Part shown: positions 1 through 64,000 of the stretch, one piece after another
Numbering within the stretch: position 1 is the stretch's first letter
How the letters are laid out: the number at the start of each line of letters is the position of its first letter
Source: Thecamonas trahens ATCC 50062
Lineage: Eukaryota; Protista; Apusomonadida
Reading direction: 5' to 3'
DNA length: 64,000 bases
Assembly (NCBI RefSeq): GCF_000142905.1
Contig: NW_013657676.1
Location: 600,085 to 664,084, forward strand
Notes under the pieces: generated by a model
What the model saw: the letters and a program-made list of their open reading frames with translations, nothing else
Told to the model about the DNA's origin: nothing
Databases searched by the model: none
Made by a program: the position numbers and the translations under genes

Positions 1-1236
1 GCCGCCTTTCCGCTCATCGACGACGGCGGCGAGTCGGGCGCCGACGAGCCCATCGACGAGGACGAGGTCGCTCGCATCAAGAGCATGTTCCTGCAGGCCC
101 GCGCATCGCTGCGGCTCTCGGCTGTGCCCGCCACGCTGCCATGCCGTGAGTCACAGGCCAACGAGCTGCGGTCCAAGATCGAGACCTCGTTCCTGACCCG
201 GACCGGCGGATCAGTGTTCATGGGCGGCTTGCCGGGAACCGGCAAAACTGCCACCGTCCACGAGGTCGTCCGCGAGTTGATGAGCGCAGCGGCCGCCGGC
301 TCGCTTGATCCGTTCTGCTACGTCGAGATCAACGCCATGGAGCTGGCCACACCCAAGCACGCCTACGTCGCTATGGCCCGAGGTGTGTTTGGCGAGATCG
401 AGGCGCCAAACCAGCCGCTCCGTGCTCAGCAGCTCCTTGCCAACGAGTTCAAGCATGCTGCCGAGCCGCGCGAGGTCGCCACCCTCATGCTGGTTGACGA
501 GATGGACCTGCTTGTCACCCGCAAGCAGACCGTCCTGTACAACCTCTTTGATTGGGCGGCGTCGCCCAACTCGCGTCTGTTTGTCGTCGGCATTGCCAAC
601 ACAATCGATCTGCCGGAGCGCATGCTGCCACGGGTCTACTCGCGCCTCGGCGTCCACATTATTCGCTTCCCCTCCTACACCGTTGCCCAGCTCGAGACGA
701 TCGTCCACTCGCGGCTGGCCGAGCTCGATGCTTTTGCACCCACCGCCATCGCCCTCTGTGCCCGCAAGGTTGCGTCGATCTCCGGTGACGCCCGCAGAGC
801 ACTGGAGCTCTGCCGCCGCGCTGCCGAGCTCGCGGAGGCCGACCGCGAGTCCAATGTGGTCACGCCCGCACACATCTACGAGGCCATCAAGTCGATGATC
901 TCCTCGCCCATCGCCGCCGCCATCTCGGGCGCCTCCTTCCACGAGCGTCTCCTTCTTGTAGCCCTCTTTCTCGAGTCGCGCTCGCAGGGCAAGGCCACCC
1001 TTGCCTTTCCGGACGTTGCGCAGCGGCACGTCATCCTCGCGCGGACCCACAACATCGAGCCGCCCTCGACTTCGGACCTCAAGGCCATCGTCTCACGCCT
1101 CGGCGCCACCCGCATTCTTCTCATCGAGGCGCCACACAAAGACCTTTACCAGCGCCTCCGCTTCAACGTCGCCCGTGACGACTTTGTCGCCGCCATGGCC
1201 ACCGATCCTGTCCTCGGCCAGATTGTCCGGAAGTAG
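1..1236 (+). CDS. ORC1: Origin recognition complex subunit 1, AAA+ and winged-helix region (5' part lies outside the window)
   Basis: Frame is open from base 1. It has 'LSAVPATLPCRE', Walker A GLPGTGKT, Walker B LVDEMD, 'LLVTRKQTVLYNLFDW', 'GIANTIDLPER' and 'SGDARRALELC', typical of ORC1 rather than CDC6. Confidence 0.9.
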   Translation, partial: AAFPLIDDGGESGADEPIDEDEVARIKSMFLQARASLRLSAVPATLPCRESQANELRSKIETSFLTRTGGSVFMGGLPGTGKTATVHEVVRELMSAAAAGSLDPFCYVEINAMELATPKHAYVAMARGVFGEIEAPNQPLRAQQLLANEFKHAAEPREVATLMLVDEMDLLVTRKQTVLYNLFDWAASPNSRLFVVGIANTIDLPERMLPRVYSRLGVHIIRFPSYTVAQLETIVHSRLAELDAFAPTAIALCARKVASISGDARRALELCRRAAELAEADRESNVVTPAHIYEAIKSMISSPIAAAISGASFHERLLLVALFLESRSQGKATLAFPDVAQRHVILARTHNIEPPSTSDLKAIVSRLGATRILLIEAPHKDLYQRLRFNVARDDFVAAMATDPVLGQIVRK

Positions 1237-1333
1237 CCCGCTGCGTTGTCAAATTTGTCCGTCTGTTCCGTAAAGGCTTCATTAACCCTTACCTTAGCCT
1301 GACGGCACGAGGCTCCCGTGCGCGGCGCCGACG

Positions 1334-1817
1334 TTGGACTGCGTCTCCTCGCTCGCCGACTCGGTCTTTGTCGCCGACAGCACGCCCCTCAACGTCTGTG
1401 CCGAGTTCCCGGGCGTCATCGACATCAACTCGGAGCTCGACTCGGCGCTCGCCGGCGCGTTCGCGTCGCGCGACATGCTCGTCCTCGCTCCTCATGTAGG
1501 CGTCGGCCACGTCATCCGGCAAGCACGCCCATCACAAGAAGATCCACAACGTCCTCGCGCTCCCCCGTCCGGCCGCTGGGTTTAACTTTGTGATGCTCTC
1601 CTTCCCGGTCGTCGGGGTCGCCACCGCGACGCCAGCTCGGGCGTGCTTCAGGCGGCCGTCTACGTGTCGGCCGCCATCACGTGCGGGCGCGCCTCCCACC
1701 TCAAGCTGCAGGCCGAGCAGGTGTCGCGTAGCGTCGGCCGGCGACCTGGAAATCAAGCATCATCGAGTTGTTCACCTTGAGACGCGCGACAACGCGTCCG
1801 AACGACCGTACCGATAG
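1334..1817 (+). pseudogene. Decayed, frame-disrupted fragment of an unknown gene 3' end (copy 1; 1528-1817 is homologous to 17936-18273)
   Basis: Coding-like pieces in different frames (HKKIHNVLALPRPAAGFNFVMLSFPVVGV; GVLQAAVYVSAAITC) align by eye at nucleotide level with the reverse complement of 17936-18273. Confidence 0.55.
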
Positions 1818-1884
1818 CGGTTTAATTGCACTGTCGTCACCTGGGCTCGCACAAGTCGTCGGCACTCGACTCCCACTCCCACCT

Positions 1885-2173
1885 ATGCACCGCGGAACTC
1901 GCCTTGCCATTCGCCAGCTACTGTCCACGGTTGCCGCGGCAGGTACGTCCCCACCGCTGCCTCTCCCTCGCTTCTCACACCCTTGCCTCTCCTTGTGAAG
2001 TACTCACTTGCGCATGGGGTTGTGTAGGCATCGGTGTCGCGCTCGGACGCTACGTCCTCTCGACCAAGGACGATCCGTCAGCTCCGCCGTCGCGGCCGCG
2101 GTCGCTGGAGGAGATTCTTAGCCCAGCCAGCGGGGAGCGGCCAAAGAGCAGCGAGTCGAGCCATGGCAAGTAG
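1885..2173 (+). CDS. Small single-pass membrane protein, 67 aa; join(1885..1942,2028..2173)
   Basis: ATG at 1885, GTACGT donor at 1943, TACTCAC branch-like motif at 2001-2007, TAG acceptor at 2027. Splicing gives MHRGTRLAIRQLLSTVAAAGIGVALGRYVLSTKDD...HGK*. Confidence 0.6.
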
Positions 2174-2190
2174 TGCTTGTACTGGCGGTG

Positions 2191-3864
2191 TTAGCGGAGG
2201 CTGGAGCTGCGCGTTCGTTTGGCCTTGACCGGGCTGCTCGGGCTGCCGGACAGCGACGAGGTGAGCGGGCTGTCTCGCTTGCGCTTGCGCTCTCGGCTGG
2301 CGCCCTGGCCCCCGGTTGCGACCTGCGACAGGGTCAGGTCGAGGCGGCGTGGGCGCACGCTGCGGATGGCAGCGCGGGCAGCGATGCGGCGGAGATGGTG
2401 GAGGCCGCGGTTGACGTTGTACAGCTCCTCGGGGTGAGTCCGCGCAAGAGGGAACAACGCCGGCGCGTAGTCGTGGCACCCAATGGTAATGCTCCGCGAA
2501 CCTGGTTGGCCCAAGGCAGCAAATATGTCTGGAAGGACAAAGAGCCGGGATCGGCTGAGGTGCGCGAGCCACTCGCCGGTCGTCTCACAGCTCACGGTGT
2601 GGCTAGGGCTCTCCGGCGTATGCCATCCCCACGCGGCGAGTATGGCGTCGTCCAATGCAAAGGCGCCGCTAGGAGCAAGCTCGGCCGCGAGATGGACAAG
2701 TAGTGAGCGCTTGCGGGTGTGGCGCTCACGGAGAACCTCGCGATGGACGGCGGCCATAGTGGCAGAACACCAGGTGCGGAGTTTGACGCGCGACGGGCGG
2801 CGCGGCAGCTTGGATCCGGTACCACTGGGCGTCTGCAGCGAGTTGACTGCCCGTGTCCGCGCCGCAAACTCGACCGACCGCTCAACAGTCAGTGGGTCAA
2901 ACGCGTGCCAGGCGTCGAGAATGGCGCCTGCGTGACTCCGCCACGAGCTGCCCCGGAACGGTTGCAAGAGCTGGTAGAGAAAGGCCGCCCGGGCCTCGGC
3001 CTCGTGGGTCCGCTCCTCCCGCGAGTGGACCGGTGCAATCGAGGGCTGGTAACTGGCCGGCACGAGGCCGATCCACAGAAATCGTAGCAGCTGGAGGTTA
3101 ACCGAGGCTTCGATCCGCGCCACCAGCGTCTGGGCGAGCCTCCGCTGGTCCATGCCGGTCAGGAGCCACGGCAGAGCGCCGCGGACAATCTCGGGCGGTG
3201 GTGCGAGCGAGAGAGTACCTTCGCGGTGATCTGACACATCGAGCGGGATGGCGGCTCCGATGGTGTCGTCGGCGCTCTCGTCCGAGCTAAGGCACGAGCC
3301 TGGCACGCCGAAGGTATCGTCCAGGTCGAAGACGCCGGCCTCGAGCGGCTGGATGAGCGACCATTCGGGCATGTCGTCAAAGGCAAAGAGCTGATGCGAG
3401 GTGTCCTGGCTTACGCGAGGCGAGGACTCGCGCTGACAGCCGGCTGGCAGCTGTGGGACGAGGAGCGGCTGCGAGCGGGCATGCGAGGCGACCGATGCGG
3501 TGCTCAAAGTCGGCGGAAGGTTGCCGCGATAGGTGCTCGCCGGCATGACAAGCTGTCCCGGGCCAATGTTCTCCTTCTCCACAAGCAAGTGGATGCCTTC
3601 GGGCGAGTCGTTCTGCAGGCTGGCGAGCGTTGCAGTCAGCGCGAGACTGGGGGCGGGAGCCAGTTTACCATCTTTTCCGGTTTCACGACCTTTTTCTGCG
3701 AGCGAGCCCACGTTGCCGTCCCACACCGACGGGCATTCTGGCGGCGACCATGCAGTGAACAACGTTTTCACTGGCGACGAGGGTGGCAGCAGTGCGTGGG
3801 TCTTGTGCCGGAGAATGTTGTTGGTCTTGGTCGGTGTCGTCGACTCCCAGGGCTTGGACTCCAT
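2191..3864 (-). CDS. Hypothetical protein, 557 aa, with a KEN box and SP/TP sites
   Basis: C-terminal part of track ORF 2191..4683; the upstream part overlaps the DGK gene out of frame. Likely start MESKPW at 3864. Contains EKENIGP and a helical-looking core; no family recognised. Confidence 0.55.
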   Translation of the reverse strand: MESKPWESTTPTKTNNILRHKTHALLPPSSPVKTLFTAWSPPECPSVWDGNVGSLAEKGRETGKDGKLAPAPSLALTATLASLQNDSPEGIHLLVEKENIGPGQLVMPASTYRGNLPPTLSTASVASHARSQPLLVPQLPAGCQRESSPRVSQDTSHQLFAFDDMPEWSLIQPLEAGVFDLDDTFGVPGSCLSSDESADDTIGAAIPLDVSDHREGTLSLAPPPEIVRGALPWLLTGMDQRRLAQTLVARIEASVNLQLLRFLWIGLVPASYQPSIAPVHSREERTHEAEARAAFLYQLLQPFRGSSWRSHAGAILDAWHAFDPLTVERSVEFAARTRAVNSLQTPSGTGSKLPRRPSRVKLRTWCSATMAAVHREVLRERHTRKRSLLVHLAAELAPSGAFALDDAILAAWGWHTPESPSHTVSCETTGEWLAHLSRSRLFVLPDIFAALGQPGSRSITIGCHDYAPALFPLARTHPEELYNVNRGLHHLRRIAARAAIRSVRPRRLDLTLSQVATGGQGASRERKRKRDSPLTSSLSGSPSSPVKAKRTRSSSLR

Positions 3865-3970
3865 GGCGATCGGCCGAGACGAGTGGCGACGCGCGTGCTG
3901 GTTGGTGAGCGACGACACTTTTGCGCGTGAAATGAGGCCAAAAGCGCGCGAATGCAAGTGTCGTCTGTTC

Positions 3971-5796
3971 TCATCCGCTGCTGGCGGCTGGGCCGTCGCT
4001 GCTGCTTGCGCGAGCGGCGTCAGCATCGGGGTCGGCAGGAATAAGAATTGGCGCTTGGTTGCGGTGGGTAATGTGGATGATAGCCGGTTGCTGGAGCCAC
4101 GGCTCGCCGTCGATCTGGACCGGGTGAGCGGTGTCGTCGAGCCAGCGGATCTCGAGCGACGAGGCTTGGGCCAGCTTGGTTGCCGACCCAACGCCGGCCT
4201 GGATGCGGCCGAGGTGTGCCGACGATGTGACGGCGAGCACTTCGAGCTTGCCATCAGAAAACGACGATGGGCGGACCTTGTCGCGCCAGAGATTGATGCC
4301 GCCGCCGTACGACGGGATGTTGACGATGATGATGGCCTGAGCATGCGGGAGCGTGACCCGCTCGCCGTCCGCCCACAGCGCGATCGAGGTGGAGAGCTCC
4401 GGCGAGGCTGAGATGGCGGCCTTGGTGCCCTCCTTGGCGTAGCGGATCTTGTTGCCGGTTCGCGAGGTAAAGGCGCCTGGGTTAGCCTCGCGCGCGGTGT
4501 GAAAGGCGAGGGCAACACGGGCGTCGACACCGATGGAAAAGTAGTTGTTGATGACAGTGAGCGGTGGGCCATCGACTTCAAAGTTGTTGTCCATGAGCGA
4601 GACCACCACGTTCCAGCGATCGAGGCTGGCGTTTTTGGCGGTGAGCACGCTGTCGAGGATCGGACGGAGCGGCTTGCCGGCATAGCCAGGGCCCCAACCG
4701 GTGGCCCGCGCGAGGTCGTTGCCGGTCCCGAGTGGGAGGATGGCGACTGGCGGGCGGGTCGTCGGCAGATCGCCCATCTCGATCATGTCGTCGAGGACGG
4801 CAAGGATCCAGCCAATGGTTCCGTCGCCGCCAGCACCGAGAATGCGGAAGGGTGTCGAGTCGCAGGCGACAGCAAAGCGGGCGATGTGGGCACGCGGACC
4901 ACCATCGACGGCCATGTCACACACTTGGGTCGGCTGGAGGGCACCGCAGAGTCCTCCCAGCAGGGACCGGCCTTGCTGGCCGCCGCTTCGAGTGTTGACC
5001 AGGACAAGCAGCGGCATATCACCGCCTGGAAGCAGCGCGGCAAGCGGGCCGCGACTGCAAGTTAGCGCCTTGGCCAGCGGCATCTTGGCCATACACGCCG
5101 AGTGGAGCGCAGCATCGCACCACACGCAGTGAAAGCCGGTCAATGATTTGGCCGACTTGGTCGACTTGAGGCAGACGATGCAGCCTGCGGCATCGGCATA
5201 GCCTGGCACGTTGCCCTCGATCCACTGATGGGCGCCATCAGCAGGCTGGACCTCGCTCTTGCAAGGGGCCACGCTCCAGACAGCAGGAGTGGCCCGTTTC
5301 GCACACTTGGCGTGGACAACCATGGCGCATGTGAGGCACCGTAGGCCTTGCTTGCCAACTCCGTACAGCATCTTTCGGCAGATACGGCAATATGCCGGCG
5401 ATGAGAAGTGATGGGCATCAAAGACGTGGCCAGCAGCTGCGACATCGATTCCTGCGTCGGGTGCGAGATCGAGGTCGTGATCGGCATCGCTGTCAGTCTC
5501 CTGTCCGCAAGCATCGGCGCCTGCAACAACCTTCACAGCCGCCGGCAGGCAGAGAGAGGCAATGGCATCTACGCATTCAGCATGTGCATGCATGCCGCAT
5601 GCTGTGCAAGTGTGTCCTTGATGGTAGAGACCCTTGAGAAGCTTTGTGCAGTGCCCGCACCAAGCTGTGGGCGGCTCGAACGGTGAGTTGTGGCCGCCAC
5701 CCAGGTGAAGGCGGTGGTAGGCAAGGCGGCGAACGTACTGGGGGTGTTGAACTGGGCGACTTTGAAGGTGTGGGGAGGGCTTTGGGAGGCTGCCAT
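3971..5796 (-). CDS. Diacylglycerol kinase with three C1 domains; complement join(5739..5796,3971..5664)
   Basis: Catalytic motifs VNTRSGG, GGDGT, PLGTGNDL and accessory NYFSIGVD...QIDGEPW. Removing a 74-nt intron (5665-5738; GTACGT..CTCAC..CAG) restores an extra N-terminal C1 domain HTFKVAQFNTPTWCGHC...CTAC..HAEC. Confidence 0.93.
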
Positions 5797-5827
5797 GAGT
5801 GGAGAGGTGTACAATTACAGGCGCATA

Positions 5828-8331
5828 TTACTCGGCGCGAGCAGAGGCGGTCGAGCCAGACTTGCGAAGGGTGGTGATAGCCGAGTAGAGGAAGGCGTGA
5901 AGGCCGTCGAGGCCGCGTTCGCGGAGGTAGTCCAGGTACTCGGCCCGGCGGTTGCCGTCATTGGTGTTCTCGATGGATGCGAGGTCAGGGACGTCAAATC
6001 CTGGGCGGGCAGAGTCCGAGGCGGCGAGGGCGAGATAGTCTGCGGCGAAGCCTGTGCAAGAGAGGTTGGAGGCCATGGAGAGGGCAAAGCGCGAGGCGTC
6101 GTGAGTGGCGAGAGCGTCGATGAGCTCGTCCGGGACGTCGAACAGCTGGGTCTGTTGCGGCTGCAAAAAGGCGTTGCCGCGGTAGAAGACGTTGGTAGCG
6201 TCGACGATGTAGGCATTGATGAGCAGGGCGCGCTCGGCGACCGACGGGTCAAAGTCGATGCGTGCGGCGTTGGCTGCGCGGTCGCGGGCGAGGCGCGGGT
6301 ACTCAGCCTTGATGATGGCAAGGACTCCTGCGATACGCGAGGTGGAGAGCGCAGCCGGCGAGAGGAGGCACGGGTAGACGATGCCCGGCGAGGGAACCCA
6401 GAGGAAGGGGAGGCGGAGGTCTGTGAGGGCGGTGGCGTACTGCTCGAAAAAGGCGAGGACGGCGTCCTCGAGCGCCGAGTGCGAGTTTGCGAGGGCGAGG
6501 GCGCGTGCGGCAGATTTGTCGACCCAGGCGAGAAGTTGGTACATGGAGAGCCAGTAGTTGGCGCCGATGTCAAGACCCTCAAAGATAAAGCCCGGGACGG
6601 GGACGGTGGGCGGCGGGTCAGAGCCGGAAGCGTCAGCGGCGGCGATGGCTGTGGCAACAGCGGCGGCGTGGGAGTCCCAGTCTGTGGCGAACCAGCGGAA
6701 GAGCATTGTCTTGAGGGCGTTGAGGACAGCGACCTGAAAGGCGACGCCCGATGCGACAAAGAGCTGCGAGAGCGGGATGAGGAAGCCGGTGTAGAGCGCG
6801 TCCCATGGGAGCGGGCGGAGGTAGGTTACAAGATCGAGGACGACGTCGGCGGCGTGAACACCGTTCCAGTCGGGGAGGAACGAGCCGAGCCAGACCTCGA
6901 GCACGGGCGGTAGCTCCTTGAAGAAGCGGGCAAAGTCGCGGACGGCCTCCAGCAGCTGGAGCGCCATCGGCCGCAGCGGCGAGGCGCCCCATCCAAGCTC
7001 GGCCTCAAGGCGCGCAGCGAGCCAGTGCGAGATGCGGGCGAGCGCGCCCGGCGTCGGGTCGAGGCTCACCAGATGCTGCAGCGAGCGCTCGGAGAAGACA
7101 GTAGCGAGCTGCTTGGGAAGCTTGATGGTGTCAAGCTGGGAGACGAGGTCATCGATGGAGGAGACCTGGTCGAGGGCGAGGGCCGACTCGCCCAGGCGAG
7201 GGCGGACTGGGCGGGAAGCGAGGTGGCGAGCGGCGGGATGAGGACTTCGGCGGAGAGGAGCTTACGCTTCTTGCGGCCACGGCGGCCGCGCGGGCGCATC
7301 GGGTCCGGGCGAGCCCACGAGTCGAGAGCGCGCTTGGTCTGGGTCCTTGTCCCATGCGGGAGCGCAGCCTGGGCGGCATATGCTTGAGCGGCCAGCTCGG
7401 CTGCAGGGCGGGCGTCCTGGACGGCGCGCATGGCACGGAGCCACGGGCCGTGCGGAGCCTTGAACGACGGCTTGAAGCCGTAGGGACGGGCGATGGGGAC
7501 CAGTTCAGGTGTGTAGTCCTTGTAGACCATGAGGAGAGCAATAAGAGCCGGCTCCTTGGCGACTACCTGGCGCTTGTAGATGGAGAAGAGCTTGCGGACC
7601 CGGAAGGGGACGACGTCCTCGCGCCGGGTGAGGAGCGAAAGGAGGTGGCAGACCCAGGGACGGAGCGAGTCGTACGCCACAAAGTGGAAGAGGGCGCCGT
7701 ATAGCGAGTGCATGACGTCGTAGCCGTCAAACGAGTCAAAGACGAGGACCATCCACATGAAGATGATGGAGCGGATGCCCGGCGAGCGCGGCTGGGCGAT
7801 GCCAAGGAGCATGACAGCGACCGACTGCGGGACGACCGACGCCGGGAGTAGCGCATGGATGATGTGGCGGGCGGTGACGTCTTTGATGGCGTCGATGTTG
7901 TCTACGTAGAACGAAGCGATGGTCTCGAGCGCGTCAGGTTCGAGGCCCGAGCGCCATGCTCGGGCCTTGAGCTCTTTGGCGATGGTGGCGACCACGGCCT
8001 GCTCGTCGAGGCCACCCTGCATGGGCGACTTGGCCTCAAGCGCGACCAGCAGCGCAGGCGTCGACATGCTTGTGATCCGATCAATGAACGCTTGCTCGAC
8101 CCGGGCCCGCGATCGGGGCGCCGGGAGGTTGGCAGCCTCAGCCTCGGCCGGGGTCAGCGGCACATTGCGTGGTGCGGCCTGCGACGGTCCTGCAGAGCCT
8201 GACAGCGGGGTAGTTATAGGCCGTCGTCTCACAAGGCTGTGCTTCTCAGCAGGTGTGGAGGGTGTGGTTATGTCCATGGGTGCTAGTGATGAGGGTGGGG
8301 GGAGGGCCGGCGGCGACGACGACGACGACAT
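5828..8331 (-). CDS. CENPI: Centromere protein I (Mis6/Ctf3); frame break or 59-nt intron near 7195-7265
   Basis: Mis6-family motifs 'LYGALFHF..LRPWVCHLLSLLTRREDVVPFRVRKL', 'LLMVYKDYTPELV' and, in the shifted frame, 'LDTIKLPKQLATVF..LQHLV..ARISHWL' and 'FLPDWNG'. Joins track ORFs 7066..8898 and 5828..7069. Confidence 0.8.
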
Positions 8332-8788
8332 GGCGCGTGAATCTACCGGCGGGGTTGGGAAGGTTAAGGGGAAGCAAAGGTGTGGAGGGGGTGGAGTGGT
8401 AGGTGTGTATGAGAGAAAGAAGAGGAGGGAGGGTTGTGGAGAGGTGTGGGTGTGTTGCGTAGGGTGCGGTGCGTAGAGCGGGTGGTGGTGGTAGGTGTGG
8501 CGGGGGCGGAAAAGGGCTTCAAATGGCGCGAGCTGGTGACAGTGATCAGGCACACGGTTGATCAAGACGGCGGCGACGACGGCGAAAGAGGAAGCACTTG
8601 ACCGAGTCTGTCTGTGGGTAGACCAAGGCATGAGCAAGGCCAAACGTGGGTTGTTGGCAACCAACCACCGACCAGACCTTCCGGGCAATGTGGGAATGCT
8701 TGTGGGAGGCGGGGTGCGGTCTTCGTCGAGTTGTGATGACTTTGGTGGCTTTGACTCGTCGGACGGTGGCGGCGAGGTCGGCGAGGGT

Positions 8789-10258
8789 ATGGCTGGCCGC
8801 AGTGGCAACGGTGTGGAGATGCAGAATGATTGGAGCATTCCGAACGCAGCAGGAGCCACGACGACGTTGATTATTCTGGGAAGCATGAACATGCTCAATT
8901 ATGTTGATCGATATGTTCCGTCTGCCACCAAGGAGCTGTTCAAGGCTGAGCTGGGGCTTACGGATGCCCAGTCTGCGCTCCCGCTCTCGGTCTTTATTGT
9001 TGTGTACATGTGTGCCAGCCCGCTGTTTGGCTATCTGGCCGACTCGGGCATGGATCGCCGGATGCTGCTCACAGTCGGGGTGGTCATCTGGTCTCTGGCG
9101 ACGGCGGCTGGGGCGCTAGCGATTGGCTTCTGGACCTTTCTTCTTGCGAGAGCGCTTGTGGGCGTTGGCGAGGCTGCGTACGCGACGATTGCGCCGCCGC
9201 TGCTGGCAGACGTTTTTGCACCGGCGCGGCTGCCGCGGGCAATGGCGTTGTACAACATTGGTCTGCCGGTCGGCGCGGCCATTGGGTTTGTGGTTGGCGG
9301 CTCGGTTGGGCACAGACTCGGGTGGCGGTGGGCGTTTCTCATCTGCGGCTTGCCGGGTCTGGTTCTTGCGGCGTTCTTGTGGCGGATCCGCGACCCCGGC
9401 CGCGGCTACTTTGAGCGGCAGCGCAGTGCAGACTCGAGCGTGAGCGTGACCGGCAGTGCGAGTGAGGACGGCGGCGAGAGCGGCGAGGACAAAGTGACGC
9501 TGGTGACGGATGCACGACTCTCATTGCTGGGCGGGGGCGGCGGTAGCGAGGCCAGCGATGGGGGCGAGGCGAGTCAGGCAGGCGGTCGTGACGGCGAGAC
9601 GGGCGTTCTCGTCCTGCCGTGGCTAACGGTGGCGGGCATGCTCGCGCGCAACGCGCGGTACTTGTTGACGATGCTCGGGCAGACGGCACTGACGTTTGGG
9701 GCGGGTGGAATGGCTGACTGGCTGCCAACGTTTCTGGTGCGATACCATGGGCTCACGCTCGAGACGGCAGGGCTTGTAGTGGGCGGGGTGACTGTGGTTG
9801 CGGGCATTTTCGGGACGCTCTCAGGAGCGCAGGCTGCAGTGTTTGCTGCGCCGCGGACAAAGAACGCCAACCTGGCGGTTTCTGGGCTGGCAATGGTGCC
9901 TGCGACGGCCGGAGTCTTTCTCGCACTTGTGCTTCCGTCGGCCGGGAGTGTGATTGCGCTGACGGCAGCGGCACAGTACTTTCTGTGGTTCTTCCAAGGC
10001 CCGTCCAACTCTGAGCTTGCGTCTGCGACGCCATCGCTGATTCGGTCGCGAGCGTTTGCGGTCTCGATCTTCTGCTCGCATGCACTGGGCGATGCGGCGT
10101 CGCCGCCGATCATCGGCTTGGTTTCCGACTCGGAGTCGTCGCTGCGGACTGCGCTGCTGCTTGTGCCTGTGGCGATGGCGGTGTCTGCGGTGCTGTGGCT
10201 GTGCGCGTGGCGCGGGCTGGGCAAGTTTGTGCCGCCCAAGACATACTGGCGGGCATGA
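8789..10258 (+). CDS. Spinster-family MFS transporter
   Basis: 'MNMLNYVDRY', 'PLFGYLAD', 'RALVGVGEAAYATIAP' and 'SHALGDAASPPIIG', with about 12 hydrophobic segments. Start codon uncertain (8789 or 8819). Confidence 0.88.
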   Translation: MAGRSGNGVEMQNDWSIPNAAGATTTLIILGSMNMLNYVDRYVPSATKELFKAELGLTDAQSALPLSVFIVVYMCASPLFGYLADSGMDRRMLLTVGVVIWSLATAAGALAIGFWTFLLARALVGVGEAAYATIAPPLLADVFAPARLPRAMALYNIGLPVGAAIGFVVGGSVGHRLGWRWAFLICGLPGLVLAAFLWRIRDPGRGYFERQRSADSSVSVTGSASEDGGESGEDKVTLVTDARLSLLGGGGGSEASDGGEASQAGGRDGETGVLVLPWLTVAGMLARNARYLLTMLGQTALTFGAGGMADWLPTFLVRYHGLTLETAGLVVGGVTVVAGIFGTLSGAQAAVFAAPRTKNANLAVSGLAMVPATAGVFLALVLPSAGSVIALTAAAQYFLWFFQGPSNSELASATPSLIRSRAFAVSIFCSHALGDAASPPIIGLVSDSESSLRTALLLVPVAMAVSAVLWLCAWRGLGKFVPPKTYWRA

Positions 10259-10409
10259 GAGTGAGATAGAGAGAGTGTGAGGTGTTGTGTGCACAGAAAA
10301 GCGCAGCGCCTTTGACGTCAGGGAGGGCTGCCCTCTGCTGCGGAGAGTGAAATGCGGAGCGAGAGGTAATGGGCTGTTGATGGGTGGGGGGGGCTAAGCG
10401 ATGGCCAAA

Positions 10410-12044
10410 CTAGAGCGCCTCAACGCACGCGGCAAGCATGGAGAGGGCAATGAGGATGGATGCAACAGCGAGCGAGAGCGAGTCGCGAGTGGCGGCCGAG
10501 GTGGAAGATCCACCCTCGGCCTGGACCTCATACTCGTCAGACGAGGTAACGGCGGACGAGACCATGGCGGACGGCGAGTCGTTGGAGCGGGTCGAAGTGG
10601 AGGCTGCGCGCGGGATCTTGCACTCGAGGGTGACCGGGGCGACGCCGTCGGCGGAAGTGCGGGTGCAACGGGTGGAGCGGATGACCATGGTGCGGTACTT
10701 TTCGCAGACATCGTTGTTCTCGGCCTTGTCACAGTAGCGCTCGACGAGCTCGAAGATGATCTGGCGGACGTTGTTGGCCTTGAAGCGGCGGAGGACGTCG
10801 GCGCGGGTCGAGTTTCGCGAGTTGACGATGAAGCGGCGGAGGTCAAATGCGCGGCAGACAAACGGCTGGGCCTCGCCGTTGACGTCGCGTGGGCGGATGC
10901 AGATCTCCGAGTCGGTGCAGGTGGTGGTGCAGGTCGGCTCGGCCGGGCGGCACGAGGGGCAGCACGAGGTGGAGAGGAGGACGGGCTCCTCGCCCGAGGC
11001 ACAGTCGCGAACAGTGGTGGCGCACTCGGCGACCGAGGTCAGATCGCAGAGAACCTGCGGGCGGCGGCATGAGCCGCAGCAGGCCTTCGACGGGTCAAAG
11101 ACCGGGCGCTGGCCAGGCTCACACACCGGGCGGCGCTGCATGCATTTGCGGATGTTGTCTGCGGTGCAGGTGCCATCCGTACCAGGGCGATCGGTGCTGG
11201 GGTCCTCAATGCGGCAAGTCGGGCAGCATGTGGTCTCGTCAAAGGCAGGCGTCTCGCCGGAGCCACAGACACGGAGCTCGGCGAACGAGGACGCGCACGT
11301 CGCCGGGTTGCACGGCGGGCGCGGGCGGCAGGTGAGGCAGCAAAAGTTGGAGGCGTCCGGCTGCGGGAGGGTGCCAGTGGAGCAGACCGACGGCGCGCAG
11401 GTAGCGGTGGAGCAGTCGCGGTTCGACGGGATGCGGCAGCGCGGGCAGCCGGTGGTGACATCAATACCAGGGGCAAGCGTCGCCGAGCACTCGGGAACCG
11501 AGTCGAGGGCGGTGGACCGGTCGCAGATCGGCGGCCGCTTGCACGAGAGCGTGCACGAAGTCATGTTGACCATCGGCGGACGGTTCGGGCTGCAGATGGG
11601 CGAGGCCGGCTCGGTGATGCCGCTCTGGCACCGCGGGCTGCACGTCGGGCAGCAAGCGGGCGGATCGCCACGGATAGGTAGCTCGCCGGCACTGCACTCG
11701 CGCGGAGTCGAGCACGACGAGCTCTGGGCCGGATCGCAGGTGGTCGACCCGCCGCCGCCGCCCGACGGCGCCGGGCAGGTGTCGATGTTGTTTCCGCGCT
11801 TGACATCAGCGCAAGGAGGAGTGGTCCCCGACTGAAGCTGGTGGCACACACCTGCGCCGCCTGCAGCCTCTGGCGGGCACCAACCACAGGGGCGGGGACC
11901 GGATGTCGAGTCGCCCTGAGTTGCCGACTCTGCGCAGGCGCGGCAGTTGGCGTTACGGAACTCGGAGCGGCATTGAGCGACAATGCCTGCCGCCGCGGTC
12001 GAGACGAGCAGCGCAGCAATGGCTGCAAAGATGATGACCTTCAT
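10410..12044 (-). CDS. Secreted or GPI-anchored cysteine-rich repeat surface protein
   Basis: Signal peptide MKVIIFAAIAALLVSTAAAG; PSI-like 'C..C..CGWC' N-domain; about 7 repeats of C-x2-G-x2-P-x5/7-CC-x2-C; Ser/Thr spacer and hydrophobic C-terminus LSLAVASILIALSMLAACVEAL. Confidence 0.75.
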   Translation of the reverse strand: MKVIIFAAIAALLVSTAAAGIVAQCRSEFRNANCRACAESATQGDSTSGPRPCGWCPPEAAGGAGVCHQLQSGTTPPCADVKRGNNIDTCPAPSGGGGGSTTCDPAQSSSCSTPRECSAGELPIRGDPPACCPTCSPRCQSGITEPASPICSPNRPPMVNMTSCTLSCKRPPICDRSTALDSVPECSATLAPGIDVTTGCPRCRIPSNRDCSTATCAPSVCSTGTLPQPDASNFCCLTCRPRPPCNPATCASSFAELRVCGSGETPAFDETTCCPTCRIEDPSTDRPGTDGTCTADNIRKCMQRRPVCEPGQRPVFDPSKACCGSCRRPQVLCDLTSVAECATTVRDCASGEEPVLLSTSCCPSCRPAEPTCTTTCTDSEICIRPRDVNGEAQPFVCRAFDLRRFIVNSRNSTRADVLRRFKANNVRQIIFELVERYCDKAENNDVCEKYRTMVIRSTRCTRTSADGVAPVTLECKIPRAASTSTRSNDSPSAMVSSAVTSSDEYEVQAEGGSSTSAATRDSLSLAVASILIALSMLAACVEAL

Positions 12045-12444
12045 AATTGTTCTGTCCCGTGCCAATGGTGAGAGAGGGCCAGGCCTTGCAAGCGTGCGAG
12101 AGAAGGCAAGGGGGGGGGGGAAAAAAGGGAACGAGTAAGGAAAAAGTGCAAAGGGATAAAAAAATGTGAACTTTGCAAGTCAACAAGGTGGATTGGTTAG
12201 GGCGGGGGGCGGGTGGGGAGGGGGGGGGGGGAGAGTGTATATGGATGTGTGGGTGGGTGGGTGTGGGTGGGTGTGGGTGTTTGGGTGTGTGGGGCGTGCG
12301 TGAAAGGGAGAGGGGAGGGGGGGGGGGGGGGAGGTGCTTGCGTACATGTTGTGAAGAAGAGTCTGTTGTTGTCTGTCAACGTAGAGTTGTTCGGCAGGGT
12401 CGTGCGCGGGTATGCGGCTGGTTGAGGGAGAACAAGCGAAGGTG

Positions 12445-15400
12445 TTACTGCTGGTGGTGGTGGTGGTCATGATGGGGCGGCTGGGTCTGAGGCTGGGCCG
12501 AGGCCGGAACAAATACCGGATATTCGGGGAGCGACAGGCCTGGCAGGGCCGGCATCGGTGTGACGGTGGGTGCAGGAGCGGGTGCGGTAGGGGCTGCGGC
12601 AGGGGTTGCGGCAGGGGTTGCGGCAGGGGTTGCGGCGAGCGAGGCCGGGGTGGGCGCAAAGGCACCGCCCACCATCTGCTGATGATGCATCTGGTGCATC
12701 TGCTGCTGCTGCTGCCACTGCAGGTACTGCTGGTGCTGGAGCCACTGCTGGTGCTGGAGCCACTGCTGCTGTTGGGCCATGAGCTGGGCGTGAGACGGTA
12801 CAGCGCCGACGGGCATCGCCGGCACGGCGGCGCCTGGGGCGGGAGCGGGGGGAGGGACGACGGCGGGAGCGGGAGCGGAAGCAGGAGCACTGCCCTGGAT
12901 CAATGACAGCAGCATCTTCCCGGCCTGGTTGGCATCGACAGGTGCGCGCTGCGGCGGAGCCTGGATGCCGGGCGCCGGAGGAATCGGGATGGCCGACAGC
13001 GGAGTCTTGGCGCCGCCCTTCTTCTTGCGGTTGCGGTTACGGCGCTTCTTCTTGCCCTGACCCTGGCTCTGACCCTGGCTCTGACCCTGGCTCTGACCCT
13101 GGCTCTGACCCTGGCCCTGACCCTGGCTCTGACCCTGGCCCTGACCCTGGCCCTGACCCTGGCTCTGGTTCTGCGGCTGTGCCAGCGATTGCGGCTTCTG
13201 AGCCTGCTGCTGGCCAGCGGGGTGGGCAGCCGGTGCACCCTGCTGCTTGCCACCACTGCGCGAAGACTGGCCTGACGAACGGCGCTGGTTGTTGGACCGC
13301 TTGCCTCGGCCGCCACCACCACCACCACCACCGCCGCCGCCGCCGCGCGAACGCGACGGGCCCGCACTCGCAGCAGGCGACGGAGTGGCGGCCCGGCGCG
13401 AGGAGAGGTTGACGAGGACGCCGAGTGGGACAGACATGCCGCGCTGGTGCGAGACAAGGCCGCCAAGCGAGACGCCACCTAGCATCGGCTTGTCGAGAAG
13501 AACCTTGATCGACTCGTCGTCGACACCAACGACGACGCCGCGGACGCCAAACGGCATCTTACCAGCGGGCGCGACCGAGACGACGCGGTCGCCGATGGCA
13601 AACGAGGTCGTGTTGGCGTTGGCCGGCGGAATCCATCCAGTCTCCTCGCGGGCAAAAACATCGGCATACGAGACAGTGACCTCGGTGGGCTCAGATGTCT
13701 TGGCGTCGGCAGCCTTGACCTGCTTGTCGAGCGCGCGCTCGAGGTTGGCCACAACATCGGGCGCGGCGACTTGGGTGGTGACCGGGACCATCGGCGCCTT
13801 CCAGAACGGCTGCTGTCGGAACCAGGCCTCGATCTCCTTGACGTACCCGATACCGCCCTCGTTGGCAAAGAGCTTGTTGGCATCAAACTTGTCGAGACGC
13901 GAGTTCTTCTCGAGCACCTTGAACACCGCCGGGAACTTGGCCTTGTACTCTTTGAGCAGCGCGACAGCGAGCGGCGAGTAGAACCAGTCGAACCGCTTCG
14001 ACTTGGCGTCCCACATTTCCTCGACGTAGCCGAGTCGCTTGAGCCGTTTCGAGTTGAGCTTGAGCTTGAGCCCAAGGTTGCCGCGACCGGGCTCGACAAA
14101 GACGAGGCCCATGAGGCGGGCGAGGGCGCCGAACGAGGTCTTAACCTTCTTCGCCATCGCACCCATGGTGATAAAGCCGGTGTTGGTGGCCGAGGAGTTG
14201 AGCACGCCGGCACCAACATTCGCCACGTTCTTGGGGCCGGTCATGGAGACAACAACCTTGCCCTTGGCGTCGGGCGCAGGCCCGACGACAATGCCCGACG
14301 AGCCGTAGTACTCGACGGCCTTGCCCTTGGGCAGGTGGACCACGAGCTGACCAGCCGGGTGGCGCTCCGCCGGCGGCACGGCGTTGCGGGTGGCAAACCG
14401 CGGGTCGCCAGCGCGGCCCTCGCCGTGAGCAAGGTCGTCCGGGCGGACAATGAGCGAGAGCGGAATCTTCTCCCGCACCTGCGCGTACTGGACTGAGGTG
14501 GCACCAGTCTTGGACGAGCGAAGCAGGCGTTCGGCGCGCTGCACAACGACAAAGACACCGACGCCGCGGCGGCCATCGTCTGGGTTCGAGACCTCGATAG
14601 CCTTCTGGAAGTAGTAGTCGCCAGCAGATGAGGCGTAGTCGCGGACAAAGCCTGAAGCCTCGGCCTTGGAAAAGGCGCGGTACTTGCCGGCAGCGTTGAT
14701 GGCGCCATGCGGCGCCTCGAGGCCGACGACTCGGGCCTGGAACAAGTACGGCGCATCAACGTAGACCACCGTCGAGAGCAGGGTCGACGCGAGGTTCGAG
14801 AGCGCAGCAGCGTCGGCCTCGGCCACGTCCAGCTCGGCTTCAGTGTCGAGCTCGAGAACGAGCGACGGGTGCTTCGACGGGTAGTTGAAGACCTTGACCG
14901 GGACAGCGGTGAGTCGGGTCGAGACAATCGGCAGGTAGGCGAGCGAGGGAAAGAGAAACGGGCCAGCGGAACCAAGTGCCACGCCATCGGTCAGTCGCGA
15001 CTGGTAGCGCACAATCTCTGGGAGCGAGTACGTCGCCACCGAAGTGTGGGTCTCGACAATGTCCGGCAGTCGCGCCGGGTATGGTGAGGTGTAGCCCTCG
15101 GTCACCGACGGGTCGTGCGCGTACAGCTTCTCGCTACCGTACGAGTTGCGGTGCAGCTCGGCAGCGGTGAGCGCCGACGCCGGAATCGAGTCGTGGGCAG
15201 CGACGAGTGAGGCTTCGTCGAGGAACGGGAGGAGGACGACACCCTCCCACTCGTTGCGCTTGCCGTTCATGTCGACATCAAAGTCCTCGGGGTACATGTC
15301 GATGATGGGCGAGTCGTCATCGGTCATCAGTCGCCGGTACGGCTCGGGGAGGAGCTGCGCCGAAGCGGCCGGCAGGACGGAGAGCAGCTGCTGGAATGGC

Positions 15401-15761
15401 TTGAACGGCGTCCCGAGCTCAAAGTGGAACTCGAGGTCGGCGAGGTCGCGCAAGTCGGACGTGATCGGCGCGTAGTGGTACGGGTAGAACCACGACCACG
15501 AAGCGACGCCGTGGTAGTAGTAGTGGAGGACCCAGAGTAGGCCCTCGATGTACGCCTCCTTCATCGCCTGTCGGTCGGCCTCGGCGTAGGTACCAAACTT
15601 GGACATGTAGTACGCCTGCTTCCACGCGTTCTTCTCCTCGGCGAGGTCGTCAGCAGCGGCTGCGGCGAGCACGGCAGCCTCGCCCGCGTCGAGCACCGCA
15701 GTGTCGGCGAGCGAGTCGGTGTTCGGGTCAAAGTAGACAACAACCTCGGCGTCCGAGCCGA

Positions 15762-15792
<31 letters not shown>

Positions 15793-17773
15793 AACGCCCA
15801 TCGACGCGAGGTCAGCAGCAAGGAGCGAGGGCTTGGCAGCGCCGGTCTTGGCCTTGGCCTTAGTTTTCGGGCTGGCGCCCGGCTGCGGCGTAGAGGCCGA
15901 GGTGGTCCCAGAGCTAGCGGACGCGGTGGCGCCACGGCGGACAGCCTCGACGGCCGAGGCGTTTGCCGAGGCCGATGAGTCGGTGATGACACCATCGCCG
16001 GTGGAACGGGAGCCGACCTTGGCACCCTTGCCGCGGCCGCGGCCCTTGCCCTTGCCCTTGCCGGACTTGTGGCCCTTCCAAGCCTCGTCGACAATGGACG
16101 AGGCAAAGAGGTCGAGCTCGTACTCGGCAAGTTCGGCGACAAAGACCTCCATGCGGGCGAGATTGAGCTCGCCCGAGTTGTTGATGTAGCCGCCGAGAGT
16201 GGGGAGGACACGCTTGTAGGTGTTGAAGATGGTGTCGAGAGCGCCCTCGGCAATGTCGAGGAACGGAAGCGTGGGCAGAAAGTCGTTGCCGATGAGGAAG
16301 CAAATGAAGATCCAGTCGTCAATGATGCGCTCGACGTCAAACTCGAATGGGAGCTCGAGCTCCGAGTACTCAAACTCGAGGTACTCGCGGAGGAGCGCCA
16401 GCGAGAGGAACATGAACTTGTCCGAGCCACGCGAGTTGCCGCGGCCAAAGGTGACTTCCTCGCGGAGAAGCGCAAAGTGCGGCTCGTGGGTGAGGAGGCC
16501 GAGGAAGATGAGGTCTGCGTCCAGGCCGTACATGCAGTGGCGCACGTTCGGGTTGTAGCCCGGCTGCATCTTGGAGCGGCGGATGAACTCCATGATCTTG
16601 TGCTCGCCCTCGCCGGGCACCTCGTGGCCCGAAAGGATCACGTCCGGCACCTGCCAGTTGGCGTCGGTCTTGATCTTGCTCCGGATAAAGTACTCCAGGT
16701 ACGCGGTCAGCCGCGCCATAAACTCGGTGCCCGGCGTAATGCAGTTGGAGTCAAACTGCTCCAGCTCGGCCAGCGCGGGGTTGACCTTCAGCTTCTTGGC
16801 GTACAGCACCTCACGCTCCTTGGCGGAGCGGAACCGGCGTGCACGCTGCTGGTTCATCTTGGCCCGCGGCGCCACGCCGTCGATGGCCATGAACAGCACC
16901 TTTTGCGGGCGGACAAGCTGAACAAGCCGGTCAAGGTACCGTCCGATGGCGGCAAACATCTCGTCCTCGGTCAGATGAAAGTTCGGATCGGTGTCGTCCG
17001 GATGGGTAGCGTTGTGCACAATGCCATTCATGTCAAAGTAGAGATTGTCTGGGATGTTGGAGAGGTGAGGAGATGCCGGCAGGAAGAGGAGGAAAGGGGG
17101 GAGATTACGGGCTGCAGGCCCCGAGAGAACGTGGAGAAAACCACAGAAGACCACGTAGAAGAGACCACACAGGGCAAGTTACAGCAAGTACGTACCAAAG
17201 ACCGGATTGTGATCAGCATTGGTGATGAACGAGTTGATGAGAGCATACCGCTCCGAGACAAAGCGGTAGAACTTGGGCACCTGCTCGCGGTGACGGTGAG
17301 CCGGTTGGGGGTGGGGGGGGGGGGGGGGGGGGGGTGGGGGCTGAGTGTGGGGGGCNNNNNNNNNNNNNNNNNNNNNNNNNNNNNNNNNNNNNNNNNNNNN
17401 NNNNNNNNNNNNNNNNNNNNNNNNNNNNNNNNNNNNNNNNNNNNNNNNNNNNNNNGTCGCAGGCGTGCCGAATGACTATGATGTCGGCCCAAGCCCTGAA
17501 GGAAGACGACAGCATCCTTCCCGAGATCCCACCACGTCACCAGTCGCGTCAAGCATCCAGTGCTCCGCCTCCGAGCGCACAAAGCAGTCGTGGTACTTGC
17601 GCAGATGATACGTCCGTTTCTTGATCTCCAGACCAGACCCAGAATGCGGAAGCTCGAGGATGAGGTCATCGAGTGTGGGGGGCAGGGGCAGGGAAGGGAG
17701 ACGAGAGGGGGTGGGTGGGAGGGTGGGGCGGGGGGCGGGGGGGCGGGGGTCTTGGCTGAGTGCGTACTCCCAT
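12445..17773 (-). CDS. XRN1: 5'-3' exoribonuclease 1; complement join(17768..17773,17196..17280,12445..17048)
   Basis: Spliced N-terminus MG|VPKFYRFVSERY...VF|DNLYFDMNGIVH. Motifs AIDGVAPRAKMNQQR, FDSNCITPGT, GEGEHKIM, YGLDADLI, GNDFLP. Long C-terminal extension typical of XRN1. Introns start GTACGC and GTACGT. Confidence 0.95.
13036..13168. repeat. 12-bp coding tandem repeat (about 11 units) encoding QGQG/QSQG in the XRN1 tail
   Basis: Repeated CTGACCCTGG(CT/CC) units on the + strand. Confidence 0.85.
17356..17455. other. Assembly gap (100 N)
   Basis: Run of exactly 100 N, a placeholder of unknown true size. Confidence 0.99.
17456..17670 (-). pseudogene. Degenerate DEP-domain fragment inside XRN1 intron 1
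   Basis: Minus strand reads GLEIKKRTYHLRKYHDCFVRSEAEHWML, then after shifts KDAVVFLQGL and ADIIVIRHAC. Compare the intact DEP in this window, GIPIRTRKWHLRTYRACFVGSEAVDWLV. Confidence 0.65.
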
Positions 17774-17935
17774 GGTGGGTAAGGGTGTGCGAGAGTGAGA
17801 GGTGGGTGGGCGTGTGAGGGCGGAAGTCAGTCACTTGCTTGAGTTGCCTGGAATGAGGTCGCTCTCGTTGTTATTATGCAATAATATTCGTTTCCGTTTC
17901 GATCGGCTGCAGAGGGAGTTTGGCCGTAACTCTAA

Positions 17936-18273
17936 GCGGTACGGTCGTCGTTCAGACACGTTGTCGCGCGTCAATAAGTGGACAACGCGATGATGCTTGA
18001 CTTCCAGGTCACCGGCCGGCGCTGCGCGACGCCTGCTTGGCCTGCGGCTCGAGGTGAGAGGCGCGCATGCACGTGATGGCGGCCGATAGGTAGACGCCCG
18101 CCTGAAGAATGCCCGACCTGGGAGTATGGGCGAGGCGCGCGAGGTGGCGTACGGCGCGGACGGTGCGGAGCTTGTTGTTGACGACCCCGACGACCGGGAA
18201 GGAGAGCATGACAGAGTTGAACACAGCGGCCGGACGGGAGAGCACGACGATGTTGTGGATCTTCTTGCGATGG
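17936..18273 (-). pseudogene. Fragment of an unknown gene 3' end plus flank (copy 2; inverted homolog of 1528-1817)
   Basis: Encodes HRKKIHNIVVLSRPAAVFNSVMLSFPVVGV...GILQAGVYLSAAITCMRASHLE...GR*. The sequence after the stop is also shared with copy 1. Confidence 0.55.
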
Positions 18274-18583
18274 ACGAGCTGGCCGGTCGGCGTGGCCGTT
18301 GCCGACATGAGGAGCGATGGCTGCAATCAGAAAAAAACAAGGTCAAATCGAGCCATTTTGCCTCGCGAGCAGTCGCGGCAACATCGGCAGCGCGCCGCAA
18401 CAGCGCTAGCCACCCAAGCTTCGGGAGCCGAGACTACTGCACTAGTCGGACCAAGGCTTAGAGGACGAGCTAGGCTTGCATATAGGCGAGATTTTGCTGT
18501 CGTGAGTGTCGTTGTTGTCGAGCATGCAAAGGTCAAGCTCGGGTAGGTTCACCGCGTGTGGATCGTGGGCGAGGCTGCTCGGC

Positions 18584-19906
18584 ATGAATGTGCGGGTCGG
18601 AAGGGTGATCATGGTGGTGCTGCTGGGGTGGTTGATGTACCAAATGACGGTGACGCTTACGTATACGCTGCGACCGAGGGGTAGAGCAAGCCACGTGCAT
18701 GATCAGGCGCAGAAGGCACGCGATGCCAAGGTTACAGCGCTCGAGGCCCGCATCGACCATCTCGAGCGGCTAGCGTCGACACGATCGCGGCAACACGCAG
18801 CGCTAGCGACGGCGCAACTGGCCAAACATGGACAAGAGGCCGAGAGCTGGGCAACGTACCTTGGGCTTGATGATGCCGACGTGGCCGAGATCGACGACCG
18901 AAGCGTGCCGGATGAGGTGCGGCGGAGTAGTGGGAGCGGGCGCAAGGCTGGTGAGCCGCTGCGGGTACTTATCTTCTCATGGGCGACCGAGGACACATAC
19001 ACCAAGTACGAGACCGAGGTGTACTGGAAGGCATGCTATGCGGCCACCCACGGATATGATCTGATCATCACCGATGAGCTCGATCCCAAGCTTGTGGCCG
19101 CTGAGGCCGCCGATGGCGACGATGAGTACTCGCAGGAAGGCTGGTACCGTGAGGAGCGGATGTACGCGTGGCACAAGGCGCTGACGCGACATCTGGTCTC
19201 GGGCGAGTACGACCTGGTGTACATGATTGGCGCAGACACGCTCCTTGTCCCGCCGATGATGAACTTTGCACTCACACGGTACTACGAGGGCCACCCGCTG
19301 ACCATCATGGATCAGAAGTTCCAGTTCTGGGGCTACAACCAGAACGCGCTGCTGTTCTCGACACAGGCGGCCGGATCGTGGCTTGAGGCATTTCGTGCCG
19401 TTTTCTTTGCGCGGCACAAGCAGTTTACACTCCAGTCGGACAACGGCTCGTTCATGGAGACGATGCTCGAGTTTCTCGGCGCCGAGGCCGAGCTCAACGG
19501 ACTCCCGGGCTATGATGGCAAGTGCGGCAAGCTTGCAGTGCTGGACATACCGGCCGGCAAGCTTGCCAAGATAGACTTTTCGACCTACGAGGCGACGATG
19601 CTCGCTTACAGCGAGTGTTTCTTCCCGGAGCTCGGCCGGCTAGCCGGGCCGTACAACGAGCGCAAGTCGTCGTTCGTCAACTTTGTGGCCCACACCGACG
19701 AACGGCCGTGGGCCAACTGCTGGGGTGGCCTCCGGCTCAACCATCCGGATGAGTGGCGCTCACGCTGCTTCGGTATCCATCTCAACGGCGCTGGCCGTGA
19801 CGCGAGCATGATTAGCAACTTTCCGCACCCGGCGGAGTGCGAGGCGCCCGGCTTTGACTGGGACTCGCACGAGTACAACCCCGCCAACCGGGGCACGGCA
19901 GGATGA
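18584..19906 (+). CDS. Type II membrane glycosyltransferase, GT34 (GMA12/MNN10)-like
   Basis: N-terminal TM and coiled stem; 'WKACYAATHGYDLII', 'AWHKAL', 'YDLVYMIGADTLL' and 'GYNQNALLF' parallel GT34 motifs. Confidence 0.6.
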   Translation: MNVRVGRVIMVVLLGWLMYQMTVTLTYTLRPRGRASHVHDQAQKARDAKVTALEARIDHLERLASTRSRQHAALATAQLAKHGQEAESWATYLGLDDADVAEIDDRSVPDEVRRSSGSGRKAGEPLRVLIFSWATEDTYTKYETEVYWKACYAATHGYDLIITDELDPKLVAAEAADGDDEYSQEGWYREERMYAWHKALTRHLVSGEYDLVYMIGADTLLVPPMMNFALTRYYEGHPLTIMDQKFQFWGYNQNALLFSTQAAGSWLEAFRAVFFARHKQFTLQSDNGSFMETMLEFLGAEAELNGLPGYDGKCGKLAVLDIPAGKLAKIDFSTYEATMLAYSECFFPELGRLAGPYNERKSSFVNFVAHTDERPWANCWGGLRLNHPDEWRSRCFGIHLNGAGRDASMISNFPHPAECEAPGFDWDSHEYNPANRGTAG

Positions 19907-19908
19907 CG

Positions 19909-20555
19909 TCACGTCGCACTGTCAGCAGCCACGTACCAGGCTGCAGCCCGAGCGGCAGCGCTTGGCCCAAAGGCGTAGTCGATGACTATCTCGCTCCCGG
20001 CGGCAATGTCAGTGGCGGCGACGAGGGCCGCGCCATGGATGACGTTGTCGGCGGATGTGGTAAAGTCTGCGTTGGGGACCCGCGCAATTTGATCGCTATC
20101 CAGCGTAGTCAGATCAAACACTATCGACTGGACGCGGGCGTTGGAGCTTCTGGTCCGGCATGATTGGCAAAGTGGCCGACGGCGACGTAGCTATCGCCAT
20201 CATCAAAGGCTCGCGCCAGGCTCGGCCAGCCCGCCGAGCGGTAGCGATCGACACAGGACCGCCATACCGTGGTAGACAAGGCCGAGATGGCGACAGCTCC
20301 ATCAAGTACTCTTTGCACACATGGGAGAGCAAGGAGGTACTCGTTGTCCACATACGCCGGATTGAGCGACATAATGGCAACCTGATCGTCAGAGAAAGAC
20401 ACGCCTGGGTAGAGGGCAATGACAGAGCCAGTGAGAATGGCGTCTCGGGCAAAGAGACCAGCACCGGCACCAGGTATGAGCGAGTCTTGTACAGTTACTT
20501 GGCTTTGGTAGTCTGCGTCGAGAAGCTCGAGCGCTGCGGAAGAGGTGGCGCTCAT
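19909..20555 (-). CDS. SET domain protein, SETD9-like; frame break near 20143
   Basis: 'SLIPGAGAGLFA..GSVIALYPG' and 'AVGHFANH', then in the -1 frame 'NARV...VPNA...LVAATDIAAGSEIVIDY'. One extra C at 20143 gives ...EAPNARVQSIVFD. Confidence 0.75.
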
Positions 20556-20627
20556 GCTGGTGTGGGCGATGGCGACAGGTGGTGAGCGGGAGCAGCAAGA
20601 TGTGTCGGGCGGGGCATTGACGGCATT

Positions 20628-22589
20628 TCATTCAAGATCATCACGATCGTCGAGATTGTCGAGATCGAGCGAGGGCGAGTGGAGCAAAGGTGTTGGGGCG
20701 ATGGCGGCTGGCGAGGGAAGAGGTGGTGCCGCGGCGCGAGGCGGGCTGGAGAGTGTCGAGGCCGCGGGGACAATGTCAAGGACGGCGGCGTGGAAGGGGG
20801 CAAGGGTCGAGCGGTGGCCAACCGAGACGAAGCGGATGCCGTGGACATGGAGAAGGTTGTACAGACTAGCCTCGGTCTGCTCGTCAAGGGCAGAGGTGGC
20901 CTCATCAAGCACCGCACAGCGCGGGCGGGCATAAAGCAGTCGCGCAAAGGCCAGCCGCTGCTGCTCGCCGACAGAGAGAGTAGCATGCAGGTCTAGCGGA
21001 GTGAAGAGGCCGACGCCGAGCTGGCGCGGTAGATCAGCAAGGCCGACGTCGGCAAGGACCTTGCGCAGCTCGAGCGCGTCGTCGCGAGTGGGAGAAGACG
21101 GAACTGGCGCCGGGTAGGCGAGCGCAGCAGCAAACGACGAGCGCGAGCCGCCCAGGTACGGGACCTGTGGGACAAAGGCGAGGTGCTCGGACGGGCGAGT
21201 GATGGTGCCGGCAAACGGCCAGAGGCCAGCGATGGCGCGTAGAAGCGACGACTTGCCGCAGCCGGACGGACCGCGGATGAGGAGGCCGCCACGCGGAACA
21301 GACACACTCACGTCCTGCAGGAGAACGCGACCGGTCGGGGTGCAGACAGTGACGCAGTCAAGGTCAAGCATGTCCGAGTCGGCGTCGATAAGGATGCCTG
21401 CATCCGGCTCGGGTGCGCTGGCGTCGTCGAGCGCGGTGCGGAGGGTGGCAAGACGTGCGGTGAGGCCGGCGGCGAGGGTGAGCTGCTTGGACAGTTCCAG
21501 GAGCTGCGTGAACGAGTAGATGAGGTAGATGGCGTAGAACGAGGTTTTGGAGATGATTTCGGCGGTCTCGCCGGGCGACTTGTGCTCGTAGCGACCGTGA
21601 AAGATCGGGATGGAGACAATGAGGTACGAGAGAATACCGCCGAGCCCAGCAAAGAACCGAGTGGAGAGGTCAAGCGGAAACTCTCGCCAGATGATGGCGC
21701 GCGCGTTGGAGACAAGGCGGCGGAGCGAGACGGCAAGGCCAGCGCTCTCGGCATCAGCGCCGGAGAGAAAGGCGATCGACTCGGCGTAGGTCCGGACTCG
21801 GGCGTGGCCGTAGCGGTAGTTTCCCTCGAGCCGCTCTTGCGCAAAGATGAAGGCCACGATCGGCGAGAGCAGGAACTTGTTGATGATGGTGGCGACGAGA
21901 AAGTAGCCGTAGATGTAGAGCGGACCCTCCCAGCCCATCGACTCGTAGGTGACGTAAGTGTAAAAGGCGATGATGAACGGCGCAAGGAGAAATGGCGGGA
22001 CGGCCTGGGTCAGGGTCGTCGTCAAGTCGTCGACATCCTGGACCAGCCGCTGGTCCGGGTTGTCGATGCCGACGAGCTCGACGCCGTCTAGCCGCGGCAG
22101 CGCCGGCCGCGACAGGCCGTAGTAGGCACGGCTTGCAAGGTACTGGCTTTGCAGCATGCCTGAGAGCGCTGATCGCGTTCCCAGGGCGATGAGCGAGGCG
22201 AGGAGGGCGGCAAGCGAGTTGAGGAGGGCGACAATGATGGTGAGGACAAGCGATCGCCAGAGAAGCGCCACAAAGGCATCATGATTATGGGACGAGAGGA
22301 CCGAGTAAAACCGAGAAGGCAAGAGGCCGACATAGTAAACAGCAACTTGCTCGAGGATGGAGACGGCAAGGAGAGCCAAGATCAAAGCCACCGAGACCGA
22401 TGTCCGTGTCGATGCCGCCAGTTTCAGCAGCGATGCCAGCGATGCCACCAAAGAGCAATTGAGCTTGGCCACCGACCCACGTCCACTTGAGCTCCTCCTG
22501 CTCTCGCCGAGGCTCTCTGTGGCGCTTCCACTCCCGTTGATAGGTGTGGCGAGCAGCGGTGTAGATGCTGTGCCAGGCGGAAGAGCCAT
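20628..22589 (-). CDS. ABCD4: ABC transporter subfamily D member, ABCD4-like
   Basis: 'IDNPDQR', 'QERLEGNYRYGHARVRTYAESIAF', Walker A GPSGCGKSS, signature LSVGEQQR, 'LDEATSALD' and 'SVGHR'. Confidence 0.85.
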   Translation of the reverse strand: MALPPGTASTPLLATPINGSGSATESLGESRRSSSGRGSVAKLNCSLVASLASLLKLAASTRTSVSVALILALLAVSILEQVAVYYVGLLPSRFYSVLSSHNHDAFVALLWRSLVLTIIVALLNSLAALLASLIALGTRSALSGMLQSQYLASRAYYGLSRPALPRLDGVELVGIDNPDQRLVQDVDDLTTTLTQAVPPFLLAPFIIAFYTYVTYESMGWEGPLYIYGYFLVATIINKFLLSPIVAFIFAQERLEGNYRYGHARVRTYAESIAFLSGADAESAGLAVSLRRLVSNARAIIWREFPLDLSTRFFAGLGGILSYLIVSIPIFHGRYEHKSPGETAEIISKTSFYAIYLIYSFTQLLELSKQLTLAAGLTARLATLRTALDDASAPEPDAGILIDADSDMLDLDCVTVCTPTGRVLLQDVSVSVPRGGLLIRGPSGCGKSSLLRAIAGLWPFAGTITRPSEHLAFVPQVPYLGGSRSSFAAALAYPAPVPSSPTRDDALELRKVLADVGLADLPRQLGVGLFTPLDLHATLSVGEQQRLAFARLLYARPRCAVLDEATSALDEQTEASLYNLLHVHGIRFVSVGHRSTLAPFHAAVLDIVPAASTLSSPPRAAAPPLPSPAAIAPTPLLHSPSLDLDNLDDRDDLE

Positions 22590-22805
22590 CCTGTTTGACC
22601 AGACGAGGGGGGGGGGGGTGGAGACGGGTGTGAGGGATCGTGCGGGAGATGGGCGCGCGGAGTGTGGAGCAGGGAGCAGTCATGACATACGTGGTGGAGG
22701 AGGGGACGGGCATTTGGGGAGGGGGGTTTTGTCATCAATTTGTGTGGCTATGTACGTACGTGTGAGTAGATGGGGGTGGGTGGGTGGATGGGCTGGTGGT
22801 GGTGA

Positions 22806-24014
22806 TCAGTAGGTGAGCCAGCAGTAGAGCTTGTCATCGCCTGTGGAGACGAGGGCGGCTGACGAGCCGGACCAGGAGAGCGACGAGACACGTGCGCCGG
22901 CCTGGGAGTGAACAGCAGGGGCGTCGAGCTTGGCGCAGTTCCAGATCTTGACGGTGTCGGTGAGCGAGGAGGTGGCAAAGACGGCATCGTCGACATGCGA
23001 CCAGGCGAAGCGGCCGGCCGAGCCGAGGCCGTGGGCAGGGCCGGTGTGGACAAGCGGGGAGAGGGCGTAGCCGGCGCGGATGTCCCACACAAAGTAAGCG
23101 TCGGCATCGAGACCGCCGATGCGTGACGGCGACGGGCCGCACCAGTCGACCGAGCGGAACGAGCCACCGTCCGGATGGAGGAGCGAGTAGGCGGCGGCGC
23201 CCATGCGGAGGTCGAGGACCGAGACAAGGCCGGCGGCCTCGGCCACCATGAGCTGAAACGGCGACGACGGGTGGAAGACCACGTCTTTTCCGGCCGAGTC
23301 AAGGGCAAACGAGCGGAGCAGGCCCTGGGTCTCGAGCGAGAAGAGCTTGACCGAGGCATCGTCCGAGGTGGAGGCGATGGTGTCGCCGGCGTCGGCGAGC
23401 GGAGAAAAGGCGAGGCTGTTGACGTATGACTCGTGCCCGTCGAGGACAACGCGGACGTTGAGCGACTCGAGCACGTCCGAGGCATAGTAGCGGATGGTAT
23501 GGTCGTCGCCGGCCATGCAAAAGGCCAGATGGGCGTCCGAGGCCATGCGGGCGGCAGCGTCCTCGTCCTCGATGGCCACGGTGCCGTCGGCCCCCCGAGC
23601 CACAGCAGCCGAGCGAGAAGCAGCAAACGAAGTATCTGCCGAGAACGAAGCATTGGCGGCCATAGAGCGAGAAGCCATAGACGAAGACGGTGATGTGACG
23701 GTAGCGGCAGCCGATGCGGCGGCAGCTTGAGCAGCAGCGAGACGAGCAATGTCTTGATTGGCAGCGCGAGCATCTTCAGCAGCAGGACCATGAAGCGCAG
23801 CAGCAGGAGACCATGCAAGAGCATGTACATCACCCATGCCATGATGATAATCAAACATATGCGTCAGACTGGTATCATGTCGCACAAGGAGCGAGATACG
23901 GCTCCGTCCCGCCACTGCCACAAGCTCACCAGAGTGGCTGTAGGGTGAAAAGGCTGCGCATGAGAGCCGCTCAGTTGCTGTGTACGTGAATCCTCCAGAC
24001 GCTTCAGTCGACAT
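22806..24014 (-). CDS. NUP37: Nucleoporin Nup37 (WD40)
   Basis: Colinear similarity to NUP37: 'YHHG..ALAWSP', 'IRYYASD', 'VLDGHESYVN', 'IASTSDD', 'HPSSPFQLMVAE', and C-terminal 'GDDKLYCWL'. Confidence 0.8.
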   Translation of the reverse strand: MSTEASGGFTYTATERLSCAAFSPYSHSGELVAVAGRSRISLLVRHDTSLTHMFDYHHGMGDVHALAWSPAAALHGPAAEDARAANQDIARLAAAQAAAASAAATVTSPSSSMASRSMAANASFSADTSFAASRSAAVARGADGTVAIEDEDAAARMASDAHLAFCMAGDDHTIRYYASDVLESLNVRVVLDGHESYVNSLAFSPLADAGDTIASTSDDASVKLFSLETQGLLRSFALDSAGKDVVFHPSSPFQLMVAEAAGLVSVLDLRMGAAAYSLLHPDGGSFRSVDWCGPSPSRIGGLDADAYFVWDIRAGYALSPLVHTGPAHGLGSAGRFAWSHVDDAVFATSSLTDTVKIWNCAKLDAPAVHSQAGARVSSLSWSGSSAALVSTGDDKLYCWLTY

Positions 24015-24255
24015 GATGTGTTGCGTCCTGCCTGGTGGGTGGTGGTGGGTGGTGGGTAGGTGGTGGGTACGGGAGCTGGCGTGGGTCGGTGGTGAGCGAG
24101 TGGGGTGGCGAGCGGCGGAGAGATGGCCGTGAGTTGGCGGGTAGCCGGTGATTGCAGGGCGGGGGGGGGGGGGGGGGGGGGTTCTTTGGGGGTATGGCAT
24201 GAACGAGGGGAATGTGGCGATGACGATGAGAGGGTTTATCGTAGTGATGGAGCTA

Positions 24256-25557
24256 CTATGCGTACTCCCAGAGTAGGCCGAGCGGGACAGCAAAGCCAAA
24301 CATGCCGATAAATGAGGCAAACGAAGCCCACTGAAGCTTGGCAGTGCCGGAGAGGCCGTGGCCAGAGGTGCAGCCGCCGCCGAGTCGTGCACCAAAGAGC
24401 ATGATGGCGCCTCCAAAGAAGGCAGCAGCGGGATGGACGCCATGGAGCTCATCAAAGGAATCGCCGAGGCTTGCTGAGGAAAACGAGCCGAGAATGGCGG
24501 CGATGACAAAGATGAGCTGGAAGCCGGACTTGCTCCAGATGTGCTTGCCCTTAAAGTACGACATCGATGACGAGCTCATGGCCCTGTTGGGCAGCAGCAG
24601 CGTCATCAGCGACGACAGGAGCGAGACAAACGAGGTCGACGCCCCGAGAGTGCGGTTGAGAATAAGCGCAAGTGGGAGCTGCATCGAGCCAAGGACAAGG
24701 CCCGAGGCCCATGGCGGCCACGCCCGCTTGGCAAGGACCCAGTCGGACTCGATCGTTGTCCCAGCAGGCAGATCATCGTTAGCAGGCACAACAATCTCGA
24801 GCGCGATGACCATGCCAGCAAACACCAGGCCGAGCGGGATGGCAATCGCTGCGTACGGCACGTTGAACTGCTTGTCGAGTGTCGGCGTCGCCGGCTGGCC
24901 AAAGGTCAGAAAGTTGAACGCGGCCTTGCCCTCGCTCTCGGACAGATGCGCGGTCTCCGAGTCCTGGATCGCCGCAGGCTTGCGGCTCGCTCCAGAGAGA
25001 TACGGATGGACGAGGCCGTAGATGAGCGCGCCGAAAAGACCGCCGGCAAAGGTGAGCGGCGAGGTGGTGACGCCGGCACCGAGCTGCGAGAAGACTGTAC
25101 CGGGGCATGAGCCGGCGACAACAAAGCCGCCCATGCCGATGAGAGCTCCGCCGATAAAGGCCGAGACAACACCGCGATCGTTGGTGTATGCGCCCTTCAT
25201 CGTCGCCGCAAACGCCTGGGGTGCCACCAGCGACAGCGCCGCAAGCACAAAGGCCGATGTCGCGCCGGCGGCTGCAAACATCTTGAGCATGATAAAGTTG
25301 GAAAAGGCAAACTGCCGCCGGACGATGAACGGATCAAAGACCCAGGCCTTCTGCATGGCAAAGCCAAAGGCGACGCCCGTAGCCGCCATCACGACAAAGC
25401 CTAGTGCCCATGCTTTGGTCGTCAGGGCGGACGAGTTGGACTTGACCGCCGGACTGCTGCTTGTGAGTGGTGCCTGATCCATGGTGGTGGTTGATGATGA
25501 GGCACAAGTGTTAGAAGATGTTGAGCTGGAGGTCGAAGATGATGATGATATTGACAT
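24256..25557 (-). CDS. YeeE/YedE (thiosulfate/sulfur transport) family membrane protein
   Basis: 'GVAFGFAMQK', 'GGALIGMG..AGSCPGT' and 'FGARLGGGCTSGHG', with multiple TM helices. Start 25557 or 25482. Confidence 0.85.
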   Translation of the reverse strand: MSISSSSSTSSSTSSNTCASSSTTTMDQAPLTSSSPAVKSNSSALTTKAWALGFVVMAATGVAFGFAMQKAWVFDPFIVRRQFAFSNFIMLKMFAAAGATSAFVLAALSLVAPQAFAATMKGAYTNDRGVVSAFIGGALIGMGGFVVAGSCPGTVFSQLGAGVTTSPLTFAGGLFGALIYGLVHPYLSGASRKPAAIQDSETAHLSESEGKAAFNFLTFGQPATPTLDKQFNVPYAAIAIPLGLVFAGMVIALEIVVPANDDLPAGTTIESDWVLAKRAWPPWASGLVLGSMQLPLALILNRTLGASTSFVSLLSSLMTLLLPNRAMSSSSMSYFKGKHIWSKSGFQLIFVIAAILGSFSSASLGDSFDELHGVHPAAAFFGGAIMLFGARLGGGCTSGHGLSGTAKLQWASFASFIGMFGFAVPLGLLWEYA

Positions 25558-26250
25558 GTTGTGGTGGATGCTGATTGCGGATGTGGAGGAAGGCCTGCCG
25601 ATTGCGTCGCTGTTTTTGTCTCTTGGCCGCCAAATGAGCAATTTCAGCCGTCAATGTAGGCGACGACGCTGGGTGTGGCGAATCTAGAGCTGATCAAATG
25701 CAGCCATTTAGCCGGCATGATTGGCAGCATTGTGTGCTGCAGTCTTGGCCATTTGGATGTGTATTGCGGCGAGCTGACTTTGTGTATGGGCCCCGCAAGC
25801 GGCTGGTAGCGATCTCGGCTGAAGATGCGTCCAATCACCGCCTTGATTGAACCAAATTGCGGACGAGATCCCTTATTGGCTAGCGTATCCGCGTCGTGAG
25901 CCATGTTTTGCCTGCCACACACACTTGAAGCCCGCCTCAGATATCCACAGCGAGCGTGCAGCACTGAGTGGATGTTCGGCTGATCTCGAATGCAGCTTGT
26001 GTGCCCTTGTTTGCCGCATAGAGGAGCTCGTCGCGTCCCGGTCATGAGGTGAGCGACCGCAGTGGCTTTCAGCCGAAATTGGCTAGGAAATTACACGTGG
26101 TACCTTTTCGTAGCTCATGCAGCGCTCAAGGTTGACTGGGACCTCCAAGGACGTCGAAAGTGAGTTCCAGACAGGCAAGTGCTGATTGACGAATATTTTT
26201 TGTGGGATGCCGCGCTTCCGCCGCCACCCGAGATACTCGTCTGCCAGTCG

Positions 26251-28500
26251 ATGGAGTTCAGCGAGGCCGAGTTGGCGCCACAGCCGGTGTCAGCCAGCGC
26301 GCGGGATGCGGCGCAGAATGCTGCCTTGTCTGCGCTGTTTGACGACGGCATGGACATGCCAATGGACAACCTTGACGAGTTGAGCATGCTTGACAATCAC
26401 GTCGAGTCGCCAGCTGCCTTGCTTGTACCTACCGCTGCTGCGAGCGCTCCGAGTGTGGCGGATGGCGGACAGGCCTCGATAGACGACGGCCGACACGATG
26501 GCGAGACGGCGTCAGAGACGGAGCACATGCCGAGCTCGTCAGGAGACGGATGCAGAGGAGCTGGCGACGAGCCAGCGCCGGTAGCGGCGAACGATGCCTC
26601 ACGACCGTTGCCATTTTCCGAGACTGAGCTCGCGTTTATGACGGCTGGCCAGCGGCTGCGGTTTGCTCAGTTGCCCGCGGAGCGACAGAAGGAGATTGTG
26701 GGCAAGCGCCGTGCGTGGGAGGCGCGGAAGGCGAGACAGGATGGAGTGCTGGATCTAGAGGCTGCGAAGGGACCAAAGACGGGACATGGGGGTCAGATCG
26801 TAGGCATTGTGCTCCTTGTCGCTGCGCTGGGTACTGCCGCTGTTGGCGCCCTTGCAGTTGTCGAGGTCATCGCCTGGTCGGCGTGGTCGTTTGACCCAGT
26901 TGTGGGAGGCATCAACCTCTGGCTTCTCATTGGCCTCGGCGTGGGCTTTCTTGGATGCGCCGGTGCCGGGCTGTGGCTCTTGGTCCGCCGCCGCAAGCGC
27001 AAGCCGTCAACCACCGAGCGCGATCGCCCACAGACAGCGGGCAGGCCTTTGGCAGCCCCGACTCCAGCAAGTGCAATGGCTCTTGGAGCCGGCACCAGCG
27101 GGCCGTGCTACGACATGTCTTCAGAGAGCACTGCCGATACGGCACCAGCCGAGCCTGGTGACGACGGAGGGCTCGCCAATCCAGTCTTTGACCCGCTGGC
27201 GGACTCGTCGTCGAGCGGGCGCGGTGGTGCCAATCCACTGTTTGAAGATGGAGAAGCGAATCCGCTGTTTGACCCGTCGGCTGGCCTCGCCTCAGCGGTG
27301 GACAACCCGCTGTTTGATCTTGCTGCCGAGCCCGAATATCCGCTTTCAGCCGTGGCTGTTGCTGACGCGGGCACGATGTCTTCCTCCGATCTTGTCAACG
27401 CTGATGGCAGTGTCATGAACCCGCTCTACGACGACGCCACGCCCGCCGTAGTCTTTGATCCCGATGCGGACACGACCTCGTCTTCTGATCTCAACAACGA
27501 CGCCCGGACCGTCATGAACCCGCTCTACGACGACGCCACGCCCGCCGTAGTCTTTGATCCCGATGCGGACACGACCTCGTCTTCTGATCTCAACAACGAC
27601 GCCCGGACCGTCATGAACCCGCTCTACGACGACGCCACGCCCGCCGTCGTCCTTGATCCCGATGCGGACACGACCTCGTCTTCTGATCTCAACAACGACG
27701 CCCGGACCGTCATGAACCCGCTCTACGACGACGCCACGCCCGCCGTAGTCTTTGATCCCGATGCGGACACGACCTCGGCTTCTGATCTCAACAACGACGC
27801 CCGGACCGTCATGAACCCGCTCTACGACGACGCCACGCCCGCCGTAGTCTTTGATCCCGATGCGGACACGACCTCGGCTTCTGATCTCAACCACGACGCC
27901 CGGACCGTCATGAACCCGCTCTACGACGACGCCACGCCCGCCGTAGTCTTTGATCCCGATGCGGACACGACCTCGGCTTCTGATCTCAACCACGACGCCC
28001 GGACCGTCATGAACCCGCTCTACGACGACATGGACAACGACAGTGATGGCCACGAGGCAGGGTCCGCCATGAACCCCCTCTACGACGATGTGGATGACGA
28101 CGGACATGTGGACGACAGTCATGTTGACCACTTGCACGCCGACACCGCACTGACAACGGCCGTTGACCTAGATGCCGACGTGACGTCGTCATCTGACCTT
28201 GGCGACGCTGACGGCTTCGTCGCAAACCCCGTCTACGACGACCCAGACACGGCCTCCACGTCCGACAATGCCGACACACGCAACACCTCTACTCCAACAA
28301 GCCGGCAACCGTTTACACCTCCTCGCCGAGCCCCGATCCCGCTCAGCCCGTATCCCGAGCTGGGCACTCCGTCGCGCCACTCGCGCCGCGTCGCGCGCCC
28401 GGCTGCTGCCGCGTCCGCCTCGCCGCGCCCATCGGCGGGCGGCGCCGATGCCATCCGCGCCTACCGCCCGCGCATCTGGCAGATCCACAATAAGCTGTAG
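26251..28500 (+). CDS. Two-TM membrane protein with an acidic tail bearing 13 NPxY/NPxF motifs
   Basis: Hydrophobic hairpin (IVGIVLLVAALGTAAVGALAVV; LWLLIGLGVGFLGCAGAGLWLLV) followed by RRRKRK, then NPVF, 3x NPLF, 8x NPLY and NPVY. Confidence 0.8.
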   Translation: MEFSEAELAPQPVSASARDAAQNAALSALFDDGMDMPMDNLDELSMLDNHVESPAALLVPTAAASAPSVADGGQASIDDGRHDGETASETEHMPSSSGDGCRGAGDEPAPVAANDASRPLPFSETELAFMTAGQRLRFAQLPAERQKEIVGKRRAWEARKARQDGVLDLEAAKGPKTGHGGQIVGIVLLVAALGTAAVGALAVVEVIAWSAWSFDPVVGGINLWLLIGLGVGFLGCAGAGLWLLVRRRKRKPSTTERDRPQTAGRPLAAPTPASAMALGAGTSGPCYDMSSESTADTAPAEPGDDGGLANPVFDPLADSSSSGRGGANPLFEDGEANPLFDPSAGLASAVDNPLFDLAAEPEYPLSAVAVADAGTMSSSDLVNADGSVMNPLYDDATPAVVFDPDADTTSSSDLNNDARTVMNPLYDDATPAVVFDPDADTTSSSDLNNDARTVMNPLYDDATPAVVLDPDADTTSSSDLNNDARTVMNPLYDDATPAVVFDPDADTTSASDLNNDARTVMNPLYDDATPAVVFDPDADTTSASDLNHDARTVMNPLYDDATPAVVFDPDADTTSASDLNHDARTVMNPLYDDMDNDSDGHEAGSAMNPLYDDVDDDGHVDDSHVDHLHADTALTTAVDLDADVTSSSDLGDADGFVANPVYDDPDTASTSDNADTRNTSTPTSRQPFTPPRRAPIPLSPYPELGTPSRHSRRVARPAAAASASPRPSAGGADAIRAYRPRIWQIHNKL
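27412..28029 (+). repeat. 99-bp coding tandem repeat, 6 full units plus a partial unit (33-aa unit VMNPLYDDATPAVVFDPDADTTSSSDLNNDART)
   Basis: Units start at 27412, 27511, 27610, 27709, 27808, 27907 and 28006, and differ by only a few substitutions. Confidence 0.97.
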
Positions 28501-28509
28501 CACCAGCCG

Positions 28510-31500
28510 TCAGCTCCGTCGGCAAACGCAGTCGCAGCCCGAGACTGGACACTCGTTGTGGTCCGAGAACCACGCGTCCATGTGCCCAGCGTGTCCGCCG
28601 TGCCGGCACGTGAGGCACCACGACCACCACGTGTCAAACGCCGCCGAGCCCGGCGCGAGCGAGTTGACCTTGCGACCGCGGACAGTCGTGTTGTTCGACA
28701 TCGAAGCTGTCGCCACCACCTCGAGCGGGAGGAGACAGAGTGCACACTTGGGCAGCGGCCGTGCGCACGATGGGCACGACGTCGCCTTGGGCCGCCGCCG
28801 GGCCGCAGGCGCCGACGACGACAGCGTAAACTGTCGCAGCTTGGACGACGCCAGCATCAGGTGCGAGATCGACCGGTCGCAGTGGAAGCACCGTGCATGG
28901 ACGTCGGCCGCAACCGCCGTCGTCCCGCGCCCTGCTGGCCGCGCCATCGCGCTCCGTTCCGTCTCTGCCAGCCGCGCCACGTCCCACTTGGCTCGCACGT
29001 GCCAGAGCTGCCACCGGTCGAGCAGGTCGCGGTACGTCTCGATCCACACGTTGACCTGTGGGTCGTCGCGCTCGCGCGGCACCACCGCAGACATCGCCAG
29101 CGCGGCAGTCTGCACATCCGACGTCAGGTCGACGTAGTTGGCAAAGAGCTCCACGCCCGCAGGCGTCAGACCCGTCAGCAGCACCCCTCCAACGAGCCGC
29201 GCGCCACAAGCTGTGCCTGCGTCTCAGCGAGATACAGCGCAAGGTTCTCGTCAGAGAGGAACCGCGCTGCAAACGCCACCCGGTCCGTCAGCTCGAGCCC
29301 GCCCTCGAGGAGGACCGGGAGGAACGAGTCCTCGTCCGACGAGAGGAACGCAAACGCCGCCCGGAGGTACGGGTGCTCGAACAGCGGCTGTAGCGTGAGG
29401 CACAGGTCACGCCACAGGCCGTCGGTCTCGTTGTTGAAGCCGGCAAACGCCATCGCAATGAGTCTCAGGTTCTTGTTCGACTTGTCCGACTTGAGCGCAC
29501 GGATTGCCCGCTTCATGTCGAGGTGAAAGAGCGCAAGCGCCGCAGACCGCTCATACTGCCGCTCCTTCTCCAGCGACCGCAGAATGCGCTCCAGCGCCCG
29601 CCGCTTCCGCTGCGCGTCCGATGACGCCCGGTCGTTAAACGACCCGGGCACCCAGTTGCACATCCGCAGTACCGCGTCACGCGCCGGAGACTTGTACACC
29701 GTGAACGCTGTCGAGAACGGCGCGCGGTGCGGGCTCTGCGCCTGCGACGCCGAGCGTGCCTGCCTGAAAATCGCGCCCACCCCGTCGTACGGCGACTCGA
29801 GCTTGGCCCCCGTCGCAGGATCCACCACAAGGTTCGCCACGCGGTCGAGCCACGCCCAGAGGAAGGTTAGGCCTGGCGAGTACAGCTCCGACGTCCGCCG
29901 CGACGTCGCCAGAATCGACAAGTTCTTCGACGCGTTCATCGAGTACCCCTGCTGCGCCCGCTCAAACATCTTGGCCGACACCTCCATAACCTCAAAGCCC
30001 TGCACTGTCCGCCCCACAGAGGTGTGGCCCTTGCCAGCCGGAGCACGCCCACTCCCGCTCTCGCCACGCACCGCCGCAGAGCTCGATGCAAACGTCCGCG
30101 ACTTGTAAGACGACGAGAGCTGCGACGGCGTCGCCACCGGCCCGCCAGCTCGTGTCTTGGCCGCAAACCCGGCCGGGTCGTCGGCAAGCAGCGCGGCCGC
30201 AGCCACCGCCGCGCTCCCGGCCCGCGACGCACTCACAGCCACTGACCCGTCGCCGCCAGCCACTCCGCCGGCCGCACCGCCCCCAGCGCCGGCCGTCGCG
30301 CCGCTCGTCACGTCGCCGCCCTTGCCGCTCCCGCCCTTGCCGCTTCCATCTTGGCCGCCCCCGCTCCCGCCCGGCGTCGTCGTCCCGCCGTTTCCTGCGC
30401 CCGCCCGTACCTCGACCTCAGGTCCGATCACCCGCCCAGCGTACTTGATCTTGCCGACGCCAAAGACCAGGTCCGAAAACGGCGACCAGTCGAGCGGAAT
30501 CGGGCCGTTGAGCGAGACCTCCTCCACATTGCCCGAGAGCGAGATGGTGAGCGCACGGTTGGCAATGTGCGGCGACCACGAGAACGACGAGAGTGGGTCC
30601 GACGTCCGCATCACCCGTGGTTTGTAGTCGGAGAGCTCGGCCACAAACTCACCCTTCATCGACCCAAACTCGGACTGCATCAGCGACGCCGTCGCAGGCG
30701 TCACCAGCGCAAGGTCGTCGTCCGACGAAAAGTCCCACAGCTTGACGTACGCGTCGCCCGAGCCCACAGACGCAAGCACACCTGACGAGCTCGGCGACCA
30801 CGCAATCTGTGAGAGCGACTTGGAGCCAGACTGCACAGAGCGGATCGGCGAGGTCAAATTGCGGATGTCCCACACCATGATGACCCCAGTCTGCGGTGAA
30901 TACGTGGCCACGCGGTGCGGTGCGAGCGTGTCAAACTTCATCCCGCACACAGGCCCGTTGTGCAGCCGCTGCCCGTTCGGCTGCGACACGTCCATCCGAA
31001 GATCGTAGACGTGGAACCACGATTTGACCGTCCCCACCGCAAGACAGTTGGGCATCGACGGCAGCCACTCGAGCGACGCCGCACCCTGCGAGAGTGACAC
31101 CTCAGACACCCGTTCCGGCGCAGACTCGGCCGAGCTCGACCCGTACTCGGTCTCCACAGAGTCCATGTAGTCGCGCGAGAGCGACTGTGTCGCGTTGATG
31201 TCCCACACAAGCGCACACATCTCAAACTTCATCGTGTCCAGCCCAACTGCAATGTACTGCTGGTAGTACGTGTTCCATGCAAGATCCAGCGCCGGACGAG
31301 TCGTCACAGGCTTGACCTCCACAATGTTGGCTCCGCCCCGCGCCGCGTCAGCCGCGTCAGCACCATCTTGCCCGACGAGAGCCCCACCGCGAGCAGGTGC
31401 GGCATGTTGGCATCCGGACACCATTCCACACACTACCCACACGTACACCCATACACAGCCATACACACAATCGGCAGTCCCAAACGTGCCCATCTGTGAG

Positions 31501-31987
31501 CATCATACGTCAACCATCTCCTCCCCCCCCCCCCCACACACACACACACAAACACACACACACAAGCAACTCGTCGCAGGTACGTACCCGCGGGTAGGCC
31601 AGTCGCGAGTTGACCGACAGCAGGTCATACGACGACCTCAGCGAGTCCTTGCTCGAGTCGTAGTTCTACGCCACCTCCCATTTCAGCCGTAAACCATGCG
31701 TGGTAAGTCCATTGCCCTCATGCATGTGCCCATGTATGCGCCCGCTGACCCCCTCACCCTTTGGCCCCGCAGCCTGTGATCAGATCGTGACGGCTTTTCT
31801 CTGAGAATGGCGAAAGCGGTCAGCGGGTTGATCAAGCCGCTCCCCTCCCTTCCCCTCCTCCTCACCCATAGCTAGCCATTACCTCTGAGAACTCGTAGAA
31901 CTGTAGGTCCTCCGCAGCAATGACAAACTGGTTGGGATTGTGCGGCGACCAATCAATGAGCGACGTTCGCGCCTCAGTCATGGACAT
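28510..31987 (-). CDS. MIOS: GATOR2 subunit MIOS/Sea4; exons 31866..31987, 31758..31800, 31588..31665, 28510..31432, with frame breaks near 31337 and 29185
   Basis: N-terminal 'IDWSPHNPNQFVI', 'LLSVNS' and 'CVEW..LLAVGLSSGKMVL'; WD40 repeats; 'HPYLRAAFAFL', 'DRVAFA', 'G(V)LLTGL..YVD.TSDVQTA'; C-terminal zinc finger 'LPKCALC...WCLTCRHGGHAGH...CPVSGCDCVC'. Confidence 0.92.
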
Positions 31988-32121
31988 GGTCGCCAGGACG
32001 AGTGTGCACCGCTCAATGGCGCAAGCGGCCCGTGAACAAGCCCACCCAGCTTAGCTGACCTTGCCATAGCACAGCGTACAGCCGCACAACGCCAGCCACC
32101 TCTCGCCACTACACACGCCTC

Positions 32122-33315
32122 ATGTCTGCAAGTCTTAGCCTTGCGCTCGAAGAGCTGGGGTGTCCCTATTGGGAGAGCGTGACCTTTGACGGCGGCGAAG
32201 CGGCAGCGGCAAGGCCAAGTCGCCTTCGTGCCCTGGCCTGGCTGGTCTCTGTCTGCGATGCGCGTGCGCTTCCTCGTGATCGGCTGGGCGCCGTGAGCCG
32301 CGACGAGTTACTCCTTCCGCTGAGGATCCTGGGTCTCGGAGGCGTGCTGAAGGCGCGCGCGCGTGTGCTGGACCTGCCGGAAGCGGCGGCGGACCACGCG
32401 AGTCTAGTCGGCATGCTGGTGGAAGAGCGGCTGCCCAAGTCGATTGATCTGTTCGGCTGGCAGTGGCTCGTCAAGCTGGCCAAGGTCGAGATCGACAACG
32501 AGATAGCTGCTGCAAATGCTGTGGTTGCAGCCGACGACGCAGACGTGGTGGACGGCCGCGGATGGGACGCTGCCTACGTCCGCACGCCTGGATCCGAGGC
32601 CGCCGGGCTCCTCGCAAATGAGCGAAAGCAGCTCGCAGCTCGCACCGACGACTTTGGCGCCGCACTGCTGCGGCAGATTGCCGCCGACGCCCAGTCGATC
32701 TTTGATCCGGAGACTGGCCTGCAAGCCGTCATGCGCGAGGCTGGCATTGAGCCAGTGTCGCTTCCCCCACCAGCCCGTAAGCCGGGCCACGTCGTGCCGG
32801 TCGACCTTGAGCGAGTCGAAGCCCTTCGCGCTGCTGCTCAGTTGGAGACCGTCGCCGCCAACGAGGCGGCGAGTAAGGCGGCGGCGAGAGCTCACGCCGC
32901 GGCGGTTGCCGAGGCCAAGGCCATCGCCGGTGCACAGGACCGCAACGAGAATGAGGTGACTGCGGCGGTGCAGCCGCACGAGGCGCTTGCCGACGTCCTC
33001 ACTCGGCTCTCGGCCAAGATCGACGCTGTGGTTGCCATCCGCGACTCTGCGTACAAGCCGTGGCTCACGCCGGGCGCCCTCACCCCGCCAACGCCGTCGC
33101 CACTCTCATCGGCGGTCGTCGAACTTGGGCCGGCCTTCGACCGCCTCGGCCAATACCTCAGCGACGTCCATGCCATCACCTCGTCTGCCCATGCTCTCCC
33201 GGCCCGGCTTGACGCCGCGCTCGGCGAGCTCGAGACCGATCCCCTCCTCGCCCCCGCCACCACCGCACCTCTTGTCGAGCGAACTCGCATCCTCCGTCGC
33301 CCCCATGCTTCATAG
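32122..33315 (+). CDS. Probable augmin subunit HAUS7/AUG7-like protein
   Basis: N-terminal 'LEELGCPYWE...PSRLRALAWL', a coiled coil, and 'YKPW...LGQYLSDV' resemble the recalled HAUS7/AUG7 pattern. Remote similarity only. Confidence 0.45.
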   Translation: MSASLSLALEELGCPYWESVTFDGGEAAAARPSRLRALAWLVSVCDARALPRDRLGAVSRDELLLPLRILGLGGVLKARARVLDLPEAAADHASLVGMLVEERLPKSIDLFGWQWLVKLAKVEIDNEIAAANAVVAADDADVVDGRGWDAAYVRTPGSEAAGLLANERKQLAARTDDFGAALLRQIAADAQSIFDPETGLQAVMREAGIEPVSLPPPARKPGHVVPVDLERVEALRAAAQLETVAANEAASKAAARAHAAAVAEAKAIAGAQDRNENEVTAAVQPHEALADVLTRLSAKIDAVVAIRDSAYKPWLTPGALTPPTPSPLSSAVVELGPAFDRLGQYLSDVHAITSSAHALPARLDAALGELETDPLLAPATTAPLVERTRILRRPHAS

Positions 33316-33526
33316 TCTGGTCACTCATTCAGCAGAGCACGTCCAGCTGTGCGTCCGTCAGGTACAGATCAGAAGCGAAGTTGTGCAACAAAATTCCCAA
33401 GCTGACCAAGTCCAAGTCCAAGAGCAAGGCAAGAGCAGCAACAGGAGCAGGAGCAGGAGCAAGAGCAGGAGTAAGAACAAACCCACCCACTCCACTCTCC
33501 TCTTTCCGTACCTGACCACCTTTACC

Positions 33527-35967
33527 ATGGTACGACTCCCTCTCCTTCCCCCTCCTCCTCCTCCTCGTCCCTTTCCCCCTGCTCTTGCCCTCCCCCCCCC
33601 CCCCCTTCCCTGCATGTGTGCTTTCTGCAAAGACGCGCGCCCAACAGACGGTGGTGGAGGCATGGCCACCAACAGCCACCCACCCACACCCATGCAAATG
33701 GACACACCCACACGCACGCACCCACACACACACATATGACACACACACACACACACACACTCACGCTCTAGCTTATTGCAACCATATGTGGGTGGTGGGT
33801 GGTTGTCCTCCTCTCTCTCTCTCTCTCTCTCTCGCATTCTTTCCCCGCTCTCCGTCGTGTGTGTTGGTTGACACCGGTCTGCTGAATGTGGCACGGATGA
33901 TGTGCTTGACGATGGCAACTCGGTTGGCTACCATCTGCTTGTTCGCTTGCTACCGTTCCGCCTGCTACCCCCTACCGTCTGGTATTTCACACCTCCTCCT
34001 CTCCACTAATGGGGGTACAGGCGCGTGAGGAGCTCGAGGCGCTCATGGCCGAGAAGATGGAGCTCAAGAACAAGATCAAGAAGGCAAAGGCTGCAGGCTC
34101 TCCGCCAGAGATCATCCAGCCCATTTACGACCGCTACACTGAGGTCAAGGCGGCCATCGACGGCATTAACGCGGCAGACTCGGCCCGCGAGGCCGAAGAG
34201 GCCAAGGCGGCGACGGTCGACTTTTCCGGCCGGGCTGGGTATGCCGACTCGCCGATCAACGTGGCGGCGCTCTCACCGTCGCGCGAGTCGGCAGCAGCGC
34301 GGTACACACTTGCCGAGCTCAACGCCGAAAAGGCGCGGCTGAAGGGAGCCGTGCGTGACGCCAAGGTCTCGGGTGCCGCGCCCGAGATTATTCAGCCGAT
34401 CTATGACGAGTACACCCGAATCAAGAACCTGATCGATGAGTGGAACCCGGCGGAGCCGCCGCTCAAGCCAGGCGCGTCGGCGGCGCCGGCCGAGCCCGAG
34501 TCGGCTGCCCATACGGCAGCGGCGTCAGAGCCGGCACCCGTGGCGATGGCACAGGCAGCGCCGGCAAGCACGACGGCGGCGCCGGTCGTCGCGCCGATGC
34601 CGGAGCCTATTCCCGAGCCCGTGCTTGTTGAGGTGGTGGCTGCGCCAGCCGACGACGTCGAGAGCGACGCCGGGAGCGCAACGCCGACGACTGCACAGGC
34701 GCCCAGCCTCGGTGCCGTCGCGCCAGCCGAGCCCGGGCCCGAGCCCGAGAGCGAAGAGACCGACGCGCCGGAGATCATCGAGGGTGAGCTCGAAGTTGAG
34801 GTCATCAAGCGGTTCGGCGGCTTTGCGCTCAAGCCGAGGTATGTGGTGATTGAGGAAGGCGTGAAGCGCGACGAGACTGAAGTGGTGGTGTACAAAAGCG
34901 CAGCCAAGGAGAAGGAGAAGATGCGGATCTCCGTCCTTGGCGTACACCTGCGGCCAGTGGTCGGCGAGGCCGACGGCCAGGCGACATCCGGATTCGAGAT
35001 CCTGCAGGGCCGCGGGCTGGGCAAGGGCATTGTGTTCATGGCGGCGACCAAGGCGCTGGCCAAGGCGTGGTTCCGGTCGCTGTGGAAGCTCATCAAGGGC
35101 ATCGAGAATGAGTACCGGGCGCAGCTGTTTGTGCCTCGTGCGCCCGACGGGTTCAACGGCAAGGTCCTCCACATGGAGTGGATGGAGGTACTGCTCAAGT
35201 CCGAATGGGAGTGGCGGTTCTTTGTGCTCTCCGACTTCTGCCTCGCCTTTTACGACACCTTCCCCGAGAGCAACGACGCGCTGACACTGCCCGAGGCCGT
35301 GCTCAAGGTCGGGACGCGGACGCCGACGTCAGCCTCGCCGTACGCCTTTCCGTTTGTCGGCTCGCTCCTCCGCAAGGAGCCGAGCTCCGAGTACGCGCGG
35401 CGGCACGTCTTTACCATGACCTCGCCGCAGGGCGTGCTGCTCGCCATTGCGGCGTACTCTGACCAGCGGCACGCCCAGTGGGTCTCGGGCCTCGACATCA
35501 CGTCACGCAAGGCCCTGACGACGACGCTGGAGAACGACGGTGAGATTGCCTTTCCGGGATTCCTTGTCCAGTCCGGCAAGGCCGACTCGCCTGTCGAGCT
35601 CGTTGTCCTCTCGCCGACACGACTCGCCATGCGTCGCAAGGCCGACGCCGACGCCTCGGCCTCGCGCCCGGCGGCCTCGCCGCTCTTCCACATGGACCTT
35701 GAGCTCGAGATCGAGACCGAGGACACTATCCTCTGGGAGCACTCGTTCTCGCAGCTCAAGCAGTTCAAGCGCGACCACTCGGAGATCAAGCTCGACTTTG
35801 ACAAGTGGCAGCCGGGCGAGATCGTTTTCCGCACCAACGCCACCCACGCCGTCTCCAACCTCCTCGCCACCCTCCTTGTCGAGGCGGCGAGGCGGTCCAA
35901 GTCGCGCAAAAAGTCCAAGTCCAAGTCCAAGTCCAAGTCGCGGGCAAAGTCCAAGGCCAATGCGTAG
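33527..35967 (+). CDS. Adaptor with two helical repeats, two PH domains and a C-terminal talin-F3/IRS-like PTB domain; join(33527..33529,34021..35967)
   Basis: ATG|GTACGA donor, ACTAAT branch and CAG acceptor at 34020. PH features: 'KPRYVVI...FMAATKALAKAWFRSL' and 'WEWRFFVLSDFCLAFYD...AQWVSGL'. C-terminal 'EHSFSQLKQF..IKLDFDKWQPG..FRT..VSNLLA'. Confidence 0.75.
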
Positions 35968-36139
35968 TAAACGACGACGTGATTCAGGCTGCCGCCGCGA
36001 GGACGAGCCCGCCACGCGCGTCCCGGCACCCGGCATGCAGCTGCCCTACCTGACCTCCTGCTTCCGGGCCCGGGTCCGGCCCCAGGTCGCCCCGGCCCCG
36101 GTGCGCGAGACCGGTGATACTGATCGCGGGGCCGGACAG

Positions 36140-36619
36140 CTACAACAGCGCTTCGTCCTTGAGGGCAAAGCTGACCTTGCAGCCACACTCCGAGTCAGCG
36201 AGGTTGTTGTTGAGGACTTCGAAACCCTTCTTGCGGATGGTGTTGATGTGCTCGAGGACGGAGCCCTTGCCGAGGCAGGAGAGAGAGACAGCATCAACGA
36301 CGACCTTTGCGCCGTCCTTCTCAAACACCTCATCATCATCATTAATATCATGGGTAAGCTCAAAGGTGTATGCAAAGCCATGGCAGCCCTGGCCTCCAGC
36401 AACACCCATTCTCAGCGCAACAGGTGCTTGGCCATTCTCTCCGCCCTCGTCAATAGCTTGACCCACAAGCTCCTTGACTGCCTTGGCTGACGCGTCCGAG
36501 ACCACCACATGCGGCGTTTGCGTAGCATGCCCACGCCAAAGCATACTTCCCACTCCGCCGACCCCAGCCATTCCAGACCCCATCATCGTCGTTGTGAGCA
36601 CACTTCCCATACGCAGCAT
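36140..36619 (-). CDS. Mitochondrial A-type Fe-S cluster assembly protein (HesB/IscA family, ISCA2-like)
   Basis: 'LRMGVAGGQGCHGFAYTF', 'DDEVFEKDGAKVVVD' and 'CGCKVSF' (three conserved Cys), with a presequence-like N-terminus. Confidence 0.88.
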   Translation of the reverse strand: MLRMGSVLTTTMMGSGMAGVGGVGSMLWRGHATQTPHVVVSDASAKAVKELVGQAIDEGGENGQAPVALRMGVAGGQGCHGFAYTFELTHDINDDDEVFEKDGAKVVVDAVSLSCLGKGSVLEHINTIRKKGFEVLNNNLADSECGCKVSFALKDEALL

Positions 36620-36880
36620 CTTTGAATGTGTAGCGTTAGCGTCAAGTGTGGGTTCGTCTGAGTGGGTGGGGGTGGGTGGGTGCGGCGGTGGTGTCGCTCC
36701 GCCTGGCTCGACGGCTTTGAGTTTTCCTCGCACGTACGACTCCGCTGGCCTCCCGTGCCAGCACATTGTGTCAATCAGCACGGTGATCTTGCTTGTGAAG
36801 GGGGAATTCGGTCGTCGTGCTCCCATCTTTGATGACGACTCGGTTTAGCAGGTCGGGACGGGCCATGTGAGGGGAATAGC

Positions 36881-38365
36881 TCACTCGGCGGCCATCCGGC
36901 GGACGATAAAGGCAATTGCTTCGTCAGAGTCAGAGTCGGACGAGTGCATGTCCAAGTCGGCGTCGTCGCAGTCAGAGTTGTCGCTGTCCGAGTCGGCGAT
37001 GGTGACGCGGGCAAGCGAGTCGGCGACGGCGTCCAGAGAAGTCACAATCTTCCTCTTCTCATCATCATCATCATCACCCTCATCATCATCATCGAAGGCA
37101 GAGGCAACGGGTGCGCACGAAGTTGCGACGGTCACAGTCGATGTGATGGCGCCCTTTTTCTTGGCTGTAGCCGTGGAACGCGCCCGGCGGAGTGTCCTCG
37201 GTGGGCCATTCTTCGGTGCCGCGCGCGCCGAAGCCGGCAGCACCTCGGTGCGGCTCGACTGCTTCTTGGCCTTCTTCCCGGTGCCAACCCGGAGGACCTT
37301 ACGCTCTGCAGCGGCGCCGACTGCACGGTCGCGGCCCGGGGCTGCCGCCGCGGCAGCTCGTGGAGGGCCACTGTTCCCGCGCCCGCGTCCGCGCTCGCGC
37401 GGCCGACTGAACTGCGACTTGCGGCGCGCGTGCGGCGCGGACGATCCCGCCATGCCACCGCCTCTGGACCTCCCGGCGGTCGGCATGCCTTGCGCAGACG
37501 GGGCCATCCGCGTCGCGTGCAGGTCGGGATGCAGCTTGGGCTGAGGAGGTGCAAGCGGCGCTGGCGGCGGCATCGCCATTGCAGAGGCAGGTGTGGCCGA
37601 CGGAGGTGCAGGCGGGCCGGCAAACGCATGTGCCGGTGCCGCCATCAAAGGGAGGCCGACCGAGAGGTCATCGTCGTCGGTGGCAACGCAATCCATCAGC
37701 TCGTTCTCAGCAGGGGCTGGAGCAAGCCCGCCCGCGCCGAGGATGTCGCCGGGCGAGATGTGGCCCAAACCCGCCAGTGGCGAGCCCAGCACCATGTCGC
37801 CGGTGGTGCCAAACGGCGGCAGCGGCTCAATGGCGCTGATGGCAAAGCCGGTGTGCTGGGGACCCTCTTCGGGCGTCTGCGAGTAGCTCCTGCCGTCCTG
37901 CGACGAGCCTGGAGCGCCCGACGGAAACGGCAGCGGGCCCGGGAGAAAGGCATCAGCATTGAGCATGCCATCTGCGCCAAAGCCACTGCCAGCTGTTGAG
38001 CCACTGGCAGCATTGGTCGCGGTTGAAGGGTAGCTCGTGGTAGGCGGGAGCGAGAGATCAATGTGGCCGAGATCGGGATGATTGTCATCGATGACAAGAT
38101 CAATGAGGTCATAGGGATCTTGGCGAAGAGATTGACCTCTCAGTTGACGAATGGTATCAATGGCCGACTGTAGAGTCTCCTTGGTCTTGGTCTTGGCAGG
38201 CAAGCCGAGTACAGCATTGAGTTCACCAAAGAGTCCCTTGACCTCTGAGCGGAGCTTCCTCAGACGAACACGTTGCTTGGCCAGAACATCCGCCTTGCCC
38301 ACCGTAGTGCTTCCAGTTCCGTTCTTGGATGGTGTATGCTTTATCTTGCCTGTATGGCTGTGCAT
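36881..38365 (-). CDS. bHLH-like transcription factor with a long low-complexity tail
   Basis: 'RSEVKGLFGELNAVL-loop-TKETLQSAIDTIRQL' fits helix1-loop-helix2. The start could lie further upstream in frame. Confidence 0.6.
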   Translation of the reverse strand: MHSHTGKIKHTPSKNGTGSTTVGKADVLAKQRVRLRKLRSEVKGLFGELNAVLGLPAKTKTKETLQSAIDTIRQLRGQSLRQDPYDLIDLVIDDNHPDLGHIDLSLPPTTSYPSTATNAASGSTAGSGFGADGMLNADAFLPGPLPFPSGAPGSSQDGRSYSQTPEEGPQHTGFAISAIEPLPPFGTTGDMVLGSPLAGLGHISPGDILGAGGLAPAPAENELMDCVATDDDDLSVGLPLMAAPAHAFAGPPAPPSATPASAMAMPPPAPLAPPQPKLHPDLHATRMAPSAQGMPTAGRSRGGGMAGSSAPHARRKSQFSRPRERGRGRGNSGPPRAAAAAAPGRDRAVGAAAERKVLRVGTGKKAKKQSSRTEVLPASARAAPKNGPPRTLRRARSTATAKKKGAITSTVTVATSCAPVASAFDDDDEGDDDDDEKRKIVTSLDAVADSLARVTIADSDSDNSDCDDADLDMHSSDSDSDEAIAFIVRRMAAE

Positions 38366-38566
38366 CTTCCTTCCTCTCTCTCTCTTTCTCTCTGTCCTTG
38401 TCCTTCTTCTCCACCGTATGCCTCTGAGACTTGCTTGGGTGAAGTCAGGTGGCGTCGTTCGCGTCCGTCTCGGCATCCGGTTCCGCCACCGGCGCCGCAT
38501 GCCAACAACAACTCGCCTGTTTCGCTCGTCACAGATCATTTTAGCAGAAAAGCAGGCAAGGGCTGG

Positions 38567-39888
38567 CTACGGGTGCTTGGCAAGCGAGGCGGCGACGGTG
38601 GCGGCAGCATCGGCAAACGAGTCAACGCAGGTAGAGAGCGAGGCGTAGGCCTTGTCAAAGGCATTGGCGTCGACGTCATCGGCTGCGAGGACGGCGGCGA
38701 CCGGGGCGTACTCGGCGGGACAGACGACCTTGCCGACGCAGAGCGCCATGGCCATGCCGCCCTGGCCCAGCTCGCCGGCGACGTCTTCGCCGGCGTCGGC
38801 GCGGGCCTCGAGCGCAGCAAGCGTCTCCATGTGGGACGAGCAGGCGAGCTCGATCCGCGAGGTGATGGAGGCGGCAGCTTCGGCCGAGAGCGGCTCGCCC
38901 GGGGTGTAGACCGGAACGCCAGCATCCGCGCCCTCAAGCTTGGAGCCTGCAGCCGGGTGCGGGTTGCGGGAGCCAGCGACGCTAGCGGCCGGCGGGCCTG
39001 GCCAAGCATGCGCTTGAAGGCCATCTTGGTCACGTCCCACGCCGCCGTCGGCGAGTCGAGGGCCGGGCGAACCACCATGGTGATGGACTTGATAGAGTCC
39101 ACGTCATGGAGCTCGGGCATCTGGTCGGCCTCGCTCGCCTCCTCCGAGTAGTAGTAGTCGATGATGTAGCGGACGTGGGTGCCGCAGCGGTCGACGACCC
39201 AGTCGTGCCGATCAAACGGCTTCGGCCCGCCGAGAGCAGCCACCATGCGGGCCCGCGGCGAGAGCTCGTGCGGACGGCCGCAGAACTTGAGCAGCTTGGG
39301 GCAATCGCACTCGTCACCGTGGAACATGGCCTCCCACTCCTCGACCATCCGCCACGTCCGCTCATTCATGTTGTTGTGGATGGCAACGACGGCAGCGGCG
39401 TGGTCCTCGGTCATATCGCCGAGTTTGCCCTTGCGCGCCAGCGCGTTGTAGAACATCTGCGGCGAGGGGAAGGTCCACGTCCCATCGGTCCCGCCCTTCG
39501 GAATGGAGCTCACCACCCGCTCGGTCGGGATCTCCTTGGTCTGGCCTTCGGCCGGCGCCTGGTTCGGGTTGAACGGCATGTTGTTGTCCGGGTTGATCTG
39601 CTGTCCGTACACGTTGTACACCACATTGCCCTGCGCATCCACATGCCGCACAGGACATCCACCTCCGCTCTCCTTTTCAGCATCGCTTCCGCTCGCGGCA
39701 GCGCCGTTCGATCCGCTGCTCGTCGATGACGACGACGCCTGGCCCGACTTGCCGGCAGAGCCAAAGCCGAGCGGGCACGAGCCACCGTCAGCCGCGCTGC
39801 TGGCGTCAGCTCCGGCTTTCACCGGGCAGCCACCGGCGGTATTCTGCGGCTGGACAGGTGCCTGCTCGGTCGAGCTTGCACCACCCAT
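38567..39888 (-). CDS. HCCS: Holocytochrome c synthase with a C-terminal extension; frame break near 38995
   Basis: MGGASS start; CPV/CPL/CPV heme-regulatory motifs; 'RVVSSIPK', 'WTFPSPQMFYNALARKG', 'IHNNMNERTW', 'PFDRHDWVVDRCG..RYIIDYY' and 'VRPALDS'. Confidence 0.93.
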
Positions 39889-40604
39889 GTCTGTATCTCT
39901 CAAGCTGTTGAGATTGCTCGGAAGTTGGCCTCTGTCTTCTCCATGCCCACACCGGTGAGTCGCGTCAATGAAAGCGAGCGGATGCGCTCCAATCCTCGCC
40001 GCGTCACCGCTGCCACTCTCGCACCACCCAAGCACATCATCTACAATAGCAGCAACATATTCATCCCAACAAGGACACGCACAACTAACATACGAACAAG
40101 ATAACCGCCTCGGATCAAAGAAGTCGAGTTACAAATGCGTCAGGTGTGTCCGCAACTGTGCCCTCCTCACCGCTGTGGCTCGCCAGCCGACGCAGTTTGT
40201 CGCGTCGTGGCTGCTGACTGATCTCAGTGCGTTGGGAGGGAGGGGAGGGGAGGGGTACGGGAAAGGCTCGAATAGACGAACAGGGCAGTGAAAAGGGTGC
40301 TTGTGTAAGGTCCCTAGGGGGCGAGGGCTGATGATGGGCGAGCGTGTTCTGCGCGATACGGGGGCATCTTGTCTGGTCTTAGCGTTCAGAATCATTGATC
40401 ACGTAGCAGAAATGTCATGTTGTGCTGCGCCCTGCATAAGCGTTTGGACGGAGCGATGCGGCGAGGCGGCCGTTAACAGGGACGGACTTAAACCGTGCAT
40501 TTGTGCCACGTACCATCGACGAGGATGCCACCGCGCATGTGGCCGACAATCGAGAATGATCTAAGTGCAGCTGTGGCTTGATCAAGGCGTTGGTGAAGCT
40601 CATC

Positions 40605-43600
40605 ATGACCTCGCCCATGCGATCGGACCGATATCAAGGTAAGCCAGAAGCAAGCCCATCTCACATGACCCACAGTATTAGCAGATGAGATGATTACCAA
40701 GTCGTGCCCCCCACCCAACCCCACCGACGCGCCACCCACCCCATCGAAGCGCCACCCAAATCACGGCATTTGCCATGTCGGCCAATTCCCCGCAACGCAC
40801 GCGGCCGCCGAGACTAACCCCCCCTCCCCCCTACGAGCACCTCTCTCACCCCCTCCCCCCTCCACCCCCTCCACCCCTTCCACCCCCCACCCCCTCCACC
40901 CTTTGTACACCCATGTCCCTCCTCCGACCTAACACCGAAGACGTACCCCCTCGGGCAGTATCAGCCAAAGAAAAGGGTACGCCACCTTGCGCCTGCCCTC
41001 ACTAGTCCTGCCACCTCCTCTCCCTCTCTCCCCACCCGCACCTCCCCCTCCCCCCCTCCCCTCCTCCCCCCCCCTTCTACACAGCCCAGACTGGATCGAT
41101 CGGTGGCGGAACTATGATTGGAATCGGCGGAGGATGGGCTTAGAATGCATGGCAAAGTCATCAAGCGGCTGGAAGTCGTCCTGTTTCAATGATCTGCTCT
41201 TCAACCGACGTGCTCGTCGCACAAGCCACAAGCCACGAGCCACGAGCCGCGAGCCACAAGCGGCGAGCCACGGGCCGCCAGTCTGGGATAGCCAATCGTC
41301 TGCAGTTGACGATATGTTTTGCTCGATTTGTTGCAGCCTCATCGCATGCAGCGATCAAGCTGGAGCCGATGTACAGTGCGCCGGGCGCAACTCACCGATG
41401 TGTGGCGTGGTGTAGGATATGCTCTGTCTGTGTTCGAGTCTGCGATCGAGGACGTGCTAGAGACGCGGTGGTGTATGAAGGTGAAAGAGGGCCAGCTCAA
41501 GCCAAGGCTGTTTATCCTCACGCGGTACCGCATTGCTTTGGCGAGGTTTGGCAGTCGGCGGGGCAAGGGCGCCATCGGAACGGCAGTCCCGCTGACAGGG
41601 GTGGTGAGACTCTCGGGATCGTTGAGAAATGGCCAGTTTGTTGTGGCGTACTCGGGCGTGTGTGTCGGGCGATGGGACCTCCGCTTTGCCTCGTCCGAAG
41701 ACGCCATTTCGGTGGCCAAGATGGTGTTTGACGGCGTCTTTCGCGCCCGCATCGGATGGGAGCTTGACGCCTGCCCTTCGCTCTCGTTCTCCAAGTCGAC
41801 AACGTCGTACTTTCACGACCGGCGCGAGCGCATCGAACTGCCATACGACGGCTTGGCGTACGCGTACCCGGCGTACGCGTGCGGCTACTCGCGCTCGGCA
41901 CCCGACGAGATCGTCATCACCACGCAGCACTTGCTTTACCGCTACCCGCTGGCCGACACCTCAGGCAAACCGGTTCTTCCACTCCGGACCGACGTCCAGT
42001 TTTCAATCGGCAAGGTGGGGACGCTCAAGGGCGCGTCGCTTGACGCCGGCCTCCCGCTTGTCCGTGCGCTAGCCCGCAACCGATGGTTTCGCACCTTTCG
42101 CATCCGTTCCAACTCCAAGTACAAGCACGCGCTCCGGGTTCTCGCTACCACGCTCAAGTACAACACTGCGCTGCAGGGCATCGAAGTCAACCACCCGCCC
42201 GCGGCCAACAAGGTCAAGCTCCTGCTTCTTGCACGCGGCATTGAGTCGAATCCGGGCCTTGTCATCACCACTCTCTCGTTTGTCTCTGTCACGCTCTCGG
42301 CCGTCGCCCATGTGCTCGGACGGGCTCTGATGTCGCTCACACACCTCAAGTGCCTGACGCTCGAAAAGGCCTCGCTGAACGACGCCGGCTTTGTCGACAT
42401 CTTTGGCGCGGCGGCGTCGGCCGAGCCGCCGGCGCTCGCCGGCCTTGTCGCGCTCAACCTTGCTAGCAACGGCTCACTCGGCTACGACGGAGCGGCAGCA
42501 TTCCGCAACTGGCTGACCTCGGGCGCCGGGTCCTCGCTCCGCTCGCTCGTCCTCGACGGGACCATTGTTGGCTTTGACGTCCTCTTTGCCGCCCTCTGCA
42601 CCGGCGACAGCATCCCACTGGAGTTTCTCGACATCTCGGCGTGGCAGATCCCGCACGCTTCGGCCTCGGCCGCCGCGCTGCTGTACACCCAGTCGCCGAC
42701 GCTGAGGGCGCTCTCGCTCGCCAGGGCGCGCGGCATGAACGCGGCATCTGCCGAGGAGCTTGTCAACGCCCTCGGCTCGGGCGAGCTCGTTTGTCCGCGC
42801 AAGCCGCTCTGCCTCGATCTGACCAAGCTCAAGATCTCCAACTGGAGCAGGTTCAGCGGTGCCATGGGCAGACTCAGCGGGCGGCTAACGTCGCTTGTCC
42901 TCGACGACGCGGCGCTCAAGCCGGGCGCCTTTCTGGAGCTCTGCCAGTCGCTGTGCTCTGTGACCTCGCTCAACTCACTCTCGCTCTGCCGCGTTTTCAA
43001 GGGCTCCAAGCACCGCAAGACCATCGGACAGTCGATGGCGCACCTGGCGGCGGTGGTTGCCGCGGTCGACCTGCGTGCGCTCTTTGTCAACGGCAACGGC
43101 TCGTCGGCGGCGCTCGGACTTGCTGGCGCCGAGGCGCTGCTCATTGACGTTCGCTCGCTCGCGTCGCTCGTAACGCTCCACCTCGCCCACAACAACATGA
43201 CAGCCGAGGGCCTCGAGTATGTTGTCCGCCTTGTGTACAGCTCGCGCAACCTGCGGTGCCTCGACATCGACGACAACAAGATTGGGATGGCCGGGCTGGA
43301 GAGCCTCGCTGTCGCCATTGCGCGTTCCGACACCATCATCGCTGCCGAGGTGCCCAAGACCGACGTGTCGGGCATTGAAGACCAGCTGAAGGCGGTCAAG
43401 GTGCCACGGCTACTCGCGGAGAACCAGCGGCGGCTCAACATGTGTCTCGACATCCTGAGGAACACACCCAAGCAGAACCGATTGGCGCTGCTTGACCCGA
43501 GGGCAGCAGCCGACTCGGACGACGAGTCGGACTCGAGCGTGTACGGCGAGGCAGCGGTCGGCCTGGTCGACCCGCTTGGTGCGGCACTGCCAGATGGTTC

Positions 43601-44650
43601 ACGGCTTCTCTTCCATCGGGCTATGGGCAAAGAAATGGCGCGGTTCGACCAGATGTCATCACGGATGGCGCCGACGCTCAACGCGTCTCAGCTCTCGCTG
43701 GCGTCACTCGCGGAGCTGACGTCGGGTGACGGTATGTCGCCGGCGCCAGCATCGCCTCTGCCTGCGCCGGCGGTAGTCACCGACCTTGCCCGCAAGGAGG
43801 CGACGTCGATGGCACGCCTCCGCGAGTCGACGCTGCAGAGCGCCGACTCGCGCGAGGCGCGAGTGTACCGCCTCGCCGGCGACGGGCGCCGCCCGATGGA
43901 CGCGGTCACGCTCTCTGGGCTCGATGCGCTGGCGACGCCGCTGCAGGCGCGGGCGAACGTGTCGGCGCTTGCGGCGCTCAACGACGATGCCGACGCCACC
44001 TTTGCCAAGCTCTCAGAGGCAGTCCTCCGCCGTGATCCGAACGAGATGAAGGCTGGCGCTGGGCGGACACGGACGCATCGGGCGACACCGATGCCCGAGC
44101 CGGAGAGCCGCGAGCCGGCGCGACACTTTCTTGTCGAGCGAGTCATTGGCGCCGACGGCCCTGCGGGCGGCGATGGGCTTGGTCCGCGCAACGTCTCCAA
44201 CGTCACTACGCCGCCGTCGTCGTGGTCGGGCTCGCTCTCCAACGACTCGGGGTTGGGCATTGCTGTTGCTGAGAACTCGGACGGCGACGGCGACGTCGGC
44301 AACGACCATGCCGTGCCAGCTGCGCTCGAGTCGTTTGACGAGCTCTCCGAGGCGTCGGACTCTAGCAACTCGGGCGACTCGCTTGACGGGCTATCGGGCA
44401 CCTCGGGCCCGCCGCGGCCGAGGGCGCTGTCTAAGGTTAATCGCCTCCGCCGCTCGTCGCTCTTTTCATCGGTCGCCTCGCTCCAAGCCGCTCCGTCGAA
44501 AGTGCTCGGCAAGCGAATTGCGCCTGGCGAGGCGGACCGCTTTGCCGAGCCGCCGTCTCCGAGCACTGGCTCGTCTGGCGGTGCCTCTCGCCCACCCGAG
44601 CAATCGACTATCCTCGATGGCTACCGGGACATGGAGTGGTCCGACTCGTT

Positions 44651-44681
<31 letters not shown>

Positions 44682-45303
44682 AAACGTACCCTGACCACAG
44701 CTTCACCGAGGCATTCTGTTGCCGCCGGGCGCGGTACTGCCGATTGCGGAGCGGAGCTCGTCGCGCCCCAACTCAAGGCCGACGTCAGGTGACTGGAGCT
44801 CGCGCGGGGCGGTCATCAACGACGAAGACATCCATATCCCGCGCCGAACACCGCCCGCGCTTCCGCTGGGCACTGCTGCGTCGGCGTCCGACTCGGACGA
44901 CACCAGCTCGGACCCGTCGAGCACCAGCCGACAGGCGAGTGCGCCGGCGCTGGCAACGTCCAATGGCCTCGGAACACCACATGCCTCCTTTGTCTCGTCG
45001 AAATCGTCGTCTTCGTCATCATCATCATCGTCGTCGTCGTCGTCATCGACGCCTTCGACCATCTCAATCTCGGCGCCGCCGCCGCCGCGGCCCACGCCGG
45101 CGTCCACTACCGCCACAAATGGGCGTCAGCGCTCTGTTGCTCCTAACGCACCGCGCCAACGGATCTCGCTAGCTGCCGGCCTCGCCGACTTTGTAGTCCC
45201 CGTCGACGATGGCGCCGCCGAGCCGACCGTCGAGGCGGGGAGCAGTGCCGTCGCCCCGTCTGATGTCACTGCCGCGCTCCTTGCCGAGCTCGACGGACTG
45301 TAG
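40605..45303 (+). CDS. CARMIL-like leucine-rich-repeat protein; exon 1 40605..40638 spliced to 41416, frame break at 44680-44790
   Basis: PH-like 'PRLFILTRYRI', 'ALARNRWF' and RI-like LRRs (LNLASN, LHLAHN, LDIDDN). GTAAGC donor, CTCAC branch and TAG acceptor give an in-frame splice. The tail continues in track ORF 44719..45303. Confidence 0.65.
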
Positions 45304-45500
45304 ATGACAGCGCCATGCAGAGCAAGTAAAGCTGTACGCGTCACCGGGCCGACTATCGATACCCCCCCCCCCCCCCCCCCCCCCCCCCCTCTTCCCATGC
45401 AAAGATCGAGTCATCCGCACAGTGATATGTCGTAATGGTACAAGTGGTGAGCCGAGACTCGTGCATTCGTCAGGCGTTCACAGTCGACTACAACAACCGA

Positions 45501-47412
45501 ATGTGGTCTAGTAACTCCAAGGCCGAGTCTGTGGGCCTCCTCCCTGGTCGCAAGACTCTGGGCCCTCTGTTCCTGATGATCACCACTCCGGTCTTTGCCC
45601 TTGTTCTTTGGTACGACTGCGTCCTGCCTGTTATCCCCTTCTCACTCTCCTGCTCTATGTCATTGTCTGTACCCATCCCGCTCCCCTCCCCTCCCCTGCC
45701 CCCCTGGCCACGTCGCCAGTCTGACTGGTGCGGATGGCCACTTTTTCAACGTCGGGGCCGAGGATGCTACGCACCCTACTGCAGCTCGCTACACAGATGG
45801 TATAGTGTCGAAAACTGTACTAGTGGTAGATGTATAACGGTTGCAGAGGTTGGCCAAGTTTCGTTTGTATAACGCTTGGTATGCCTGCTGGAGCAGCGTG
45901 TGTGTGTGGCTGGCGGTGGTCTTGCGCTCGGCGCGCGTGCTTTGGCTGACGGAGTCGCTCCCCCGAGTCTGTCGCGTCCGTTTGCTGCTCCGACCTTGGA
46001 CCTCCAACGAGCGCAATACAAGCGGAAGATGAGCCGAGGCATTCGACAGGCTGATTGTAGAAGCAATCATGTCCCATGGCTGGCTCGCAGTATGAGGACC
46101 ATCGGAGCAACTGAGCATGTGAGGACTCACACGGACGATGCATGTGACGGACGGCGTGTTGATGGTGTGTGTTTGTGTGTGTGTGTGTGTGGGGGGGGGG
46201 TTTAGGTACTGCCTGGTGGAGCTTGATGGCTCTTTCGTGACGTTCTACCAGCTCATCCAGGAGGTTGGGCTCAAGGAGGCGATGCTCATGTGCTGGCAGA
46301 CGCCGAGCTGGTACGAGTACAAGATTCTCGCGGTGTACTCTGTGTTTGAGCTCGCGCTGATGAAGTTCCCTGCTGCGATTGTGGAGGGGCCTGTGACGCC
46401 GAAGGGCCACGTGCCCAAGTACCTGGACAACGGCATGTCTGCGTACGTGATCACGATGGCGGTTGCTGGCGTGCTTCACTTTACGGACGTGTTCCCGCTG
46501 CAGACTGTGTACGACCACTTCCACGGGATGCTCTCTGCGCAGGTGATCATCATGCCGACGGTTTGCGTGCTGCTGTACCTCAAGGGCGTGTTTGCACCGA
46601 CGTCTGTGGACAACTACGACTCGGGCAACGCGGTCTTCGACATCTACTGGGGCCGCGAGCTCTACCCGCGCATCTTTGGCTTTGACGTCAAGATCTTCTC
46701 CAACTGCCGGTTCGGCATGATGTCGTGGCCGCTGCTGCTGCTCGCGTACGCGGCGAAGCAGTACGAGCTCTACGGGTTTGTCTCGGACTCGATGCTGGTC
46801 TCGATCGGCATCCAGTTTGTGTACCTGACCAAGTTCTACTGGTGGGAGGCCGGGTACTTCCGGTCGATGGACATTGCGCACGACGCCGCCGGCTTCTACC
46901 TTGTCTTTGGCTGCTGCGCGTGGCTCCCGGTTGTGTACACCTCGCACTCGCTGTACCTGGTCAAGCACCCGGTGGTGTGGGGCTGGCCGCTTGCCGGCGC
47001 CATCTTTGCTGCCGGCACCGTCTCGGTTCTCATCAACTACTGGGCCGACAAGCAGCGGCAGGACTTCCGGTCGACCAACGGCCAGCTCAAGATCTGGGGT
47101 AAGGACCCGGTCATTGTCCGCGCCGAGTACCAGACTGAGGAGGGCGAGTTCAAGAAGTCGATCCTGCTGGCCTCGGGCTGGTGGGGCGTCGCCCGCCACT
47201 TCCACTACGTGCCCGAGGTCCTCGGCGCGTTCTTCTGGACCTTCCCCGGCGGCTTTGGCTCGCTCCTGCAGTACTTTTACGTCATTTTCCTCGTCATTCT
47301 CCTCACCGACCGCGCGTTCCGTGATGACGCTCGGTGCCGGTCCAAGTACGGCAAGTACTGGGACGAGTACTGCGAGCTGGTCCCCTACCGCATTGTCCCG
47401 TACCTTATCTAA
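45501..47412 (+). CDS. DHCR7: 7-dehydrocholesterol reductase (sterol delta-7 reductase, DWF5-type); join(45501..45610,46206..47412)
   Basis: 'YWGRELYPRI', 'NCRFGMMSW', 'MDIAHDAAGFYLVFGC', 'LLASGWWGVARHFHYVPE' and 'RDDARCRSKYGKYWDEYC..VPY'. In-frame GTACGA..TAG intron. Confidence 0.92.
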
Positions 47413-47587
47413 AATCGATGATCCGGAAGCATTGCCTACCAAGCTAGCCAAAACCTGCCCAGTAGAGTGATGGCAAGTGGCTGCTACTGCTCGTCTTGTC
47501 TAGGCGATTGCCGCGTCTGGCTGGCACGAGTCATCGTCCCCCGACCGTACCCCACACCCCGCACCACCCAACTCTTTCACCACAACC

Positions 47588-47652
47588 ATGCCCGTTGTCT
47601 CTGTGGGCCGCGACAAGCTCTTTGCTCTCCTGGGCCGGACCATGAGTACGTC

Positions 47653-47690
<38 letters not shown>

Positions 47691-50088
47691 GAGAGATATA
47701 CCCCCCCCCCCGTCCCTCCTCCGCCTCCCCGTTCCTCCTCCGCCTCCCCTCCTTCGACGCCTCGAACCTTCGTTGGATGTTGGGCGAGGTGATCGCAGCG
47801 AGAGAGGGCGACCAGGGCAGGCAACTGGCGGGCCTGCCAGGGAGCCATGCTTGAGTTGGAGACAACGGAGAAATCCCATAGAGAAAAAGTGTGACGTTGT
47901 GATGAGGAGGGGGGAGGGGGTTTGGTTGGTATGATGGTGTGTACCGCTGTTTGTGGTCATGACGGGGGAGGGGGCCCCCGACCGGCGCGTGGGAGACCCC
48001 CCCCCCTTCTACAACCAACCACGTCCAGCACGCTCTTCTGCTCCTGCTCGATGGGCCACTAGCTCTGCTGCTATTTGCGGCTCTGTCATGTCATTGTTTC
48101 AGATCTGTGTCGATGACGGTTGTTCTGGCGGTGGTGAGGGATGATGGGTGGGCGAGGCGCAGGAGTGGCGGAATTTTTGACGAGGGAGTGGGCAAGCGGG
48201 CGGAGAGGGCAAACGTGTGGGCTGGAGCAGAGCTAGATCAGCACTTATGGTTGGGCGAGATGTGGTGGGCGCGAGTACAGCCGAGGAGGAGTTTGACCAC
48301 CTGTGCTTCGAGTTTGGCATCGAGCTGGATGATGTGACAAGCGAGAAGGAGCAGCAGATCAAGGAGCGCGGCGTTGCGGAGGAGGGCGCGTCTGAGGAGG
48401 TCATCTACCGGATTGATGTGCCTGCGAACCGGTACGATCTGCTGTGCGCCGAGGGCCTGGTGACTGCGCTCAAGGTGTTCAAGGGCGAGATCGAGCCGCC
48501 TGTGTTCTCTGTGGTTGTGCCCGAGGGCGAGGCGATGACCAAGATGTACGTGGAGCCCGAGACGGCACAGATCCGGCCGTATGTTGTGGCTGCGATTCTG
48601 CGCGGGGTGACGTTTACGGAGGACTCCAAGGCGTCGTTCATCGAGCTGCAGGACAAGCTGCACCACAACATTTGCCGGAAGCGGACGCTTGTGGCAATTG
48701 GCACGCATGACCTGGACACTGTGCAGGGCCCGTTCCGGTACCGGGCTATTGCGCCGGAGGACATTTCGTTTGTGCCGCTGAACAAGACGGAGGAGACGAC
48801 GGGCGCCGGGGTGATGGATCTGTACGCGGACGACGCGCACCTCAAGGGCTTCCTGCCGATCATCCGCGACTCGCCGGTGTACCCTGTGATCTACGACGCG
48901 CAGGACCGCGTGCTCTCGCTCCCGCCGATCATCAACAGCAACCACTCGAAGATTGAGCTCTCGACGCGCAACGTGCTCATCGAGTGCACAGCAACGGACC
49001 ACACCAAGGCGATGATTGTGCTCAACACGATTGTGGCGATGTTCTCGCAGTACTGCGACGAGCCGTTTACGGCCGAGGCTGTGCAGGTGGTGTACCCCGA
49101 GGGTGACGCGCGCAACGAGCGGGCGCTTGCGCACTACCCGGACATGTCTGCACGGACGGCGAGCGCGGACGTGGCGTACATCAACCGGGTGATTGGGATC
49201 AACGAGGACGCACAGGGCATTGCTGCGCTGCTCAACAAGATGATGCTGCCGACGGCTGTGGGCGAGGATGGGGCGAGCGTGGACGTGAGCGTGCCGCCGA
49301 CGCGGTCTGACGTGCTCCACGCGTGCGACATTGCCGAGGACGCGGCGATTGCGTACGGGTACAACAACCTGCAGAAGACGGAGCCGAAGACGTACACGGT
49401 CGGCAAGCAGCTGCCGATCAACAAGCTGACGGACCTGCTGCGACTGGAGGTGGCGATGTTTGAGTTTACGGAGATTCTCACGTTCTCACTCTGCTCGCAC
49501 GCCGACGCGTTCGAGAACCTGCGGCGCGAGGACGACGGGCAGACGGCGGTGCTGATCGGAAACCCCAAGACGTCTGACTACGAGATGGCGCGGCCGACGC
49601 TGATGGGTGGGATGCTGAAGACGCTGGCGGCCAACGCGAGCCAGCCGCTCCCGCGCAAGCTGTTTGAGATCACCGACGTGGTGATCAAGGACCCGAGCAC
49701 CGACGTCGGGGCGCGCAACGACCGGCGGCTGGCGGTGGCGTACTCGAACCACTCGGCCGAGTTTGAGATCGTCCATGGCGTCCTCGACCGGGTTATGGAG
49801 GTCATCGGCGTGGCGTGGGCCGACGAGCCGGCCAAGGCGTCGGCGTCCGACGGTCCGGCGGAGGCCGCCGCCGTCTCGGCCGCCACCGCTAGCCTCTCGT
49901 ACAAGCTGGAGGAGGCCGACGACGCCGCCTTTTTCCCGGGCTTCCAGGCTTCGATCCACCTCAACAACGAGGTCATCGGCTCTGTCGGCATTGTCCACCC
50001 CGAGGTTCTCGCCAACTTTGGCATCTCGTACCCGGTCTCGTACCTCGAGATGTCCATCGAGCCGTTCCTTGTCGACCATTCCAAGTGA
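47588..50088 (+). CDS. FARSB: Cytosolic phenylalanyl-tRNA synthetase beta subunit; join(47588..47645,48281..50088)
   Basis: Spliced start [36 protein letters not shown]; 'PANRYDLLC', 'LQDKLHHNICRKRTLVAIGTHD', 'LSLPPIIN' and 'DIAEDAAIAYGYNN'. Confidence 0.97.
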
Positions 50089-50276
50089 GTAACATTCGGT
50101 TCTGTCAGAGAAGAGAGGCAAGCGCGGCAAGCAGCCACTGTTCCGGTCGAATAACATGCTTGATGCATCCTTTGTGCGGGGTGCGCTATCGAGTGGCGCG
50201 GGGCCACAGCTTCCACGGCCACCGAGGGCGAGCGCTACCTCGGACACGCCACCTGCGCCACAGCTGTCTCGAGTTG

Positions 50277-51424
50277 ATGGCAGAGGGTCATATGGCCTCT
50301 GAGAGTCACGAGGCAGGTGAAGGAAGTGATGTACGGGTACGAGTCGTCATACCGCCGTCGACCAAGATAGAGCTCTCCTTGAGTCGACCTGTTGTCCGGG
50401 GAGCGGTGGAGGCAGGCATCCGTGGTAAGGTACCTTCCGTCAAGCACCGCTTCCTCCGGCTCGTCCACAATGGTGCGGTCCTTCCGAGTGCTTCCAATGC
50501 TCTGCTTGACCTCCCCAACAATGCTGTACTCCATTGTATTGCCAAGAATGGGCCTTGGTCCGACGCTGTTCCGGTCCCGCCGCCTGCTCGCCCTGGTGTG
50601 ACAGCTGCGGCTGCTCTCCCGCCTGCTCTTACTGGTTTGGCTCTCCCGCGCGCTGCTGCACAGGAGGGCGAGGTGGAGATAGTGTCGGCAAGGCCGGGTG
50701 GCGTGTCGCGGAGACGATCGGAGGGGCTGCGACGCGAGACGGGGCGGAGAAGAGCGAGGAGATCGCGGCGCGGGCGAGGGCTCGGCGGCGATGGCGATGG
50801 CGAGACCGGCCGCCGGATGCGCGAGGAGAGGAGGCGGCAACGGACGGCCACACGCGACGATGGCAGCGACGATGGAGGCAGTGGCGACGACGACGACGGC
50901 GACGACGAGCTTGGCTTTGACCATTTGACCACGTACGGTTTTGGCGCGCAGCAGATTGCCGAGGTCCGCGAGCGGTTTCTGGAGGCGCGCGGGCACTTGC
51001 CGGCGGCGCAGCGGCGTCAGGAGGAGGAAGAGTGGATGAACGCCATTGCACTCATCTCGCTCCACGATCCGCACATCAGCCCGGTTGACGTGCTCGCGCA
51101 GAACATGGTGCCACCACCGGCGGCGGCGACGCCGATGAGCGCGGCAATCGATGACGTGTTTCGTGGGGAAGACGCGGCGGCGATGGTCGCAACCGGGCAG
51201 CGCGGGCGGCTGCGTCTGCCACCACTGCCATTGTGGCGGCTGTGACTCAAGAGGGCTCGCACTTTGACTTTCTCGTCGGCGCTGTGGCCGGCTTTGTTCT
51301 CGGTCCGATCCTCATGATCTGGCTCTGCTGCGAAGACTCACTAACGGGCCAGTTCCGGCTTGGTCTTGTCCTGGGTCTGTTGATCAACGCCGGCTTTGGC
51401 TTGTTGCGGCTTGTGGACGGATGA
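50277..51424 (+). CDS. DSC3/TMUB-like protein (ubiquitin-like domain plus two C-terminal TM helices); frame break at about 51195-51206
   Basis: Ubl remnant 'LRLVHNGAVL...VLHCI'; 'GFDHLTTYGF...AEVRERF...EEEWM'; -1 frame 'EGSHFDFLVGAVAGFVLG...GLVLGLLINAGFG'. Confidence 0.75.
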
Positions 51425-51822
51425 CGGCCTGTTGGTGCTGGCCCAAGACCGCAGCGTCAGCGCCCTCGGCACGCTGGCACAAGATCGAGATGACAGGCTG
51501 CCTTGACGCTCTGATCAAGTACATACCGAGCTACTACCGCTAGCCTTTTCACCCCCCCCCCCCCTGCCGCGCGCGCTTGATCTCGACATTCTCCATGTCC
51601 TCAGTCGACGTGCCCGAGGAGCGATCAATGGCGCGTCGACAAGACTCGGCTGAGGCCACGTTTACCCAAGCCACCCCAGGCTACACCAGTGCGACCCAAT
51701 ACCACCCACCCACCCTACCCAATGCAGATGGCCAAGGTGTACACATGTAGGCGATGTGGTACCTCCTTCCCCTCCCAGCCTGTGTGTGGGAGGCAGGGGG
51801 AGGGGAGGGGAGACCAGGTCGG

Positions 51823-51996
51823 TCATGACTTCATCTTGGCCTCCTTGAAGAGGACGTGTTGACGGACAACAGGGTCGTACTTGCGAAAGGCAAGAGGCCG
51901 CTGAATGGACTTGGGGTTCTTACGGATGGTGTAGTAGAAGCCAGTACCTGCTGCAGACACAAGCTTCACAATAACCGTCTTGCGCTTGCCAGACAT
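51823..51996 (-). CDS. MRPL33: Mitochondrial ribosomal protein bL33m, 57 aa (below the ORF-track cutoff)
   Basis: Manual translation MSGKRKTVIVKLVSAAGTGFYYTIRKNPKSIQRPLAFRKYDPVVRQHVLFKEAKMKS*, a classic L33 pattern. Confidence 0.95.
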   Translation of the reverse strand: MSGKRKTVIVKLVSAAGTGFYYTIRKNPKSIQRPLAFRKYDPVVRQHVLFKEAKMKS

Positions 51997-52040
51997 CCCC
52001 CTCGCTCGCTCTCTCGCGTCAACTGTGTCCGTCTCGGCTC

Positions 52041-52165
52041 ACCTCCCGCCCAGCGGCACTCCCGCCCACTCCCGCCTGCTCCCGCCCGCTTCCACCCGCT
52101 CCCGCCCACTCTTGCCCGCTCCCAACGGCTCCCACCCACTCCCGGTCACTCCCGCCCACTCCCGC
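52041..52165. repeat. Degenerate 10-bp minisatellite (CTCCCGCCCA), about 12 units, in the divergent bL33m/CMSS1 spacer
   Basis: Repeated ctcccgccca / ctcccgcccg / ctcccaccca units. Confidence 0.75.
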
Positions 52166-52505
52166 TGCCATCTGTAGACCATGATGTGCAGATCATGTAC
52201 CGATCCACCTCCCTACCACACAGCCTTTGCACTCTCTCGAGGCAGCCATGCTCATAAGTGTCCCAACCCATATCCTCAACAAGCCCTCCATCCCAAGATG
52301 CACTATCATCCCTCTCTTCTCTCTCTCTCTCCCGATCTCTCCCCTCCCCCCCCCCCCCCCCCCGATCTCCACCCCCCCCCGATCCCCGGCCTGATCTCCC
52401 TCTCTGCCCTCTGTCCCCGCAACTCCATCCATCCATCCGCCCACCCGTCCACTGCCACCACACCCCATTGCGGAGGCACTCACCTCACTCACACTCGCAC
52501 TCATC

Positions 52506-53516
52506 ATGGCTGTGCCTTCGTTCGAGCCGCTGGAGCTGGACTTTGATGACTCTGCTGTGCTTGGAGGGGACAATGCGGCTGCGCTGGTGACCTTTGGCTC
52601 TGATGACGACGGGGACGACGACGACGATGGGCAGGTCAAGATCGAGCTGGTGCCGGCGCCCGATGTGGGGAGTGATGACGAGAATGGCAGCGACGAGGAC
52701 GGCGGGGTGTCGCGGAAGCGCAAGGCTGACGATGCACTCGAGGACGAGCGTGCGGCCAAGAAGAAGAAGAAGGAGAAGAAGAAGAAGACCAAGAAGGGCC
52801 GGAAGCGGCATGACGACGAGGACGACCTCAGCCTCCCGATCTCGCTCCTTTCCGGCCCGACCGATGGCGTCGACGCTATGGAGGTGCCTGTGGCGCAGGC
52901 CAAGTACTTGCAGCGGCGACTTTTGTCGCTGCTTGCGCCAGAGATGTCGTCGGTGGAGCTGGACGCGGTGGCGGTGCCGCTCGAGGCCATGCTCCCGCCT
53001 GCGGCGAGCGAGATCCAACTCGGCCGCTTCACGCGCTCGCTCTACGGCGACAAGCACATGTATGACATGCTTGTTGCGCCGCGGCCGCAGGCGGAGGTTG
53101 TGTTTGGCGCGCCGCGGATCCTGATTGTGACAGCCGGCGGCATGCGGTGCGCCGACGTGGTCCGCGAGGTGAGCGCTGCGCTCAAGCTGCCAGAGAAGGC
53201 TGCGCGCGGGCGCAAGGTTATCCGGCCGGCGAAGCTCTTTGCAAAGCACTTTAAGGTTGCGCAGCAGGCCAAGTTCCTGCAGACCCACGAGGTCAACATC
53301 GGCGTCGGCACGCCGAACCGGCTCATCAAGCTGATCGAGGCGTCGGACGGGCTCTCGCTCGACCGGCTCGAGTTTGTGCTCCTCGACATCCAGCGCGATG
53401 CCAAGGAGCGGTCGCTGCTGGACATGCACGGGGTGGACGTTGACGCGGCGCGGCTGCTTGCCAAGCACCTGCTTCCTCTGGCTGCCGAGGGCCGGCTGCA
53501 CATCGGGCTCTGCTAA
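52506..53516 (+). CDS. CMSS1: CMS1/CMSS1 ribosome biogenesis factor
   Basis: 'KLFAKHFKVAQQAKFL', 'IGVGTPNRLIKLI' and 'LDIQRDAKERSLLDM', with an acidic/basic N-terminus. Confidence 0.88.
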   Translation: MAVPSFEPLELDFDDSAVLGGDNAAALVTFGSDDDGDDDDDGQVKIELVPAPDVGSDDENGSDEDGGVSRKRKADDALEDERAAKKKKKEKKKKTKKGRKRHDDEDDLSLPISLLSGPTDGVDAMEVPVAQAKYLQRRLLSLLAPEMSSVELDAVAVPLEAMLPPAASEIQLGRFTRSLYGDKHMYDMLVAPRPQAEVVFGAPRILIVTAGGMRCADVVREVSAALKLPEKAARGRKVIRPAKLFAKHFKVAQQAKFLQTHEVNIGVGTPNRLIKLIEASDGLSLDRLEFVLLDIQRDAKERSLLDMHGVDVDAARLLAKHLLPLAAEGRLHIGLC

Positions 53517-53521
53517 GCGGT

Positions 53522-56500
53522 TTAGTAGTCATCGGTATCGTCGGCGCCGAGGGACGACGAGTCCGAGTCTGCGCCGGCGTAGTAAGCGGTGACTGCTGGC
53601 GGAGCATTGGGCCGCGGGCGGGAGCGTGTCGAGGTGGCGACGCGGGCATCTGCGCGGGCGTTGGAGCGCTGCGCTCTCGACGAGGCCGCTATCTTTTTGG
53701 AAGCGAGTGATTGGACGAGCGAGCGGCGCGGGCGTCGCTTCTTGACCTGAGTTGGCGAGGCGAGCGCGTTGGCCTGGGGCGAGGCGTCGGATGTGTCGCC
53801 GGCGGCGGAGAGAAAGGCGTCGATGGCGGCCTCGGCCTCTTCCTTGGAGAGGGTGATGCGGCGGCCGGTCGACTTGTCCATGCCCTCGGGAACTTCGAAC
53901 GGATGAGCCGGCTCATTAGCCTGGATGCGGACAACGGTAGCCGGCGCGACAACACAGTCGAGTGGCGAGCTGGCGCCGGCGACGAGCGGGCCGGTATCCG
54001 GCGAAGTGTAGACCGGGAACGACTCGATGACGGAGCCGTTGATGAAGGAGCGGATCTCGACAAATGTCTCGTAAATGACGACGAGGAAGGTGCCTTCAGG
54101 TGAGGCACGAAAGGCGAGCGGGTGCCGCGCCACACAAACGGGCGCGAGTGGTCGATGGCGAGCGAGCCGGAGAGGATGACGACGCCGTAGTGATCAAAGC
54201 AGAGCAGGATGCTGTCCGGCAGCGAAAAGGCGGCCATGGGCGTGGGGCGCTCTGAGCGGGCGGCCTCTCCGGGCTGCAGCGCTGGCTTGGCCTCGAGCAT
54301 AATCTTGGGGTGGACGGCGGTGAGCGGCATGTCGAAGAGGCCTGCGAGATGGGGAAAAACGTAAAGTCGCCAGCGGCACCGGCGACCAAGCCAGTTCGGG
54401 TCAGATGGAGGGACTCGACCCGCCCCGGGAGCGGGAGTGAGGCTAGGCGGCGATACTGGGCGTCGTCGCCCGCCACGAGCGGCGGGTCGACGACGAGGAG
54501 GTCGACGACCGAGCCGAGCGCGAGGGCGACAAGCGGCTCGCCGGTGGCCATGTGGCCGACGGCAAATGCGTGGGCGCCCTTGGTAAAGGGCACAAGGGTG
54601 AGCGAGGCCGAGGTAAGTGACGAAAAGCCACGGCCTTCGCGGCCCTTGCGGTCGACGCCCCAGTCGCGGAGCTCAGTCAGGATACAGCCAATCTCTGTGG
54701 CGCGGAGCGAGAAGAGCTGCGGTGCCGGGCCGGAGGTGAGGATGAGGACCCTGTGCAGATCCATAGCGTGGAGATCGCTCCATGACGGCGATGTGATGGG
54801 CGCCGGCGAGGCCTCAAAGGAGAGGAGCTCCATCTGGTCGACCCGCGGGAGGTCCGCGAGACGGTGTGGGGTGTAGCCGTGTGCGACGAGCGCGTGCGGC
54901 AGCATCCACACGCCCGACTGCGAGCCGTAGAGCGAGGCTGCCGGGCCAAACGAGAGCGAGGCGGTGAAGACCTCGTCGAGGAGCGGGTCGAGCTCGTTGG
55001 CGGGCGCAAAGAGCGGCGCGAGGGTGTGGGCCTGCGGCGATGCCTGCGGGAGGTCGTCTGCGGCCACGTGTGGCGTGGCCCAGTCGACGGCGGCGCGGAG
55101 CTTGGCCTTGCACTTTGAGGCGCGGGCGTGCGGAAAGTGGGATTCGGCGGCGAGCTCGAGGTACTGCTTGCGGGTGCGGCGGTCGCGGATGACAAACTCG
55201 GGTGAGACGTATGTGGCAAACTCACCGTTGTGGCACTTGGTGAGGAGCATGTCGATGGTGGCGGGTGTGCGCGGATAGAGCAGAGCAGCGGGCGGGTCGA
55301 ATGGGCGGAGGCCCTTTTGGCGGGCAAAGGCGATGCGGTAGCCGTCGTCGGCCGGCTGGACGACAGCGATGATGTTGGTGTACTGCGACGTGAGGGTGTC
55401 GACGCAGAACGTGGTATCGCCGTCGACAAAGACAATGACGACAATGTCGTTGCCAATGAAGCGCTTGCGCTGGATAAACTGCTCGTCGGTTGCATCGTAC
55501 TGGAGCATGGTTGAGACGTGGAACATGACGGCGGTGTCACCAAGGGTGGTGGCAACCGAGTAGAGGCCCGACTTGTCGTAGGCGGTGTCGAGCTGCGCAG
55601 CGTAGCCGTCGTAGCCCTTGAGGCGGACGCGAGTGCCGAGCAGGTCGAGGAACTGATCAAAGGCCGGTGTGGCGTGCTGGTTACCAAACATGGCGTTCTC
55701 TTCGGTCTGGTCCTGGCGAGCGAGGAGGACGCCAACCTTCCACTTGGGCTCGGTTTCGGGATCCTCGACGTTGACAAGGTGCGAGACGAGGCCTTGGACT
55801 TCGCTCGACGGCAGCGGGTGGAAGTACTTGGCCCACTCGGCGAGTTCGTCAAAGCCACCGGCGCGGAGCAGAAGCTCGAGCGTCATCGGTGTCTCGGGTG
55901 CGGCGTCGGCAACGTGGACGAAGCGGACGACAGCCTCACGGCGCCAGAGAATGGTGAAGTACTCGAGCCGTGCGGCGTCGGCCGTCTCGGCAATGAGAAC
56001 CGAGACGATGGCGACACCGCCGCATGCGTCGTGCCACGCACCAAAGTTGAGGTGTGGAAGAGGGGCAAAGAGCCGGCGGTACCAGTACAACTCGGCCTTG
56101 GCGTCGTTGACCACGTTGATGGCCGAGTCTGGAAGTTGCCAAGCGTGTGGAGCGAGCGGCGGGTCGAGGACAAAGCCGGAGCCCGGATCGCAGATAGGGG
56201 TCCCGGCCACCGATGCAGTGTTTGGCGGCGGTGCCACGAGTTGGGTCTCGACCGGGAGGCCGAGGTCGGGGGCTTCATCGACTGAGGCGATGGAGGCTGA
56301 CGACGCCGACATCATCGACGATCGACGAAGAAGAGCCGAGCGTGAATGGCGGGCGGCGAGCGAGGGCGCGGCCGGCGGGACCCGGACCCAGCGTGCGCGG
56401 ATCTCGATGTCTCCAGAGATGGACTCGCCCTTGAAGCCGGAGAGACCGATGAGTGGATAGGTTTTGTGAAGGACGCGTTGGGCGTCGGTGAGCGACGGCG

Positions 56501-57323
56501 AGGGCGACCGTACGGCAGCAGATGAGGCTTCTGCCGGAGTGACGAGCGGAATGGCGGTGATGGGCAGGATGACACGACCCAGGAAGTTCTTGGACATGCC
56601 CATGCGCTCCGAGTCATACACAGTTAGCTCGACGGCACCGTCGGGGTCGGTGATGGGCAGGACGTAGCGAGCGTCGTCCCAGACGGGCGAAAAAGCCTTT
56701 TTCTTGACCGAGGTCTCAAAGACGAGGTCGTCGTCGGCTGGAGTGTGGATGTAGAAGTCGTCAGCAGCGTCGTCATAGGCGCAGTCGGACGATGAGGCCG
56801 GGGTGTCGGTGTCGCGGCGCGGCGAGAGCGGCGAGGCGCCGCGCGGGGTGGTGGCGAGCGACGAAGCAGCCGACGAGGACGAGGCAGCGGCGGCTGCCGA
56901 GGATGTGGCGCCTGTAGCGGGCGAGCCTGAGGCAGTGATGTGGCGGACAATGACAAACGGGTTGATGTCGGACTTGCGGTTGGCGGCGAGGTCCCGGCAG
57001 GCGAGAACCTCGAGCTCGAGCATGCCGCAGTTGACAAAGACGTAGAAGAGCTTGTCGTCGCGAAAGCCGTGCTTCGACTCGACATGGCGAATGAGGCCAA
57101 GACGGAGCATGTCCTCGGCCATGCGGACAGCAGCCGCACGGCGCTGCTTGGCCGACGTGGCGCCGTCGAGCACTTGGGTAGCCACCAGCCAGTCGACAGC
57201 CTCGGAGCCGACAAAGCAAGCACGGTACGTCCTCAGGTGCCACTTGCGGGTGCGGATAGGGATGCCCTCTTCCATGGAGCGGGCCGCAGCGACCAGCCGC
57301 GAGATGGCTAGCGCATGTGACAT
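53522..57323 (-). CDS. DEP-C2-RapGAP-CNH multidomain protein; frame breaks near 54352 and 54121
   Basis: DEP 'RKWHLRTYRACFVGSEAVDWL..FRDDKLFYVF'; C2 'LEVLACRDL..NPFV..PVW..VYD..FLG'; RapGAP 'KVGVL..MFGN..MFHVSTML..RKRFIGNDIV'; CNH-like 'ILLCFDHYGV..W..P..FVEIRS'. Confidence 0.85.
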
Positions 57324-57497
57324 GGCGGTGGTGAGATGTGGGGAGGGCGGGGAGGGACGGTGGGTGGGTGGGCGGGTGGGTGGGTGGGTGGAGTGTGGAA
57401 CCGAGCGGTGGTTGGCAACGAGGGGGTTTGCGCGAGGTGGGGAGGAGGGGGAGGGGGGGGGGGGGGGCGACGTGCAGAGAGTGTAATTTTTTGTGAG

Positions 57498-60400
57498 CTA
57501 CGATGGGAGCGGGTGATGGCGCTTGGACGACTGCTCGGTGGAGGAGGAAAAGTCCTCGAGATCGGTAAAGTGCTGCGACTGAAAGGCGGCGCGGTAGTCG
57601 TCGAGAGTGGCAGGTTCCATGGCCTTTGCGATTTTCTCGGCGGCGGGCTGGATGAGCGGAAAGTAGCGGGCAGCCCAGATGGAGGCGAGGACCGGGCCGA
57701 CGCCCTCGACGGCAGCAAAGGCGTCGTCGGTCGTCGGGAGGAGGTTGGCAAAGAGGTCGATTTCCTTGGAGTGGAACTGGCGCGGGAAGTTCTTGGCAAA
57801 GTTGTCGGTGAGGGTGGTGAGGTTCGCGATGAGCTCTGCGCGAAGGTCGAGGACCTCGCTGGGTAGGGCGGCCGAGTTTGAGTGTCGGCGACGCATGATG
57901 GGGCGATTGGTAGCGACGGCAGCGACCTTGTAGGCGGAAGCCATGGGTACGGAAGAAGCGGCACGGGCGGCGGCGACAGCAGCATGATCGGTGGGGAGGG
58001 CTTGCGGTGTCGGGCGGGTGCGCGAGTTGGGGGTAGGCCGGTTACGCGACGACGATGAGGCCGAGCGCTGGCGCTTGCGCGACGAGGCCGACGAGGCCTT
58101 GTCAGCGACGGCGATGATCATGGGGCCGGTGTGGCCATCGAGAAAAGCGTTGGCCTTGGAGCCGGGCTGGATGTAGGTGGAGACGCCACGATGAGGCCCC
58201 GGGCGCGACTTGGAAAACTCTGAGAGGACACCGTCGAGGATGAGGTGCTGGACGATGCGGTTGATGTTGTCGCGATCAAGGCCGCGGCCAGCGCCAGCTT
58301 GAGCGAGTCGGGTGAGGCCTGCGGTGACCAAAGGTTTCGAAGAAGAGCCGTAGTAGCAGGCAGCGACCTGAGTGGCGGTGACGGGTCGATGAAGCTCTTT
58401 GCACGCGGTTTTGACGAGGGTGACAAGGTTGCGGGCGTGCTTTGTGACGTCGACCTTGGCAAAGATGGCAGACGAGGCGCAGTTGTCACAGGTTGAAGCG
58501 CACTTTGCAGGGTCAAAGGTACGGCCAAAGTGGGCGAGCTGGAGGAAGCGGCGGCAGTCGACCTTGTTCAAGCAGTAGCGGACGACGTGGGCAATCTTGG
58601 ACTTTTCCTCGCGCTTCTGGACCCACGAGGTCTCGGTGTTGCGATCGATGAGGGACTCGATGCGGGTCTTGTCCTTGTAGGAAAAGTAGACGAGACAGTG
58701 GGCGTCGAGGCCGTCGCGGCCGGCGCGGCCGGCCTCCTGGAAGAGACCCTCCATGGACTTGGGCATGGTGTAGTGGACAACAAAGCGGACGTCGGGCTTG
58801 TTGATGCCCATGCCAAAGGCGATGGTGGCGACGATGACCTTGACGCGTCCGTCCATCCACTTGTTCTGGACGTTCTGGCGGGCGCTAGGGTCGAGGCCGG
58901 CGTGGTAGTGCAGGGCCGGGATGCGGGCGGCGTAGAGCTGGCGCGCGACGTCTTCGCACTCGCGACGAGAAAAGCCGTAGACAATGCCGGCCTTGTTGTG
59001 GAACTTGGTGCGGATGAAGGCTACGATGTCCTTGACGGTGGCTTTGCTGGTCTTGGGACGGACCTCGTAGAAGAGGTTGGGCCGGTTCATGGACTGGGTA
59101 AAGTGCTGGTAGTTTGCGGAGAGGCCGAGGTTCTTGATGATGTCGATGGCGACGGGCGGAGTGGCGGTGGCAGTCAGGGCCATGACCGTGACGTTGGGGA
59201 ACGAGTTTTTGAAGATGTTGAGCGAGAGGTAGTCGCTGCGAAAGTCGTGGCCCCACTGCGAGACACAGTGGCACTCATCGACGACGACGAGAGAAAAGTT
59301 GCCGCGGTCGTTGCAGCGGGCGAGCGCGCCCTTGAGCGCGTCGGACGCGGTGACCATTTCCGGGGTGGTGAACACAATCTTGGTCTGCGGCGAGCCCGAG
59401 GCGATGTCACTGAGGGTGGCGCGGCGTTGATCGTCGGAAGCGCAGCCGGCGAGAACGCCGACGCGGACGTTGCGGCCGTCGAGAGCGGAAGCCTGATCAG
59501 CAATGAGGGCAATGAGCGGTGAGATGACGACGGTTAGGCCGGGAAGGGCAAGGGCCGCGACTTGGTAGCAGAGCGACTTGCCGCCGCCGGTGGGCATGAG
59601 GACGAGGGTGTCATGACCGGCCATGGTGGCGTTGATGACCTCGCGCTGGGTGTCACGGAACTTGCGGTGGCCAAAGACGTTGTAGTTGATCTCGTCGATG
59701 CGTTTGGTCCATTCAAAGGCATTGCCGGCCCAGCGCTTGCGTGACTCGGCGGCGAGCCTGTCGAGATCCTCGTGGGAGGGGATGGCGGCAGGCTGGGGTG
59801 GGGCGTGGTGGGTAAGGCTCTGGCCGCCGGGCATGGCTTGCATGGGCACCGCCGGGACTTGCGCGTGCATGGCGGGTATAGCCGGCATCGAGCGCGCAGG
59901 AACCGGAGGAGGAGCGGGCGAAGGAGCATGGGCTAAGGCGGCGACGTCCATGGAAGTCGACGCGAGCTTGGCGGCAACGCGGTCACGAACAGCGGCGAGG
60001 TCACTGCAGAGCTGACGAATCTCAGTCCGCAGAAACTTGGCCTCGGGATCATCGCTATGGAGGGTGTCGCCGAGCCTGGCGCGGAGGAACATGGCTTCGG
60101 TGTCGATCTGCGTGAGATTGGTCTCGAGTTCGGCGCGCGAGGCGCTCGCGCGGGGCAGGGTGATGAGCTGTGACATTGGCAAGCGTGTAGTGGCAGCGGC
60201 CGGAGGCGGCGACGGCGGCGGGACGGCAGCGTGGTGCGGAGGTGCGGCGGGACGCGGGATGTGGCGGGGTGGCGAGTCGAGCAGCATCGGGTGCGGGCGG
60301 GAGGGCGGAGGCGGGTGGATGGTGGACTGGCCCTGCGGGGCGATGAGAGCGTCAAAGTCGAGCGTGGCGAGGTGCTGATCCAGCATGTCCTGCGACGAGC

Positions 60401-60860
60401 GGATGTCTTCGAGGTGCTGGGCCTTTTCGCGCTGGGCAGCAGTGAGGTCGGCGTCGATGTCGTCGATGAGGATAGGCTCGTCGAGCGCAAAGCCGATGTC
60501 ATTGAGCTCTTGGGCGTAGCGAGCGGTGAGCTCCTCGCGCGAAGTGTGACTCTGCGGGCGCGGCGGTTGCGGGGGCGGGGTGGGCAGTGGCTGTGGCTGG
60601 TATGACTGGACCGGCAGCGGAGGCGGCGGCGGACGACGCTGGAGTGGAGCACGGCCAGAGAACTTGCGTGGTGGTGGGAGGGCGTTTGCGTCTCGGAAGG
60701 AGATGGGCGAGTCGTGGGCGCGTGCGGCGAGGGCGCTCTCAGCGTGAGTGGGACGAGCATGCGACAGGCGGGCGTAGAGACCAGTCACCTTGTCAGCCGC
60801 GAGCATGGCCACCTTGAGCTCTTTGAGTGTGGCGGGGAGGTTGTTTTGTGGGCGTGGCAT
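57498..60860 (-). CDS. RecQ-family DNA helicase (BLM/Sgs1-like, with RQC and a putative HRDC domain)
   Basis: 'FGHRKFRDTQ', MPTGGGKSLCYQ, DECHCVSQWGHDFR, ALTATA, VATIAFGMGINKPDVRFV, QEAGRAGRDG, and zinc motif 'CRR...CDNC'. Confidence 0.95.
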   Translation of the reverse strand: MPRPQNNLPATLKELKVAMLAADKVTGLYARLSHARPTHAESALAARAHDSPISFRDANALPPPRKFSGRAPLQRRPPPPPLPVQSYQPQPLPTPPPQPPRPQSHTSREELTARYAQELNDIGFALDEPILIDDIDADLTAAQREKAQHLEDIRSSQDMLDQHLATLDFDALIAPQGQSTIHPPPPSRPHPMLLDSPPRHIPRPAAPPHHAAVPPPSPPPAAATTRLPMSQLITLPRASASRAELETNLTQIDTEAMFLRARLGDTLHSDDPEAKFLRTEIRQLCSDLAAVRDRVAAKLASTSMDVAALAHAPSPAPPPVPARSMPAIPAMHAQVPAVPMQAMPGGQSLTHHAPPQPAAIPSHEDLDRLAAESRKRWAGNAFEWTKRIDEINYNVFGHRKFRDTQREVINATMAGHDTLVLMPTGGGKSLCYQVAALALPGLTVVISPLIALIADQASALDGRNVRVGVLAGCASDDQRRATLSDIASGSPQTKIVFTTPEMVTASDALKGALARCNDRGNFSLVVVDECHCVSQWGHDFRSDYLSLNIFKNSFPNVTVMALTATATPPVAIDIIKNLGLSANYQHFTQSMNRPNLFYEVRPKTSKATVKDIVAFIRTKFHNKAGIVYGFSRRECEDVARQLYAARIPALHYHAGLDPSARQNVQNKWMDGRVKVIVATIAFGMGINKPDVRFVVHYTMPKSMEGLFQEAGRAGRDGLDAHCLVYFSYKDKTRIESLIDRNTETSWVQKREEKSKIAHVVRYCLNKVDCRRFLQLAHFGRTFDPAKCASTCDNCASSAIFAKVDVTKHARNLVTLVKTACKELHRPVTATQVAACYYGSSSKPLVTAGLTRLAQAGAGRGLDRDNINRIVQHLILDGVLSEFSKSRPGPHRGVSTYIQPGSKANAFLDGHTGPMIIAVADKASSASSRKRQRSASSSSRNRPTPNSRTRPTPQALPTDHAAVAAARAASSVPMASAYKVAAVATNRPIMRRRHSNSAALPSEVLDLRAELIANLTTLTDNFAKNFPRQFHSKEIDLFANLLPTTDDAFAAVEGVGPVLASIWAARYFPLIQPAAEKIAKAMEPATLDDYRAAFQSQHFTDLEDFSSSTEQSSKRHHPLPS

Positions 60861-61114
60861 GGTGGGGTGAGCTGGGGTGGGCTGGGGTGGGGGTTGGGGG
60901 GGTGGGGTGGAAGAGAGCGGTGGTGACGGCGGGAGCAAAAAGGTCGTAGTTTTCATTGGCATGGGATGGGGGTACACAAAATGGCCGAGTGTGTCGTCGA
61001 CGGCGAGACTCGATGTGGCTTCGGCGTACTTGGGTAGGGGAGCTAGGGAGCTGAGGTTGCAACTTGACTCGGAGGGAGTGGCGCAGCGTGTGTTGTTAGA
61101 GACGGGGTGTGGTA

Positions 61115-61870
61115 ATGCTAGCTCGGTTGGGAGTTTGGCGAGCTGTCCGTATTGGCGTGAGGCGGAGGATGGTGGCGGCGGGTGCGGTCGGCGCGCGGGC
61201 GATGGCGGCGGCGGCGTGGATAGATGAGACGGCGGTAGTCGGCGCTGGGGTTCAGGTGCATCCGTCTGCGGTCATCGGGCCGGGAGTCGTGGTGGGAGAT
61301 GGTGCAGTGATCGGGCCTGGAGTGGTGATCGAAAACGCGACTCTCGGCGAGCGGGTGATGGTCGAAGCCGGGACAGTGATCGGAGCGCGCGGGTTTGGGT
61401 ATCTTCCGCGGGTGGAGGGGGTGGAGGGCGAGGGCGATGCGTGGACGGTGTACAAGCCACAAGAGCTGAGCGTAGTGGTCGGCGATGATGTGCATCTCGG
61501 CGCCAATGTGACGGTCGACCGCGGGTCGTGGCGCGAGACCGAGATCAGGAGCGGGAGCAAGCTTGACAACGGCGTGCACGTGGGGCACAACGTGGTGATC
61601 GGCGAGGGGACGCTCATTGCGGCGCAGAGTGGCATTGCTGGCTCGTGCACGATCGGGCGGGAAGTGCTGTTGGGCGGACAAGTCGGAATAGCACAGCATC
61701 TGGTGGTGGCCGATGGGGTGAGGGTGGCGGGCAAGTCAGGGGTGCTGAGCGACTTGTTGGAGGCTGGCGCGGCGTACGGCGGGTACCCGGCAGTGCGGAT
61801 CCGCGAGTTCCACCGGATGCATGCGATGGCTAAGCGGGGAGTGGAGCGGACAGGCGGAGGGAGCGAGTAA
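61115..61870 (+). CDS. lpxD: UDP-3-O-acylglucosamine N-acyltransferase (LpxD)-like protein with a presequence-like N-terminus
   Basis: Hexapeptide repeats; 'GFGY', 'KPQ..VVVGDDVHLGANVTVDRG', 'KLDNGVHVGHNV', 'AAQSGIAGS', 'GGQVGI..HL' and 'YGGYPA'. Arg-rich, acid-free leader. Confidence 0.9.
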   Translation: MLARLGVWRAVRIGVRRRMVAAGAVGARAMAAAAWIDETAVVGAGVQVHPSAVIGPGVVVGDGAVIGPGVVIENATLGERVMVEAGTVIGARGFGYLPRVEGVEGEGDAWTVYKPQELSVVVGDDVHLGANVTVDRGSWRETEIRSGSKLDNGVHVGHNVVIGEGTLIAAQSGIAGSCTIGREVLLGGQVGIAQHLVVADGVRVAGKSGVLSDLLEAGAAYGGYPAVRIREFHRMHAMAKRGVERTGGGSE

Positions 61871-61889
61871 CATGATTTCATGCGGTGGG

Positions 61890-63275
61890 CTACTGCGGAG
61901 TGGAGCTGGCCTTGCTGGCCTTGCGCTGAGCACGGGCGATGCGCTTGTCGAGCTGAGCATCTGTGGGTGTGAGGACTGGGCCGAGTTTCAGCGCACCGTC
62001 GCAGACAATGGCGTCCGGCTTGCCAAAGACCCCGGCGCGAGCAAGGCTCGGGTCGGCGAAGCGGGCGAGACGGGCGTGGACCCGCGGGAGCGAGTAGGAG
62101 AACAGGCGCGGGCCAGCAGTGATGGTGGCGGCGAGGTCGATGGCCGGCGGGCTCGACGCCACACTCAGCGGGTGGTCGTCGGGGAGGGCCGGAAGCACGC
62201 GGGTGACAAAGGCAGTAAGGACGTCAACCTTGGCCTTGATGTTCGACTCGAGCGAGTAGCCGAGGAGCGGCGGAAAGTCGAGGACAAGGTCGCGGAGCTG
62301 GTCGGGCGAGAGGCCGAGGGTATCGGTAAAGTATGCGGCCTTGGGCTTAAGGTTTGTCTCGACGGAGAGGCCAAGGGTGCGCGGATAGAGGGTGAGGAGG
62401 CGCTTGAGGTCGGGATGCGGGACGCCCCACTCGTCGGCAAAGTACTGCATGGTGGGAATGACATTACGCTCGACCGAGTAGCCGAGAGCTTGCGGAAAGT
62501 GAACAGCCATGCGGCGCATGTCCGCTTGGGACATGCCGAGACCGGCAACCGGGCCCGGCGGACCTTCCGACGGCAGGCCCGAGCAGAAGGAGACCCAGGG
62601 CCGGAGGTGGTCCTCGACAGAGCGGCCCATGATGTTCGGGTTCGACGAGAGCACGCGGGTCTGCTCAGCGACGGTGAGGCCCAAGTCCGAGGCGAGGAAG
62701 GCGAGTTTGGCAGCAACAGTGGCGGCAGGCATGGAAAAGAGCTGCGGGTAGGTCTTGACCATGCGCGCAACGACGTCCCGCGAGAGGCCGCGTGCCTCGA
62801 GCTCGGCGACACGCGGGCGAAGACGCTCCTCCAGCGAGTAGCCGAGAACAAGAGGAAAGCGAGTAACGGCGACACCAACGTCCGGTAGCGAGAGGCCCAG
62901 ATACGAGGCAAGCCACTCGACCTTGGGCTTGACCGTATGCTCGAGCTCGTAGCCGAGGAGCGGCGGCGCAGCAGCAACCAGAGCGCGGAGCTTGGCAGTA
63001 TGCAGGTTGAGCGAGTCCCGGAGATAGTCAATGCGATTGACCAAGGCAGTTGGCTCAGCCTTGGCCAGAGCAGGACGCGCAGTGACAGCCGCAGCAACCT
63101 CGTCGACAGACATGCCTAGGTGGGAGATGAGGACCTCGCCGACACGGGCGGCGGCAGCCTCGTCGTCGGCCTCGCGGGAAGCTGCCGAGAACAGCCGCGG
63201 GCTGAGAGTGAGACCGGAGCAAAGACCGGGAGCACGTGGCATCGACCGCAACCATAGGCGAGTGAGGCCGAGCAT
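61890..63275 (-). CDS. mTERF family protein
   Basis: Repeated 'P.LLGYSLE..(L/I).P.V..L...LG' units and a mitochondrial presequence-like start MLGLTRLWLRSM. Confidence 0.9.
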   Translation of the reverse strand: MLGLTRLWLRSMPRAPGLCSGLTLSPRLFSAASREADDEAAAARVGEVLISHLGMSVDEVAAAVTARPALAKAEPTALVNRIDYLRDSLNLHTAKLRALVAAAPPLLGYELEHTVKPKVEWLASYLGLSLPDVGVAVTRFPLVLGYSLEERLRPRVAELEARGLSRDVVARMVKTYPQLFSMPAATVAAKLAFLASDLGLTVAEQTRVLSSNPNIMGRSVEDHLRPWVSFCSGLPSEGPPGPVAGLGMSQADMRRMAVHFPQALGYSVERNVIPTMQYFADEWGVPHPDLKRLLTLYPRTLGLSVETNLKPKAAYFTDTLGLSPDQLRDLVLDFPPLLGYSLESNIKAKVDVLTAFVTRVLPALPDDHPLSVASSPPAIDLAATITAGPRLFSYSLPRVHARLARFADPSLARAGVFGKPDAIVCDGALKLGPVLTPTDAQLDKRIARAQRKASKASSTPQ

Positions 63276-64000
63276 GGAGTCCAGGGCGTGGGGTGCGGGG
63301 AGAGGCGTGGGGGTGGCTGGGGGTCGGGCGGCGGATGCGGTGAGATGGGCTCTGACTCTGCCGCAAGCAGCAAACAACTGGCGCAAACTGATGTCGATGG
63401 CGGGGAGTATTCGGCGCAACTTCGATTGAAGAGGCATTGTCTGCGGACGGATCGGCAGGTTAGCGAGCGCTCCTTGTCGTCCATCTCGCCGTGCCCGTTG
63501 TCGTCGTCAGTGCCCCATTGGCAACCCGGTCGGACTGGGCCCGGTCAGTCATAGGGGGAGAGCCTTGTCCTCGCCCAGCCAGACTTGGGCCCGGTCTTGA
63601 TCAGCAGCGACGCAGGCGGGCGGCCGTAGCTGATGGCGTGGGCCCAGGCAGTTGTGGGCTGCGGGGCAGGTGGAGCAAGGGAAGGCTTGGGCCAGGCCAT
63701 GGTCATGGCTGGTTCATCGTCAGTCGGTGTCGATGTCGGTGAGGGGCGGGGGGGGGGGGGGGGGGGGAGTGGGAGCGGATGGGGTCGGCGGGCGGCGGGC
63801 GGCGGCTGGCGGCGGGTGGTCGGCGAAGCAGGGGCAGCAGAGGGGGCGGGATTGGGGCTGGTTGGGTGGCTTCAGATTGGTCTTGGTTGGTAGATCAGCA
63901 GCATGACTGGTGATAGTTAAGGGATAGCGGTGTCGGGGTCGGGGATGATGATGGGGGTGACGTAGAGCGGGAAGACGAGGAGGAGTGAGGGAGGGAAGGA

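What the first reader, a model, noticed from the sequence alone, without database searches (positions are those of the whole stretch)
26251..28500. Membrane hairpin protein with a recently expanded array of 13 NPxY/NPxF motifs
Seen: two TM helices with a very short loop, an RRRKRK positive-inside motif, and a long acidic tail with 9 NPxY and 4 NPxF motifs. Seven NPLY copies come from a near-identical 99-bp tandem array, and older degenerate copies on both sides keep 'NP-x-Y/F-D/E' while the spacers diverge, which suggests selection on the motif. Known: NPxY/F is the ligand of PTB and FERM-F3 domains (talin and kindlin on integrin beta tails; Dok/IRS; endocytic adaptors), normally with only 1-2 copies per tail. 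Inference: a multivalent membrane scaffold with almost no ectodomain and tunable copy number, possibly regulated by tyrosine phosphorylation. I do not recognise it as a described family.
Basis: partly seen in the sequence, partly recalled or inferred. Interest (0 to 1): 0.78.

Follow-up and report, generated by a model that had tools for sequence, protein, structure and literature searches.

The report
Membrane hairpin with thirteen NPxY motifs
A single-celled marine eukaryote has a gene, with no relatives found in any database searched, for a protein predicted to sit in a membrane with almost nothing outside the cell and a long acidic tail carrying 13 copies of the short motif that animal integrins use once or twice to grip the cell skeleton, so it likely works as a many-handed docking strip, although no partner has been shown.

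Summary
ORF 26251-28500 (749 aa) has two hydrophobic helices, RRRKRK and an acidic tail. All 13 Asn-Pro pairs in the protein read NP[LV][YF][DE] (4 F, 9 Y); seven come from a 99-bp, 98%-identical array. With the array collapsed, 7 motifs remain, against at most 3 in 100,000 shuffles. Older copies differ mostly at silent positions, and wild marine alleles keep the frame.

No homologue was found in any search, no RNA run was listed, and no binding test could be run.

It is not an integrin-beta, Sib or classical transmembrane adaptor. It has no ectodomain, its motifs start 64 residues from the membrane, and the talin-pocket tryptophan is absent from all 13 copies. Spacers are also constrained, one homologous site seems to have lost its motif, and NPLYD arrays also occur in bacterial NusA and phage proteins.

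Best reading (0.45): a ligand-independent, avidity-based membrane scaffold for talin-F3/IRS-PTB-fold readers. A weak candidate reader is encoded 5.5 kb away. Kindlin and Shc/Dab-type PTB partners are unlikely if this is an apusomonad, which I inferred but did not test.

The parts
26251..28500 (+). Intron-free ORF, 749 aa, orphan membrane hairpin protein (P0001)
   Evidence: the exact protein is on record as a one-member cluster; best codon usage of six frames, GC3 0.71
26251..26796 (+). N-terminal acidic, Tyr-free region without signal peptide, with a predicted charged helix at aa 143-171; predicted cytosolic
26797..26877 (+). Predicted membrane helix 1 (aa 183-209)
   Evidence: hydropathy, model
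26878..26910 (+). Short turn between the helices, no basic residues; the only predicted non-cytosolic part
26911..26985 (+). Predicted membrane helix 2 (aa 221-245) with a GxxxG at aa 228-232
26986..27003 (+). RRRKRK positive-inside stop-transfer cluster
27178..27318 (+). Four older NP[LV]F[DE] motifs (aa 310, 328, 337, 352)
   Evidence: two silent wild variants and no replacement in these motifs
27412..28029 (+). Young 99-bp tandem array (33-aa unit, 6.2 copies) giving seven NPLYDD motifs; 4 variable sites, none in the motif
28072..28089 (+). Older NPLYDD copy (aa 608): 2 silent and 0 replacement differences from the array copy
28126..28143 (+). Possible decayed motif copy, exactly 33 aa before the last motif (11 of 18 bases match; best of 61 local windows, mean 5.9)
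28225..28242 (+). Last motif NPVYDD (aa 659), in a diverged copy of the array unit
28306..28497 (+). Pro/Arg-rich basic C-terminal end (possible SH3/WW or lipid contact; inference)
35512..35904 (+). C-terminal domain of the PH-PH protein 34009-35967: weak IRS-PTB/FERM-F3-like signal; a candidate reader, not shown to be a partner
   Evidence: Pfam IRS E=0.18, below cut-off; Atlas features 0.80-0.83 to IRS/FERM_C clusters but 0.88 to syntrophin PH; fold failed

Best explanation
The gene encodes a predicted two-helix membrane hairpin whose acidic tail carries 13 NP[LV][YF][DE] motifs, and it likely works as a receptor-less scaffold that would bind several talin-F3/IRS-PTB-fold domains at once, each weakly and together strongly. 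Shown: ORF, motifs, their excess over chance, the young array, and mostly silent change in older motifs. Predicted: both ends cytosolic, tail disordered. Inferred: each motif forms the turn that PTB-fold domains read; valency in one chain replaces the receptor clustering that integrin and Sib tails need; the membrane patch so marked is tied to the actin cortex or adhesion sites; unequal crossing-over changes the valency. The organism is inferred, not tested, to be an apusomonad-like protist.
For: Motif excess. x is Leu or Val in 13 of 13, the hydrophobic residue that talin F3 buries (PMC12237089, passages). Phe replaces Tyr in 4 of 13, which F3 accepts and SH2 would not (same paper; SH2 point from general knowledge). 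The motif flavour, acidic run then hydrophobic-x-NPLY[DE], matches tails of two Sib-like metagenome proteins, L026 and L055. Pfam integrin-beta tail is the only relevant hit (E=6e-4, below cut-off). Older motifs versus array copy: 3 silent and 1 conservative replacement in 12 codons, against pN 0.32-0.60 in their flanks. Wild alleles: 2 silent and 0 replacement changes in the 5 motifs covered, and the only indel is in frame. Clustering of bare beta tails recruits talin through NPxY/F, protist tails included (PMC6450878, abstract and passages). An apusomonad has the integrin adhesion complex (bioRxiv 10.1101/2020.04.29.069435, passages).
Against: No homologue, so no cross-species conservation test. 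No Trp 7-8 residues before the aromatic in 13 of 13 copies, and the motifs lie 64-413 aa from the membrane, whereas talin uses the Trp and the juxtamembrane helix. One in-register site appears to have lost the motif. The motif-versus-flank contrast is small in numbers and partly chosen by the motif itself. Bacterial NusA (12 NPLYD; L010, L038) and phage proteins (7-9 motifs; L089, L090) carry such arrays without membrane helices. The candidate reader is below all cut-offs. The organism and its talin were not examined, because no genome is held.
Confidence: 0.45

Rival explanations
1. The motifs are sorting signals: they are read by endocytic or recycling adaptors with FERM/PTB folds (SNX17-like or ARH/Dab-like), and the protein is a cycling membrane cargo or coat nucleator, not an actin link.
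For: The motifs are far from the membrane and lack the talin Trp. NPxY in LRP1 binds SNX17 and NPxA does not serve (PMC11339278, passages). Val five residues before the aromatic in 9 of 13 copies fits PTB-type sorting signals (rule recalled). L052, an unrelated multi-pass protein, has six NPVF[DG] in its tail.
Against: Shc/Dab-type PTB domains were reported only in Holozoa. The passages seen show SNX17 coupling only in animals. One or two signals normally suffice.
Confidence: 0.2
2. A few old motifs matter, or act only as turn-forming acidic repeats, and the seven-copy array is a near-neutral slippage product in a tolerant disordered tail of a fast-evolving orphan gene.
For: 3 of 4 variable sites in the array are replacements. 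Apparent motif loss at aa 626. Codon bias is weaker than in 11 of 12 neighbours. NPLYD/NPVYD arrays arise in NusA and phage proteins. No homologues.
Against: Seven separately placed motifs with varied silent codons and different spacers. All 13 NP dipeptides follow one consensus.
Confidence: 0.2
3. It is a LAT/PAG-like phosphotyrosine adaptor: a kinase phosphorylates the YDD sites and SH2 or phospho-dependent PTB proteins dock.
For: All 13 tyrosines lie in the C-terminal tail, in acidic context. Minimal ectodomain as in transmembrane adaptors (PMC3342071, passages). Tyrosine-kinase homologues are reported in an apusomonad (PMC4053784, passage). A choanoflagellate PTB binds phospho-NPxY (PMC3082566, passages).
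Against: 4 of 13 motifs have Phe. Conservation centres on Asn-Pro before the aromatic, not on the +1 to +3 residues that SH2 reads. No CxxC, and two helices instead of one.
Confidence: 0.12
4. The ORF is not a working gene (spurious frame or decaying pseudogene).
For: Singleton; N-terminal third has weak codon bias (-0.22).
Against: 2.25-kb open frame filling the space between two opposite-strand genes; best frame by codon usage overall; coherent topology; in-frame wild indel; pN below pS between diverged units.
Confidence: 0.03

Closest known systems
Integrin-beta cytoplasmic tail (Pfam PF08725) and Dictyostelium Sib proteins
   Same: NP[L/V][Y/F] motifs behind a GxxxG-bearing helix and a basic cluster; same acidic flavour as Sib-like tails L026 and L055
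   Different: No vWA/MIDAS head or stalk, two helices, no signal peptide, 13 motifs instead of 2, no upstream Trp, motifs far from the membrane; Pfam score 19.8 against a cut-off of 23.4
Transmembrane adaptor proteins (LAT, NTAL, PAG, LAX)
   Same: Almost no ectodomain, no enzyme domain, about ten tyrosine motifs in a tail (PMC3342071, passages)
   Different: Hairpin instead of a single helix, no CxxC, PTB-type rather than SH2-type motifs, one motif repeated by tandem duplication
LDL-receptor-family tails and KRIT1 (multi-NPxY/F proteins; KRIT1 recalled)
   Same: Several NPxY/F motifs read by FERM/PTB adaptors
   Different: At most 2-3 motifs (recalled); large ectodomains or soluble; no tandem array
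Bacterial hairpin or repeat effectors Tir, Inc, CagA EPIYA and Tarp (recalled, not searched)
   Same: Hairpin with cytosolic disordered tails, or copy-number-variable tyrosine motifs
   Different: Here a chromosomal gene among eukaryotic housekeeping genes; no sequence link found

Membership tests
Integrin beta / Sib | vWA/MIDAS head and Cys-rich stalk | tested here: not met
   No such Pfam hit; 5-14 residues between the helices; only about 650 bp to the divergent upstream gene
Integrin beta / Sib | Signal peptide and a single membrane helix | tested here: not met
   Acidic N-terminus and two hydrophobic helices
Integrin beta / Sib | NPxY/F motifs in the tail | tested here: met
   13 motifs
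Integrin beta / Sib | Membrane-proximal motif with upstream Trp (talin site) | tested here: not met
   First motif 64 aa from helix 2; no Trp in 13 of 13; requirement from PMC12237089
Integrin beta / Sib | GxxxG in the membrane helix | tested here: met
   aa 228-232
Integrin beta / Sib | PF08725 above gathering score | tested here: not met
   19.8 bits against 23.4
Integrin beta / Sib | Binds talin F3 | not testable with these tools
Transmembrane adaptor proteins | Very short extracellular part, no catalytic domain | tested here: met
   By prediction
Transmembrane adaptor proteins | Single membrane helix | tested here: not met
   Two helices
Transmembrane adaptor proteins | Juxtamembrane CxxC (most members) | tested here: not met
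   Cys only at aa 101, 236, 286
Transmembrane adaptor proteins | Tail tyrosines phosphorylated and bound by SH2 domains | not testable with these tools
   13 Tyr in the tail; no proteomics
IRS-type PTB / FERM-F3 domain (neighbour 35512-35904) | Profile or fold match | tested here: inconclusive
   PF02174 E=0.18; no PDB sequence hit; Atlas under 0.9; model pLDDT 36.5

The most novel reading that the evidence does not exclude
A pre-animal 'integrin tail without the integrin': a membrane hairpin that nucleates talin-based adhesion or cortex patches with no outside ligand, by carrying the clustering in its own chain, with strength set by the copy number of a 99-bp array.
Probability: 0.25. Interest if true: 0.78.

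Novelty: new variant of a known kind. Interest (0 to 1): 0.47.

Why it matters
If it binds talin-F3-type domains by avidity, the NPxY-FERM link in close relatives of animals and fungi would not be tied to integrin-like receptors and could be switched on by valency alone. It would also be a natural reagent for testing how motif number sets adhesion-complex assembly. Its value is limited for now: it is one orphan gene with no expression or binding data.

Tried and rejected
Homologues: none besides itself with aa 110-400 (near lengths; shorter) or aa 300-670; each time only about 8,000 best-word candidates were scored, and longer proteins were not searched by this tool. Of 1.84 billion representatives, only P0003 matched, a bacterial-looking ATPase with an unrelated repeat: rejected as a periodicity artefact. 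Metagenome locus search: 97 pattern hits, 0 confirmed. Atlas: no usable feature hit, all TM-scores under 0.5. Foldseek of the hairpin: nothing at E<=0.001. PDB sequence search with two repeat units: 0 hits. The Pfam GNAT hit (E=7e-6, 0 significant stretches) is a repeat artefact.

Expression: no RNA holder listed; this is no evidence either way. X1 and X3 contigs run across convergent genes, so they behave as DNA. Array copy number in other strains was not measured: reads were laid on the two flanks only. The neighbour domain's fold failed and was not searched. A DNA weight-matrix scan found no decayed copy above the background of neighbour genes; the aa 626 site rests on register and base identity only. 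Likeness of the mid-unit VFDP to the first NPVF copy was seen by eye and not tested. No whole genome is held, so no proteome-wide motif count. Earlier-finding look-ups by place, by sequence and by a multi-word query were blank. Three look-ups for two PNAS papers failed. Paper searches gave nothing on this protein.

Full report
Setting. The window is eukaryotic and intron-poor, with GC 0.58-0.67. It holds MIOS, CENP-I, a peroxisomal-type ABC transporter, heme lyase, DAG kinase and mTERF genes. The locus is held by marine and estuary metagenome runs of several studies. I infer an apusomonad-like protist (Thecamonas type) from these traits and from recall; no call tested this, and no genome is held. 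Statements about likely partners depend on that inference.

The ORF. 26251-28500 (+) encodes 749 aa between a divergent sulphur-transporter gene and the convergent MIOS gene. The exact protein is on record as a one-member cluster. Its frame scores best of six by synonymous codon usage (-0.02 against -0.12 to -0.34; five non-genic controls -0.13 to -0.45), though lower than 11 of the 12 training genes; the N-terminal 180 codons are weak, at -0.22. Wild contigs show 9 substitutions in the ORF, 5 replacement and 4 silent, and one 3-base in-frame deletion. That is too few for a test. 24 rows's table were not shown, but the per-contig counts for the listed ORF contigs match the rows shown.

Topology (predicted). 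There is no signal peptide. Hydrophobic helices lie at aa 183-209 and 221-245. A single-sequence model puts a 5-residue turn between helices 180-210 and 216-249. The turn has no basic residue, there are 8 Lys/Arg in aa 150-182, and RRRKRK follows helix 2. Both ends are therefore predicted cytosolic. Which membrane is unknown.

Motifs. All 13 NP dipeptides read NP[LV][YF][DE]. Seven come from the 99-bp array. Its 4 variable sites form a gradient along the array, and none touches the motif. Collapsing the array leaves 7 motifs; 0 of 100,000 shuffles exceeded 3, and 12 other ORFs (8,644 aa) have none. Across the 7 independent copies Asn, Pro, x and Asp/Glu use 2-3 different codons. Against the array copy, motif 608 has 2 silent and 0 replacement differences and motif 659 has 1 and 1; flanks show pN 0.32-0.60. 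In the 5 motifs covered by wild contigs there are 2 silent and 0 replacement changes.

Results against the simple story. Spacers are themselves constrained (pN 0.43 against pS 0.56, and 0.33 against 0.73, anchor codons removed). The site 33 aa before the last motif matches the motif's codons at 11 of 18 bases but has lost Asn, Pro and Tyr, which points to birth and death of copies; a weight-matrix scan did not single it out. The comparison is partly selected on surviving motifs.

Relatives. None were found. A scan for two nearby motifs gave 84 metagenome and 7 viral loci; the pattern's codon and spacing limits mean it would have missed this gene itself. 68 of 91 loci had two or more motifs in one frame, and 7 of 91 had five or more. 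Of those seven only L052 has membrane helices: an unrelated multi-pass protein with six NPVF[DG] in its tail. Two are a bacterial NusA with 12 NPLYD and two are phage-contig proteins with 7-9 motifs. Such arrays therefore also arise where no talin is expected. L026 and L055 have a long ectodomain, one helix and a Trp-NPLYE-x7-NPLFE tail, which is Sib-like (label by architecture). Their motif context resembles the copies here, except for the Trp.

Mechanism. Talin F3 grips Asn, Pro, a Leu/Ile at x and Tyr or Phe, and also a Trp upstream and the juxtamembrane helix; the motif peptide alone binds about 8 times more weakly, 35 against 4.4 micromolar (PMC12237089, passages). Here x is Leu or Val in 13 of 13, Trp is missing in 13 of 13, and the motifs lie 64-413 aa from the membrane. 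Single sites would be weak, so many copies make sense as avidity; this step is inference. Clustering bare beta tails recruits talin through NPxY/F, Capsaspora tails included (PMC6450878, abstract and passages). The adhesion complex is reported in an apusomonad (bioRxiv 10.1101/2020.04.29.069435, passages), although a review says talin was not identified beyond Amoebozoa and opisthokonts (PMC10846614, passages). Kindlin is absent from pre-metazoans (PMC4325847, passages). ORF 34009-35967 ends in a domain with weak IRS-PTB/FERM-C signal. It is a candidate reader only, and neighbourhood means little in a eukaryote.

Comparison. It works like a beta-integrin or Sib tail multiplied, on the plan of a LAT/PAG-type adaptor (PMC3342071, passages; PMC9453864, passages). 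It fails the membership tests for both. I found no description of such a protein in searches (listings only, unless cited above as read); the two PNAS papers I looked for were not held. Earlier AI notes report NPxY-rich tails in giant viruses and the doubled motif in prokaryotes; they are leads only.

Verdict. A real, non-random, undescribed architecture in one orphan gene. The function is plausible but untested, and there are specific points against plain talin, kindlin or Dok binding. Interest 0.47; new variant of a known kind.

Noticed in passing
window 34009-35967 (+): 652-aa protein with a PH domain (Pfam 8e-9), a second weak PH and a C-terminal domain with weak IRS-PTB/FERM-F3 likeness: a Dok/IRS-like layout in a probable non-holozoan.
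   Followed up: partly
window 29183 and 31335 (MIOS gene, - strand): The two frame breaks are assembly errors in C-runs: an extra C is present in 4 of 4 and 3 of 4 runs laid (the fourth does not cover the second site).
   Followed up: yes
L075:3-4424(-), L014:963-1997(-), L078, L017, L005, L022, L023, L049, L053, L067: Bacterial-looking secreted, RHS and Hcp-like proteins carry the 12-residue-spaced NPLYE...NPL[YF]E cassette of Sib-like tails; L075, L014 and L078 also have the upstream Y-x-P-W-D. Possible mimicry or transfer from protists.
   Followed up: partly
L026:6-3071(-) and L055:1-3075(+): Large single-pass proteins with an Ala-rich helix and a Trp plus double-NPxY/F tail; L026 has cadherin-like hits. 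Likely Sib-like receptors of unidentified protists.
   Followed up: partly
L052:116-2167(+): Four-helix protein with a Cys-rich outer loop and six NPVF[DG] repeats in an Asn/Gly-rich tail; no Pfam hit; an independent analogue of the finding.
   Followed up: partly
L010:2907-4421(-), L038:3-848(+): Bacterial NusA with a C-terminal array of 12 NPLYD repeats, 8 residues each.
   Followed up: no
L089:1657-3663(+), L090:771-3803(-): Viral-contig proteins with 7-9 NP[VI]YD-type repeats and no Pfam hit.
   Followed up: no
window 5828-8892 (-): CENP-I (Mis6) lies in two ORFs, 7066-8892 and 5828-6967; intron or assembly frameshift, not checked.
   Followed up: no
window 10410-12044 (-): Secreted-looking Cys-rich repeat protein with a hydrophobic C-terminus and no Pfam hit.
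   Followed up: no
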